A stretch of DNA of 53,079 nt, from the IMG/VR virus record IMGVR_UViG_3300027801_001299, positions 1 through 53,079 of that record, one strand, 5' to 3'. Positions 1 to 53,079 of this stretch are shown here, in pieces. Position 1 is the first letter of the stretch. Each line of letters opens with the position of its first letter. The translations under genes were made by a program, and so were the position numbers. The DNA comes from a virus. Taxonomy: Duplodnaviria; Caudoviricetes. The notes beneath the pieces were generated by a model. It had not been told where the DNA came from and did not search any database. It worked only from the letters and a program-made list of their open reading frames with translations.

Positions 1-573
1 TTCGTAGATTACTGGGGTTCGGGAGAAACTTGGGGTGGAGACCTAGATGGGAACTCTAATACACTACACTTAGAACAAAGTGGAACTGGTTCTAAGAACG
101 ATATAGGATTCCACATAATAGGAAATACCAATGCTGTTCGATGGGGTCAAGGAACAGTACTCTCAAATTCATCCGACACCACATTCGATTCTGCCTCATA
201 TGTCGCAGACGATGGTGGTCATAAACTAAACCTAGACATCCATGGAAGTGATAACACACTCATAGGATATCAGAAATCCACAACAGGTGGAGACCACACT
301 GCAACGGTATATCTTTACAGCGATAATAACACTGCATGGTTACGGCAACAAGGTGCTGGTGATAAGACTCTCTATCTGAGAACGAACAACGATGATAACG
401 TAGTAAACAGTAATCAAAAAGGAAGTGGGTCTCATGCGACATCCATTACACTTGGTGGTTCATACGGAACTACACTCAACCTAATACAAAATAGTTCATC
501 AAACCAGTCATACAACCTTACACAAAGCTGCGTAACAGCTGGTGGTTGCACACTAACAATAACTCAAGAGTAA
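1..573 (+). CDS. Curlin-like (CsgA/CsgB-type) repeat protein, 5'-truncated
   Basis: Own frame-1 translation is open from base 1 to TAA 571-573. It has Gly/Asn/Gln-rich N-x-x-x-x-x-Q-x-G repeats and ends NLTQSCVTAGGCTLTITQE. Confidence 0.7.
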   Translation, partial: FVDYWGSGETWGGDLDGNSNTLHLEQSGTGSKNDIGFHIIGNTNAVRWGQGTVLSNSSDTTFDSASYVADDGGHKLNLDIHGSDNTLIGYQKSTTGGDHTATVYLYSDNNTAWLRQQGAGDKTLYLRTNNDDNVVNSNQKGSGSHATSITLGGSYGTTLNLIQNSSSNQSYNLTQSCVTAGGCTLTITQE

Positions 574-580
574 TGTACTC

Positions 581-736
581 ATGACACCCGAAGAAAGAAT
601 TGAAAAGGAAGTCAACGAATACCGAATCAGTTATAGAAAAAAACAGATATCGGGAATTACTTCTGCTGTACTTGCATTGACATTACTAGGTATCTGTATT
701 TGGATATTCTTTTATGCAATGCCAGAGTTTGCATAA
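581..736 (+). CDS. Small single-TM protein (51 aa)
   Basis: Own translation MTPEERIEKEVNEY...AVLALTLLGICIWIFFYAMPEFA. Confidence 0.55.
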   Translation: MTPEERIEKEVNEYRISYRKKQISGITSAVLALTLLGICIWIFFYAMPEFA

Positions 737-799
737 TGTATTGTAAAAGTAGGAAGTATAGATTCTTGGAGACACTCAAAGGAAACTTTGTAGACGTGT

Positions 800-2692
800 A
801 TGTATAGTTGGAAATCCGTATTAATAACAATAGGTTTATTATTCACACTTAAGATTTGGAACCCGATGTTCATCGAGAACATCTCTTGGTCTTGGTTCGA
901 TTACTTACATTCAACACATAGTGTCGAGGAATACAATCCCGATTCAGGTCTTCCTGAAATAGTATTGGTCGATATCGATGAGAAATCAGTAGAAGTCCAC
1001 GGTCAATTACCATTTCCAAGAACTATCTACGCAAACAAACTGTTAGAAGAACACTACAGTAACACTTATGTGTTCACTCAAGTGTTTTCCGAACCCGATA
1101 GATTCGGTGGAGACGAAGAATTTGCAGGGGCTTTGGTTAATAGATTATCAATTTTAGCGTCAGCACCTACTATTCAGACCGAAAAAGGGTCTAGTCCCTT
1201 TGTCGGAACTAGTACTTTGGGTGGGGGAGACGTTAAAAACGCAGTGTGGGGGACTCTAGGAGTCCTCAGTCCCATTCCTGTACTAGAGGGAAACACCTAT
1301 GGAGTAGGGGTAACTACTGCAACTCCTAGTATTTCAGGTACACCAAACTTTGATGGAACTATCCGTTCTGCACCATTACTGATGCAGGTTAACGGAGATG
1401 TGTATCCATCACTTGCAGTTGAAGTGTTAAGAGCATATACAGGTGAAGAATCATATCAACTTAAGGTCACCGATGAGGTGGGAGTTGAATGGGTTCGAAT
1501 AGGAAGACAACCCCCAATCGCAACAACACCTCAAGGTGACTTGATGATTTCATATTGGAATAAATTCAAGAGATATTCCTTTACTGATACATTACCTGAA
1601 AATGTTATTCTCGTGTTTGGTGTGACTGCTGAAGGATACAACAATCCAGTTTCAACCCCAATGGGTGTAATGTATCCTCACGAAGTGCAAGCGAACCTAA
1701 TCCAAACCGCTTTGACAGGAGTTCAAATACAGCAATCCTACTTTCTTGAATTCGTAGAAACTGTTCTTCTTCTGTTAGTTCTTTTAATAGTGTTGGTAAT
1801 GGTTTATAGGCTTCCCACAGCTCTTTCGGGGTCATTGAGTTTAGGACTCGTAGGACTTCAGGTGGGTGGGAGTTTCTATATGTGGTCTTCAAGTCTCGTT
1901 CTTTTCGATACCTTCTTTTCATCTATGGCCTCCTTGATTGTGTTTGGTCATGCTTCTTTCAACAAATACTACATCACATTCCAAGAAAAACAACAAATTA
2001 AGAAGCAATTCCAAAAGTATTTATCACCCGACATGATTGAAGAACTCCAAAAGCACCCCGAAAAATTAAAACTTGGTGGAGATAGAAAAGAACTTTCTTT
2101 CTTATTCGCAGACATTGTAGGTTTCACCCCCATAAGCGAAGCTTACATGAAAAATGATGACCCTGAAGGTCTAGTGTTACTCATCAATAGATTCTTAGAT
2201 GGGATGTCAAAGATAGTTCTTGCAAATGGTGGAACTATTGATAAATTTATGGGCGACTGTTTAATGGCATGGTGGGGAGCTCCACTAGATTGTCCGAACC
2301 ATGCAGAAATGGCAATGAAATCTGCAATGGAAATAGAACTACTTACAGAACAAATGAACAAAGATATTAAAGAAGAAGGAATTGATTTACCACCAGTGGT
2401 CATAGGCACTGGAATAAACACTGGTCAGTGTATCGTGGGTAACATGGGTTCAGAAGAAAGGTTCGATTACTCAGTGGTTGGTGATGCAGTTAACCTTGCA
2501 GCCAGACTTGAAGTGCAAACTAGAACTTACGATACTCCAATCCTATTTTCAGAGTTTACCAAAAACCAAATTGATATTGACTGGAAATACATCGATGAAA
2601 TTAATGTTAAAGGTAAGGAGATACCAGTTAAGATATATGCACCACTTTTCGGTGCAGAGAAAGAATTGAGAAAATTACAAAAAACCTCTTGA
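800..2692 (+). CDS. Membrane class III adenylate cyclase with CHASE2 sensor domain
   Basis: IVLVDIDEKS CHASE2 start, three TM helices, and cyclase motifs FADIVGFT, IDKFMGDCLMA, DYSVVGDAVNLAARLE. Confidence 0.92.
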   Translation: MYSWKSVLITIGLLFTLKIWNPMFIENISWSWFDYLHSTHSVEEYNPDSGLPEIVLVDIDEKSVEVHGQLPFPRTIYANKLLEEHYSNTYVFTQVFSEPDRFGGDEEFAGALVNRLSILASAPTIQTEKGSSPFVGTSTLGGGDVKNAVWGTLGVLSPIPVLEGNTYGVGVTTATPSISGTPNFDGTIRSAPLLMQVNGDVYPSLAVEVLRAYTGEESYQLKVTDEVGVEWVRIGRQPPIATTPQGDLMISYWNKFKRYSFTDTLPENVILVFGVTAEGYNNPVSTPMGVMYPHEVQANLIQTALTGVQIQQSYFLEFVETVLLLLVLLIVLVMVYRLPTALSGSLSLGLVGLQVGGSFYMWSSSLVLFDTFFSSMASLIVFGHASFNKYYITFQEKQQIKKQFQKYLSPDMIEELQKHPEKLKLGGDRKELSFLFADIVGFTPISEAYMKNDDPEGLVLLINRFLDGMSKIVLANGGTIDKFMGDCLMAWWGAPLDCPNHAEMAMKSAMEIELLTEQMNKDIKEEGIDLPPVVIGTGINTGQCIVGNMGSEERFDYSVVGDAVNLAARLEVQTRTYDTPILFSEFTKNQIDIDWKYIDEINVKGKEIPVKIYAPLFGAEKELRKLQKTS

Positions 2693-2718
2693 TTTTTTAA
2701 AGTTCCTTTGTTATACTG

Positions 2719-2726
2719 TATAAATA
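2719..2726 (+). promoter_or_regulatory. T4-type late promoter TATAAATA upstream of hsp20
   Basis: Exact gp55 consensus. Confidence 0.7.
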
Positions 2727-2730
2727 CTAC

Positions 2731-2786
2731 TGTAATGCCCATTTGGGGTTACATAACATTAACTTGCTTAATAAAGGAGAAAAACT
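2731..2786 (+). promoter_or_regulatory. ROSE-like RNA thermometer in the hsp20 5' UTR
   Basis: CUUGCUU (2763-2769) pairs with AAGGAG (2774-2779), leaving a bulged G. A second hairpin lies at 2731-2753. Confidence 0.7.
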
Positions 2787-3212
2787 ATGACACATTTCAA
2801 TGATGTCTTCGGGAAATTTTCAACAGACTTCCCATTCGCAATCGGGTTCGACAGAACTCTTCAAATATTAGAACGTGCAGACACGTCTAATGTAACCAAC
2901 TATCCACCTTACAATATTGTAAAACACGATGAAGAGAACTTCTCCATCGAACTTGCAGTTGCTGGATTTAGTAAAAAGGAAATCGTAATCTTAAAAGTGA
3001 AAGAATCCCTTTCTATTGAAGGCGTACAAGAGGAATTGGATAACAGGGAATTTGTCCACAAAGGACTTGCTTCAAGAAACTTTAAAAGAAAATTTACACT
3101 TGCAGACGATATTGTCGTTAAGGGTGCAGATATGAAAGATGGTATCATGATTATATCACTGGAAAGGATTGTAGCAGAAGAAGACAAACCCCAAGAAATT
3201 AAAATTTCTTAA
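2787..3212 (+). CDS. hsp20: Small heat shock protein, IbpA-like
   Basis: NYPPYNI, IELAVAGF, HKGLASRNF, ADMKDG motifs. Confidence 0.95.
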   Translation: MTHFNDVFGKFSTDFPFAIGFDRTLQILERADTSNVTNYPPYNIVKHDEENFSIELAVAGFSKKEIVILKVKESLSIEGVQEELDNREFVHKGLASRNFKRKFTLADDIVVKGADMKDGIMIISLERIVAEEDKPQEIKIS

Positions 3213-3282
3213 AAAAACCCCTTACGGATACACCTATTATGATGTATAATAGGTGTATCCTTTATTATATTATGGAGAAAAA

Positions 3283-3837
3283 ATGAGTGATAATAATGCA
3301 GAAATGGGCCTACCCATTGAAGTCGGACAACAAGTCCCCAATGTATCCTTCCCAGTTCGAATAGAACAAGATGGAGAAATTGTATGGGGGTCATTAAACA
3401 CAACTGAAGAGTTTGCAGGAAAACGAGTAATATTATTCGGATTGCCTGGAGCATTCACACCAACTTGTTCATCACAACAAGTGCCTGGATTTGAAGGTAA
3501 TTACAAGAAATTCCAAGCATTAGGAATTGATGAGATTTATTGTTTATCAGTTAATGATTGTTTTGCAATGAAAGAGTGGAGAAGTAACTTACAAATTGAG
3601 AATATTGTATTTCTACCTGATGGAAACGGTGAGTTTACTCATAAGTTTGGTGCAGAGGTCAGGAAATCAAATCTTGGTTTTGGAATGAGGTCATGGAGAT
3701 ACGCTTGTATCCTTAATGATGGCAAAGTCGAAAAGATGTTCATCGAAGATGGATTCGAAGACAATTGTGAATCAGACCCATTTGAAATATCAAATGCAGA
3801 AACAGTAATGCAATACTTGGGTAACCAAGAAGGGTAG
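3283..3837 (+). CDS. Peroxiredoxin (Prx5 type)
   Basis: LPGAFTPTCS, CLSVND, PDGNGEFT, RSWRY. Start moved to ATG 3283 after GGAGA. Confidence 0.93.
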   Translation: MSDNNAEMGLPIEVGQQVPNVSFPVRIEQDGEIVWGSLNTTEEFAGKRVILFGLPGAFTPTCSSQQVPGFEGNYKKFQALGIDEIYCLSVNDCFAMKEWRSNLQIENIVFLPDGNGEFTHKFGAEVRKSNLGFGMRSWRYACILNDGKVEKMFIEDGFEDNCESDPFEISNAETVMQYLGNQEG

Positions 3838-4952
3838 TGGAATTAAGTAGGGAAGATACTTTTTGGGCAGCAGGAAAACTTGTTACCTATTTTGCAGACT
3901 TCAATAGAATTGACGATTACTTTCGTGCAAGGAAAATTGAACGAGTAAAAGACTTACCTGCTCCATTATTTGGATTCGGTCTTGAGGATGATATGTTTCA
4001 AAATTATGACATACATCCCCAAGATATGAATTTCTCTATAACTCAAATACCAAACGAAACATTCGATGCAATGTTAGAAAAAACTGCATCATTTTCGCCA
4101 GAGACATCAATTCCTGGCAAATCATTAAAACTTGTAGTTAAAGAAACTACGACAAATACAGTAGTGGGATTTATTAGATATGGTTCACCACTAATCAATA
4201 GTAAACCAAGGAATGATTATCTTGGTCATACACCCGACTTAGAAATCTTCAACAAACGTGCAATCATGGGATTCAATATAGTTCCAATTCAACCATTCGG
4301 ATATAATTATTTGGGTGGTAAATTACTTGCGGCCATATGTTGTTCTCATGAAACAAGAAGAATGTTGAACGAGAAATACAATACAGAGTTTTGTTTATTT
4401 GAAACTACATCTTTATATGGAAACATTAAAGGGTCAAGTATGTATGATGGAATGAGACCATTTTTAAGATACAAAGGTGACACTCAAAGTAAGTTTCTAT
4501 TGACACTAGGTGAAGATATATACTTCGAACTAAGAGATTGGTTTACAGAAAAGAATGATGGAGAAGACCTAATACACAAGGGTGCTTCATCCCGTAAACT
4601 TAAGATGCAAACTAAGATGATTGGTTTGGTCAAACAGAATTTAAAAAGACTTGATACAGTTGGTTATAATCATTTTGTTAAAGCAATGGAGAAAGCAACT
4701 GGTGTCACAACGCAGAAAAGATTTTATATGTCTGAATGGGGATACTCTAACACTAGAGAGGTGATACTAGGTAACACCGATAAACTAATCAAAGCAGAAA
4801 ACTTTGATAGATTTGAAATGGATGGAATACTTGCATGGTGGAAAAACAAAGCAAGTAAGAGATTTGATAATGTAGTTGCACAAGGAAGAAAAAGAACTGA
4901 ATTGGAAGTATGGAATCAGAACACTATGAACACTATTGATATTATAAGATGA
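3837..4952 (+). CDS. Conserved phage protein, DUF4338-like
   Basis: QPFGYNYLGGKLLAA and FETTSLYG motifs; GTG start. Confidence 0.6.
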   Translation: MELSREDTFWAAGKLVTYFADFNRIDDYFRARKIERVKDLPAPLFGFGLEDDMFQNYDIHPQDMNFSITQIPNETFDAMLEKTASFSPETSIPGKSLKLVVKETTTNTVVGFIRYGSPLINSKPRNDYLGHTPDLEIFNKRAIMGFNIVPIQPFGYNYLGGKLLAAICCSHETRRMLNEKYNTEFCLFETTSLYGNIKGSSMYDGMRPFLRYKGDTQSKFLLTLGEDIYFELRDWFTEKNDGEDLIHKGASSRKLKMQTKMIGLVKQNLKRLDTVGYNHFVKAMEKATGVTTQKRFYMSEWGYSNTREVILGNTDKLIKAENFDRFEMDGILAWWKNKASKRFDNVVAQGRKRTELEVWNQNTMNTIDIIR

Positions 4953-5353
4953 AGATAGGATTTACTTGTGGTGCATTTGACCTCTTACACGCAGGTCATG
5001 TTGTCATGTTAAAAGAAGCACGACAGAATTGTGACCATCTTATTGTTGGATTACAGACCGACCCATCTATTGATAGACAATCAAAGAATCAACCAGTACA
5101 AAATGTATATGAAAGGTTCATACAATTATCCTCTTTACAATTTGTGGACGATGTGATACCATATGATACAGAACAAAGTTTAATGGACTTACTTGAATCA
5201 ACTCCTATCGATATTAGATTCGTTGGAGAGGATTACAAAGACAAACAATTTACGGGTGATAATTTACCAATAGAGGTATTTTACACAAACAGAAAACATT
5301 CTTTCTCAACAACAAATTTGAGAAGACAAGTAACAAAAGCGGGTATCGTATAA
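4949..5353 (+). CDS. Cytidylyltransferase (TagD-like)
   Basis: GAFDLLHAGH (HIGH), LIVGLQTD, FSTT. Confidence 0.9.
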   Translation: MKIGFTCGAFDLLHAGHVVMLKEARQNCDHLIVGLQTDPSIDRQSKNQPVQNVYERFIQLSSLQFVDDVIPYDTEQSLMDLLESTPIDIRFVGEDYKDKQFTGDNLPIEVFYTNRKHSFSTTNLRRQVTKAGIV

Positions 5354-5413
5354 TGGTTATTACAAGAGGTTTCCAACCTTTTGATGGGAGTTCGATTCTC
5401 TCTACCCGCTCCA
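5339..5413 (+). tRNA. tRNA-Gly(TCC)
   Basis: Cloverleaf GCGGGTA...TACCCGCTCCA with anticodon loop TTTCCAA and T-loop TTCGATT. Confidence 0.92.
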
Positions 5414-5419
5414 TTTCTT

Positions 5420-6754
5420 ATGTTAGATAAATTCTATTCAGAGCAAGACCTCGCAAAAACAATTCGGATACTAGTATATCCCAATATCACTTGGCAAAAA
5501 GACTTAGAGAAAGATTCATATGTCCAAGTATTAAAGAATATGATAAGGGAAACTCAAGAAAAAAACTTCTTTTGGCATATCATATCCCCGATTCATATTG
5601 AAGGTCTAACATTTCCTAATACAGAACAGTTGATGGTTCCAGTCCCTTCCTATCCACCTGCAATGAGGAGTCATTTTGACGTTTCATATATCAAATCATT
5701 GCTTGGTCATGAAAAAGATTTTGATATTATCATGTCTCACTTACCCGAACATACTCATCAACTTGTAAACACAATGTATAATCTTACACATCATACACCT
5801 AAAGTTATGGGGTATACACATTGGTTCGATTTCAATCATATTGTTTCATGGTATAAGGGTGCATTCAATCAGAATATGTTGGGACTATTAGAATACGAGA
5901 ATTGCTATATCAATACCTATGCACAAAAAGAAATGGTGTTGCAACAAGCAAAGGAAGTATTTAATTCTGCAACAGTTACTAAGTTAGATATGAAACTTGA
6001 AGTTCAACATCTAGGTGTCTTTGAAGAAGATATCGTCGCCCCTAATGAAAGTCCCGAAAAGATAATTGTCTTCAATCATAGATGCGAAAAGTATAAACAC
6101 TTTGATGAGTTTGTGTCTCTTATGGATTCATTATATGAAAAAAGACAAGACTTTAAAGTATGGGTTCCTCTCTTCGAAGGAGAAGTACCAAGACCATACA
6201 TGACTAATGAAAAGTTCAACAAGAAAGGTTACTACGAAAAACTAAGAAACTGTTTGGTTGGATTTGCACCAAAACAGAAGTATGGTGGTTGGAGTGTCGC
6301 TGCTACAGATGGTCTTATGAATGGATGTCCATACATTTTCTTTGATGGTTCTTACTATCACGAATTGCAGGATAATGCAGAGTTCTTTAAAACAGATTAT
6401 GAAGCACTTACATTACTAAACACTTACTTGGATAATCCCGACCATAGAGACGACCAGTCTAAAATTGCACAACAATCTCTTAGAGACAATCTTCTATACA
6501 AAAACGAAATGACAAAGATGGTGGATAACATTAATACCATTGTAGACGGAACACATAAGATGGGTCAGTCTGAAAAATTAGAAGAGTTAATTAATATCAT
6601 AAAAGAACATGGGTCTATTACAAAGATAGAACTGTTCTCTAAAATGGGATGGGGACGAGGAATCAAATGGACTCCTTACAGACGTGCATTGCTATCTCAT
6701 CCAAACATCTATGACACTATGAGTGTTGAACCAACATACAATTGGAAAGAATGA
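5420..6754 (+). CDS. GT-B glycosyltransferase (GT4-like) with a short C-terminal extra domain
   Basis: IIVFNHR and GGWSVAATDGLMNGCPYI (E-x7-E-like region). Start set after the tRNA. Confidence 0.7.
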   Translation: MLDKFYSEQDLAKTIRILVYPNITWQKDLEKDSYVQVLKNMIRETQEKNFFWHIISPIHIEGLTFPNTEQLMVPVPSYPPAMRSHFDVSYIKSLLGHEKDFDIIMSHLPEHTHQLVNTMYNLTHHTPKVMGYTHWFDFNHIVSWYKGAFNQNMLGLLEYENCYINTYAQKEMVLQQAKEVFNSATVTKLDMKLEVQHLGVFEEDIVAPNESPEKIIVFNHRCEKYKHFDEFVSLMDSLYEKRQDFKVWVPLFEGEVPRPYMTNEKFNKKGYYEKLRNCLVGFAPKQKYGGWSVAATDGLMNGCPYIFFDGSYYHELQDNAEFFKTDYEALTLLNTYLDNPDHRDDQSKIAQQSLRDNLLYKNEMTKMVDNINTIVDGTHKMGQSEKLEELINIIKEHGSITKIELFSKMGWGRGIKWTPYRRALLSHPNIYDTMSVEPTYNWKE

Positions 6755-7557
6755 GAATATACATCCCAACATATAAAAGAGTTGACTCACAAATTACTTT
6801 TGAGAACCTTCCTTCTGATATACAAAAAAATGTTATCATGGTAGTTCAAGACCAAGAGAGAAAACACTATACATATGATTGTGAGTACCTTGTTGTAGGA
6901 AACGAAATTGGTATAGCAAAGACAAGAGAGTTGATATATCATCACGCTGGAACAAATCACTTTGGTATGATGGATGATGATTTAAGATTCTATAGAAGAA
7001 ATTCAAAGTACTATGGTGAAGAATCAAATATGGATACTTCAAAAAGACTAATGACACTTGAAGATTGGAATGACTGGTTCAATAGAGTTGAGACTTGGTT
7101 TAAAGAAGACAACATAATGCACATTGGACATAGGGATAGATTTCTACCACCTTACGGTGAGAACCACTATTTCAATAAACTATTCATTGCTACTCATTGG
7201 ATTGATGGCAGTAAACTAAATAAGTTTGTAGATGAAGTGGATTGGAACTTAGCACAAGTTGGAGAAGATAATGTCCTAGCAATTGAATGTGCAATGAGAG
7301 GTCATAAGAACATAACTTCAGATGAGGTTTGTATGGATAGGTGGTTAACTGCTTTTGCAGAAGGTGGATGTGCAGAGTTTAGAACTGCAGAAGTAAATGA
7401 AATAGAACATATGAAGATATGCAAAAAGTATCCATTCTTAACATTGACTAACAAATTCGATGAATGGGAAAACATAGGTAGAATAAGAAGATTCAAATGT
7501 GATATTAAATCTGCATATGAGTCATACAATTCATCTTCTTTGGAGAACTTTTTTTAA
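6742..7557 (+). CDS. GT-A glycosyltransferase, TET-associated GT (TAGT)-like
   Basis: IYIPTYKR, GIAKTRELI, MMDDDL (DxD), GED, AEGGCAEFR. Confidence 0.75.
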   Translation: MERMRIYIPTYKRVDSQITFENLPSDIQKNVIMVVQDQERKHYTYDCEYLVVGNEIGIAKTRELIYHHAGTNHFGMMDDDLRFYRRNSKYYGEESNMDTSKRLMTLEDWNDWFNRVETWFKEDNIMHIGHRDRFLPPYGENHYFNKLFIATHWIDGSKLNKFVDEVDWNLAQVGEDNVLAIECAMRGHKNITSDEVCMDRWLTAFAEGGCAEFRTAEVNEIEHMKICKKYPFLTLTNKFDEWENIGRIRRFKCDIKSAYESYNSSSLENFF

Positions 7558-7886
7558 TGACAATGATATTTGATTCGGGAATATACAGGGTTGTAGAGAA
7601 TCCTGATGTGAAGGATGCAGCCATAGAACTAAAAGAACATTCTAAATGGAATGGTTTGGTTTATCAATATGGTAAAGTCCAAATGGAAGACGGTAAACCC
7701 AATTTAAACTTCCAAAGAACAATAAGAAGAGTCCCTCACGACATGGAACCAACAGAACTTAACCTTGAGGAACTCCTAAATAATGATGAATTAAACACAC
7801 TCATGGGTGAGATTTTAGTAGAACTTATCCAACAACAAGCAGACAGGGAACAAAATGAACAAAGAGATACTAAAAGAACAGATTAA
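7557..7886 (+). CDS. Conserved T4-like protein, possibly gp40-like
   Basis: GLVYQYGKV and MGEILVELI; family call tentative. Confidence 0.4.
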   Translation: MTMIFDSGIYRVVENPDVKDAAIELKEHSKWNGLVYQYGKVQMEDGKPNLNFQRTIRRVPHDMEPTELNLEELLNNDELNTLMGEILVELIQQQADREQNEQRDTKRTD

Positions 7887-8313
7887 ACGCCACGAAGGTG
7901 AAGTACTAGAAGTCTATGCAGATTCACTAGGATATTTGACACTAGGTGTTGGACATCTCATTAAAGAAGGTGATGCAGAACATGGTCAATCAGCAGGAAC
8001 ACCAGTAAGTCAAGAAGTGTGTGATGCATATTATGAAGACGACTTTGACAAACACGTTGATGAATGCATTCATGTATTTGAATCAAAAGGTGGAGAAGAC
8101 TTTTACAGTCTTCCCGAAGACATACAACACGTTCTAGTCAACATGACATTCAACTTAGGTGGTGGTCGTTTTGGTAAATTTAATAATATGTGGAAAGGAG
8201 TAATCTCAGAAGACTGGAATAAAGTTGCAGTTGAGATGGAAGATTCGAAATGGTTTAGACAAGTTGGTAGACGAAGTGTAGAACTACAAGACTTGGTTAA
8301 AGCCTGTGCTTAA
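7855..8313 (+). CDS. Phage lysozyme (GH24)
   Basis: HEG...YADSLGYLTLGVGHLI, NMTFNLG, SKWFRQVGRR. Confidence 0.92.
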   Translation: MNKEILKEQIKRHEGEVLEVYADSLGYLTLGVGHLIKEGDAEHGQSAGTPVSQEVCDAYYEDDFDKHVDECIHVFESKGGEDFYSLPEDIQHVLVNMTFNLGGGRFGKFNNMWKGVISEDWNKVAVEMEDSKWFRQVGRRSVELQDLVKACA

Positions 8314-8584
8314 AACCTCAAACATTAAAGCACTAAAACTTTTAGGTGGAGAAGTCATTATGGGAATAGTGACTGAATCTAAACTAAATGGGAGTGTTCA
8401 TATATCTGAAGCACAACAATTAATTTCAGGTGTAGAAGATGGACGAATGGAAGTTAACCTTGCACCATGGTTACCATATGCAAGAGAATACGATTTTAAC
8501 ATACCGAAGAGTCAGATAGTTACTATATTTTCAGTAAGACCTAACTTGGAGACGAACTACAAAATCGCAACAGGGAATAAATAA
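8306..8584 (+). CDS. Sm-like domain protein
   Basis: LKLLGGEVIMG...LAPWLPY; lies just upstream of gp43. Confidence 0.55.
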   Translation: MLKTSNIKALKLLGGEVIMGIVTESKLNGSVHISEAQQLISGVEDGRMEVNLAPWLPYAREYDFNIPKSQIVTIFSVRPNLETNYKIATGNK

Positions 8585-8805
8585 TGGCAGATATATTAGG
8601 TGCATTAGTAAAGAAATACGAAGGTGATATCGCAGTACACACTGCAAACATCTCAGTTTATCAATCAAACCCAGCAGGTATCGGAGAACATCCCGATGTC
8701 GTAGCTGCAGTTGATGAACTCGTTGGACAACTTGCAGATGCACAAGACAAACTCAAATCAGTAAAAGAATTACAGCATCCAAGCAAAAAAACACTTGTAG
8801 AATAG
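8584..8805 (+). CDS. Conserved hypothetical phage protein
   Basis: NPAGIGEHPDVV motif; coupled start/stop. Confidence 0.7.
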   Translation: MADILGALVKKYEGDIAVHTANISVYQSNPAGIGEHPDVVAAVDELVGQLADAQDKLKSVKELQHPSKKTLVE

Positions 8806-8823
8806 ACATCTTTCTGTTATAAT
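8795..8823 (+). promoter_or_regulatory. Sigma70-like promoter for gp43 (probably leaderless)
   Basis: TTGTAG-17-TATAAT, then 6 nt to the ATG. Confidence 0.6.
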
Positions 8824-8829
8824 AACAGT

Positions 8830-11340
8830 ATGGATTTTTATACTAACGTATGTCGTACTCGTGATAAAATACTCGTAAAGGGTTATCAAGGTAAAAAACA
8901 GGTAAAACTATCTGTTGCATATCGTCCCAATCATTACGTCCTTTCTAAAAAAGGTGACACTGCATACAGGTCATTAGATGGAAGACCACTAGAGCAGGTC
9001 AATCTTGACACTATGGGTGGTGCAAGAAAATTCAGAGAACAATATCAAGGAACTCAAGGTTTTGAGATTCATGGATATGACAAATACATTTACACTTACA
9101 TCGCTGATAAATTTCAGGGTAATGTAAAATGGGATTACAAAACAACTAAAATTGCAACACTTGATATCGAGTGTGAGTCAGAAAACGGATTCCCCGAACC
9201 TACTCTTGCAGAAGAAAAAGTAAACGCAATCACAATCAAACCATTTCGATTTATGGCACATACTTTCGGTATTGGGCCTTGGGATGCACCTGCGAATGTG
9301 ACTTATCATGAATGTGTTGATGAAGCACAACTACTAACTGAGTTCATTAAGTATTGGAGAAAGGAATCTTTTGACATTGTTACAGGATGGAATGTTGATG
9401 CATTTGACATGACGTATCTTTGTAATCGTGTAGATAAACTATTCGGTGAAGGACATCATAAGAAGTTCTCACCTTGGAATATGTCTGATGTCAGAGATTA
9501 CACAAACAACTATGGTCAGAAGGTTATGGTGTTTAATCTATACGGGGTTAACATCGTTGACTATATGGCACTTTACAAAACTAGAACATTCGTCAATCAA
9601 GAATCCTATTCACTCAATCACATTTCACACGTTGAGTTGGGTAAAGCAAAGATTGATTATTCCGAATACGGTTCCCTGCATACACTTTACCAACAGAACT
9701 ATCCATTGTTTTTAGAATACAATGTTAAGGATGTAACACTTGTAGAAGACCTCGAAGATAAACTCGGTCTATTGGAATTGACCATGACCATGGCATACGA
9801 TGCCAAGTGTAATTACTTGGATACATTTGGTATGGTTAAGTATTGGGAAACAATCATATACAACTTCCTCAAAGAACAGAACATCCAAACACCACCTCAG
9901 AAATTAGATAGAAGTAAAACGCATTCTATTGTCGGTGCATATGTTAAAGACCCTATTGTGGGTAAACATGATTGGGTTATGTCATTTGACTTGAACTCAT
10001 TGTATCCTCATATCATTATGCAGTATAATATTTCCCCCGAAAAGATGATTAAGGGTGATATCAAAACTCTCAATATTGATAAGTTACTGAACAACGAACA
10101 TGACCTATCCGACCTAAAGACAACTAATAGAACTATCGCTGCCAATGGAGTCCAGTTCAAAAGAGACAAACAAGGATTCCTTCCCGAACTTATGGAAAAG
10201 TTTTACACTGAACGTAAAGAGTGGAAGGGTAAGATGATTGAGTATCAGATTGAGAAAGAATCATGCGATGATAAGAAACGACTGAATGAACTCGATGGAC
10301 TAATCAAACGTGCATATAACAATCAACAGGTTAGAAAGATTGCACTTAACTCTGCTTATGGTGCTCTTGCAAATCAATACTTTGCATTCTTTGACCCTAA
10401 CCTTGCAGAAGCAATTACTATGTCGGGTCAGTTGATTATTAAAACTGCAGAAAACACCATCAATGATTACATGAACAAGGTTCTTAATACTGATAATGAA
10501 GACTATGTGATTGCAATGGATACCGATTCGATTTATGTGTCTTTTGATAAAATGGTACAGAAGGTATTTCCTGAAGGTACACCCAAAAATAAGATTGTAG
10601 ATTTCCTTGATACCGTTGGTCAAGATAAGATTCTAGACGTGTTAACTGGGGGTTATGACGACCTTGCAGAATACACCAACGCCTTCCAACAGAAGATGGT
10701 TATGGGTCGGGAGATTATTGCAGACCGTGGAATATGGACTGCGAAAAAAAGGTACATACTCAATGTAATGGATAACGAAGGGGTAAGACTCAGAGAACCT
10801 AAACTTAAAATGATGGGGATTGAAACTGCAAAGTCATCAACTCCTGAATGGGTTCGTAAACAATTAACTGATGTCTTGAAGGTTGTCATGAACGGGACTG
10901 AAGAAGAAGTTTGGGACTTCGTAGAGAACGCACGAAGAGACTTCAGACGATTGCCAGTAGAAGAAATGTCATCACCAAGAGGTTGTAATAACCTTGCACA
11001 ATATTCGGATGCAACTACAATCTACGGTAAAGGAACACCTATTGCAGTTCGTGGTGCATTACTATACAACCATCTTCTCAAGAAAAAGAACGTACATAAA
11101 CGATATGAGAACGTAAAGAATAGTGACAAGATAAAGTTCACTTACCTCACACTTCCAAATCCAATCAATGAGAACGTGATATCATTTATCAATGTTCTCC
11201 CAAAAGAATTTGACTTAAACAGTTATGTGGATTATGATATGCAATTTGATAAGTCATTCATCGAACCACTTAAGAACATCATAACATTAATTGGTTGGAA
11301 CGTAGAACCAGTTGCATCATTGGATAGTTTTTTCGCATGA
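8830..11340 (+). CDS. gp43: Family B DNA polymerase
   Basis: LDIECE exonuclease motif, SFDLNSLYP, KIALNSAYG, MDTDS, C-terminal SLDSFF clamp peptide. Confidence 0.98.
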   Translation: MDFYTNVCRTRDKILVKGYQGKKQVKLSVAYRPNHYVLSKKGDTAYRSLDGRPLEQVNLDTMGGARKFREQYQGTQGFEIHGYDKYIYTYIADKFQGNVKWDYKTTKIATLDIECESENGFPEPTLAEEKVNAITIKPFRFMAHTFGIGPWDAPANVTYHECVDEAQLLTEFIKYWRKESFDIVTGWNVDAFDMTYLCNRVDKLFGEGHHKKFSPWNMSDVRDYTNNYGQKVMVFNLYGVNIVDYMALYKTRTFVNQESYSLNHISHVELGKAKIDYSEYGSLHTLYQQNYPLFLEYNVKDVTLVEDLEDKLGLLELTMTMAYDAKCNYLDTFGMVKYWETIIYNFLKEQNIQTPPQKLDRSKTHSIVGAYVKDPIVGKHDWVMSFDLNSLYPHIIMQYNISPEKMIKGDIKTLNIDKLLNNEHDLSDLKTTNRTIAANGVQFKRDKQGFLPELMEKFYTERKEWKGKMIEYQIEKESCDDKKRLNELDGLIKRAYNNQQVRKIALNSAYGALANQYFAFFDPNLAEAITMSGQLIIKTAENTINDYMNKVLNTDNEDYVIAMDTDSIYVSFDKMVQKVFPEGTPKNKIVDFLDTVGQDKILDVLTGGYDDLAEYTNAFQQKMVMGREIIADRGIWTAKKRYILNVMDNEGVRLREPKLKMMGIETAKSSTPEWVRKQLTDVLKVVMNGTEEEVWDFVENARRDFRRLPVEEMSSPRGCNNLAQYSDATTIYGKGTPIAVRGALLYNHLLKKKNVHKRYENVKNSDKIKFTYLTLPNPINENVISFINVLPKEFDLNSYVDYDMQFDKSFIEPLKNIITLIGWNVEPVASLDSFFA

Positions 11341-11842
11341 AGATAATGACTCTATGGGGTGAAGAAGAACTCAATATTCCATCAAAGATGTGTAGGGAGT
11401 GTAAAGAAGTACTGCCTTTCACATCATTTGGATATAGAAATAAGACAAAGAATAAACCCGAACTACTCAACACTTGCAAGAAGTGTAAATCGACACATGA
11501 TAAAGTAGTAAGGGATTGGAAGAAGTATAATCCACGACCAAACGCTGACTATAGATGTCCTGTATGTAAAGAAACATCTGCTGAGATAAAATCAAAAGGT
11601 GGTTTCCATGAACATCAACCCAAAGACGTATGGGCAGTAGATGTAGACCATGCAACAATGACGGTAAGAGGATGGATGTGCGACTATTGTAACAATATGA
11701 TAGGACGTAGTTTAGATAGAGATTGGGTTATGGAGAGGGGCGCAAGATGGGTAAATGATTATAAATCTATGTTAGCGGAAACAAATGTCTAAGAGTTCTA
11801 GATTTTGAACCAGTTGCATCATTGGATAATTTCTTTGGTTAA
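11305..11842 (+). mobile_element. Endonuclease cassette bounded by a duplicated gp43 3' end
   Basis: 22-nt exact direct repeat GAACCAGTTGCATCATTGGATA at 11305 and 11807. Confidence 0.75.
11337..11792 (+). CDS. Endonuclease VII-like HNH (putative free-standing homing endonuclease)
   Basis: CxxC pairs and VDVDH...VRGWMCDYCNNMIG. Confidence 0.8.
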   Translation: MKIMTLWGEEELNIPSKMCRECKEVLPFTSFGYRNKTKNKPELLNTCKKCKSTHDKVVRDWKKYNPRPNADYRCPVCKETSAEIKSKGGFHEHQPKDVWAVDVDHATMTVRGWMCDYCNNMIGRSLDRDWVMERGARWVNDYKSMLAETNV

Positions 11843-11860
11843 ATTACACTAAATAGATAT

Positions 11861-12430
11861 ATGGCATATAGTAAAGAAGTAGTACAACGGTTCGAAGCCG
11901 TATTAGAAAATCCTCAAAAACATTCCGTTGGAAGTTTAGATAGGAAAGACCCGAAGGTTGCAACAGGCCTTGCAGGCGCACCTGCTTGTGGTGATGTGAT
12001 GCAACTACAATTGTTACTGGATGACAATGAAAAGATTATCGATGTAAAATTCAAGACTTACGGATGTGGAAGTGCAATTGCATCTTCATCATTGTTCGTA
12101 GACTTAATGATGGGTAAGACTATCGCAGAAGCAAAATTAATCAAAGATAAAGACATTGCAGATGCACTTCAACTTCCACCAATCAAATTACACTGTAGTG
12201 TACTAGCAGAAGATGCTATCAAACAAGCAATGGTAGACTATGAGACAAAACAGACAGAAGGTTATTCTCATCCAATTTTAGACCAAATAGATGAGACAGC
12301 AACGTCTTATCATCCAACTGAACATGACGAGTCTGATGATTTGGAAGACTCTAAGAGAGTTGAAGAAACATCATCAATGGTCGGCCATAATTCATTGCCT
12401 GGTTTGGCAAGAGAAGACTTCATAGAGTGA
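11861..12430 (+). CDS. iscU: Fe-S cluster scaffold IscU with acidic C-terminal extension
   Basis: APACGDVM, FKTYGCGSAIAS, LPPIKLHC. Confidence 0.93.
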   Translation: MAYSKEVVQRFEAVLENPQKHSVGSLDRKDPKVATGLAGAPACGDVMQLQLLLDDNEKIIDVKFKTYGCGSAIASSSLFVDLMMGKTIAEAKLIKDKDIADALQLPPIKLHCSVLAEDAIKQAMVDYETKQTEGYSHPILDQIDETATSYHPTEHDESDDLEDSKRVEETSSMVGHNSLPGLAREDFIE

Positions 12431-12458
12431 TAGGAATCACCTAGGGATAAATAATATT

Positions 12459-12911
12459 ATGTATGAATATAAGGTAACAATTACCAAAGTGGTAGACGGC
12501 GACACGGTTGACGTAGATATAGACCTAGGTTTCGGAATGGTTTATAAGAAACAAAGAGTACGCTTACTAGGAATCGATACACCTGAATCTAGAACAAGAG
12601 ATTTGGTCGAGAAACTATTCGGTAAAGCATCAAAAGCACACCTCAAAACTATCTTAGAAGAAGGTAATATATCTCTTATCTCTCACGATAAAGGAAAATT
12701 CGGAAGAATCCTTGGTGAGTTATTCATAAATGACCCTGAAAACCCACAAGAAAATAGGATATCTGTAAACCAACAACTGATTGACGACCATCATGCAGTA
12801 GAATACACTGGTGCTAATAAAGACACTACTATACTACAACATATGGAAAACCGAGAATTTTTATTAAATATTGGAACCGTCACTCAGGAACAAATAGATA
12901 AAGTATCATGA
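12459..12911 (+). CDS. Thermonuclease (SNase-like)
   Basis: VVDGDTVD, RLLGIDTPE, GKFGRILG. Confidence 0.9.
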   Translation: MYEYKVTITKVVDGDTVDVDIDLGFGMVYKKQRVRLLGIDTPESRTRDLVEKLFGKASKAHLKTILEEGNISLISHDKGKFGRILGELFINDPENPQENRISVNQQLIDDHHAVEYTGANKDTTILQHMENREFLLNIGTVTQEQIDKVS

Positions 12912-13093
12912 TTATAACAGCCATGGATTGTTTTTACATATTCATGATTGCGTTCATAACAACCTTTCTAGTGGTAATTGAGATTCAGTTACACACAATG
13001 AAATCTACAATGGAACAATACATTGATATTCGTCTCAATCCAAAAAAGATGAAAGAATCTTCAGAAAACTCCGAAAAACCTCTTACAAAATAA
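12908..13093 (+). CDS. Small membrane protein
   Basis: Hydrophobic N-terminus; ATGA coupling. Confidence 0.6.
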   Translation: MIITAMDCFYIFMIAFITTFLVVIEIQLHTMKSTMEQYIDIRLNPKKMKESSENSEKPLTK

Positions 13094-13140
13094 CTCTAAG
13101 TATAGTATACTAGAGTATACATTATGAGAGGTGTTAAATT

Positions 13141-14202
13141 ATGACAAGTATTTTAAAAGACCTGATAAAGGCAAGTGGAAATGAGTACGCAAGTATTGTT
13201 TCCGAAGGAGTATCCGCTGGGGATGTCGATGAATTCATCGATACAGGTTCCCACATTTTCAATGCTCTTCTAAGTGGTTCACTATATGGTGGACTTCCTT
13301 CAAACAAAATCACTGCAATCGCAGGTGAATCTGCAACTGGTAAAACCTACTTTGCATTAGGGATGGTAAAACAATTCCTAGAAGACCACAAAGATGCAGC
13401 TGTGATTTACTTCGAATCTGAATCTGCATTATCAAAAGATATGATTGAATCGAGAGGAATAGACTCATCAAGAGTTGTTATTGTTCCTGTTGTTACAGTA
13501 CAAGAATTCAGAAATCAAGCAATCAGTATACTGGATAAGTATGCAGAAACCCCACAATCCAAACGTCCTAAGATGATGTTCTGTTTAGATTCACTTGGTA
13601 TGTTATCAACTACTAAAGAAATCGAAGACACTGCAGAAGGTAAGGAAACTAAAGATATGACTCGTGCTCAAATCACCAAAGGTGCATTTAGAGTATTGAC
13701 ATTGAAATTGGGTAGAGTCGGAGTTCCGATGATAGTAACGAACCACACATATGATGTGATTGGTTCTATGTTCCCTCAGAAAGAAATGGGTGGTGGTAGT
13801 GGACTGAAATATGCAGCTTCATCAATCATATTCTTATCTAAGAAGAAAGAAAAAGAAGGTACTGAAATCATTGGTAACATCATTCATTGTAAGAATGCAA
13901 AATCAAGATTAACAGTTGAAAACAGAATGGTTGACGTAAGATTATCCTATGAATCAGGGTTGGATAGGTATTACGGGTTACTCGATATGGCATTAGCATT
14001 TAATGTCTTTACAAAAGAGGGAACTCGTGTTAAACTACCTAATGGTAAGACAGAATTTGGTAAGACCATTAACAACAACCCGACAAAGTTCTTTACTCCT
14101 GAAGTAATGGAAGAACTAGAGACACACGCACAAGGATATTTTAAGTATGGAACAAACGATAAGAATAGAACAGACAATACTGAAGAACCTTCTTCAGAGT
14201 GA
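13141..14202 (+). CDS. uvsX: RecA-like recombinase UvsX
   Basis: [25 protein letters not shown]; lies upstream of gp41. Confidence 0.95.
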
Positions 14203-15541
14203 TTCATTTGCACGGAAAGTGCTCCCCTTTGTAAAGTCGGAATACTTTACCGAGACCGATGAAAAGACTGTATTTGAGGGAGTAGTTGACTACTTCGAAA
14301 AATACACTAAGACTCCTACAATGGAGGCACTTCTCATAAATTTAGAGAACAATACTAGTCTACAAGACAATGTATTAAAATCCTCTAAATCTATTGTTAA
14401 GGAGATTGGGAACTCATCAGAAGAAACCCCACAAGAATGGTTAATAGACGAGGCAGAAAAATGGTGCAAAGATAGAGCTATCTACATCGCTGTCATGGAC
14501 TCTATTGAAGTACTTGATGAGAAGTCTAAAAGGTCTCGTGGAGATATTCCTGAACTACTTAAGGATGCACTTTCCGTGTCTTTTGATACTAATATTGGTC
14601 ACGACCAATTAGAAGATGCAGACGACAGGTGGGAATTTTACCATACTGAAGAAGAGAAGATTCCATTTGACTTGGAATACTTCAACAAAGTTACTAAGGG
14701 TGGCTTACCCAATAAAACCTTGAATATCTGCCTTGCAGGAACAGGTGTGGGTAAGTCCCTATTCATGTGTCATATGGCATCAAGTCATTTGATGATGAAC
14801 AAGAATGTATTATACATTACATTAGAAATGTCGGAAGAGAAGATTGCAGAAAGAATTGATGCAAATACCTTAAATATTCCTATACAAGATTTGGGTGATA
14901 TCACCAAGAATATGTTTGGTAAAAAGGTAGATAAACTTAAGGACAAGACAAAAGGTAAACTTATTGTTAAAGAATATCCTACTGCATCTGCTCATGTTGG
15001 TCACTTTAGACATCTATTACAAGAATTGGATATCAAGAAGGACTTCAGACCCGATATGATATTCATTGATTACTTAAACATATGTGCATCACATAGAGTG
15101 AAGCCAGGTGCTGGTGCGAACTCTTATACTCTTATTAAGAGTATTGCAGAAGAGTTGAGAGGACTTGCAGTGGAGTATAATGTTCCAATCATGAGTGCAA
15201 CTCAGACTACAAGAAGTGGTTATGGTTCAACAGATGTAGAACTTACAGATACCTCAGAGTCATTTGGATTACCTGCAACTGCAGACTTTATGTTTGCACT
15301 AATCTCCTCAGAAGAATTAGAAGAGTTAGACCAAATGGTAGTCAAACAGTTAAAGAATAGATACAACGACCCGACAATATTTAAGAGATTTGTTATCGGT
15401 GTTGATAGAAGTCGTATGAAACTCTATGATTGTGAACAAGAAGCTCAAGAAGAATTGATAGAGAACACTGGAATAGACGATTCTATCCCAGTCGCAGATA
15501 GAGGTAGAATGGGAAATAAATACGGAGACTTCAAAGTTTGA
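14147..15541 (+). CDS. gp41: DnaB-like replicative helicase
   Basis: [38 protein letters not shown]. Confidence 0.96.
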
Positions 15542-15554
15542 CCTAAATAGAAGT

Positions 15555-15731
15555 ATGAAGAAGAATTTAAAATCCCAAGAGGTTCTAGATTCGCTTTCGA
15601 GGAAAGTAGAATTAAAGATAGCACTAAGAGATGCAAAGAAATTGCACGATGACGAGAAGGTTGACATATTATCTAAAAAAATTGGTAAAATAGAGTCCAA
15701 ATTGTCCTCGACACCTTTGCAAAAAATATAA
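15555..15731 (+). CDS. Small basic protein (58 aa)
   Basis: Own translation MKKNLKSQEVLDS...; TAAATA-N5-ATG upstream. Confidence 0.6.
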   Translation: MKKNLKSQEVLDSLSRKVELKIALRDAKKLHDDEKVDILSKKIGKIESKLSSTPLQKI

Positions 15732-15771
15732 ATAAACTTATAATCTCAAACAACACCATAGGAAATTAAGA

Positions 15772-16161
15772 ATGGCATTAAAAGAAGGGGTGACCCACAC
15801 ACAGGCAGATTGCGATACATATCTTGCTGAAATAACAAACTATCAAAACACCCATGATTGGATGTCGGGTGTATCTAAGACATACTCCATGACAAGAAAT
15901 GATTGGAATGGCACCGAATTAGTTTTCGAAAGTAACTATGACTACACTGGTGCAGGTGCTCTAGACTTCTATCCTGCATGGAGAGTTGAAAACCCTTCCG
16001 TAACTGAAGTTGGTTCAGACCAAGACTCTCATACATGGGAACAGTGGGACTACTTCACTAACAGACGTTCAGATTGGGATGCCGAAGCTGCCACATTAGG
16101 TGAAGACCTAGGGGAGATGAGAAATCATCACGCAGAAATGCTTGCGTCAATACCCGAATAA
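15772..16161 (+). CDS. Acidic late hypothetical protein
   Basis: TATAAATA upstream and a terminator downstream. Confidence 0.7.
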   Translation: MALKEGVTHTQADCDTYLAEITNYQNTHDWMSGVSKTYSMTRNDWNGTELVFESNYDYTGAGALDFYPAWRVENPSVTEVGSDQDSHTWEQWDYFTNRRSDWDAEAATLGEDLGEMRNHHAEMLASIPE

Positions 16162-16212
16162 CTTACACTAAGTAGTATACAACGCACCAAAACAAAACAA
16201 CCCAGTTGTTTC

Positions 16213-16236
16213 AGGGGTCTACAAGACCCCTTTTTT
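16213..16236 (+). terminator. Rho-independent terminator
   Basis: AGGGGTC-TACAA-GACCCCT followed by a T run. Confidence 0.8.
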
Positions 16237-16324
16237 GTGTCCATACCTTTTTAATTAACTAAATAGTAGACAAACCTATAAAAAGGGTGTATACTTACAA
16301 TATTAATTGCAACAGACTAAACTT

Positions 16325-17530
16325 ATGGCTGGAAAGAACTTACATTTAGAACACCTCGAAGACGAAATCATTAACAATGGTATCGCAGGTGGTCGTGCAT
16401 CAATCAATTTCTTAAGAGAGTTAAGAGATATGATGAAAGGTAATGCATCGGGTCGTGTCAACATGACTGTTAAGTGGGACGGTGCTCCTGCAATTTGGTG
16501 TGGGCCTCATCCCGAAACAGACAAATTCTTTATCGCAAAGAAATCACTATTCAATAAAGGTGGTGGACTTTTCTATTCTAGTATAAAAGAAATCAACGAC
16601 ACTTCCGACCTAAACGGTACACTTAAAACAAAATTTACGGAAGCATTCAACGCCTTTTCAGGTGTCGGAATGAAAGAAATCCTGCAAGGAGACTTAATGT
16701 TTACTTCGGGGGACAAAAGTACCACTGCAATGGACGGACAAGATTACATTACATTCCAACCAAATACAATTGTGTACGCAGTTCAGAAGGAATCAAAGTT
16801 AGGAAAAGAAATAGATAAAGCAACACTAGGTGTAGTGTGGCATACAACTTATTCAGGGTCATCCATTGAAGGACTATCTGCATCATTCGGTGCAAAACTT
16901 CCACCTGCACCATCCAAAGTATGGCAAGATGATGCAACATATAAAGACCAAACTGGTTATGGAAACATGACTGCAAGAGAAACACTTAAACTTACACAAG
17001 CACTTACTAATACAGGTAAAGCATTTCATGGTATCTCAGCAAATAACCTCAAAAAGTTCAATGACGTACAGGGAGTTCTTAATTCAAAAGGAGCTGCAGG
17101 TGCATCATACAAAACGTATACTAATACCCTTATCCGTGCAGGTAAATGGAATCCAAATGGAGCAGACTACCTTAAACACGTTGAGACTTACTGGTCAGAT
17201 AAAATAGTCGCAAAAGTTAAGATGCAGAAGACTAAAGACATCAAGATACAGATTGGTAAAGATATAATGCGTGAACTAAAAAACATTAAGACGATGGTAG
17301 ATAATCTCGCAAAATTCCAAGGTTATCTAATTGAGTCGAAATCACTTATTGTCACCTCTCTAAATAGAATAAAGAGTATAGGAACCTTTGTAAAGACTGA
17401 TAATGGTTTCAAAGTAGTTAACCCCGAAGGTTATGTTGCAATCGATTCAGATGGAAGTGCAGTAAAACTTGTAGATAGAATGGAATTTAGTATGAACAAC
17501 TTCAACGCAGCTAAGGCATGGGATAAGTAA
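16325..17530 (+). CDS. DUF6267-like protein with RNA/DNA-ligase-fold nucleotidyltransferase motifs
   Basis: AGKNLHLEHLED start; TVKWDG (motif I), LQGDLMF (III), PEGYV (IV), AVKLVDR (V). Confidence 0.7.
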   Translation: MAGKNLHLEHLEDEIINNGIAGGRASINFLRELRDMMKGNASGRVNMTVKWDGAPAIWCGPHPETDKFFIAKKSLFNKGGGLFYSSIKEINDTSDLNGTLKTKFTEAFNAFSGVGMKEILQGDLMFTSGDKSTTAMDGQDYITFQPNTIVYAVQKESKLGKEIDKATLGVVWHTTYSGSSIEGLSASFGAKLPPAPSKVWQDDATYKDQTGYGNMTARETLKLTQALTNTGKAFHGISANNLKKFNDVQGVLNSKGAAGASYKTYTNTLIRAGKWNPNGADYLKHVETYWSDKIVAKVKMQKTKDIKIQIGKDIMRELKNIKTMVDNLAKFQGYLIESKSLIVTSLNRIKSIGTFVKTDNGFKVVNPEGYVAIDSDGSAVKLVDRMEFSMNNFNAAKAWDK

Positions 17531-18033
17531 TGGATATTTACGACTTAGAAATCACTGAATCAGAATACGAAGGAAGAAAGGTTACACTTAACTCTCCTTT
17601 TCGATTACCTTCAGGTAGTAGTAAAAAATTCGGTGTCTATGTCATAAACGATAAGAAAAACGTAGTCAAAGTTACATTCGGTAGTTCAGAAATGGAAATC
17701 AAACGTGATGACCCTAAAAGACTAAAAGCATTCCGTTCAAGAATGGGTTGTGATACAGACCCAGGCCCAAAATGGAAAGCAAACTACTGGTCATGTTGGC
17801 AGTGGAGAAAGAACGCAAAGGTAGAGGACGATTTTAGAATGTCAACCTTTGGAGAGTTCCTAGGAGAAACAATTAGAGTTCCAATCAAGATTGGTGATAC
17901 AGTACTCGGTGGTAAGTTCAAGAACAAAAAAATAATAGTAAAATCAATCGAGAAAAACGAAAAGGGAGACATTACCATTAATGGTAAACCCTTTATGAAA
18001 TTTAGGACAATAGACCAAAATGAAAACCTTTAA
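17530..18033 (+). CDS. Two-module putative internal head protein
   Basis: ITE-SEYEGRKV...KANYWSCWQW module, then an internal MSTFGEFLGE and a small beta module. Confidence 0.65.
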   Translation: MDIYDLEITESEYEGRKVTLNSPFRLPSGSSKKFGVYVINDKKNVVKVTFGSSEMEIKRDDPKRLKAFRSRMGCDTDPGPKWKANYWSCWQWRKNAKVEDDFRMSTFGEFLGETIRVPIKIGDTVLGGKFKNKKIIVKSIEKNEKGDITINGKPFMKFRTIDQNENL

Positions 18034-18229
18034 CGAATTTTTAATAGAAAACTTCCCACCTTTTGCATTATCGGATTATCCTATGCAAAGAACAGATATC
18101 AAATATGTTGATGGAGACTGGGCAGTAGGAGAAGAAGATAAAGCATTCGAATACGATACCAGTAAAGACGGATACAAAAATATGAAATCTTTTGAAAATG
18201 AAGTTAAAAAGGATAGGAAAAAGAGATAA
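18020..18229 (+). CDS. Small protein with capsid-targeting-like N-terminus
   Basis: MKTFNEFLIE. Confidence 0.65.
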   Translation: MKTFNEFLIENFPPFALSDYPMQRTDIKYVDGDWAVGEEDKAFEYDTSKDGYKNMKSFENEVKKDRKKR

Positions 18230-18233
18230 CGAG

Positions 18234-19535
18234 ATGAAGACATTCAAAAAATTTAACGAGGCAACACAAGATAAGGTCGTATTTACTTTTGGTAGATTCA
18301 ATCCACCTACTGTTGGCCACGGAAAATTAGTTGATGCATTGAAGAAAGCATCAAGTGGGGGATATGTTCCTCTAGTGTATATGTCTCACTCACAAGACCC
18401 GAAGAAAAATCCACTAGACCATGCAACAAAATACAAATGGATGAATAAGTTCTTTGGAAAAAAAGTTGGTATAGTGAACTCAAATTCAAGACAAGTGTTT
18501 CAAATTGTTACTGAGTTATATGAAAGAGGATACAGAGACCTGAGAATGGTTGTGGGTTCAGACAGAGTCAGAGAGTTCGATACTTTAATTAGAAAATACA
18601 ACGGTTCAAAGGGTAAACATGGTTATTATAACTTTACTAATATTGATATCATATCTGCAGGAGAAAGAGACCCCGACTCCGATGACCTAGTGTCAGGAAT
18701 GTCTGCATCTAAGATGAGAGAAGCTGCAGAGGAAGGGGACTTCGATTCATTTAAAAATGGTGTTGCATCTAATAATAAGAGAGACCAAGAATTACTTTAT
18801 AAAGCAGTTCGAAATGGTATGGGTATTAAAGAAGAGACCATGCCAAACTATATGTATGAGGACTTACTTTCAGAAGGTGTTTATGACCAAGGTATATTCA
18901 AAGCAGTGTTCTTAATGGGTGGGCCAGGAAGTGGTAAATCAACAGTGGTTGATGCACTTGCACTTAAAGTGTTAGGTCTTAAGATGATTAACAGTGACGT
19001 TCATTTTGAAAGACTTATGAAAGATGCAAATATGTCTATGAAAATGACCAAGACTGGTAGTGGGGAAGTCAACCCCGAAAGAGATGCACTCAGAAGTAAA
19101 GGAAAGAAGATTGCAGGGAAACAATTATCAATGCACGCTCCTGCTAGATTGGGATTAATCTTCGACACTACTAGTGCAAAAGCATCCAAGATTCAGAACT
19201 ACAAGAAAGAATTGGATAAACTAGGTTACGAATACAAAATGATATTTGTTAAGACTAGTCTATCACTTGCACAACGACTCAACTCAATGAGAGCAAGAGT
19301 AATACCCCCTGAAATTCTTATTAAAGAACATGAAATGGTCGCTAAAAATGCAGAAGGATTTAAAAGACTATTCAAAAAAGATTTCATAGAAATCCTAAAC
19401 GATGATACAGTTAAGTCACTAGAAGCAAAATCTAGTAGACTATACGGACAGATGCTAGGATGGACTTCAAAGTTCCCTACGAATAAAGTTGCACTCGACT
19501 GGAAACAGCGAGAGTTAACCTTAAAAAAGAGATAA
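18234..19535 (+). CDS. HIGH-family nucleotidyltransferase fused to a P-loop kinase
   Basis: MKTFKKFNE start; FGRFNPPTVGH, MVVGSDR, MSASKMR; then GGPGSGKS, INSD, IFDTT, R-x-x-x-R lid. Confidence 0.85.
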   Translation: MKTFKKFNEATQDKVVFTFGRFNPPTVGHGKLVDALKKASSGGYVPLVYMSHSQDPKKNPLDHATKYKWMNKFFGKKVGIVNSNSRQVFQIVTELYERGYRDLRMVVGSDRVREFDTLIRKYNGSKGKHGYYNFTNIDIISAGERDPDSDDLVSGMSASKMREAAEEGDFDSFKNGVASNNKRDQELLYKAVRNGMGIKEETMPNYMYEDLLSEGVYDQGIFKAVFLMGGPGSGKSTVVDALALKVLGLKMINSDVHFERLMKDANMSMKMTKTGSGEVNPERDALRSKGKKIAGKQLSMHAPARLGLIFDTTSAKASKIQNYKKELDKLGYEYKMIFVKTSLSLAQRLNSMRARVIPPEILIKEHEMVAKNAEGFKRLFKKDFIEILNDDTVKSLEAKSSRLYGQMLGWTSKFPTNKVALDWKQRELTLKKR

Positions 19536-19543
19536 ATAACAAT

Positions 19544-20818
19544 ATGGATATATTAGACCAAATACTTACCGCCCAAAAAGGTTCTCGTGATGAGAAAATC
19601 GAAACTTTTAGGTCGTTGTTTGCAGAAGATGATAAACAAGATGGAGACCCTTGTTGGAAAGGATATAAGCAAGTTGGAATGAAGAAAAAGAATGGTAAAG
19701 ACGTTCCTAATTGTGTTCCTGAAGAAACAACCAATCCTATTAAGGAAGACAATGTTGCAGTTAAATCTGCAAATGCAAAGGCAAAACAGATTGACGAGTT
19801 GGAAAAACTCAAAACCAAACATGAGACAGAGATTGAAGCACTTAAAGACCGTCATGAGAGAGAAAATGATAGACTCAAAGGTGCAAAAGAAAAAGAATCA
19901 GAAGATGATGCAATCGGTAAGAAAAGAGACGCACTTAGAAAAGCAAATGAAGAATTTGGTCAGACTTTACATTCATTAGAAGATTCATTAGAAGAAGGTA
20001 AGTTAGTATCAAACATCCAACACGTCATTGATACGGTTATGCAAAAGATTAGTAAGCAAGTTGGAAAAGAGATTGCAAAGAACCAAGAAAAAGGTCTTGG
20101 TATGTTAAATACTTTGGGGTCATTTGTTGGTGCAACTGTTAGTGATAAAAAACAAGACCAAGGAAAGTTGTTCCTTAAGTTTGGTGAAGAGGTAGAATTA
20201 GGAGAACGACATTCAGATGTAATGAGAAAAAGAAATCAGTCTCAACAAAAGGCACATCAAAAAGCAATGATGAAGTCTGCAAAAAAGTCTATCAAAGACT
20301 ATGATGCAAAGAATAAGAACAAGAACGAAGAGTCTGAATTAGATGAAGCAAAAGACATAGACATCTCAGTACCTATGAGAGGTTTTATGCAAGATACTAG
20401 AAAAGAACTCTTCGGTTGGGCAAAGAAAGCAGGTCTAAATCCTAAAAAAGTTGGAAGTGGTTCTAGTGAAAAGATGGAATTAAAAGGTACTGCTCAACAG
20501 ATGAAAAAATATATAGAAATGATACCTGTTAAAGATGTTAAAGAAGGTAGAAATTACAAATCAGAGTATGAGAACTACCATAAAGACCCTGAACAAATTA
20601 AAAGACGTGCAAAGAGAAATGAAGCACGAAGAATGTTGAAAAATAGAAAAGATATTAAAGGGAAGGATGTTCATCATAAAGATAACAATCCTATGAATAA
20701 CGATAAGTCTAACTTATCAATTGTGTCGCAAAAGTTCAATAGAACTGAACCGAGACTTAGAGTAAATGCAGAATGGGTAAAAGCAGCTGCCAAGAACAAA
20801 AACAAGGGGAAAAAATAA
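19544..20818 (+). CDS. Modular charged late protein with C-terminal HNH-like module
   Basis: PCWKGYKQVG...VPNCVPEE module, Glu linkers, DVHHKDNNPMNN. Confidence 0.7.
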   Translation: MDILDQILTAQKGSRDEKIETFRSLFAEDDKQDGDPCWKGYKQVGMKKKNGKDVPNCVPEETTNPIKEDNVAVKSANAKAKQIDELEKLKTKHETEIEALKDRHERENDRLKGAKEKESEDDAIGKKRDALRKANEEFGQTLHSLEDSLEEGKLVSNIQHVIDTVMQKISKQVGKEIAKNQEKGLGMLNTLGSFVGATVSDKKQDQGKLFLKFGEEVELGERHSDVMRKRNQSQQKAHQKAMMKSAKKSIKDYDAKNKNKNEESELDEAKDIDISVPMRGFMQDTRKELFGWAKKAGLNPKKVGSGSSEKMELKGTAQQMKKYIEMIPVKDVKEGRNYKSEYENYHKDPEQIKRRAKRNEARRMLKNRKDIKGKDVHHKDNNPMNNDKSNLSIVSQKFNRTEPRLRVNAEWVKAAAKNKNKGKK

Positions 20819-22536
20819 TGTCAGACGGTAACAAAAACAATAACGGAGTTCATGAAGTGGGAACAGAGGAAACTCGTCTTGCATACCAAAATGATACTCC
20901 TGGCCAACAGGTTGAAAGATATCTCAATACAATCAATCAAGTGATTGAAGAAAAGAAAGAGAAACAAAAGAAAGCTTTCACTAAGGTATTCGATACCCCC
21001 CTTAAAGGATTCCCTTATAATGAACAGAATGATGCTAAGTCTATTGCTAAAATGACTGGAACTCGTGAAAAAGCAGTTCAACAGTTCATAGACTCCAATG
21101 ACATTCAAGGAGAAAAACTTCTCCAAAAAATAAAGAAAGATAAAAAACTTGCTAAAGACTTTGCAATGGCTCTATCAGGAAAGCCAGGAAATAAAATGAT
21201 GAAACAGTTTACAGAAGAAACTGTATCAGAAGCAATGAAGATAAAAGATATCTTCAAGAAACATAAAAGAGAACTTACAAAAGCATACAAAACTGGTGAT
21301 TTATCATTCTCAGGGTCGGCAGGTAAGAAAGCAGAATATGACCTAACAACATGGGCGATGGACAACAATGAAATTAAGACTGATGACCCCGATGAGTTTT
21401 TTGATTGGTTATCTCGTGACCTTGAAGATATAGTCAAAGGTAAAATTAGAGAAGAAACTATTACAGAAGCACCTAAGTTAAAGAACTTGATACCTGAATT
21501 TGAAAAGATTGTAAAGACTAAAGGTGCAGCTAAAGTTCAAGGTACTATGGTAGATATGTTTACTGCAAGTGTTATTGTAAAAGCATATGAACAAGTCAAT
21601 GATAAGAACAAAAAGAGAATGGAGACATCAAATGTATTCACTCTTATTAAACTTGCACAAAAAGTTATGGGTATGAAAGAAGAAACTGTTTCTGAAAAAG
21701 TAATGGGCGAAGAAGTTGCAGAAGCATTTTCAAAGACTCCAAAAAGTGGTGCAGAAGTTGCTAAGATGATGATGAAGAGTAAGACACTGAAAGGTTTTGC
21801 TAACAAAGTTAAGAAAATGAAAACAGTTACCGCTGTTCAGTTAGATAAAATGTTGCCAGATTATGTCTCAGGTGGAGATATTGGGGCAATGTTTGAAGAA
21901 GTATTAGACGAAGGGAAAATGAGTGAACTATTCCTAGACATTCAACAAGGTGCTACAGCAAAAGACATCGCAAGAGACTATCCAGTTACACTTGCACAAG
22001 CAAAAGACTTCCTTAAAGATTACTACGGTCAGAAGAAAAAACCTATGAATATGGGTGAAGGAATGCAAAGTTCTAAACTTACTGGACAAGAGATATCAGT
22101 ATACTTCAAGAGAAATAAAGTTAGAGATGCAGAAACAAGAAAGGCAGTTGAATTCGCACTTGACCATGGTGGTGCATACTCTTATGCAATCAAAGGTATT
22201 GAGAAGATGAAGAAAGGTCTCTCAAAGAATAAAGATGTCGTAAAAGCACTCAACTTTGCAAACTTTGGTGAATCAGTTAAGGTTCCTTCAGTAGGATTCC
22301 AGTTTAAGGAAGACTCACCTGTTGCAGGTAATATGCAAGTCGAAGGAGACCCATATATACCTCAGAAGAAAGGAGTTAACAAGAACATTGCGAACTACTG
22401 GAATAAAGAGATTAAAGGGTTAAAAGACAAAGAACTAGAAGCAATCCAATCCATGTACATGATAACAGACCATAGTGGTGTTGTTCAAATGTACAAGGCA
22501 GGTAAAAGAGACTTTATTAAGTCTATAAAATCCTAA
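20818..22536 (+). CDS. Modular Lys/Glu-rich putative internal head polyprotein
   Basis: Repeated linkers EETVSE, EETITE, EEVAE, EEVLDE; start coupled at 20818. Confidence 0.7.
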   Translation: MSDGNKNNNGVHEVGTEETRLAYQNDTPGQQVERYLNTINQVIEEKKEKQKKAFTKVFDTPLKGFPYNEQNDAKSIAKMTGTREKAVQQFIDSNDIQGEKLLQKIKKDKKLAKDFAMALSGKPGNKMMKQFTEETVSEAMKIKDIFKKHKRELTKAYKTGDLSFSGSAGKKAEYDLTTWAMDNNEIKTDDPDEFFDWLSRDLEDIVKGKIREETITEAPKLKNLIPEFEKIVKTKGAAKVQGTMVDMFTASVIVKAYEQVNDKNKKRMETSNVFTLIKLAQKVMGMKEETVSEKVMGEEVAEAFSKTPKSGAEVAKMMMKSKTLKGFANKVKKMKTVTAVQLDKMLPDYVSGGDIGAMFEEVLDEGKMSELFLDIQQGATAKDIARDYPVTLAQAKDFLKDYYGQKKKPMNMGEGMQSSKLTGQEISVYFKRNKVRDAETRKAVEFALDHGGAYSYAIKGIEKMKKGLSKNKDVVKALNFANFGESVKVPSVGFQFKEDSPVAGNMQVEGDPYIPQKKGVNKNIANYWNKEIKGLKDKELEAIQSMYMITDHSGVVQMYKAGKRDFIKSIKS

Positions 22537-22544
22537 CTAAATAC

Positions 22545-22805
22545 TTGGAGAAGTACTTGAAGGATATCTTGACGGAACAACACGGAACGGGTGTTAAATA
22601 TCTAATTAGGACGTTTAATGATTCGGTTCCTTTAGAGATTGTGAATGGCATGAAGAAGACTATGCACATTCTAAGTGGTAATGGGTGGTGTATGAGAGAA
22701 CGAGGTTATATGCCAATTGAACTAAAACTGGGTAAAGAATATACAATGAAGGGAAACCTTGAAAAAGGGGAATCTGAGTTGGTAGTTAGAATTCAAATAA
22801 CATAA
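22545..22805 (+). CDS. Hypothetical protein (start uncertain)
   Basis: ORF fills the gap between late genes. Confidence 0.5.
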   Translation: MEKYLKDILTEQHGTGVKYLIRTFNDSVPLEIVNGMKKTMHILSGNGWCMRERGYMPIELKLGKEYTMKGNLEKGESELVVRIQIT

Positions 22806-22813
22806 ATAAAGAT

Positions 22814-23203
22814 ATGAGTCATAAAACAGAAAATTGGCAAGAAGCCTTACAAAGAGTTAGAGTTGGTCTCGCAGAGAACACTGAAACTCCTGTAACCGAA
22901 AAAACTAAAGACGAAATCATCAGTGAGGAAATTGATGCACTTATCGGGTTATTAGAAGACGATAAAAAGGATGCATTGAAAGATGTCCCTAGTGCTGGTG
23001 ATAAATTTGATGCAACTAAACTTAAAGACGCTGACGGTAAAAAGTTGTATGATACTGGTATCAAAGAAAATGCACTAGAAGGTATGTTAACTAAACTTAC
23101 CGAAAAAAATATGTTAGGTAGACTTGCAAAGTCAATGGAACTTAACGAAGAAAACAAACAAAAATTATTCGATTATTTCGAATCAGGAGAGTTAGAACAA
23201 TGA
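22814..23203 (+). CDS. Acidic late protein
   Basis: TAAATA-N5-ATG upstream. Confidence 0.7.
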   Translation: MSHKTENWQEALQRVRVGLAENTETPVTEKTKDEIISEEIDALIGLLEDDKKDALKDVPSAGDKFDATKLKDADGKKLYDTGIKENALEGMLTKLTEKNMLGRLAKSMELNEENKQKLFDYFESGELEQ

Positions 23204-23667
23204 GTTTTACAGGATTTCAATTAGGTTTAACAGATTCTTTAATCGAAGCATCTAAAAAAGTTGTAGAGTCATCAGCAGAATATAAGAAGTTCTTTGATGG
23301 TGCATTAAAGAAATTTGGTGTTACATCCCCAGCAGAATTATCAGATGAGAAAAAGAAAGCTTTCTTTGATTACATCGATAAGAACTGGAATGGTGAAGAT
23401 GAGTCAGGAAAAGACGGTGCAAAATCAGAAGGAACACTTCCACCTGCTCTTCAAAAACACTTAGACAAGAAAAACGGCAAAAAAGACGATTCTAAAGACG
23501 AAGACAAAGAAGATGTCAAAGAAGGCGAATTACCACCTGCATTGCAAAAAGCAATAGACAAGAAGAACGGTAAAAAAACTGATGACAAAGAAGAAGAGAA
23601 AGACGAAGAAGAAGTAGAAGAATCTCCAAAACCATCGAAAAAATTCCTAAAAGCACGGTATAGTTAA
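23200..23667 (+). CDS. Charged late protein with an internal tandem repeat
   Basis: YKKFFDGALKKFGVTSPAEL module; two copies of EGxLPPALQKxxDKKNGKK. Confidence 0.75.
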   Translation: MSFTGFQLGLTDSLIEASKKVVESSAEYKKFFDGALKKFGVTSPAELSDEKKKAFFDYIDKNWNGEDESGKDGAKSEGTLPPALQKHLDKKNGKKDDSKDEDKEDVKEGELPPALQKAIDKKNGKKTDDKEEEKDEEEVEESPKPSKKFLKARYS

Positions 23668-23671
23668 TACC

Positions 23672-24061
23672 ATGAGTTTAGTTAGAGTCATCAAAGAACA
23701 TAATATCCTTGCAGAAGCAAGTAGAGATTATTACAAACAGGTAGATGCTCTTATTGGTAAACACGGGAATGAAACAGCATTCAGGTACAAGTCACCTATG
23801 CACAATAAAATGATTACAGATATCAAAAAATTGATGAAATCTGAAAAAGAGTTTCCTGAGTCACAAAAAGTTTCTACTAACATCATGAAGAACATGAATG
23901 CAGGTTTTGAGATGATGGGTTACGAAGAAACCATAGTTATGACTGAAAAACAACACAAATCACTGGACAAAGATTGGACAGGTGATACTGCATTTAGAGA
24001 AGACCTTGCAAGAATATTAATGCAAGACGCTATTATGTCACACGCAATATTTGGAGAGTAA
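23672..24061 (+). CDS. Hypothetical late protein
   Basis: Compact ORF in the operon. Confidence 0.65.
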   Translation: MSLVRVIKEHNILAEASRDYYKQVDALIGKHGNETAFRYKSPMHNKMITDIKKLMKSEKEFPESQKVSTNIMKNMNAGFEMMGYEETIVMTEKQHKSLDKDWTGDTAFREDLARILMQDAIMSHAIFGE

Positions 24062-24062
24062 C

Positions 24063-24371
24063 ATGAACTTATACGAAGCTTACAGAGATATGAAGCTTTC
24101 TGAAGAGATTGTAGATATTACTGTAGATAAGAACAATAAAATCGCATCGTCTTCAAAACAGAATTCGATGGCATTGTTGGTTCATAATGCAGGAAAGAGA
24201 ATGGGTCTTAAATCTTCAATGGTGGGTAAACACATTAGAGTTAAAGGTTCAAAGAAGATGATACAAGACTTCATGATGGTAGTCATAGGTAAATCATCTT
24301 ACGGTGACCCAACAGAACAAGACACATCAACACCTCAGATAGATAAGATGTTGTCAAAAGGATTAAGATAA
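24063..24371 (+). CDS. Hypothetical late protein
   Basis: GGAG SD then MNLYEAYRDMKLSEE. Confidence 0.65.
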   Translation: MNLYEAYRDMKLSEEIVDITVDKNNKIASSSKQNSMALLVHNAGKRMGLKSSMVGKHIRVKGSKKMIQDFMMVVIGKSSYGDPTEQDTSTPQIDKMLSKGLR

Positions 24372-24372
24372 C

Positions 24373-24930
24373 GTGGAAAGAGTAGACGCTAGATTTAAAA
24401 CTTTTAAAGAGAAAATTAAAAAACTCGGTTATATGAAAGGTGAGGCGAAGAAAGTCGCACAAGTCATGGAAAAGGTTGCAGACTTCGGAATGATGTCTGA
24501 TGCAGGGAACCAAAAGGTTGCTCGTGCAGTATCTAAAGCAAAAAACGAGAAAGATTTGAGAGATGCGTTAAAGAAAATTGCTACGATGGCAAAAGGAAAG
24601 TACGCAGAAGCTGGTGAAGACGATGTAATCCAAAGAGCAATTTGGGCAATGGGTTCTTCAGCACAAGGTATGCAACTGAGACCTGATGCACAAGTACTAA
24701 TGCAATTCAAGAAATTGATTGACACTGGTAGAGACCAAGACATCAGAACAGATGATATGAAGACTATGAAGGTAAAGGCGAAGGATGCAGAAAAGGTTTA
24801 TGACGTTTTAATGCAACTTAAGACACCCGACAGGTCTAAATACCTTATATTATTACAGAAAGACATAAAGTCTTTCAAAACCAATTTTAATGGCATACTT
24901 AAGTTTGCCAATAAACAACTTAAAAAATAG
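24373..24930 (+). CDS. Basic hypothetical late protein
   Basis: GTG start; VDARFKTFKEKIKKLGY. Confidence 0.65.
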   Translation: MERVDARFKTFKEKIKKLGYMKGEAKKVAQVMEKVADFGMMSDAGNQKVARAVSKAKNEKDLRDALKKIATMAKGKYAEAGEDDVIQRAIWAMGSSAQGMQLRPDAQVLMQFKKLIDTGRDQDIRTDDMKTMKVKAKDAEKVYDVLMQLKTPDRSKYLILLQKDIKSFKTNFNGILKFANKQLKK

Positions 24931-24941
24931 GGGATAGAAAA

Positions 24942-25490
24942 ATGGCATTATGGGGACATAAATCGGGAACAGAGAGTAAACCTAACTGGTTATCTACTGC
25001 CGAAAAAGAAAAAACACAAGCAACTGCATCAGGTTGGGAACTTTCAACAGTTGTTGGTTCTAGAACTCGTAAAGAAGTTTTAGTATCAATCAATGGTTTG
25101 AATACTCTACTTGCAAATGCTAACATCACATCATTCTTATGGACTACTACTACAGTAGATAAATCTGAAGGATTTACACTTGGTTTAACTGCAACATTTA
25201 ATGAAGCAGTAGACGTAACAGGTTCACCTACATTTACAGTAGTTAATGACCAACGTGCAGACCATGTATTAACATACTTATCAGGTTCAGGTTCAAATGA
25301 GATTAAATTCGCACTTGCAATCGCAGCTGCTAACGCCGCTACTAACGCTGGTGACGTACTTTCAGTCGGTGCAAATCCAATCGCATTGAATAGTGGAACA
25401 ATTAAAGATGCAGGGACTTCAGTAGTATCAACTATTACTTCAGTCGCTTCAATCGGAGTCACTGCTGGAACTAAAACAGTAGTTGCATAA
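24942..25490 (+). CDS. Putative virion structural protein (Ig-like, Thr/Ala/Gly-rich)
   Basis: MALWG start; TFNEAVDVTGSP, YLSGSGS. Confidence 0.65.
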   Translation: MALWGHKSGTESKPNWLSTAEKEKTQATASGWELSTVVGSRTRKEVLVSINGLNTLLANANITSFLWTTTTVDKSEGFTLGLTATFNEAVDVTGSPTFTVVNDQRADHVLTYLSGSGSNEIKFALAIAAANAATNAGDVLSVGANPIALNSGTIKDAGTSVVSTITSVASIGVTAGTKTVVA

Positions 25491-25501
25491 GGTAGGTTAA
25501 T

Positions 25502-25765
25502 ATGAAAGTAAATGTACTAGGAACAGAAGCCGCTTGTGGAACAAGTTCAACGAACGGTTCAAACTTCGGTAGTGGAACTTGTGTTAGACTTCACAATAGT
25601 GGGTCTACTGCAAGATTAGTATCTGTAGAAACTTCTGCAGCTGCACTAATCGGAACATTTACACTAGGTGTAGGAAGTACAGTTAACTGTTCAAAGAACC
25701 CTACAGACGAAGTATTTGCAGCTCATGCTGAAGTGCTTGGAGTCTCAGTAGGAATAATAGGATAA
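25502..25765 (+). CDS. Small putative structural protein
   Basis: Gly/Ser/Thr-rich beta composition. Confidence 0.6.
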   Translation: MKVNVLGTEAACGTSSTNGSNFGSGTCVRLHNSGSTARLVSVETSAAALIGTFTLGVGSTVNCSKNPTDEVFAAHAEVLGVSVGIIG

Positions 25766-25769
25766 TAAT

Positions 25770-26168
25770 ATGAAAAAATTTGCAGAATTTATAAACGAAG
25801 GAACTTCACACGATAGTGCAGGATTGTCATCTACTCATGTCCCCCATGATATCAATGACCCTGAAGTTAAAGCAAGGATTAATGCTATCCTTGGTCATTG
25901 TGCAGTAAGTGAATTCTTAAACCCAAGTGCCGCTATTGGAATAATCAATTCTAAACTAGGTCAACTTGGTATCGCACTTGACAGTGATGCTCCTGAGATA
26001 TCTGAAGGTGGTAACTACACTATTTCAATGAAGAGATACGGAGACCAGTTTGGTAAAACCGTAGACACTCCTCATGACGAATTTGATACTAAAACTGAAA
26101 CAGTTACATTAACACTTAAGGTCGAAAAACTCGCAACAGGTTCATTCAAAGTATACGGTTCAATTTAA
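25770..26168 (+). CDS. Conserved late protein with capsid-targeting-like N-terminus
   Basis: MKKFAEFINE. Confidence 0.65.
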   Translation: MKKFAEFINEGTSHDSAGLSSTHVPHDINDPEVKARINAILGHCAVSEFLNPSAAIGIINSKLGQLGIALDSDAPEISEGGNYTISMKRYGDQFGKTVDTPHDEFDTKTETVTLTLKVEKLATGSFKVYGSI

Positions 26169-26214
26169 TCTCCTAAATACTTTTAGGATTTTAAACATAT
26201 ATTATGGATAACAC

Positions 26215-26586
26215 ATGGGTCTATTTGACAAACTTACTGTAAAAAACTTTAGTGCATTCGCACTGCAAAACTACGATGACCCTCAATGTGCAGACATTGA
26301 GGAATTTCAAGAGGACTTGAGAAGGTTTAGATACCTCAAGAGACTTCTACATCGATATCATGAAGCAGGTGAACTTAGAGAACGTCTAATGTTAAATCAT
26401 CTCATTACCATATTCAATGTATTTGGATATGATTCATCAATGAGAATGTTAGAATTTAAAATCCAAGAACCAAACTACTGGTCATCCATCAAAACAATGT
26501 TATTATACCTAGGTTATATCGAGGATTCGTGGGAAACAGACATCCCAATTAACGATGAACTCGCACAAAAACTGAGGGATTTATAA
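26215..26586 (+). CDS. Conserved T4-like hypothetical protein
   Basis: YDDPQC, LRERLMLNHLITIFNVFG. Confidence 0.75.
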   Translation: MGLFDKLTVKNFSAFALQNYDDPQCADIEEFQEDLRRFRYLKRLLHRYHEAGELRERLMLNHLITIFNVFGYDSSMRMLEFKIQEPNYWSSIKTMLLYLGYIEDSWETDIPINDELAQKLRDL

Positions 26587-26662
26587 GCTCCCATAGCTCA
26601 GCTGGTAGAGCAACTGATTTGTAATCAGTAGGTCAACCGTTCGAATCGGTTTGGGAGCTCCA
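26587..26662 (+). tRNA. tRNA-Thr(TGT)
   Basis: GCTCCCA...TGGGAGCTCCA with anticodon loop TTTGTAA. Confidence 0.95.
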
Positions 26663-26694
26663 TATTAGGGGGTTTAAAAGACCTAAATAGATAT

Positions 26695-27255
26695 ATGCGT
26701 ATAGTAGACACATTAATAGTATTCCGAATTCTGAAGATGTTAACAACACCTTGGAAGAAGTTTGAAGCTCATAAGTTGGGATTAATCGATGATAAAGGAA
26801 CTCGACTAAAAGACAAGAAAGTAGAAACCTCAGCTGAAAAAGAATCATACTCATTACTTCATAGGTTAGTATTCAATCTAAAAAGAATTCTGAACAAAGT
26901 CCCATTTGGTAAAACTGCATTTGCATCTTATGCTGTTGCATTACTTTTACTGAAGGAAGAAACTAAACTTAACGGAGAACAGATGGACGAACTTTGCGAG
27001 AAGTTCTACAGACTCCTAAAGACCGAAGGTGTCTTACAATCAGAGATGATTACAGAGACCACTCAGGTTCCCGAACTCATGGTCGGATGTAAATACCGTC
27101 TAAAGAGACAATTACATGAACAGAACAATACAACCTATCTCGCAAAAACGGAAGTAGATGTTATTTCAGAACATAGTTTGGTGTTCGGATTAAAAGTTTA
27201 TGTTGCATATATTAACAACGATAGAATACTGGTAACTGGCGATGACTTATATTAA
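26695..27255 (+). CDS. Conserved T4-like hypothetical protein
   Basis: FRILKMLTTPW, GLIDDKG, HRLVFNLKR. Confidence 0.75.
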   Translation: MRIVDTLIVFRILKMLTTPWKKFEAHKLGLIDDKGTRLKDKKVETSAEKESYSLLHRLVFNLKRILNKVPFGKTAFASYAVALLLLKEETKLNGEQMDELCEKFYRLLKTEGVLQSEMITETTQVPELMVGCKYRLKRQLHEQNNTTYLAKTEVDVISEHSLVFGLKVYVAYINNDRILVTGDDLY

Positions 27256-27397
27256 AAAACAACAGTTAAAGGTATGGGAAGATGCAGCCATGAATTCGAC
27301 TGGTGTTGGAATGTCCTTACCAGTAGATGCAGTAAAGAAAAAAAAGAAGAAGAGAATGCCAGATGAGGTATTCAAGGTATTAAAGCGAAAACTTTAA
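27242..27397 (+). CDS. Small basic protein (51 aa)
   Basis: Own translation MTYIKKQQLKVWEDAAMNSTG...KKKKKKR. Confidence 0.55.
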   Translation: MTYIKKQQLKVWEDAAMNSTGVGMSLPVDAVKKKKKKRMPDEVFKVLKRKL

Positions 27398-27407
27398 CGG
27401 TTACATT

Positions 27408-28592
27408 ATGAAATATTTGAATTGGTTAGCATTGATAACCTCAGTCGCAATTGCAGGAATAGCTGCATACTTTTCCGTATTAGGACTTGCAACAATATTT
27501 GCAGGTGCATTCATGGGAATTGTTATCATGGCAGGTGCATTAGAATTTGGTAAAATTGTTAGTGCCGCCTACTTACATCTCTTTTGGGATAGACTCAATT
27601 ATCAAAAATGGATAATGGCATTCATGGTCTTTGTCCTAATGTTAATCACATCACTAGGTATATTCGGATACCTATCAAAAGCACATTCAGAACAAACAGG
27701 TGATACTGCACAAGCACAATCAATTGTTACCCGAATTGAGAATCAAATTCTCCGAGAAGAAAATAAAATCAAAACCTACGAAGGCCGTATAAAAACACTA
27801 GGTGTATCAAACATCGATGTAAGTGAGTCTATATCCCAACAGGAAACCATACGAGATGGTGCATGGGATAGAGTCAAGGGAGATATCAACTATGCACAAG
27901 GTCAGATAGAATCATTAAGAGTCGAATTAAGTACACTTAATGAAACATTGTCAACTTTAAGAAACAAAGGAGTGGCAACTATAACAGTTCAAGAGGGTGG
28001 AATATTCTCTCAAGATGATGTAGAGGTCATTGATTACGTTGCACAAGCGAATGAACTATTCATCCAACAGGGTGACTATAGAACTCAAATAAGTGATGAC
28101 ATTGCAGAACAACAGGGTAATATAGATAGGTACAGAACACAAGCACAAGACACTATAAACGATGCTAACAAAGAAATAAAGAGATTACAACAATCATCCA
28201 CTGGAGATGTAGATGAGATGATTGCAAAAACAGAAGAATTCAACTTGTTGATTGATGGGTCTTATGATATAATAGATGGGTATAAGGATGATATGTTCAA
28301 TTCAAAACAAATTATCCTTACACTAGAACGAGAAGTTGGCCCGATTAAGTATATTGCAGAGGTAATGTACGGTCAAGAAGAGTCTGTCAAGTACCTTGAC
28401 AACGCAGTTAGATGGGTCATTTATATGCTTATCTTTGTGTTCGACCCACTTGCAGTGTTACTATTGATTAGTAGTGTAGGACAAGTCGCAAGAGAGAAGG
28501 AGATAATTGAAGAGAAAAAACCACCAGTTATCGAACAAAGATATGTGTTACAAGTACCAAAAAATCGTATTAAGAACATGGAAAAAGACTAA
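27408..28592 (+). CDS. Membrane-anchored coiled-coil protein
   Basis: Three N-terminal TMs, TSLGIFGYLSKAH, long coiled coil, EVGPIKYIAE, FVFDPLAV. Confidence 0.8.
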   Translation: MKYLNWLALITSVAIAGIAAYFSVLGLATIFAGAFMGIVIMAGALEFGKIVSAAYLHLFWDRLNYQKWIMAFMVFVLMLITSLGIFGYLSKAHSEQTGDTAQAQSIVTRIENQILREENKIKTYEGRIKTLGVSNIDVSESISQQETIRDGAWDRVKGDINYAQGQIESLRVELSTLNETLSTLRNKGVATITVQEGGIFSQDDVEVIDYVAQANELFIQQGDYRTQISDDIAEQQGNIDRYRTQAQDTINDANKEIKRLQQSSTGDVDEMIAKTEEFNLLIDGSYDIIDGYKDDMFNSKQIILTLEREVGPIKYIAEVMYGQEESVKYLDNAVRWVIYMLIFVFDPLAVLLLISSVGQVAREKEIIEEKKPPVIEQRYVLQVPKNRIKNMEKD

Positions 28593-28629
28593 ATAAACAT
28601 AAGAATAAAACCAATCATAGGAGAAACTG

Positions 28630-28842
28630 ATGGCATTCGTAGAAAAAACAATAGCTGAAATGGAAGCAATGAGTCGTGTAGAGAAGAAAGCATATTTCGA
28701 AGGTGACGGAAAACCACCTAAACCTACAGGATACGATGCAATGGCAGCAGACGACAGTAACAAACTTGCATACGATGAAAGTATTGCACAAAACTTACGT
28801 CAAATCGCTGGTATTGATGACGCTATAGCTAACGCAGAGTAG
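28630..28842 (+). CDS. Small acidic late protein
   Basis: TAAATA and AGGAG upstream. Confidence 0.65.
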   Translation: MAFVEKTIAEMEAMSRVEKKAYFEGDGKPPKPTGYDAMAADDSNKLAYDESIAQNLRQIAGIDDAIANAE

Positions 28843-28866
28843 TATTAAAAACTAACCCAAACCCCC

Positions 28867-28895
28867 TTGTATAAAAGCATCACCTATAGTATAAT
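28867..28895 (+). promoter_or_regulatory. Sigma70-like promoter for primase (probably leaderless)
   Basis: TTGTAT-17-TATAAT-N6-ATG. Confidence 0.6.
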
Positions 28896-28901
28896 AGGTG
28901 T

Positions 28902-29939
28902 ATGCTTTGGTTAGAGAAAAAATATTTATCGATGGTCGTGTCCAACTTGGACAACGCCAAATGGAAGGGTGACACCACCCTGAATCATAGATGTCCCTAT
29001 TGTGGGGACTCATCCAAAAACGAACATAAAGCACGTGGTTATCACTTTGTGATAGACCAATCGTATGTCTATAAGTGTCATAATTGTGGTAAATCTACCT
29101 CATCTATCAACTTCTTGAAAGACCATTTCTCAGTCATATATAAAGAGTATATGAAAGAGTGGTTAACCGAAAAAGGTTTCAAACCAAAGGGAAAAAAGAT
29201 GCCAAGTGCTAACGCATTTAAGTTCCGACCAACCCAAGAATCCCTAAATAAAAATGATATTATGACCGTTGAAAATCTTAAGTTTCTAATGAAACCTTGT
29301 TCTGAGGTCTCAGTTGCTAGAGATTATCTGATGGAAAGACAGATACCTGAAGTCCATTATAAAGACTTATGGTACACTTCAACTCCTCAGAGTTTATCAA
29401 TGTTGTGTGAAAAATATAAAGATAGAGTCTTAGGAACAGACCCAAGAATAATAATACCATTTTATAATGTAAACAATCAGTTAATTGGTTTGAGTGGTCG
29501 TGCAATGAACAACAGTCCATTGCGATATATGACCATGAAATTTGACGACAATGAACCGTTAATTTACAACCTACATAAAGTGGACAAAACAAAACGTATC
29601 TATGTGACCGAAGGCCCAATAGATTCAATGTTCCTACCAAATGCAATTGCTGTTGCAGGAAGTGACTTCACAAAACTAGACGATAGTATTAAAGAAAATG
29701 CTGTATTAGTCTATGATAATGAACCACGAAACGCAGAAATACTTAAGAAGATTGAACACGTTATCAACTTAGGATTTACCGTTTGTATTTGGGGTGACCG
29801 AAGAGTGAATGAATTGAAAGATGTCAATGATATGGTATTAAACGGATTGACAGAACAAGAAATTGTTAGTATAATAGAGGACTGTTCCTATAGTGGACTC
29901 AGTGCAAAAGCAAAATTTATGGAGTATAAAAAGGTATGA
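28902..29939 (+). CDS. gp61: DNA primase
   Basis: RCPYCGDS, KCHNCG zinc finger, VTEGPID, YDNEPRN (TOPRIM). Confidence 0.95.
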   Translation: MLWLEKKYLSMVVSNLDNAKWKGDTTLNHRCPYCGDSSKNEHKARGYHFVIDQSYVYKCHNCGKSTSSINFLKDHFSVIYKEYMKEWLTEKGFKPKGKKMPSANAFKFRPTQESLNKNDIMTVENLKFLMKPCSEVSVARDYLMERQIPEVHYKDLWYTSTPQSLSMLCEKYKDRVLGTDPRIIIPFYNVNNQLIGLSGRAMNNSPLRYMTMKFDDNEPLIYNLHKVDKTKRIYVTEGPIDSMFLPNAIAVAGSDFTKLDDSIKENAVLVYDNEPRNAEILKKIEHVINLGFTVCIWGDRRVNELKDVNDMVLNGLTEQEIVSIIEDCSYSGLSAKAKFMEYKKV

Positions 29940-32251
29940 ATTCCCCGATGTTAGTAGTTAAGTCAGATGGTTCTAAGGTTACCATAGACCTAGATAAAAT
30001 TCATAAAATGGTTCATAAGGCGTGTAAAGGTATTACAGGTGTATCAGAGTCCCTAGTAGAAATGAACAGTGGTCTTCAGTTTTCTGAAGGTATCTCAACA
30101 ATAGACATACAAAAGATTTTAGTTAAATCTGCATCAGATTTAATCTCATTAGAAGCACCCAATTACCAATATGTTGCAGCCCGACTGTTACTATTCGGAG
30201 TTCAGAAACAAGTGTTCAACACTAAGTGGAAGGACTCGACCATTTACCCACCATTGAATGAAATCATTGAAAAGAATATCACGAAAGGTGTATACGACCC
30301 TGAGATTCTTAAAATGTATTCTCTAGAAGAGATAAGAGAATGCGACAAATACATTAAACATAGTAGAGACTTAACATTTACATATGCAGGTCTACAACAG
30401 ATTGTAGACAAATACCTAGTCCAAGACAGGTCAACTAATGAAGTGTTTGAGACACCTCAGTTCATGTATATGTTAATCGCAATGACTCTATTCCACAATT
30501 ATGACCAAGAGACGAGATTAGATTATGTCAAAAGATACTACGATGCAATATCAACTTTTAAAATCAGTATACCCACACCTATTATGGCAGGGGTCAGAAC
30601 CCCCTTACGACAATTCGCATCGTGCGTACTCGTTGATGCCGATGATTCCCTCGATTCAATCTTTACGAGTGACATGGCAATCGGAAGATATGTTGCACAA
30701 AGAGCTGGAATTGGAATTAACGCAGGAAGAATACGAGGACTTGGTTCTAAGATACGAGGTGGAGAAGTCCAACATACAGGAGTCATCCCTTTCCTTAAAA
30801 AGTTTGAAGCAACAGTTAGAAGTTGCACACAAAACGGAGTACGGGGTGGAAGTGCCACGGTACATTTTCCAATCTGGCATCAAGAGGTCGAAGACATCCT
30901 TGTTCTCAAGAACAATAAGGGAACAGAAGACAACAGAGTAAGAAAACTGGATTACAGTATTCAGATATCTAAACTATTTTACGAAAGATTTTTAAAGAAC
31001 GAGGACATAACATTGTTTAGTCCTCACAATGTACCTAAACTTTATGATGCATTTGGAACACCTGAGTTTGACGAACTATACGAAAAGTATGAACGTGCAA
31101 CCTCAATTCCAAAAACCAAGGTTAGTGCAAGAGAATTGTTTACGGATATGTTGAAAGAACGTGCTGAAACAGGACGTATCTATATTATGAATATCGACCA
31201 TTGCAATTCTCATAGTAGTTTTACAGACAAGGTGAACATGAGTAATCTTTGTCAAGAAATTACACTACCAACTGCACCACTAACGCACATCGATGGAGAT
31301 GGCGAGATAGCGTTATGCATCTTAAGTGCAATCAATGTTGGTATCATCAAGATGGATGAATTATCAAACCTATGTGACCTTGCAGTGAGAGGACTCGAAG
31401 AACTTATTGATTTCCAAGAGTATCCTGTAGAAGCTGCGAAGAGGTCAACCCTCGCAAGAAGGTCACTGGGTATTGGTTATATTGGTCTTGCACATTTCCT
31501 TGCAAAGAATAGAGTTAAATATGACGACCCTGCAGCACATCGATTAGTGCATGAACTTACAGAGTCATTCCAGTATCATTTACTATGTTCATCCAATCAG
31601 ATTGCATCCGAGAAGGGTGCCTGCGATTGGTTTGACAGAACAAAATATGCAGAGGGTTCATTACCTATTGACCATTACAAAAAAGATGTCGATAGTATTA
31701 CCCCTCATGTATTGAAACATGATTGGGAAAAATTAAGAACGTGTATTAAGGTTCATGGGTTAAGACACTCTACCCTTACTGCACAAATGCCGTCAGAGTC
31801 CTCTAGTGTCGTTTCTAACGCAACAAATGGTGTTGAACCACCTAGAGATTACCTTAGTGTCAAGAAGAGTAAGAAGGGAACACTTAAACAAGTAGTACCT
31901 CAGTACTCAATGTATAAGAACTTTTATACCTTACTATGGGATATGCCAGACAATGATGGTTACATAAAAACTATTGCAGTGATGCAGAAGTTCTTTGACC
32001 AAGCAATAAGCGGTAACTGGTCTTACAACCCTGAGAATTTTACGGATGGAGAAGTCCCCGTATCAGTTCTTGCAGGAGATATGTTGAAGACATATAAGTA
32101 TGGATGGAAAACATCATACTACCAAAATACAATGGATGGGAAAACAGAAGACGTAATTAAGGATGAGAATTCAGCAATGAATGAATACATCCCACCTATG
32201 ATGTCTTCACCCGATAGTGATGAGGAAGATTGCGATGCCTGTGCAATATGA
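29936..32251 (+). CDS. nrdA: Class Ia ribonucleotide reductase alpha subunit
   Basis: ATP cone, PTPIMAG, ASCVL, SNLCQEI, C-terminal CDACAI. Confidence 0.97.
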   Translation: MNSPMLVVKSDGSKVTIDLDKIHKMVHKACKGITGVSESLVEMNSGLQFSEGISTIDIQKILVKSASDLISLEAPNYQYVAARLLLFGVQKQVFNTKWKDSTIYPPLNEIIEKNITKGVYDPEILKMYSLEEIRECDKYIKHSRDLTFTYAGLQQIVDKYLVQDRSTNEVFETPQFMYMLIAMTLFHNYDQETRLDYVKRYYDAISTFKISIPTPIMAGVRTPLRQFASCVLVDADDSLDSIFTSDMAIGRYVAQRAGIGINAGRIRGLGSKIRGGEVQHTGVIPFLKKFEATVRSCTQNGVRGGSATVHFPIWHQEVEDILVLKNNKGTEDNRVRKLDYSIQISKLFYERFLKNEDITLFSPHNVPKLYDAFGTPEFDELYEKYERATSIPKTKVSARELFTDMLKERAETGRIYIMNIDHCNSHSSFTDKVNMSNLCQEITLPTAPLTHIDGDGEIALCILSAINVGIIKMDELSNLCDLAVRGLEELIDFQEYPVEAAKRSTLARRSLGIGYIGLAHFLAKNRVKYDDPAAHRLVHELTESFQYHLLCSSNQIASEKGACDWFDRTKYAEGSLPIDHYKKDVDSITPHVLKHDWEKLRTCIKVHGLRHSTLTAQMPSESSSVVSNATNGVEPPRDYLSVKKSKKGTLKQVVPQYSMYKNFYTLLWDMPDNDGYIKTIAVMQKFFDQAISGNWSYNPENFTDGEVPVSVLAGDMLKTYKYGWKTSYYQNTMDGKTEDVIKDENSAMNEYIPPMMSSPDSDEEDCDACAI

Positions 32252-33248
32252 AGATAAGAAAGTAAAAGTCGAATTATATGATAAACCTGAAGGTGCCGAA
32301 GTTAAGACTAATGACGGTAAAATTTCAACTAAAGGGTGGACTAATCGATTAACAAAAGATTTCCAAGATAATGGTTATGTTGTTTTAAGGAATTTCATTC
32401 CCAAAGAAATCATTGATATGACCATGGATGCATGGAAATGTATCGAAAATAGACCTGAGTGGAATGATACATTCTTTGCAGTGGAAGATGATATCATTCA
32501 TGATTCACCTAAATCATCCTTAAGAAAAAGTCAAGGATGTTATTCCTTTCCACCTTCAGTTTCCCTACATAGATGGTTAAGAGATAATCTAGACAAAGTT
32601 ATTGATATGCAACTCGTAGAGACTTATGCATATTCTCGTAAATACGAAAGAGGTGCATACCTCAAGGCACATAGTGACCGACCTTCATGTGAAGTTAGTG
32701 CAACCATTTGTCTAAAGTATAAAACTGATGATAACACTCCTTGGAAGATATGGGTTCAGAAAGATAAGAACTATATCAATCATGCAAGAGGTGAAGGTCA
32801 AGAGATATTTTTTGAGGAGATGCAAAACATTCCTCATAGGGATAGAAAAGGAACACCTATATCATTAGAAGTAGGAGACCTCTTACTTTATCAAGGGCCG
32901 AATGCAGTTCACTGGAGAGACACTCTTCTAGGTGACCATTCATATCATATGTTTTTACACTTCATCAATCATGGTGGACAGATAAATTCATTTGATAAGT
33001 TCCATCAACCATGGACTAGAAAAAGGTCAGACGGAAGACCTCATAATGTATTTGCATATGATGGCAGACTTGATAGATATTCACATGAACAACAAGATTA
33101 TTTTAAAGATGCAATGAAATTTTGGAATGAATGGTGTGGTGGCGGCCACGATTGGTTCGACCCATCAGATTATATAAACAACTACAAGAACCTACAAGAA
33201 CTTGAGTTAACCGACAGAGATAAGAAGACACTAGATGACAGTATTTAA
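32235..33248 (+). CDS. 2OG-Fe(II) dioxygenase
   Basis: LKAHSDRPSCEVSATICL, LYQG...HWR. Confidence 0.85.
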   Translation: MPVQYEDKKVKVELYDKPEGAEVKTNDGKISTKGWTNRLTKDFQDNGYVVLRNFIPKEIIDMTMDAWKCIENRPEWNDTFFAVEDDIIHDSPKSSLRKSQGCYSFPPSVSLHRWLRDNLDKVIDMQLVETYAYSRKYERGAYLKAHSDRPSCEVSATICLKYKTDDNTPWKIWVQKDKNYINHARGEGQEIFFEEMQNIPHRDRKGTPISLEVGDLLLYQGPNAVHWRDTLLGDHSYHMFLHFINHGGQINSFDKFHQPWTRKRSDGRPHNVFAYDGRLDRYSHEQQDYFKDAMKFWNEWCGGGHDWFDPSDYINNYKNLQELELTDRDKKTLDDSI

Positions 33249-34332
33249 TAAAAAGAAAGTAGATTTCACTAAGGAACAGATGTTCTTTGGCGAACCCCTA
33301 AACACTCAAAGATTTGATGAGTTCAAATACCCAGTATTTGATAAACTTACTCAGAAACAATTAGGATTCTTTTGGAGACCTGAAGAGGTGTCCTTACAGA
33401 AAGATAGAAGTGATTATCAACAACTTAATGATGCACAAAAACACATCTTCACATCTAATCTAAGATATCAAACACTACTAGATAGTGTTCAAGGTCGTGC
33501 TCCATCAATTGCATTCTTACCATTCGTAAGTATTCCTGAATTAGAGTCATGTATCATTACATGGGATTTCATGGAGACCATACATTCACGAAGTTACACT
33601 CACATTATAAAGAATATCTATAGTGACCCTAGTGATGTGTTCGACACTATCCTAGAAGAACCAGCAATCCTTGCTCGTGCAGAAACGGTGACACAAAAGT
33701 ACGATGAGTTTATCAATATCGGAAGACGTAAATTGATGGGTCATAAAATAGATGATTACGATTTATATAAGGCACTTTACCTTGCATTGATATCAGTTAA
33801 CATCTTAGAAGGGATTAGATTCTTTGTTTCATTCGCCTGTTCATTCGGATTTGGTGAATTGAAAATGATGGAAGGAAGTGCAAAAATCATATCTCTAATT
33901 GCAAGAGATGAGTCACAACATCTTGCAATCACAACACACATATTGAAGTGTTATCAGAAACACGAGAACAACAAAACAATGAACAAGGTCATGAAGGATT
34001 GTGAACCTGAAGTGTATCAGATGTTTGAAGATGCAGTCAACCAAGAGAAAGATTGGGCAGACTTCTTATTCCAACACGGGTCAATGATTGGTCTATCTAC
34101 TCAGTTACTTGGACACTATGTCGAGTACACTGCAAACAAAAGATTAAGAGCTATCGGACTCAACCCTATATACGACAGAAGTTCAACCAACAATCCATTA
34201 CCATGGACTGAACATTGGTTCAACTCAAGAGGATTACAGAACGCACCCCAAGAAACAGAAATCGAATCATATGTGATTGGTGGTATTAAACAAGATGTTG
34301 ATGATGATTCGTTTACAGGATTTAAATTATGA
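33235..34332 (+). CDS. nrdB: Class Ia ribonucleotide reductase beta subunit
   Basis: FFWRPEE, ETIHSRSY, LEGIRF, RDESQH, APQETE. Confidence 0.97.
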   Translation: MTVFNKKKVDFTKEQMFFGEPLNTQRFDEFKYPVFDKLTQKQLGFFWRPEEVSLQKDRSDYQQLNDAQKHIFTSNLRYQTLLDSVQGRAPSIAFLPFVSIPELESCIITWDFMETIHSRSYTHIIKNIYSDPSDVFDTILEEPAILARAETVTQKYDEFINIGRRKLMGHKIDDYDLYKALYLALISVNILEGIRFFVSFACSFGFGELKMMEGSAKIISLIARDESQHLAITTHILKCYQKHENNKTMNKVMKDCEPEVYQMFEDAVNQEKDWADFLFQHGSMIGLSTQLLGHYVEYTANKRLRAIGLNPIYDRSSTNNPLPWTEHWFNSRGLQNAPQETEIESYVIGGIKQDVDDDSFTGFKL

Positions 34333-34547
34333 TTGAGATATGGGGAAAAACACAATGTCCTTATTGCGACATGGCAAAGACATTATGTGAAAATAAGGGA
34401 ATTGAATACACTTACAAACAATTAGGTGAGGACTTTACAAGAGAAGATTTAATGGAAAAGTTTCCAACTGCAAGAACCTTTCCACAAATAAAAGTGGATG
34501 GTGAGTCGATTGGTGGATTTGATAACCTAAAGGACATGATTGCATGA
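34329..34547 (+). CDS. nrdC: Glutaredoxin
   Basis: CPYC, RTFPQI, IGG. Confidence 0.9.
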   Translation: MIEIWGKTQCPYCDMAKTLCENKGIEYTYKQLGEDFTREDLMEKFPTARTFPQIKVDGESIGGFDNLKDMIA

Positions 34548-34795
34548 ACAGATGGTGGCAAGTGTTATGGGGTAGTCAAGAAGAGAAAGACCTCGAACAG
34601 AAGATTGCAAACAAGGTTGTCAAGGAGATTAATCTCAAACAACATGAAATTGGAACTCCCGACCCCGATGATTTAACAATAGAAAATGCATATAAGACTA
34701 GGTGGATATGGTATCACACTATACTTGCAGGACTTATGTTCCTAATAGTTATTGTCCAACTTGGTATATTCATATTACTCGCAGTTAAGTTATGA
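34544..34795 (+). CDS. Small membrane protein
   Basis: C-terminal TM; ATGA coupling. Confidence 0.65.
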   Translation: MNRWWQVLWGSQEEKDLEQKIANKVVKEINLKQHEIGTPDPDDLTIENAYKTRWIWYHTILAGLMFLIVIVQLGIFILLAVKL

Positions 34796-35037
34796 TTATT
34801 CACGCATACATTTTTAATGATGCACAACAGGGTGTCCAAGATATGAGGATTCAACATATGTTGAAGACCCTAGACCCCAAAGAACACGAAGTCCGAATTT
34901 TTATTCTAGGACAGGATTTCCATCAATCAGATGTAGAACATCCGTTGCCATTTGCAACACTGGATGGTAAGAAGAAATCATTTGATAATTTATGGAAAGA
35001 AGTAATAGGAGAAAAAGTACATGATAAAGATATTTAA
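34792..35037 (+). CDS. Hypothetical protein, possibly a degenerate glutaredoxin fold
   Basis: LGQDF...LPFATLDG resembles the neighbouring Grx but lacks CxxC. Confidence 0.5.
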   Translation: MIIHAYIFNDAQQGVQDMRIQHMLKTLDPKEHEVRIFILGQDFHQSDVEHPLPFATLDGKKKSFDNLWKEVIGEKVHDKDI

Positions 35038-35182
35038 AATACATTGCAATAGTTGTAAGAGTGAATTGGATATTCATCATGAGATGGACTCACACCAATA
35101 TGACATAGAGTTTTGCCCTTTTTGTGGGGAAGACATTGATGAGGATGAAGTAGAATTTGTCGATGAAATTGAAACAGAATAA
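35021..35182 (+). CDS. Small Zn-ribbon protein with acidic tail
   Basis: Own translation with CNSC...CPFCG; AGGAG upstream. Confidence 0.7.
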   Translation: MIKIFKIHCNSCKSELDIHHEMDSHQYDIEFCPFCGEDIDEDEVEFVDEIETE

Positions 35183-35756
35183 GAGAGTATTATTACTCGA
35201 TAATTCAGATGCATTTACTAACAACATTGCACAACTCTTCATCAACGCAGGTGCAGAAGTATTGGCATCGAGAAATGATGAACTCACTATCGAAGATGCA
35301 AAAGAACTAAACCCAACACACCTTTTCCTAACGCCTGGCAATGGGACTTACGATATTCATGGACTTAGACATCAAAAGTTTGTCCATGAGTTTCATCAGG
35401 ACATTCCGATATCAGGAGTATGTTTAGGTCACCAGTGCATTGCAGCCTATTTTGGTGCAAAGATAGATTCTAATGTCGTCCCATTACGAGGAATTGAAAC
35501 AGAATGTCAACATGATGGAGAAGGACTCTTTTCAGGAATTCCTACCCCATTTAATGTCGGTAGATATCACAATGATGTGGTCAATCCTGATTTAAAAGGA
35601 ACTCCACTGGTTGTATCTGCATGGTCAGATGGATTGGTAATGGCAATTCGACACACTACACTACCCATAGAATCATTCCAAATACACCCTGAGTCATCCT
35701 TCACAAGGAACGGACATGGGTCAACTCTTATAGAAAACTTCCTAAAAACCCCTTGA
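35163..35756 (+). CDS. Class I glutamine amidotransferase (TrpG/PabA-like)
   Basis: LDNSDAFT, GVCLGHQ, RYH, QIHPES. Confidence 0.9.
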   Translation: MKLKQNKRVLLLDNSDAFTNNIAQLFINAGAEVLASRNDELTIEDAKELNPTHLFLTPGNGTYDIHGLRHQKFVHEFHQDIPISGVCLGHQCIAAYFGAKIDSNVVPLRGIETECQHDGEGLFSGIPTPFNVGRYHNDVVNPDLKGTPLVVSAWSDGLVMAIRHTTLPIESFQIHPESSFTRNGHGSTLIENFLKTP

Positions 35757-35782
35757 CGTAGACCCCCTTCTTATGTTATACT
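35753..35782 (+). promoter_or_regulatory. Early sigma70-like promoter
   Basis: TTGACG-18-TATACT with extended -10 TG. Confidence 0.7.
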
Positions 35783-35794
35783 AGATGTATAGTT

Positions 35795-36256
35795 ATGAGA
35801 AAGGTAAATAATTTTATGGTCAATGTCGGAATAATTGGTCAAATTGCAAGAAAAAGGGAAATCTACGGATACATCCAAGACACCATTTACCACTTACACC
35901 CCAACTTAAGACGAAATGTAGACCTAGAGTTGTCTATTACGTCATATAAGATAGAAAACGGTGACTACTCGTATGCAACTTGTTCAGGTAACAGAGGACA
36001 AATAGACATCATACTCAATAGATTAGATGAAGACGGTATTAAATTTACCCATAATCAAATGATGCTCAATCTTGCACATGAATTAGTCCACGCAAAACAG
36101 TTTATCAAGGGTGAATTATCTCCAAAACTACAGAGATTTAAACGCAAATACCATGGAAAAACTCCTTATTCGAGACAACCATGGGAGAAAGAAGCATACA
36201 AGTTAGAGAGTAAATTATACAATATGTTTTGGGTCGGAAGAGAAAACTTTATATAG
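35795..36256 (+). CDS. Zn metallopeptidase-like protein (HExxH)
   Basis: LAHELVHAKQ...PWEKEAY. Confidence 0.8.
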   Translation: MRKVNNFMVNVGIIGQIARKREIYGYIQDTIYHLHPNLRRNVDLELSITSYKIENGDYSYATCSGNRGQIDIILNRLDEDGIKFTHNQMMLNLAHELVHAKQFIKGELSPKLQRFKRKYHGKTPYSRQPWEKEAYKLESKLYNMFWVGRENFI

Positions 36257-36263
36257 AAAGTAC

Positions 36264-36293
36264 TTGACAATGACTCTCACTTTTTGTTATAAT
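36264..36293 (+). promoter_or_regulatory. Early sigma70-like promoter driving the ncRNA candidate
   Basis: TTGACAATG...TG-T-TATAAT with an 18-nt spacer. Confidence 0.85.
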
Positions 36294-36367
36294 ATACATA
36301 TAGTCGGAAAAGAAAACGACTTTAAAACCTTCTCGAAAGAGATAACCAAAGATTCTTATATCCATTT

Positions 36368-36629
36368 GGAGATTTTAACTACCAGTTAAGTGTTTCAGAT
36401 AGTTGGATAGTGCCGTGTAATACACCAGCCAATTCCAACCCCTGCGTGAGTAGACGAAAGTTGAAGCGGTAACGGAGACCTGAATTAATATTGATGAATA
36501 ACGGCTGATGTACTTGGGCTTATATAGGAGACAATCCTTGACCCCCTAATAGTTAGATTTTTTATGGACAGGTGGTGTGAAACGACTCTAGAAGTAGACA
36601 CTCAAGTATCACTCCTGCAAATCTCCACC
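36368..36629 (+). ncRNA. Structured ncRNA candidate (~260 nt) closed by a tRNA-acceptor-like stem
   Basis: GGAGATTT (36368) pairs with AAATCTCC-ACC (36619-36629), followed by a T run. Several internal helices; no credible ORF. Confidence 0.65.
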
Positions 36630-36656
36630 TTTTTTAAATGTTCCAACGAGGTAATT

Positions 36657-36845
36657 ATGGAATTTAATGATTTTACAACAAAGATGTATACTGAGAATTG
36701 TGTCGAACGAAGACAACATGGTGAAGACCAATACAAAACAGTATCAGAGTATGTTGCAAATGGAACAAACATGGTATTTCTAAAACAGAAGTATCAAGAG
36801 TATTTGGATAACCCTACGGATTTCTTTTACAAGATTCAGAAATAA
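36657..36845 (+). CDS. Hypothetical protein
   Basis: GAGG SD then MEFNDFTTKMYTENCVER. Confidence 0.65.
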   Translation: MEFNDFTTKMYTENCVERRQHGEDQYKTVSEYVANGTNMVFLKQKYQEYLDNPTDFFYKIQK

Positions 36846-36848
36846 GGG

Positions 36849-36878
36849 TTGACAATGCATACCTATTATTGTTATAAT
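36849..36878 (+). promoter_or_regulatory. Early sigma70-like promoter
   Basis: TTGACAATG, 18-nt spacer, TATAAT. Confidence 0.85.
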
Positions 36879-36903
36879 ATATCAGTAATAAGGAAATAAG
36901 ATT

Positions 36904-37404
36904 ATGAATATAAAGAGAATATTTATCGACATGGACGGAGTCCTTGCCGATTTCAACACTGGGGTGGAGACACTCACTGGAACACCTTTCCCGAATACGG
37001 ATAAGGGTCATAACGATTATGACCTGAGAAAGGAAGAATTGACCAATAAAAGATTGTTCAGAAACTTACCCCCATTGCCAGATATGTATGAACTGGTTGG
37101 GTATGTTAGACACACAAATCTTCCTTGGGAAATCCTAACTGCTGCTGGTGTTATCAACAGAGAGTTAGTAGTGTGGGACAAGAACGAATGGATTAAAGAA
37201 TACATTAGTCCGACAGTTGTAGTTACCTGCACAATGACTGGTAGTCAAAAAGGTATGTTTGCCTTTGAGGGAAGTGTCCTCATTGACGATAGAATTAAGA
37301 ACATTGAGTCTTGGGAAGCAAATGGTGGGATAGGTATCCTTCACACAAGTGCTGCTGAGACTATAAAAGAATTGAAGACTCTCAGAAATGGGAGTGCTTC
37401 TTAA
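36904..37404 (+). CDS. HAD-family 5'(3')-deoxyribonucleotidase-like protein
   Basis: IDMDGVLADF, ILTA, LIDDR...WEANGGIGILH. Confidence 0.85.
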   Translation: MNIKRIFIDMDGVLADFNTGVETLTGTPFPNTDKGHNDYDLRKEELTNKRLFRNLPPLPDMYELVGYVRHTNLPWEILTAAGVINRELVVWDKNEWIKEYISPTVVVTCTMTGSQKGMFAFEGSVLIDDRIKNIESWEANGGIGILHTSAAETIKELKTLRNGSAS

Positions 37405-37475
37405 CAAATTCAACAATCAAGTTGAATGAATAGATGGACATGGGAATGTATCATCGCTTATATGGAGAAAATATA

Positions 37476-37733
37476 ATGGCTTTATCTAAAACGCAAAAAG
37501 TGTTAAACCTACTTTCAAAAGGTAAAAATGTAAAATGGACTACAATCCGTAACCGTTTCGATTTACAATCACCAGCAAGAACTGTTGGAAAATTGCAATC
37601 AATGGGTCATGTAATCTATACTAATGTTAGTTCAGCAGGAACTTCATATAGAATGGGTACTCCTTCACTCGCAATCTTGGCAGCAGGTCAAGCAGCGATG
37701 AACGGTGGGTCACTCTTTACATACGAAAGCTAA
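37476..37733 (+). CDS. Winged-HTH DNA-binding protein
   Basis: MALSKTQKVLNLL...SPARTVGKLQSMGHVIY...YRMG; GGAG SD. Confidence 0.7.
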   Translation: MALSKTQKVLNLLSKGKNVKWTTIRNRFDLQSPARTVGKLQSMGHVIYTNVSSAGTSYRMGTPSLAILAAGQAAMNGGSLFTYES

Positions 37734-37757
37734 GAGATACTTTTTAGTTGACTAAAT

Positions 37758-37783
37758 AATAGACACACTTCGGTGTGTCTATT
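37758..37783. terminator. Stable UUCG hairpin (terminator or 5' stabiliser)
   Basis: AATAGACACAC-TTCG-GTGTGTCTATT, directly after TAAATA. Confidence 0.65.
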
Positions 37784-37800
37784 TGTAAGAGGATACATAT

Positions 37801-38037
37801 ATGATAAAACGAAAATTAACACAATGGTTCAATGCTATAAAGTATTGGTTCCTTCCCGAATACGAAATCACCGTTTTTAGAACGCAGGATTTGACGGGCA
37901 ATGTTTATAAGGACGAATACGTCTCAAAGAAAATCCTCATCCAAAAAGAAAAACATCTCAAATTCAGAGATAAAGAAAAACGTATAGTCGAACTTAGAAG
38001 TGCTAAGGGATTAGACTATAGAATTAAGGAGCTATAA
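37801..38037 (+). CDS. Hypothetical protein
   Basis: GAGG SD; first gene of the spanin unit. Confidence 0.65.
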   Translation: MIKRKLTQWFNAIKYWFLPEYEITVFRTQDLTGNVYKDEYVSKKILIQKEKHLKFRDKEKRIVELRSAKGLDYRIKEL

Positions 38038-38038
38038 T

Positions 38039-38422
38039 ATGCAACAACTTTTAATAGGAGTAATACTTGTCCTTGGGATGGGTTCATATTACCTCTACAA
38101 TCAAAATCAAACACTAAGTGCAAATAACATTGCATTAGAATATGCAGTCGAAGAACAGAAGGCGACCATGACTGCACTCAGAGAAAACTTTGAGAAACAA
38201 ACAGCTGCACTTCAAAATATGTCTCGTAAAAACGCAGAGATTGAAGAAGACAAAGCACGGTATCTATCCATCCTATCAAAACATAACTTTGAAAGACTTG
38301 CAACCGTCAAGCCAGGGTTAATGGAGAATAGATTTAATAAAGGAACGGTTGAAGTAATTGAGGGAATAGAAAATGACACTAAAGACATTAGCAATCTTGA
38401 GTCTCCTAATACTAACGACTAG
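38039..38422 (+). CDS. Putative i-spanin (Rz-like)
   Basis: N-terminal TM plus coiled coil; overlaps the lipoprotein gene. Confidence 0.7.
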   Translation: MQQLLIGVILVLGMGSYYLYNQNQTLSANNIALEYAVEEQKATMTALRENFEKQTAALQNMSRKNAEIEEDKARYLSILSKHNFERLATVKPGLMENRFNKGTVEVIEGIENDTKDISNLESPNTND

Positions 38423-38870
38423 TTGTTCGTTAATACCTGAAAGAAAGGTAGAGATAATAAGTAAACCGATTGAGATAGAAATCATTCAACCTACATTACC
38501 ACGTCCCTTAGACCTACAAGCACCAAAATGGTATGTAGTATCTGAAGCGAGAATCGCCAATCCATGTAAGAAGGTTACACTAGAAGATGGAACAGAGAAG
38601 AGACCAAAGACTTGTGACCAAGACATGAAAACTAACCCCGAATGGAAAGAGGGTTACACTTACCTAGATAGATTCTTAGATGAAATGAGAGACCTGAACA
38701 GTGGTGATGTTGTATTTGTTGCAACAACTGTTGGTGACTACAAGGTCATGATAAAGAACAACCAAGAGATTAAGAGATACATCAAACAACTCGGAGAAGT
38801 GATTGTTGTATACAGAGACGTAACTATGTCAGATGGACAAAAAGGAATAGTTGCAGAAGTAGTAAAGTAA
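38373..38870 (+). CDS. Putative o-spanin lipoprotein (Rz1-like)
   Basis: Signal peptide with lipobox LTTS-C and a Pro-rich segment. Confidence 0.7.
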   Translation: MTLKTLAILSLLILTTSCSLIPERKVEIISKPIEIEIIQPTLPRPLDLQAPKWYVVSEARIANPCKKVTLEDGTEKRPKTCDQDMKTNPEWKEGYTYLDRFLDEMRDLNSGDVVFVATTVGDYKVMIKNNQEIKRYIKQLGEVIVVYRDVTMSDGQKGIVAEVVK

Positions 38871-38889
38871 CTTAACAACAGGATATATT

Positions 38890-39864
38890 ATGAAACCAAT
38901 TGTGATGGAAAACCGAGTCATAGGGATTAAAGGCAGTACTCCTACTAAAGAAATGGACGAAGGAATTGTCCATAGGAAAGACATGGAACTTATTTCTGAT
39001 GTCCATGTACCTGAAGACCAAGTCCCTGAAGAAATTCGAAATAAATTAATTAATGAACAACAGATACATGATGCTATCGTAGAAGCACGTCCTAACCCCG
39101 TAGATGAACAACAGATACCTGAAGGATATCAACCTGCAGAGGCAGAAGTTCTGCAACTATTTTCCATACCTTTTTTAAGAGGTCAACTTAACTTAGATAC
39201 AGATGAGATTGCACAATCATGTCGTGACCTGTTATCAGAGGTTGAACAAGGTGATGTTGGACAAGAATACACTACCTATTTCAATGAAGATGCACGAATA
39301 AAAATGCATGACACTGAATGGTTCAAAGACTTCTCAAACAAAATCAAAGACTCGTATATCACATTCATTGCGAATATGTTTCAAACACCAGTAGCACATC
39401 TTTCAAGAAATGATATCCATCTATTCGCATGGGTAAATCGTTACACTGGGCCACATCAACATTCCAGTCACAATCATGTCAACTCGCACATCAGTGGTAC
39501 TTACTATGTCAAGACAGAGAAGTCAGACCAACCTATAAAGTTTTACTCACCTAATTTGATGTCTAATGCTAATCACCTTGCAGTGGATAGAGGAATGCAA
39601 AAGGAAGGATTTCCAAATATGGTATTTGAGGGTGTCGCAGGTGTTGACTCTTCAATCCAAGTTCATCCAATCGATGATGAGTTCTTATTCTGGCCTTCTT
39701 ATATCCTGCATTCAGTTGAACCTACTCATTCCTTTATAGAGGATTACGAGAGAATATCAATCTCATTCAACCTTAAATACAGAGACAAAATCGACAATAA
39801 CCTTACAGGTAACGATATGTCATATAGTTTTATGGAAGAGGATACAGAACATAATCGTGGTTAG
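38890..39864 (+). CDS. 2OG-Fe(II) oxygenase (TIGR02466-like) with acidic N-terminal extension
   Basis: AWVN, HNHVNSHISGTYYV, WPSYILHSV, RISISFN. Confidence 0.85.
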   Translation: MKPIVMENRVIGIKGSTPTKEMDEGIVHRKDMELISDVHVPEDQVPEEIRNKLINEQQIHDAIVEARPNPVDEQQIPEGYQPAEAEVLQLFSIPFLRGQLNLDTDEIAQSCRDLLSEVEQGDVGQEYTTYFNEDARIKMHDTEWFKDFSNKIKDSYITFIANMFQTPVAHLSRNDIHLFAWVNRYTGPHQHSSHNHVNSHISGTYYVKTEKSDQPIKFYSPNLMSNANHLAVDRGMQKEGFPNMVFEGVAGVDSSIQVHPIDDEFLFWPSYILHSVEPTHSFIEDYERISISFNLKYRDKIDNNLTGNDMSYSFMEEDTEHNRG

Positions 39865-39973
39865 TTGGATACTCAGGAAAATATCAAAAGAATTTGATAG
39901 ACTCATAGAGAGAAGTTGGCAGAAGAAAGCAAACAAAATGCATGAAGAAATTACAAGGAAATATAAGAAATGA
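39857..39973 (+). CDS. Small basic protein (38 aa)
   Basis: Own translation from GTG, after GAGG; fills the gap between two oxygenases. Confidence 0.45.
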   Translation: MVSWILRKISKEFDRLIERSWQKKANKMHEEITRKYKK

Positions 39974-40671
39974 TGAATAAAACATATGTGATGGACGAAC
40001 TATTTAAATTCAGTGCTGGATTTGATGCAGAATTTGACGGTGAGGTATTGACCATCGACAACTTCTATGAGAACCCTGAAATCATCCACGACTACCTAGA
40101 ACATAGAAGTTACCCCATGTGGAAATACTCTCAGGATAGACCTTCACGCAACGGGGTGGACTACAATGACTGTAGGATAACCGATAAGGTTGCTCATCCT
40201 ACTCGCACATATTTCAATGAGATGGATAGAGTTCTAGGTCTTTGCAGAAATTACTGGCACAAGGGTAACTATGAATGGGACATGATTGAGGAATGGAATT
40301 GTTTCCAAACAATCAATCAGTTTGACACTAAGATGCAACACTACCCACATACAGATTCGACACTAGATTGTCCTGATGATGAATCCGTACTCAATATGAT
40401 TGTCTACATGGATAAACAAGAGAGTGGTGGAACTGCATTCTATGATGGGACATGGTTATCTAATGATGAACATCAGAACTTACTCTTTCCAGTGTTAGAT
40501 AGATTCGAATTACAGAGAGTAATCCCTGCAAAATTCAACAGGTGTGTTATATTTCCTGGCAACCGTATCCACGGAGCATGGGTTGATGACTACCATAAAT
40601 ATATGGGTAAAGACTGGAGATATTCACAAGTCCAGTTTCTAAAACCCGTGAGAGAATGGAGAAATACATAA
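39970..40671 (+). CDS. 2OG-Fe(II) oxygenase (DUF6445-like)
   Basis: IDNFYENP, PHTD, GGTAFY, FNRCVIFPG..IH. Confidence 0.8.
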   Translation: MMNKTYVMDELFKFSAGFDAEFDGEVLTIDNFYENPEIIHDYLEHRSYPMWKYSQDRPSRNGVDYNDCRITDKVAHPTRTYFNEMDRVLGLCRNYWHKGNYEWDMIEEWNCFQTINQFDTKMQHYPHTDSTLDCPDDESVLNMIVYMDKQESGGTAFYDGTWLSNDEHQNLLFPVLDRFELQRVIPAKFNRCVIFPGNRIHGAWVDDYHKYMGKDWRYSQVQFLKPVREWRNT

Positions 40672-41279
40672 TGAGAAACCCCCCCGTAATAATAGTCGCT
40701 CATGCGGCCCTACCTGACGATTTGTGTTATGCACTTATCGATGCACATTGCAACGCTGAAGAAGACCTAATCGAAATCGATGAGTACGGTGTTCAAACGT
40801 ATGCACTCATAGAAGGTAACAATGACCACAGCGATTGCATGGAATGGATAGAAGAATTTATACCATGGGACGAAGACTTTGGAAAGATTTGCAATATAAG
40901 AATATTAAAGTATGGAATGGAATGCTTTAGACCTTGGATGTGCGATGACCCCGAAGGTGGCGACACTGGTAAAGTGATATTCAATCTCAATGAAAGTTTT
41001 GTTGGTGGTAACCTATCCGTAGATGGACATAAATTTGTTCCGTTCACTGGAAGTATGGTTGCATTCAATAATCCTACAGAGAGATGGCATGGGATAGAAC
41101 CCGTGTTGACGGGAGAACGATTCAGTCTTGTACTAAGATTTACAAGGCCAGATGACTTCGTGGAACCCGAAGACGATATGGCACAACAAGAACTTCAACA
41201 ATTGTTGAATGACGATGTCATAGCATCAAATGACGATGCAGAAGAACGAGTATTCCCAAAGGTAATACTTAAAAACTAA
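40671..41279 (+). CDS. 2OG-Fe(II) oxygenase-like protein (HxD apparently degenerate)
   Basis: LNESFVGGNL, WHGIEPVLTGERFSL; PWMCD where HxD is expected. Confidence 0.7.
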   Translation: MRNPPVIIVAHAALPDDLCYALIDAHCNAEEDLIEIDEYGVQTYALIEGNNDHSDCMEWIEEFIPWDEDFGKICNIRILKYGMECFRPWMCDDPEGGDTGKVIFNLNESFVGGNLSVDGHKFVPFTGSMVAFNNPTERWHGIEPVLTGERFSLVLRFTRPDDFVEPEDDMAQQELQQLLNDDVIASNDDAEERVFPKVILKN

Positions 41280-41287
41280 TAATAAGA

Positions 41288-41497
41288 ATGTACAATCAGA
41301 CCATGAAATGTTTCGAATGCTTAACCGTAGTTAAGGTTGAAGACATTAAATATCATACCCAAGATGGTGGTAAGATATTTTGTGGGCCAAAGTGCAGTCT
41401 AGATTTTCATCAAAGGAAAAATAATGAGAAAACAAATAACAATATTGAAGATTTTAACAACACTAACAGCAATAGCACTACTGGTTCAAGTAGTTGA
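41288..41497 (+). CDS. Small Zn-finger (TRASH/YHS-like) protein
   Basis: CFEC...FCGPKC. Confidence 0.6.
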   Translation: MYNQTMKCFECLTVVKVEDIKYHTQDGGKIFCGPKCSLDFHQRKNNEKTNNNIEDFNNTNSNSTTGSSS

Positions 41498-41510
41498 ACT
41501 GTTCATATAG
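41424..41510 (+). CDS. Tiny hydrophobic peptide (28 aa)
   Basis: AAGGA SD; MRKQITILKILTTLTAIALLVQVVELFI. Confidence 0.4.
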   Translation: MRKQITILKILTTLTAIALLVQVVELFI

Positions 41511-41522
41511 GAAGAAAGACGG

Positions 41523-41771
41523 ATGCCAGTAAAATTTAAACAATCTCAAACCGTAAGGGCTAGAGGTTCAAACAAATCTACAACAACACACTATTGGATG
41601 AAAGGTCAACTGATAGAGGTGTTGGAGAAGGAACTTGAGGCCTGTAAAGATACAGACCTTGAAGGAAGAGTGACTACCAAGAAAGGTAAGGGAAAATTGA
41701 AACAGAAGATTCTAAACGAATTGGTTCGAAGAGAAACTAAACCTTACAAAACACTATTCAAGGTAGTTTAA
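41523..41771 (+). CDS. Basic hypothetical protein
   Basis: MPVKFKQS...KQKILNELVRR. Confidence 0.65.
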   Translation: MPVKFKQSQTVRARGSNKSTTTHYWMKGQLIEVLEKELEACKDTDLEGRVTTKKGKGKLKQKILNELVRRETKPYKTLFKVV

Positions 41772-41794
41772 TAATAATGAAAGAAGGAGAATAT

Positions 41795-42448
41795 ATGAGA
41801 AATATATTAACAGGATTGTTAATTTCAATCCTATCTGTCCCTGCATTCGCAGGTTCAGTATCAGGTGGTGTGAACTATGGTTCGGACTACATTTTTAGAG
41901 GAGTATCTCAATCGGGTCAACCGACTGCAGGTGCATGGTTGCAGTTAGATTCCGATTTAGGATTTTACACTGGTGTATGGGGTAGTCAAGTAGACTTCTC
42001 TAGTACCAACGACTCAGAGACCTCAAGGGAAGTAGACTACTTTGGTGGATACAACCTACAAGTAAGTGACAGCGTTAAAGTTGACTTAGGATACGTTAGA
42101 TATACATTCGATGGAATGACACCTAGTGTTGAAGAGTTCTACTCAAAAGTTAGCGTTGGAAATCTTGGTGTTCATTTATACCAAGACCTAGAGACTAACG
42201 ACAACTATGGAGAAATTCATTACTCATTCGGATGGTTATTCGATGATAAATTTGATGCATCTCTAATGTATGGTACTCACGATAGAAAAGGTGAGGACTC
42301 ATTCACTATGTTGAGGTTAGGTAAATCATTTGGTTCACAAGACCAATTTAACTTTGGAGTGTTGGTCGGTCAGAATGTCTTTGAAGGACAAGTTGCTGAC
42401 TCAATCACTGCAAGAATATCTTATAATTTTAAGAGGAGTAACTCATAA
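41795..42448 (+). CDS. TorF/Gcw_chp-like outer-membrane beta-barrel
   Basis: Signal peptide ending AFA; SDYIFRGVSQ, GFYTGVWGS, EVDYFGGY. Confidence 0.85.
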   Translation: MRNILTGLLISILSVPAFAGSVSGGVNYGSDYIFRGVSQSGQPTAGAWLQLDSDLGFYTGVWGSQVDFSSTNDSETSREVDYFGGYNLQVSDSVKVDLGYVRYTFDGMTPSVEEFYSKVSVGNLGVHLYQDLETNDNYGEIHYSFGWLFDDKFDASLMYGTHDRKGEDSFTMLRLGKSFGSQDQFNFGVLVGQNVFEGQVADSITARISYNFKRSNS

Positions 42449-42630
42449 TGGGTTGGTGGAATAGCGTAACAGACTTCTTCGGATTTGAATGGGTCAGAGC
42501 AAGAGACGACAAAGGTCGTTTCGTTGCAGATGACAAGTCAACACCCGATATAGACGAGTCTAAAAAGAAGGTCTATAAGAGTAGAAAGACAACTACTCCT
42601 AAGAAAAAAACTACAACCAAGAAAAAGTAA
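42448..42630 (+). CDS. Small basic protein
   Basis: RARDDKGRFVADD motif with a Lys/Thr tail. Confidence 0.7.
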   Translation: MGWWNSVTDFFGFEWVRARDDKGRFVADDKSTPDIDESKKKVYKSRKTTTPKKKTTTKKK

Positions 42631-42640
42631 CTGTTTTTTT

Positions 42641-42716
42641 GGGGTCTTAGCTCAGTTGGGAGAGCGCTTCCCTTGCACGGAAGAGGTCGCAGGTTCGACC
42701 CCTGTAGACTCCACCA
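42641..42716 (+). tRNA. tRNA-Ala(TGC)
   Basis: G3:U70 pair, anticodon loop CTTGCAC, encoded CCA. Confidence 0.96.
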
Positions 42717-42726
42717 GTTTCTAATT

Positions 42727-42816
42727 GGAAGATTGGCAGAGTGGTTGAATGCACTGGTCTTGAAAACCAGCAAAGGGTCAAACCTTTCGAAGGTTCGAAT
42801 CCTTCATCTTCCGCCA
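42727..42816 (+). tRNA. tRNA-Ser(TGA)
   Basis: Anticodon loop CTTGAAA, long variable arm, GCCA end. Confidence 0.96.
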
Positions 42817-42841
42817 CCTTTAAATCCATAAGGAGAATTGA

Positions 42842-43021
42842 ATGGATAAGATGACATTTATAGATTATAAATTTTATCTAAATGAGGATGGGAATGTATC
42901 GTTTGACGATGACCCCGACCTCGGAAACAGAATAGGTATTAAAGAAGGTGACTTATTAAGAGTCACTACGGATGCGAAGGGTCGGTTGACCCTGCAGAGG
43001 TTCGGGTTTTTCAACGAATAA
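42842..43021 (+). CDS. Small AbrB-like/hypothetical protein (59 aa)
   Basis: AGGAG SD; IGIKEGDLLRV...GRLTL. Confidence 0.6.
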   Translation: MDKMTFIDYKFYLNEDGNVSFDDDPDLGNRIGIKEGDLLRVTTDAKGRLTLQRFGFFNE

Positions 43022-43128
43022 CTTGTTGATAAACATATATACTTATGTGACATTTATGTGACAAGACAAAGTAGACGAAAGTCGAAGTGCAGTTCACGGA
43101 TAGTCAATAACAACTTAAGGAGATAACA

Positions 43129-43242
43129 ATGCAATATTACGCATCATTGTCTGCCTCGTATATATCACGATTCGCAGACAACTTTCATATCATTATGAAG
43201 AGTGGAAGACTACATAAAGTAGTTAAATTAATGGAAAATTAA
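43129..43242 (+). CDS. Small protein (37 aa) behind a structured leader
   Basis: TAAGGAG SD; MQYYASLSASYISRF... Confidence 0.6.
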   Translation: MQYYASLSASYISRFADNFHIIMKSGRLHKVVKLMEN

Positions 43243-43348
43243 TCAAAACCCTCTTGATTTTATTCATAACCTCTAGTAAAATAGGGGTATGGATTTGAAC
43301 TAAATACATTTATAAATAAATTGAATTATATTATTATAGGAAACTAGA

Positions 43349-44200
43349 ATGGCAACGAATATTATCATGCATCAAAAGGATGGAGTCTCATCCGAAACTA
43401 TAAACGACTCGTTCGTAAGACTACTAAAATACAGAATTAAAACCGTCTCCGCTGGATACAATGAAGTCAAATTCTATTGTCTAACGAAAGATGCGAAAGG
43501 TCTCTTACCCGAAATCATCCAAATCCCTATCAGAGAAGATGATAATGTCGTGAATGAGGATTGGTATATCCTACAATTGTTCGATAACCAACCCTCTTTA
43601 GCGATAGACCATTGTACTAATATTCTTTGGAGTCCTAACCTAATGCCGCTTGACCTATGTCAAACTGCAATACTACAATCCATCCCTTCAAAAGGAAAGA
43701 CAGACGGTCTACCTGTAGGACATGGATTGGATGTAGAGACCCGTGCAACTATCGAAGAACAAGGATTACCTTACATCTCAACACCAACTAAATGGTGGGA
43801 CGATGGTAAAGACAATGACTTCCTTGCACATTGGTATATGGGATGGGTAGGAGATGACATCAGAAGTCTTCAAATTCACTCAGAAGACACATCAGGTTCC
43901 GTATGGGAATACATAGAGAAATCTTTCAAAGGAGTGGTATTACCCACTAAACTTGCTCAGTTCAGTCCTTACTATTTGAATGACAAGGATAAGAACATTG
44001 ACCTTAATGCACAATACGAAGAGAAGGTCAGACCTTTCTATCCTTTAGAATGGTATCCACCACAAATAGAAGAGATGGATGCAGAACTATTCTCATATGA
44101 CCATGAGTGGAGAGACGTTGCAAAACAAGTCCGCTTCATATATCTTGATGGGGAAGATGACCCAAAGACTGATATGTATGCAAGACTATGGTTCCTGTAG
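43349..44200 (+). CDS. Late acidic protein, possibly degenerate GT-A fold
   Basis: KFYCLTKDAKGL...IPI resembles the N-terminus of phage glycosyltransferases; TATAAATA upstream. Confidence 0.5.
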   Translation: MATNIIMHQKDGVSSETINDSFVRLLKYRIKTVSAGYNEVKFYCLTKDAKGLLPEIIQIPIREDDNVVNEDWYILQLFDNQPSLAIDHCTNILWSPNLMPLDLCQTAILQSIPSKGKTDGLPVGHGLDVETRATIEEQGLPYISTPTKWWDDGKDNDFLAHWYMGWVGDDIRSLQIHSEDTSGSVWEYIEKSFKGVVLPTKLAQFSPYYLNDKDKNIDLNAQYEEKVRPFYPLEWYPPQIEEMDAELFSYDHEWRDVAKQVRFIYLDGEDDPKTDMYARLWFL

Positions 44201-45573
44201 GATTTAATGAACACCTAGTGTTTGATGACTTCCTCGGTAGTGAGGAAGCATTGCATATCGCAAAGATTTTAAAACGAGACGAACACAAAATACTCTCAAT
44301 CCCTAATACCTCTTCAACGGGGTATAAGGGAACAACTGCACAATATTCCGTATATAATCTACTCACTCATCCCGATATTCGACCATTGAATATACCCGAT
44401 AGGATATTTGAGTTACCCTTTTTCCAACCCACCAAAGAGAACTGGTATTCTGAACTATGGGTGCAATGTTGGGGTAACGTACTCCATCAAGGACAAAATC
44501 TACCCGTCCATTGTCATGCAGAGAAAGACCAACCCGTCACCAACGATTTAATTGCGTGTTCTATCTACCTAGACGGTAAAGACCCCTGTTATACGCATTG
44601 GGAAGATGGGAAACAAATCAACCAACGAGGTACACTACACGTTGCTGGGAAATTTCATGAACACGAAGTCAAGACCAACGTATTCACTGAACCACGCATC
44701 TCAATGGCATTCGATATCTACTGGAACACGGACGAAGTGCTCAAAAATACCCATAGACGATTTCTACACATACATAGACCCACTCATAAATCAACCGACC
44801 ACCTGCGTAGACACTCAAACTTCAAGGAAAACAAAGAAACCCTAGTCTATGAATCAGACTTTGAGGGTATGCCCATTGTCGTTAAGACATCCAGTATGCA
44901 CACCAAACTGTATTTCGCTCATGAGACTGAGGAAGTACAAACCATTATCCTTAACAACAACCCCACAACACTATGGTACACCTATGTGCAACAACTATGT
45001 GGAGTCACCAAATACGTCAAAGAACCAAACAACGCATTAGTATTAGGACTTGGGGGTGGAGTCATGCCGTCATGGATAAAGGAAAACACCAAGAGTACGG
45101 ATATAGACGTGGTAGAGATTATTCCTGAACTAGAAACCATCGCAAGACAACACTTCCATATGCCAGAGTCAATCAATGTCATCATAGACGATGCATTCAA
45201 ATTCGTGCATACCACCACTAAGAAATACGATATTATTATAGTAGACGTATCCGACATGACACAATTCACCGATGAGTTTTACCAAGGACTTCATAGTATA
45301 CTCACAAAAACGGGATGTGTCGCAATCAATTACTTCGCTTGGAAGGATAGTCCTGAACACAACAGACACTTAAAACAACTTCACAATCACTTTAACTGGG
45401 TAGAGAACAACATCAACTACCTTAACAATAACTGCATAACCTATTGCAGTCAAACCAAACCCACCGACCATGGTATACCAAACGCTGCTACGTCCTTCGT
45501 GACTAAACTTCGTCAGTTTCCCAAGTCAAAACAAATAGACTCTAACGCTACTTGGGGCCCATTAGGAGAATAG
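44188..45573 (+). CDS. 2OG-Fe(II) oxygenase fused to a spermidine-synthase-like SAM-binding domain
   Basis: CWGN..HCH..HEV..RISMAFD, then LVLGLGGG, VVEI, DDAFKF, YDIIIVD. Confidence 0.8.
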   Translation: MVPVGFNEHLVFDDFLGSEEALHIAKILKRDEHKILSIPNTSSTGYKGTTAQYSVYNLLTHPDIRPLNIPDRIFELPFFQPTKENWYSELWVQCWGNVLHQGQNLPVHCHAEKDQPVTNDLIACSIYLDGKDPCYTHWEDGKQINQRGTLHVAGKFHEHEVKTNVFTEPRISMAFDIYWNTDEVLKNTHRRFLHIHRPTHKSTDHLRRHSNFKENKETLVYESDFEGMPIVVKTSSMHTKLYFAHETEEVQTIILNNNPTTLWYTYVQQLCGVTKYVKEPNNALVLGLGGGVMPSWIKENTKSTDIDVVEIIPELETIARQHFHMPESINVIIDDAFKFVHTTTKKYDIIIVDVSDMTQFTDEFYQGLHSILTKTGCVAINYFAWKDSPEHNRHLKQLHNHFNWVENNINYLNNNCITYCSQTKPTDHGIPNAATSFVTKLRQFPKSKQIDSNATWGPLGE

Positions 45574-45953
45574 AACACATGGAATTTTCAAAAGATAACC
45601 CGAAGGTACTCATCAACTTCGAACCCAACAACGAATTCACCAAGGGGTTCTTCGTATACCTACAAGACAAGGTGCCGTTCATGGATTGCGTAGACCACGA
45701 CCAACCAATAGACGGATACGAAAACTGGGTGGAACATACACAACGCCACGGGACATTCGACCTCTATTTCCACCTAATAGACAACGACCATGCGATGCTA
45801 GACGCTCCCATATACCATCAAGGATACTATATCGACACAAAAGGGATAGAAAAGGAAAGGGATAACACCTCAGTGATATATGAAAATACCTATGAGGAAC
45901 TATGGGATAGGGTGAAGGACAAGTATCTAAACTCGTCAGTTAACCCCTCTTAG
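45552..45953 (+). CDS. Hypothetical protein
   Basis: ORF at the end of the operon; start may be the second Met. Confidence 0.6.
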   Translation: MGPIRRIEHMEFSKDNPKVLINFEPNNEFTKGFFVYLQDKVPFMDCVDHDQPIDGYENWVEHTQRHGTFDLYFHLIDNDHAMLDAPIYHQGYYIDTKGIEKERDNTSVIYENTYEELWDRVKDKYLNSSVNPS

Positions 45954-46161
45954 AGAACCATCTACGAATCGTATATACTCTCGTGTATGCAACCAACGTC
46001 ATCAATGCTGTTATGGATGTACCTATATGAAATGGGTTCGTCCAATCTAACACCTGCATGAACAGATAGAGGAGTGTAAGGTTTAACGGATAGTTAATTA
46101 ACAGACCCGTACCTACCGTAGTGGCGACTTCTCGGTGTAACTTTCTTGATTCTTTAGACAT
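45940..46161 (-). CDS. Small two-TM membrane protein
   Basis: MSKESRK..., two TMs, YTIRRWF; TATACA-17-TATAAT-N6-ATG upstream. Confidence 0.75.
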   Translation of the reverse strand: MSKESRKLHREVATTVGTGLLINYPLNLTLLYLFMQVLDWTNPFHIGTSITALMTLVAYTRVYTIRRWFSKRG

Positions 46162-46245
46162 AACTCTATTATACACCTCTGAGACCCCTTTGTATAGGGG
46201 TTTTTAATATAATCTAAGGACTGCGTAGGTGATGGTTAATATAAT

Positions 46246-46329
46246 GTGTGGGGATGTGGGTAATTGTGTGTAATAATAATGGAAATCGAAGGGAATGGAG
46301 AGATGTGGAATAAAGTGGGATTAGGTGGT
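46246..46329. repeat. 10-bp-phased GTG(G/T)G repeat arrays in a C-free tract
   Basis: GTGTG/GTGGG/GTGTG at 46246/46256/46266 and ATGG/GTGG x3 at 46295/46305/46315/46325. Confidence 0.7.
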
Positions 46330-46389
46330 GTTGTTCGGGGATGCAAACACGAGTTTTAGTCGGGAGTCAAGGGCCCTCGGAGGCGTTTC

Positions 46390-46587
46390 CTATTCGACTT
46401 CCCACGTCATCGCCATTGGATACAGCACGATATCAATGGGTTTCTCTCTGTCTATCTTAAGCGCATCGTACTCCTCTTGTGTGATGAACGTAGCGTCTTC
46501 CGTCCATTCTTTGTCCGTCCAGTTCTCTAGTGTCTCTCCTAGACGGTGGGTTTGTGCAATCCAGTTGTTATATCCTTCTAGTGACAT
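46390..46587 (-). CDS. Hypothetical early protein
   Basis: Lies downstream of the leftward early promoter. Confidence 0.5.
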   Translation of the reverse strand: MSLEGYNNWIAQTHRLGETLENWTDKEWTEDATFITQEEYDALKIDREKPIDIVLYPMAMTWEVE

Positions 46588-46745
46588 GATACATAGGCCT
46601 CGTCTGAACTCATGGGAGAGCGGTTGAGTGCAATTTGTATGTTGACCTTCTCTGCGTACTCATGAGCGGCCATCTTTGTCTTGAATATCTTTGCACATAG
46701 GGGTCGGTGAGTGTGTAAGCAGCTGATTCGGTAGTAAAATTTCAT
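46578..46745 (-). CDS. Hypothetical early protein (55 aa)
   Basis: Own translation MKFYYRISCLHTHRPLCAKIF...; AAAGGA SD. Confidence 0.55.
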   Translation of the reverse strand: MKFYYRISCLHTHRPLCAKIFKTKMAAHEYAEKVNIQIALNRSPMSSDEAYVSCH

Positions 46746-46777
46746 GTTTCTTTCCTTTCTTCTCTCAGTGAAGTAGT

Positions 46778-46807
46778 ATTATCTCATAAATGGGGGGTCA
46801 TTGTCAA
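46778..46807 (-). promoter_or_regulatory. Leftward early promoter
   Basis: TTGACAATG, 18-nt spacer, GATAAT. Confidence 0.75.
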
Positions 46808-46945
46808 CACTTTTCTGCACCTATATTCGTTTTCTTTGCACACTTATCTGCACCACGCAGCGCTTTGAGTTTCCCACGGAGAATGTATGCTTCATTGTCG
46901 GGTCTTTGTTCCTGAAACCCTTACCACCACTGGGTTTCAGAGGGG

Positions 46946-46975
46946 TTGACAATGGGTACGATAATTTGGTATACT
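46946..46975 (+). promoter_or_regulatory. Early promoter preceded by a stem-loop
   Basis: TTGACAATG, 18-nt spacer, TATACT. Confidence 0.8.
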
Positions 46976-46984
46976 ATGTATATA

Positions 46985-47080
46985 ATGAGAAAGATAATTA
47001 AAAAACACGACCTACTTTGCCCTGACTTTCTGATGGGGATGGGTCTGATGTTAATTCCCTTGGTGATTAAGATGATATAG
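46985..47080 (+). CDS. Tiny hydrophobic early peptide (31 aa)
   Basis: Own translation MRKIIKKHDLLCPDFLMGMGLMLIPLVIKMI. Confidence 0.4.
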   Translation: MRKIIKKHDLLCPDFLMGMGLMLIPLVIKMI

Positions 47081-47220
47081 TATTGTAACGGTTATGACAC
47101 ACGGCCGTAAGTGCAAGTAGACCCAATTTAAAACGAGACCCCACTTTGATGTGGGTTGTTGGTATGTACGGTGTTCGTCGCCCTGCTGAAACCCTTATAG
47201 ATAAGGCGTCTCAGAGGTAC

Positions 47221-47250
47221 TTGACAATGGGCCGCATAAAATGGTATAAT
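47221..47250 (+). promoter_or_regulatory. Early promoter preceded by a stem-loop
   Basis: TTGACAATG, 18-nt spacer, TATAAT. Confidence 0.85.
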
Positions 47251-47371
47251 AGCTATATAATGGAGAAGTATGTGCAGAAAAACCCCGACCGCCGCCATGG
47301 CAATTCGGAGACGCAATGGGCAGCCGCCTATACATGGGTGGATTACATGAAAGAAATAACACCTAGTGTAC

Positions 47372-47401
47372 TTGACAATGACCCCCCACTAATGGTATAC
47401 T
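47372..47401 (+). promoter_or_regulatory. Early promoter
   Basis: TTGACAATG, 18-nt spacer, TATACT. Confidence 0.8.
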
Positions 47402-47432
47402 ATGTACATAGAATGAAAAATAGAGGAAACAA

Positions 47433-47654
47433 ATGACAGAAATGAGAATGACATATGAAGGATTAGCACAGGCAATAGCCGATGAAGTTAATGAGGACAT
47501 CAGGTTTAATAACAATTTATCTGATGGTGATGTATATAACGATACAGTTTTAGACAGGGTGATAATGGACAGAGCAAGTTCAGTGTGTCCTGATTACCTA
47601 GATCACTACGATGTTGCTGATCTTGCAAGAGGAATGGTAGAGATAACATGGTAA
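47433..47654 (+). CDS. Acidic early hypothetical protein
   Basis: GAGG SD after the early promoter. Confidence 0.7.
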   Translation: MTEMRMTYEGLAQAIADEVNEDIRFNNNLSDGDVYNDTVLDRVIMDRASSVCPDYLDHYDVADLARGMVEITW

Positions 47655-47914
47655 CGATTACAACACCAAACAAGAATACGTTTGACAGGTATGCATTATC
47701 GGATGAGAACACCCTCGAAGGGATTCATCTTGCAACCTCGTATCCGTTCCTATGTCGATTGACCCGCCAAGAGGCAGTACTCGCACAAGGTAAGACCAAT
47801 GAGGATTGGAACGCCATGTGTAAGTTGATTGCATCTCGAACAGGTCACGTCATACAGGGACAGATACAGATAGACTACATGACTATCAATGGAAACAAAC
47901 GAGAATTCCACTAG
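47648..47914 (+). CDS. Early hypothetical protein
   Basis: Coupled to the upstream ORF. Confidence 0.65.
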   Translation: MVTITTPNKNTFDRYALSDENTLEGIHLATSYPFLCRLTRQEAVLAQGKTNEDWNAMCKLIASRTGHVIQGQIQIDYMTINGNKREFH

Positions 47915-47940
47915 ACAGATAGGATACTTTGTAGTATAAT
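47912..47940 (+). promoter_or_regulatory. Sigma70-like promoter
   Basis: TAGACA-17-TATAAT. Confidence 0.65.
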
Positions 47941-48077
47941 AGAGTATAGGTAACACGATAGTACCTGCGAAAGTATCGTGTGGTGACGGCGGAACGTCTT
48001 TAATGTTTCTGATAGGGACAGAGTGGAGTCGTCTGAGATGGCGACCCCCCTTTACTATTAGATTGGAGTATGATATA

Positions 48078-48269
48078 ATGAAAGAGAACATACAAGCGAC
48101 ATGGAATACTGTAGATGTATACAGTATTAATAAGCGTGAGACACGAGTCGCAGGTGCATCTATGTTAGAAATGCGTACAGAGACCCCTATAAGTCTCTCT
48201 GAGGGATTAAACCTATGTCGGAGACTAGAGGATGAGGGTCATGTCGTAGAGTTGCGTAGAGTGACGTAG
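48078..48269 (+). CDS. Hypothetical protein
   Basis: GGAG SD then MKENIQATW. Confidence 0.55.
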   Translation: MKENIQATWNTVDVYSINKRETRVAGASMLEMRTETPISLSEGLNLCRRLEDEGHVVELRRVT

Positions 48270-48394
48270 GAGAGGGAGCGAATAAAACAGTGCCGTGGGA
48301 CTCCTAAGAGAGCTGAGAGCTGACCTAGACCCCCACCCTGTTTATTAACGAAGATTTTTTAAAGACTCTTCCAAATTTTTTTTAGAGGAAAATT

Positions 48395-48625
48395 ATGACC
48401 AAACAACAAAAACGTAACAGAGAGAAAATCAAAGATATCTTTCTGCAAATCAAGCACGAGAAACCTTGGAGTAGCACTTCGAGATTTTATGTTGCACTTC
48501 ATCTAACTCTCTTTACACTCATATGGGGTTTCGCACTCTATGTGTTGAGTGACAGACAAGAGATGGATAAGATGTATTTGGATACACCCCCCAGTGTTTT
48601 AGATGACACTACAAAGGTGGGTTAG
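48395..48625 (+). CDS. Small membrane protein
   Basis: GAGG SD; one TM. Confidence 0.65.
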   Translation: MTKQQKRNREKIKDIFLQIKHEKPWSSTSRFYVALHLTLFTLIWGFALYVLSDRQEMDKMYLDTPPSVLDDTTKVG

Positions 48626-48630
48626 AGACT

Positions 48631-48945
48631 ATGAGTTTCTTCTACGGTTCTATGACTCATTCTTACAGTGGTAGGAAGCGTAAGACTTCTGCATATAAGA
48701 CTGCACCCCGTAAGCGTGTTGTGTTTGTACCGATGGAGATTGCACCCAGTAACCGTATGAAGGAGATTAGCGACCACTATGATAAGTATCCTTCTTATAC
48801 GGGTTCGTCCTCTACAGGGACGTGTGGTGTGTCTACGGAGACTTATAAGATAGAGGAGTCAAAGAAGTTTACCATTGCACCTGCATATAACAAAGGTGCG
48901 TATCAAGTTATAAATAAATCCAACATAAAGGATATTGGCAGATGA
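48631..48945 (+). CDS. Conserved phage hypothetical protein
   Basis: SGRKRK and TIAPAYNKGAYQVI. Confidence 0.75.
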   Translation: MSFFYGSMTHSYSGRKRKTSAYKTAPRKRVVFVPMEIAPSNRMKEISDHYDKYPSYTGSSSTGTCGVSTETYKIEESKKFTIAPAYNKGAYQVINKSNIKDIGR

Positions 48946-49112
48946 GAGTGGATTTTAAAGTCATTAAACACGCACTCGGTTCATTTGGTGAACAAGATGG
49001 GTATGATAAAAGACGTGAAGACGATATTGCGATGGTTCGTATGTTTGTAGTGGGGACTAACCTTCTATGTGGGTGGATTATCATCCTGAATATTGTAATT
49101 GGGTGGTTTTAA
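48942..49112 (+). CDS. Small membrane protein (56 aa)
   Basis: Own translation with KHALGSF and a C-terminal TM; ATGA coupling. Confidence 0.6.
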   Translation: MRVDFKVIKHALGSFGEQDGYDKRREDDIAMVRMFVVGTNLLCGWIIILNIVIGWF

Positions 49113-49285
49113 TGGAAAACAGTGACCAGTGGCAAGAAAATAGTGACGGTTGGGTTAAAACTATGAATGAATCTAAAGAAATGAAAGAAAAGTACGACAT
49201 CTACCTGAAAGAACAACTCCAAGAGAGAAATGGTGAAGTATTATCCTATAGAAAATGGTTAAGGAGAGAAAAGAATGGCTCATAG
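49112..49285 (+). CDS. Hypothetical protein
   Basis: MENSDQWQENSDGWVK; TAATG coupling. Confidence 0.6.
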   Translation: MENSDQWQENSDGWVKTMNESKEMKEKYDIYLKEQLQERNGEVLSYRKWLRREKNGS

Positions 49286-49550
49286 TGCAATGTTTGAAAA
49301 TATTAAACGAGAAAAAGTAGCTTGGTATCTTAAATGGTGTGCAAGTGTATCTCTAGTGTTAGGAATGAGTGTTCGTGCATCGGGCATACCTGAACTCGCA
49401 ATATTCGACTTAGGATTTTCCTTCGTGGGTATATGTGGTTGGTTGATGGTGAGTCTGATTTGGAATGACCGTGCATTGATATTATTAAATGCAGTTGGAT
49501 TCCTTATTTTATTGACGGGTTTAATTAAACACTTTTTCGTGGGAGTCTAA
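49275..49550 (+). CDS. Three-TM membrane protein (DUF6552-like)
   Basis: WYLKW...WNDRALILLN. Confidence 0.7.
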   Translation: MAHSAMFENIKREKVAWYLKWCASVSLVLGMSVRASGIPELAIFDLGFSFVGICGWLMVSLIWNDRALILLNAVGFLILLTGLIKHFFVGV

Positions 49551-49558
49551 ATAATACC

Positions 49559-49720
49559 ATGATAGATTTTATTTCAAATATTTTAACATTCCCTTGGTGG
49601 GTCTTTTTCAACTTCTTTGTTTATGCGTTTGGTGTACTCGTGTATTACCTCATTTACAAAGCGTTAGAAATGTATGTCCCATGGTCAGATATCGTAGAAC
49701 GATTTAAAGGGAGAAAATAA
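49559..49720 (+). CDS. Small membrane protein (53 aa)
   Basis: Own translation; TAAATA-N5-ATG upstream. Confidence 0.55.
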   Translation: MIDFISNILTFPWWVFFNFFVYAFGVLVYYLIYKALEMYVPWSDIVERFKGRK

Positions 49721-49722
49721 AT

Positions 49723-49893
49723 ATGTCAGATTTTTTAATAGCAATACACATAGGGTATGTCGTTGCATTAGTGTGGTTCGTGTGGAGAAGTGGTTTCAAA
49801 GCAGGACGTAAAGACTTAGTCGAAGAGTTGTTGGATGCAAATCTAGTCTCTGAAGATACTCTTATTAAACACTATGCACCTAAAGACTCTTAA
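49723..49893 (+). CDS. Small membrane protein (56 aa)
   Basis: GGGAG SD; N-terminal TM. Confidence 0.6.
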   Translation: MSDFLIAIHIGYVVALVWFVWRSGFKAGRKDLVEELLDANLVSEDTLIKHYAPKDS

Positions 49894-49920
49894 GGTAATA
49901 ACAACAGGAACAAATAGATT

Positions 49921-51171
49921 ATGAACAAAGCGAATCATATCGAGAATACTATACTCGCAATTAATATTTCTCATGACACCTCAATCGCAATCATTAAAAA
50001 TGGTGAAGTGGTTGATATCTTCGAGGAAGAAAGAAGCAGACGTAGTAAATATTATGCACCCAAGTGTGACGAGGAGTCTTTCCTTCAGGTCATACAATCA
50101 AAAATAAACATTGACGATATTGACGAAGTGGTTTTCAGTTCTTTCGATAGACGTATGTATGATGTTGAGATTTCGCCAGAACTCCCACAAGACCGTTTAA
50201 GGTCTAGAGAGTTCATTGCATCAGTTAAGTCCGAATGTCTCTCTAGGGGACGTATAGACACACTGGTGGACGAATATGAAGAGTTGACGGTACGCAAACA
50301 GTATGGTGACGAAGACAAAATGATTATGGACGACATTGCAGTCAATCAACTTGACTTACCCAAAGGTGAGTATCTTTATAACATCGCACATCACGAACAT
50401 CATGCCTATTGTGGGTTTGGTCTGAGTGACATGGACGAAGCTCTTATTATAGCGATGGACGGTGGTGGTTGTCGCAAGAAATGGCAGACACATCCTACTC
50501 ACCAAGAAATAGAAACAATTTATTACGGGAATAAATCCGAACACGAGATTTATACTCTATATCAAAAATTAAGTAATCATAGATTTGTCAATGACATGGG
50601 TCAATACTTTCCGAACGAACTCTATGGTGCCTTTATGAGTGGAGAGGATTTCGAAGAAACCGAGGATGGAGTGGACTATTGTTACACTTCAAATCCTAGT
50701 GCAGGAATGAATTTCTCAAACGTATCGAGTGCATTAGGAACCGACAAGTTAGGTCGTGCAGCTGGGAAGGTCATGGGAATGGCATCTTACGGTTCACATC
50801 AACCTGATGTCTATAACAAATATAATATTGCACATGAGTTAGAATTAAGTTCGTTTGAATATACTTGTCAATTAATTCAACGTGCAATCGATTATAAACC
50901 TGAGTGTAAGAATATAATACTAACAGGTGGATTTGCATTAAACTGTACTAACAATTATAAGTACCTTTCACGTTTCCCCGATTATCAAATATTCGTAGAC
51001 CCTGTTCCTCATGATGGTGGAACGGCTGCAGGTGCAGGATTACAGATGTATCAGTTTATGTTAGAAGGAGAGGTTGACCCCGAAGAGAATGGAGACGAAG
51101 ATTATTGCAAACCAAGTGCGTGGATTGAAACTACGCCTACTGAATGGACAAGGAGTATTGACCCATCATGA
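49921..51171 (+). CDS. Carbamoyltransferase (NodU/CmcH) N-terminal Kae1-like half
   Basis: SHDTS, EEER, HHEHHA, MDGGG, GKVMGMA, TGGFALN, HDGGTAAG. Confidence 0.9.
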   Translation: MNKANHIENTILAINISHDTSIAIIKNGEVVDIFEEERSRRSKYYAPKCDEESFLQVIQSKINIDDIDEVVFSSFDRRMYDVEISPELPQDRLRSREFIASVKSECLSRGRIDTLVDEYEELTVRKQYGDEDKMIMDDIAVNQLDLPKGEYLYNIAHHEHHAYCGFGLSDMDEALIIAMDGGGCRKKWQTHPTHQEIETIYYGNKSEHEIYTLYQKLSNHRFVNDMGQYFPNELYGAFMSGEDFEETEDGVDYCYTSNPSAGMNFSNVSSALGTDKLGRAAGKVMGMASYGSHQPDVYNKYNIAHELELSSFEYTCQLIQRAIDYKPECKNIILTGGFALNCTNNYKYLSRFPDYQIFVDPVPHDGGTAAGAGLQMYQFMLEGEVDPEENGDEDYCKPSAWIETTPTEWTRSIDPS

Positions 51172-51788
51172 TTACACAAATTATTAGAGACCAAGACGAG
51201 ATACTAGATTTAATTATCGATGATGCTCAGATTATTGCAATCTTCCAAGGGGAAGGAGAATGGGGCCCAAGAGCATTAGGGAATAGAAGTATTTTATTTG
51301 ACCCGACTCATCCCGAAGCCAAACAGATTGTAAATCATGTAAAGAAGAGAGAAGTGTATCGTCCGTTTGCAGGTAGTGTCATGTTAGAACACGCAGACGA
51401 ATACTTTCATATGCTTCAACTAAAAGAATCTCCGTGGATGTCCTTTGCTATTCAAGCAAAAGATATTGCGTACGAGAAGGTTCCGACATTGGTTCATGCA
51501 GATGGGACTTGTAGAATTCAGACCGTTACACATGAACAGAATAAAAACTATTATAATTTAATTAAAGGATTTTATGAACGTACAGGAGTCCCGATGATTT
51601 TTAATACATCATTTAATCTAGGTGGTGAAGCACTGGTCGATACAATTGAAGATGCGATTGACACTTGTAACCGTTCTGAAATTAATTACTTGTATGTACC
51701 TGAAGACCAAGACATACATATTCCTGAATATCTATTAAGATTTAAAAAACTAGAGGATGTCAATGTTAACGATAACGCCGACGGCTGA
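51168..51788 (+). CDS. Carbamoyltransferase C-terminal YrdC-like half
   Basis: GPRALGNRS, KKRE..RPFA, HADGTCRIQTV, NTSFN. Confidence 0.92.
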   Translation: MITQIIRDQDEILDLIIDDAQIIAIFQGEGEWGPRALGNRSILFDPTHPEAKQIVNHVKKREVYRPFAGSVMLEHADEYFHMLQLKESPWMSFAIQAKDIAYEKVPTLVHADGTCRIQTVTHEQNKNYYNLIKGFYERTGVPMIFNTSFNLGGEALVDTIEDAIDTCNRSEINYLYVPEDQDIHIPEYLLRFKKLEDVNVNDNADG

Positions 51789-52314
51789 AGATTGGATTGC
51801 AACTACAGGAATTAATCCTATACGATTTGGTGCAAGACCTAATAAAGGTTGTGCAGGATATGAATATATTTGGGAGAGAGGAACTTATATTGAAGGTAGA
51901 GATTATCAGCTTAATATAAATGATAGATTTACTATATTAGTTGGTGTTAATCATAAAAGATATGTTGACTGTTGTGAGATAGATTTAAAAACTCAGGACG
52001 ATGGTCTCTTAACAAAGGTTGAATTTAAAAACGAGAAGACCAAAGTAGTTTGTGGTTGTGGTGAGTCGTTAGACTTCGAAGAAAACATCGCCGATAATCC
52101 TGATGAAATATGGGCTATGGGACGAATGATAAACTACAGAAGTTTTGGGCCGCATAACGACCCTTGGAAAAAAGTAGAACCAAACGAGGATGGTGAGTTA
52201 GTTGTTCGTCCATCAATTGAAGTTGTGAAACCCGAACTCCTGCAAAGAGATACAGTAAAAGAAGTTACTCCAAATACACTTACTAATAAATACAAGAATT
52301 GGAGAAAGGTATGA
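51757..52314 (+). CDS. IscA/HesB-like Fe-S carrier with C-terminal extension
   Basis: GCAGYEY and CGCGES. Confidence 0.8.
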   Translation: MSMLTITPTAEDWIATTGINPIRFGARPNKGCAGYEYIWERGTYIEGRDYQLNINDRFTILVGVNHKRYVDCCEIDLKTQDDGLLTKVEFKNEKTKVVCGCGESLDFEENIADNPDEIWAMGRMINYRSFGPHNDPWKKVEPNEDGELVVRPSIEVVKPELLQRDTVKEVTPNTLTNKYKNWRKV

Positions 52315-52694
52315 AGACTTCCAGTGCAAAAGCAAAAGGAAGAAAACTCCAACAGTGGTTTACTCAAAAATTAATTGAGGGTCTCAATCTAAATGAAGAA
52401 GATTTAGAATCTAGACCGATGGGGTCACAAGGTGAGGATATCATTATGGGACGAGAGTCTCGTGAGAAGTTCCCCTACTCCATCGAGTGTAAAAACCAAG
52501 AAGCAGTAAACGTGTGGAAGGCCTACGAACAGGCAGAAACAAATTGTAAAGGGTATGAACCCTTAGTGGTAATTAAACGTAACCGAAGTAAACCTTTGGT
52601 TCTTGTAGATGCAGAACATTATATCTCATTACATAAACAAAAAATGACACCACTAGAACAACAAGCAATGGAAGTAGGATTAAACAAGTTATGA
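52311..52694 (+). CDS. PD-(D/E)xK Holliday junction resolvase-like nuclease
   Basis: SAKAKGR, GEDI, SIECKNQE. Confidence 0.8.
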   Translation: MKTSSAKAKGRKLQQWFTQKLIEGLNLNEEDLESRPMGSQGEDIIMGRESREKFPYSIECKNQEAVNVWKAYEQAETNCKGYEPLVVIKRNRSKPLVLVDAEHYISLHKQKMTPLEQQAMEVGLNKL

Positions 52695-53079
52695 GAAGTT
52701 TTGCAGATATAACAGAAGTAAGGAAAACCGACAAACCACCTATACGGTTGTTAATCGTGTCTGCAAAGAATAGTAGTAAGAAACCATTTATCACTGCAGG
52801 ACGATTACAAGAAGAGTGTAAGAAGAAAGGACTAGACTCCTACATTGCTCATATTGAAGAAGCAGTTATCAATAAAGAAAAAGATGTTACTACCATTAGT
52901 AATCACGGTTCAGATGTTGATTGGGTCTTGGACGAAAATGTAATTGCAATCGTTCGTGGTTCAGCTGCAAGTAAAGATTCCTACATGGATTTAGTTTCTC
53001 AGTTAGAGAAGATGAATATCCCATGTGTCAACAATCGTGAAACTGTTAGTATGTGTGCAGACAAATACTGGAGTTCAAT
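52691..53079 (+). CDS. RimK-like ATP-grasp ligase, 3'-truncated
   Basis: Own translation MRSFADITE...AIVRG...LEKMNIPCVNNRETVSMCADKY. Confidence 0.75.
   Translation, partial: MRSFADITEVRKTDKPPIRLLIVSAKNSSKKPFITAGRLQEECKKKGLDSYIAHIEEAVINKEKDVTTISNHGSDVDWVLDENVIAIVRGSAASKDSYMDLVSQLEKMNIPCVNNRETVSMCADKYWSS

What the first reader, a model, noticed from the sequence alone, without database searches (positions are those of the whole stretch)
36302..36635. Unassigned, pseudoknotted ~260-nt ncRNA with its own strong promoter and a tRNA-like end
Seen: a consensus promoter (36264-36293) is followed by ~350 nt with no credible ORF. The leader has two hairpins (AGTCG/CGACT and TCTC-GAAA-GAGA). An 8-bp stem, GGAGATTT/AAATCTCC, is followed by ACC and a T run. 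Internal pairings are TTAACT/AGTTAA, GTTGGA(36402)/TCCAAC(36434), CAGCC(36426)/GGCTG(36503), TACTTGGG(36511)/CTCAAGTA(36601) and CAGG(36569)/CCTG(36614); the second and third cross as a pseudoknot. A loop-E module AGTA-GAC-GAAA-GTT-GAA is also present. I cannot match it to tmRNA, RNase P or group I/II introns. Inference: an early, possibly tRNA-like-processed RNA acting as a ribozyme, decoy or protein sponge.
Basis: partly seen in the sequence, partly recalled or inferred. Interest (0 to 1): 0.8.

Follow-up and report, generated by a model that had tools for sequence, protein, structure and literature searches.

The report
Unclassified early noncoding RNA, marine phage
A marine T4-like phage carries, behind a perfect early promoter, a gene-sized stretch that codes for no protein and looks like a folded RNA of an undescribed family, but it is known from only four versions and its job is unknown.

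Summary
The window is a fragment of an uncultured marine T4-like phage. A 12/12 sigma-70 promoter (36264-36293) is followed by about 335 nt with no conserved ORF. This consists of a 68-nt leader (36300-36367), a 262-nt body closed by an 8-bp terminal helix (36368-36375 with 36619-36626), and a run of six T.

Three other versions exist in marine metagenomes. Promoter plus leader are identical over 96 nt, while the flanking genes are 87-89% identical and the body is about 76% identical with large indels. A related phage lacks the element. Others carry small ORFs in the same slot, so it behaves as a cassette in a hypervariable early region.

Rfam, ARAGORN and a T4 rnaC/rnaD comparison give no match. 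Contigs of four RNA libraries cover it.

Compensatory changes support the terminal helix and several hairpins, but unbiased controls are only marginal, and folding energy is no better than for shuffled sequence. The "tRNA-like end" fails: there is no T arm, and the ACC is not conserved. The pseudoknot is unproven.

Best reading (0.45): a stand-alone structured early phage RNA of a new family. Function is inferred only.

The parts
36264..36293 (+). Sigma-70-type early promoter (-35 TTGACA, 18-nt spacer with TG, -10 TATAAT)
   Evidence: 12 of 12 matches. It is one of 4 perfect sites in the window against 0.20 expected. It is identical in L002 and has 1 spacer change in L099/L103.
36300..36367 (+). 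Invariant 5' leader. Predicted start is about 36298-36300. Hairpin 1 is 36302-36321. Hairpin 2 has a GAAA loop at 36331-36342.
   Evidence: Positions 36262-36357 are identical in window and L002 (96 nt), while flanking genes are 87-89% identical. The leader is identical in all 4 versions. An RNA-library variant contig begins about 36298. The hairpins never vary, so comparison neither supports nor refutes them.
36368..36375 (+). P1, 5' strand (GGAGATTT)
   Evidence: Pairs with 36619-36626. G-C at the 4th pair becomes A-U in the 3 other versions, changing on both sides.
36375..36389 (+). P2 hairpin (TTAAC / GTTAA, loop containing ACC)
Evidence: 5 pairs are kept in 4 of 4 versions. One A-U becomes G-U, which fits RNA pairing.
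36394..36484 (+). P3 (TTCA 36394-36397 with TGAA 36481-36484) enclosing variable domain 1. The domain includes GTTGGA/TCCAAC 36402-36439, hairpin GTGT-AAT-ACAC 36415-36425, GNRA-capped hairpins, and the motif at 36449-36466.
   Evidence: P3 has 2 of 4 pairs changed on both sides in the other versions. The enclosed domain is 79 nt here, 98 nt in L099/L103 and about 150 nt in L002, and cannot be aligned. Other versions have a different helix at the place of GTTGGA/TCCAAC. That was read by eye and is not counted.
36489..36500 (+). P5 hairpin (TATT-GATG-AATA)
   Evidence: 2 of 4 pairs changed on both sides in L002, giving TGAT-TAGC-ATCA.
36498..36567 (+). Most conserved core block, gap-free in all versions. 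Contains AACGGCTGATG, TTGGG (36514-36518) / CCTAA (36545-36549), inner hairpin AGG (36526-36528) / CCT (36536-36538), and TTTTTATGGAC.
   Evidence: 70 columns without indels. The inner hairpin G-C becomes A-U in L002. The outer helix never varies.
36569..36617 (+). P9 3' hairpin domain next to P1. Outer helix is CAGG / CCTG. Inner helix is G(G)TG 36574-36577 / CAC 36610-36612.
   Evidence: The other versions have ACGA/TCGT at the outer helix, with 2 pairs changed on both sides when read in register by eye. MAFFT places the gap differently. For the inner helix, L099 against L103 has 1 pair changed on both sides in the counted register. A second such pair plus a wobble appear in an alternative register read by eye.
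36619..36626 (+). P1, 3' strand (AAATCTCC)
   Evidence: See the entry for the P1 5' strand.
36627..36635 (+). ACC followed by TTTTTT, the likely 3' end or leaky terminator
   Evidence: The T run is kept in all 4 versions. The spacer is ACC in window and L002 and AC in L099 and L103. The consensus terminator scan does not call it, because the closing helix is long-range.
36648..36845 (+). Context: downstream 65-aa gene with its own GAGG ribosome-binding site and no promoter of its own
   Evidence: ORF and sequence are. Relatives have this gene without the RNA element.

Best explanation
The stretch is an independent early transcription unit of an uncultured marine T4-like phage. It makes a noncoding RNA of about 335 nt.

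Shown:
- A consensus host-type promoter.
- No conserved reading frame.
- A 68-nt leader that does not vary.
- A body whose two ends pair (P1).
- A variable-length peripheral domain.
- A conserved 3' domain, followed by a U run.
- Cassette-like presence or absence in a hypervariable early region.

Inferred:
- Host RNA polymerase transcribes it at the start of infection.
- Most transcripts end at or near the U run after P1 forms.
- The folded RNA accumulates and acts in trans during host take-over. The most likely mode is as a scaffold or decoy that binds a host or phage protein or RNA. The invariant leader would provide the sequence-specific contact and the body the stable fold.
For: Promoter: 12 of 12 matches, one of 4 perfect sites against 0.20 expected.

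No ORF is conserved among the 4 versions.

No match to any Rfam family at E up to 10 in three versions. No tRNA or tmRNA call.

Conservation pattern typical of an RNA gene:
- 96 identical nt over promoter and leader, against 87.1% and 88.6% identity for the flanking genes.
- The body is 75.8% identical with 79 gap columns.

Structure:
- 46 proposed pairs are formed in 96.2% of 184 cells.
- 7 pairs changed on both sides, against 2.4 +/- 1.3 in shuffles (0 of 500) and 0-2 in slid controls.
- Between the close pair L099 and L002, all 6 substitutions in paired columns form 3 complete compensatory pairs.

Cassette behaviour:
- L003/L009/L010 have promoter then downstream gene, without the element.
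- L008, L015 and L030 have small ORFs in the slot.
- This fits the promoter-bounded shuffling described for T4-like hyperplastic regions (PMC4122927, abstract read).

Contigs of 4 of 4 laid RNA libraries, from 4 studies, cover it. One 294-nt contig lies wholly inside it (36316-36609). A variant contig starts about 36298.
Against: - Folding energies are not better than shuffles.
- The structure was chosen by me after seeing the sequences.
- Controls that scan all possible helices are weak. Total compensatory pairs are not raised (P = 0.22, 0.27, 0.81). Helices with 2 or more compensatory pairs are only marginal (P = 0.023 and 0.077; P = 0.11).
- Only 4 distinct versions exist, and 3 of them are close to each other.
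- The RNA-library data are contigs. They show neither ends, strand nor level, and DNA carry-over is not excluded.
- The downstream gene has no promoter of its own, so the element is also physically a 5' leader.
- No partner or target was found. The longest complement in the window is 12 nt, about what chance gives by my estimate.
Confidence: 0.45

Rival explanations
1. It is a cis-acting 5' leader of the downstream early genes. The fold closes P1 next to the U run and works as a leaky or conditional terminator (attenuator or riboswitch-like) that sets how much transcription reaches the 65-aa gene and beyond.
For: No promoter lies between the T run and the 65-aa gene. P1's 3' strand sits 2-3 nt before a conserved T run in all 4 versions. 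RNA-library contigs bridge the T run: X3 covers 35964-36896 and X15 covers 36557-38000.
Against: The 65-aa gene exists in relatives directly behind the same kind of promoter without the element, or behind unrelated ORFs. So the element is not tied to it. The body varies from 262 to about 330 nt with an unalignable domain. No riboswitch or leader family matches. The consensus scan does not call a terminator here.
Confidence: 0.25
2. It is transcribed filler: the decayed remains of an early gene cassette, or a selfish insert, with no function of its own.
For: Distribution is narrow, with 4 versions found across all collections searched. There are large indels in the body. Folding energy equals that of shuffles. 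The slot is hypervariable.
Against: The 96-nt invariant promoter and leader sit beside genes that are 87-89% identical. Substitutions between close versions fall as complete compensatory pairs or in loops. No frame shows remnants of a shared protein.
Confidence: 0.12
3. It is an unrecognised ribozyme or intron-like RNA with a compact tertiary fold, which cuts or joins RNA. An example would be processing its own transcript to release the downstream mRNA.
For: The size and multi-domain layout fit, with a variable periphery and a conserved core. The window version has 3 GNRA-capped hairpins against 0.86 expected (P = 0.045). The two most conserved blocks contain CCTAAT/CCTAAG and TATGG. By recall these resemble the two halves of the 11-nt GAAA-tetraloop receptor. 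The invariant leader hairpin has a GAAA loop.
Against: Rfam group I, group II, RNase P and small-ribozyme models give nothing at E up to 10. No exons are interrupted. The receptor-like halves are not flanked by helices in any version. That was read, so the defining context is not met. Tetraloop enrichment is absent in the other 3 versions.
Confidence: 0.08
4. It is a tRNA-like RNA. RNase P would cut at 36368, the T run would be trimmed, and CCA would be completed on the acceptor-like P1.
For: There is an 8-bp terminal helix followed by ACC in the window and L002. T4 itself has stable RNAs beside its tRNAs. In the T4 record, rnaD ends in CCA and rnaC carries a T-arm-like GGTTCGAATCC.
Against: ARAGORN and the Rfam tRNA and tmRNA models find nothing here. 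No T arm lies next to P1's 3' strand. The tail is AC+T-run in L099 and L103. All 4 tRNA genes of this phage encode CCA in full. RNA-library contigs include the leader.
Confidence: 0.05
5. It is a replication-origin transcript. A strong promoter would make a purine-rich RNA that stays as an R-loop and primes DNA synthesis, as recalled for some T4 origins.
For: There is a strong promoter followed by ORF-free DNA. The leader is A/G-rich and invariant at the DNA level.
Against: There is no turn in GC skew or composition at the locus. Compensatory changes point to RNA folding. The element is absent from close relatives.
Confidence: 0.04

Closest known systems
T4 rnaC and rnaD (species 1 and 2 stable RNAs)
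   Same: They are noncoding stable RNAs of a T4-type phage with no known function. PMC3014915 and PMC9697503 (passages read) say their roles are unknown, and that no trans-acting small RNA or riboswitch had been characterised in T4.
   Different: The T4 RNAs are 139 and 119 nt, lie in the tRNA cluster, and are described as late. rnaC has a T-arm-like sequence and rnaD a CCA end. The element here is about 335 nt, sits behind an early-type promoter far from the tRNAs, and has no T arm or CCA. Model R1 finds no match in the T4 region. Its best hit has E = 0.55 and is not at rnaC or rnaD.
Large ornate bacterial and phage RNAs (GOLLD, ROOL, OLE, HEARO, raiA)
   Same: They are multi-domain structured RNAs, some carried by phages, whose function is unknown or only recently studied (PMC12286853, listing and start of abstract only).
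   Different: No Rfam match to any of them. This element is smaller than GOLLD, ROOL or OLE. Its distribution is very narrow. No oligomer evidence exists.
Promoter-terminator cassettes (PeSL) of T4-like hyperplastic regions
   Same: A conserved early promoter bounds swappable cargo in a hypervariable region. Relatives carry different cargo, or none, in the same slot (PMC4122927, abstract).
   Different: The cargo here is an ORF-free structured RNA and not small protein genes. The 68-nt transcribed leader is specific to this cargo.
Transcription attenuators and riboswitch leaders
   Same: It lies between a promoter and a gene, with a closing helix next to a U run.
   Different: No family match. 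The closing helix spans 250 nt or more. The element is not linked to the downstream gene in relatives.

Membership tests
tRNA / tRNA-like RNA | Cloverleaf or at least a T arm stacked on the acceptor helix | tested here: not met
   ARAGORN finds 4 tRNAs elsewhere and none here. The Rfam tRNA model matches only those 4. No T-arm sequence lies next to 36619-36626.
tRNA / tRNA-like RNA | Conserved NCCA 3' end | tested here: not met
   The tail is ACC+T-run in 2 of 4 versions and AC+T-run in the other 2. The phage's own 4 tRNA genes all encode CCA.
tmRNA | tRNA-like domain plus a conserved tag reading frame | tested here: not met
   ARAGORN makes no tmRNA call and Rfam gives none. No short frame is shared by the versions. 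The third pair of P1 is A-U.
RNase P RNA | Match to the conserved core (P4 regions) as modelled in Rfam | tested here: not met
   No hit at E up to 10 in window, L099 or L002.
Group I / group II intron | Conserved catalytic core, and insertion within a gene (exons) | tested here: not met
   No Rfam hit. The flanking genes are complete, and they are adjacent in L003 without the element.
6S, Y/YrlA, GOLLD, ROOL, OLE, HEARO and other Rfam ncRNA families | Covariance-model match | tested here: not met
   Gathering-threshold scan of the whole window gives only 4 tRNAs. The E-value scans give nothing relevant.
T4 rnaC / rnaD | Sequence or structure similarity, and position in the tRNA cluster | tested here: not met
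   R1, which models the 3' domain only, gives no match at rnaC or rnaD. The element lies about 6 kb from the nearest tRNA gene. The 5' half was not compared.
Intrinsic terminator | Stable hairpin directly followed by a U run | tested here: inconclusive
   The U run is conserved. But the helix before it is the long-range, A/U-rich P1, and the consensus scan does not list it. Termination was not measured.
Structured RNA in general | Base pairs kept through compensatory change, beyond controls | tested here: inconclusive
   Positive on a structure chosen after the fact: 7 pairs against 2.4 +/- 1.3, 0 of 500 shuffles. Marginal or negative in scans of all helices.
Protein-coding gene | Conserved open frame with start and ribosome-binding site | tested here: not met
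   The frame over the leader has no ATG or GTG start downstream of the promoter. The 36564 frame is stopped in L002.

The most novel reading that the evidence does not exclude
The element founds a new class of large structured phage RNA with a defined tertiary fold. The invariant GAAA hairpin of the leader would dock on the conserved core. The RNA would act either as a ribozyme or as an RNA decoy for a host factor or defence during the first minutes of infection. That would make it the first functional noncoding RNA gene of the T4-like phages' hypervariable early regions.
Probability: 0.12. Interest if true: 0.85.

Novelty: new variant of a known kind. Interest (0 to 1): 0.5.

Why it matters
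The hypervariable early regions of T4-like phages are thought of as stores of small host-take-over proteins. A review of T4 RNA biology states that no trans-acting small RNA or riboswitch had been characterised there (PMC3014915, passage read).

An ORF-free, promoter-driven, structurally constrained RNA in such a slot would show that these cassettes can also carry RNA genes. The phage recurs in marine metagenomes and RNA libraries of many studies. If real, the element gives a concrete candidate for RNA-based host manipulation in abundant ocean phages.

The caveat is the very small family, which keeps both structure and function unproven.

Tried and rejected
**Searches for relatives**
- GenBank phages, blastn and megablast: no match.
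- blastn and nhmmer of the element against the 83 loci fetched through the two flanking proteins found only L002/L005, which are one contig.
- Four DNA patterns were scanned in viral contigs.
  - 10 stretches, 1 true.
  - 5 stretches, 1 true.
  - 1 stretch, true.
  - 5 stretches, 1 true.
  - The others are unrelated on reading and by nhmmer, where 1 of 14 loci matched.
- Two patterns in genome contigs: 0 and 0.
- Model R1 found only the 4 known copies in 85 sources. It found nothing better than E = 0.116 in 5 related virus records of 82-146 kb.

**Coverage of flanks in RNA-library contigs**
- In X17 and X18, nothing at 85% likeness or more lies on 35000-36299 or 36616-38000, apart from pieces of diverged relatives.
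- In X15, summed word depth is 164 upstream, 424-1150 over 36414-36615, and 35.5 downstream.
- The tool states that uncovered parts and contig depths cannot rank genes. The runs were also chosen for holding this stretch.
- So I do not use these as evidence of a discrete or abundant RNA.

**Structure and motif tests**
- The column-shuffle control (10 against 3.6 helices with covariation) was set aside as too lenient. Shuffling destroys local sequence.
- Tetraloop enrichment is nominal only in the window version (P = 0.045) and absent in the other three.
- Receptor-like motif: the flanking helices are missing, so I do not claim it.
- Resemblance of some short stretches to group I core elements was a recollection. 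Rfam does not support it, so it was dropped.

**Pseudoknot CAGCC/GGCTG**
- L099 and L103 keep a shifted complement.
- L002 breaks it.
- L002 instead shows a both-sided change between the P2 loop position (alignment column 90) and GGCTG/GGCAG (column 283).
- The two pairings exclude each other. Neither is established.

**Target and origin searches**
- Targets complementary to the RNA within the window: longest 12 nt.
- Origin of replication: no skew signal.

- Supplementary files were not consulted.

Full report
**What the window is**

The window is a 53-kb IMG/VR virus record, estimated 26% complete. It encodes a T4-type DNA polymerase (phrog_262, E = 1.3e-301) and ribonucleotide reductase. 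The polymerase is at most about 47% identical to those of cultured cyanophages. Nearly all long ORFs are on the + strand, and there are four tRNA genes. I read it as an uncultured marine T4-like myovirus with an unknown host.

**Checking the observation**

The promoter at 36264-36293 matches the consensus at 12 of 12 positions, with TG before the -10. Perfect sites of this kind occur 4 times in the window against 0.20 expected.

From 36294 to the ribosome-binding site of the next gene (ATG at 36648) there is no credible ORF. Three kinds of frame exist:
- The 41-aa frame starts inside the -35 box.
- The 93-aa frame is an upstream extension of the next gene, and it is closed by a stop in the homologue.
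- The minus-strand frames change by many amino-acid replacements between close versions.

On the single sequence the stems are not remarkable. Minimum free energies sit within the shuffle distribution: z = -0.42, z = -0.65, and +1.72 for the homologue.

**Relatives**

GenBank phages hold nothing similar. The flanking proteins gave 83 loci from IMG/VR, and only one contig (L002 = L005 = L086) carries the element. A 21-nt leader pattern found 5 metagenome stretches:
- two are the L002 type (L100, L101);
- two are identical TARA contigs (L099 = L102);
- one is a further version (L103).

Further patterns, a covariance model of the 3' domain (R1) and two scans of prokaryote genomes added none. The family therefore has four distinct versions, three of which are close to each other.

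**Conservation pattern**

Window and L002 are identical over 96 nt, from just before the -35 box to 36357. The neighbouring genes are 87.1% and 88.6% identical at the DNA level. The body is 75.8% identical with 79 gap columns. The leader is the same in all four versions.

The body has three parts:
- a conserved 5' part (P1, P2, GTTAAGTGTTT..GATAGT);
- a domain that cannot be aligned, of 79, 98 or about 150 nt;
- a 150-nt 3' domain that aligns almost without gaps.

Blocks are mosaic. Positions 36483-36510 are identical in the window and L099 but different in L002. That suggests exchange between versions.

**Genomic slot**

- In L003/L009/L010, the upstream 153-aa gene is followed by a similar promoter and then directly by the 65-aa gene.
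- In L008, two small ORFs sit between promoter and gene.
- L015 and L030 carry other small ORFs.

This is the behaviour described for promoter-bounded cassettes in the hyperplastic regions of T4-like phages (PMC4122927, abstract read; PMC2839356, listing only). The RNA element is one such cargo. It is not an obligate companion of the downstream gene.

**Structure**

I proposed nine helices after inspecting the alignment. On alignment A2 they are paired in 96.2% of 184 cells. Seven of 46 pairs change on both sides. Shuffles give 2.4 +/- 1.3 (0 of 500 reach 7), and slid partners give 0-2.

The both-sided changes fall in:
- P1 (1 pair);
- P3, which encloses the variable domain (2);
- hairpin P5 (2);
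- the inner core hairpin (1);
- P9 (1).

Between L099 and L002 there are 22 substitutions. The 6 that lie in paired columns form three complete compensatory pairs, and the rest lie in loops or unpaired columns. Between L099 and L103 there are 11 substitutions, and 7 of them cluster in P9 (columns 354-386). In the counted register these give one compensatory pair and one disruption. By eye, an alternative register with a bulge keeps a second compensatory pair and a wobble.

Against this stand three points:
- The structure was chosen after the fact.
- Scans of all possible helices with permuted substitutions do not show an excess of compensatory pairs (P = 0.22-0.81).
- They show only a marginal excess of helices with two or more such pairs (P = 0.023, 0.077 and 0.11).

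I conclude that P1, P3, P5, the core hairpin and P9 are plausible RNA helices but not proven. The leader hairpins and the TTGGG/CCTAA helix never vary and cannot be judged. The pseudoknot remains open. CAGCC/GGCTG is kept in shifted form in L099 and L103 and is broken in L002. In L002 the changed base instead covaries with the P2 loop.

**Identity**

- Rfam 15 gives only the four tRNAs at gathering threshold.
- It gives nothing meaningful at E up to 10 on the window, L099 or L002.
- ARAGORN finds no tRNA or tmRNA here.

The tRNA-like reading fails its defining features. There is no T arm, and the tail is AC+T-run in two versions. The phage's own tRNA genes all encode CCA.

In the T4 record, rnaC is 139 nt and carries a T-arm-like sequence. 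rnaD is 119 nt and ends in CCA. Both lie in the tRNA cluster, and R1 does not match them. The literature I read calls rnaC and rnaD RNAs of unknown function. It also says no trans-acting small RNA or riboswitch has been characterised in T4 (PMC3014915 and PMC9697503, passages only).

**Expression**

Of 24 runs listed, 20 hold the stretch or part of it, from 16 studies, and 6 of those are RNA libraries. I laid 4 RNA libraries from 4 studies, and all 4 have contigs on the element:
- a 933-nt contig spanning 35964-36896 (X3);
- a 294-nt contig lying wholly within 36316-36609 (X17);
- a 212-nt contig on 36368-36572 (X18);
- an L099-type variant contig beginning at about 36298 (X18), which is where the -10 box predicts the start.

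These are contigs. They show presence in RNA libraries, not ends, strand or level, and DNA carry-over cannot be excluded.

**Mechanism**

What is shown is a promoter-driven, ORF-free unit under nucleotide-level constraint. It has a closed multi-domain layout, a conserved U run, and cassette-like distribution.

What is inferred is that it is made early by host polymerase, ends mostly at the U run, and works as a free RNA. I put 0.45 on this stand-alone reading. Within it, a binding, decoy or scaffold role is the most likely, for two reasons:
- The invariant single-stranded and hairpin leader looks like a specific contact surface.
- The body tolerates large peripheral changes.

The rivals are:
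- cis-acting attenuator leader, 0.25;
- functionless cassette remnant, 0.12;
- unrecognised ribozyme, 0.08;
- tRNA-like processed RNA, 0.05;
- origin transcript, 0.04.

**Novelty and score**

It belongs to no described family that I could test. It would be a new RNA family within the known category of phage-encoded noncoding RNAs. The small family, the marginal statistics and the lack of any functional handle keep interest at 0.5.

Noticed in passing
window 36449-36466 and 43070-43087; L109:12757-12774: The 18-nt motif AGTAGACGAAAGTYGAAG is a GAAA-capped 3-bp hairpin flanked by AGTA and GAAG. By recall it is sarcin-ricin or loop-E-like. It occurs twice in the window against 0.13 expected. The second copy lies in another intergenic leader upstream of a small ORF. 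A related phage keeps it at the homologous place, just after a promoter-like site. The T/C difference keeps the pair (G-U against G-C). It may be a shared protein-binding hairpin of early transcripts.
   Followed up: partly
L002:3691-3739 (partner at L002:3787-3796): The L002 version has a roughly 50-nt insertion absent from L099 and L103. The insertion contains a TTCG-capped hairpin. It also contains a perfect 10-nt complement (GTCCCAATTC) to the conserved core GAATTGGGAC, followed by a 6-nt complement to the L002-specific GGCAGA.
   Followed up: no
L003:3440-3510; L008:2260-2745; L015:2560-2950; L030:2340-2925: The slot between the 153-aa gene and the nucleotidase gene is hypervariable among related phages. 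It holds nothing, the 65-aa gene alone, or different small ORFs. Each is behind a similar TTGACAATG...TATA(A/C)T promoter.
   Followed up: partly
window 36483-36510 compared with L099 and L002: This block is identical in the window and L099/L103 but differs at 9 positions in L002. Elsewhere L099 is much closer to L002. The pattern is mosaic and suggests recombination between RNA versions.
   Followed up: no
window 35795-36256: The upstream 153-aa protein contains an HELVH (HExxH-type) motif. It has only a sub-threshold Pfam hit and two PHROGs of unknown function. It may be a small metallopeptidase-like early protein.
   Followed up: no
window 5339-5413, 26587-26662, 42641-42716, 42727-42816: All four phage tRNA genes (Gly, Thr, Ala, Ser) encode their CCA ends.
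   Followed up: yes
window 45954-46800: This is a stretch poor in + strand ORFs. It has a canonical-looking terminator (GACCCCTTTGTATAGGGGTTTTT, about 46184-46206) and probably one or more minus-strand genes. That is unusual in a window whose long ORFs are almost all on the + strand.
   Followed up: no
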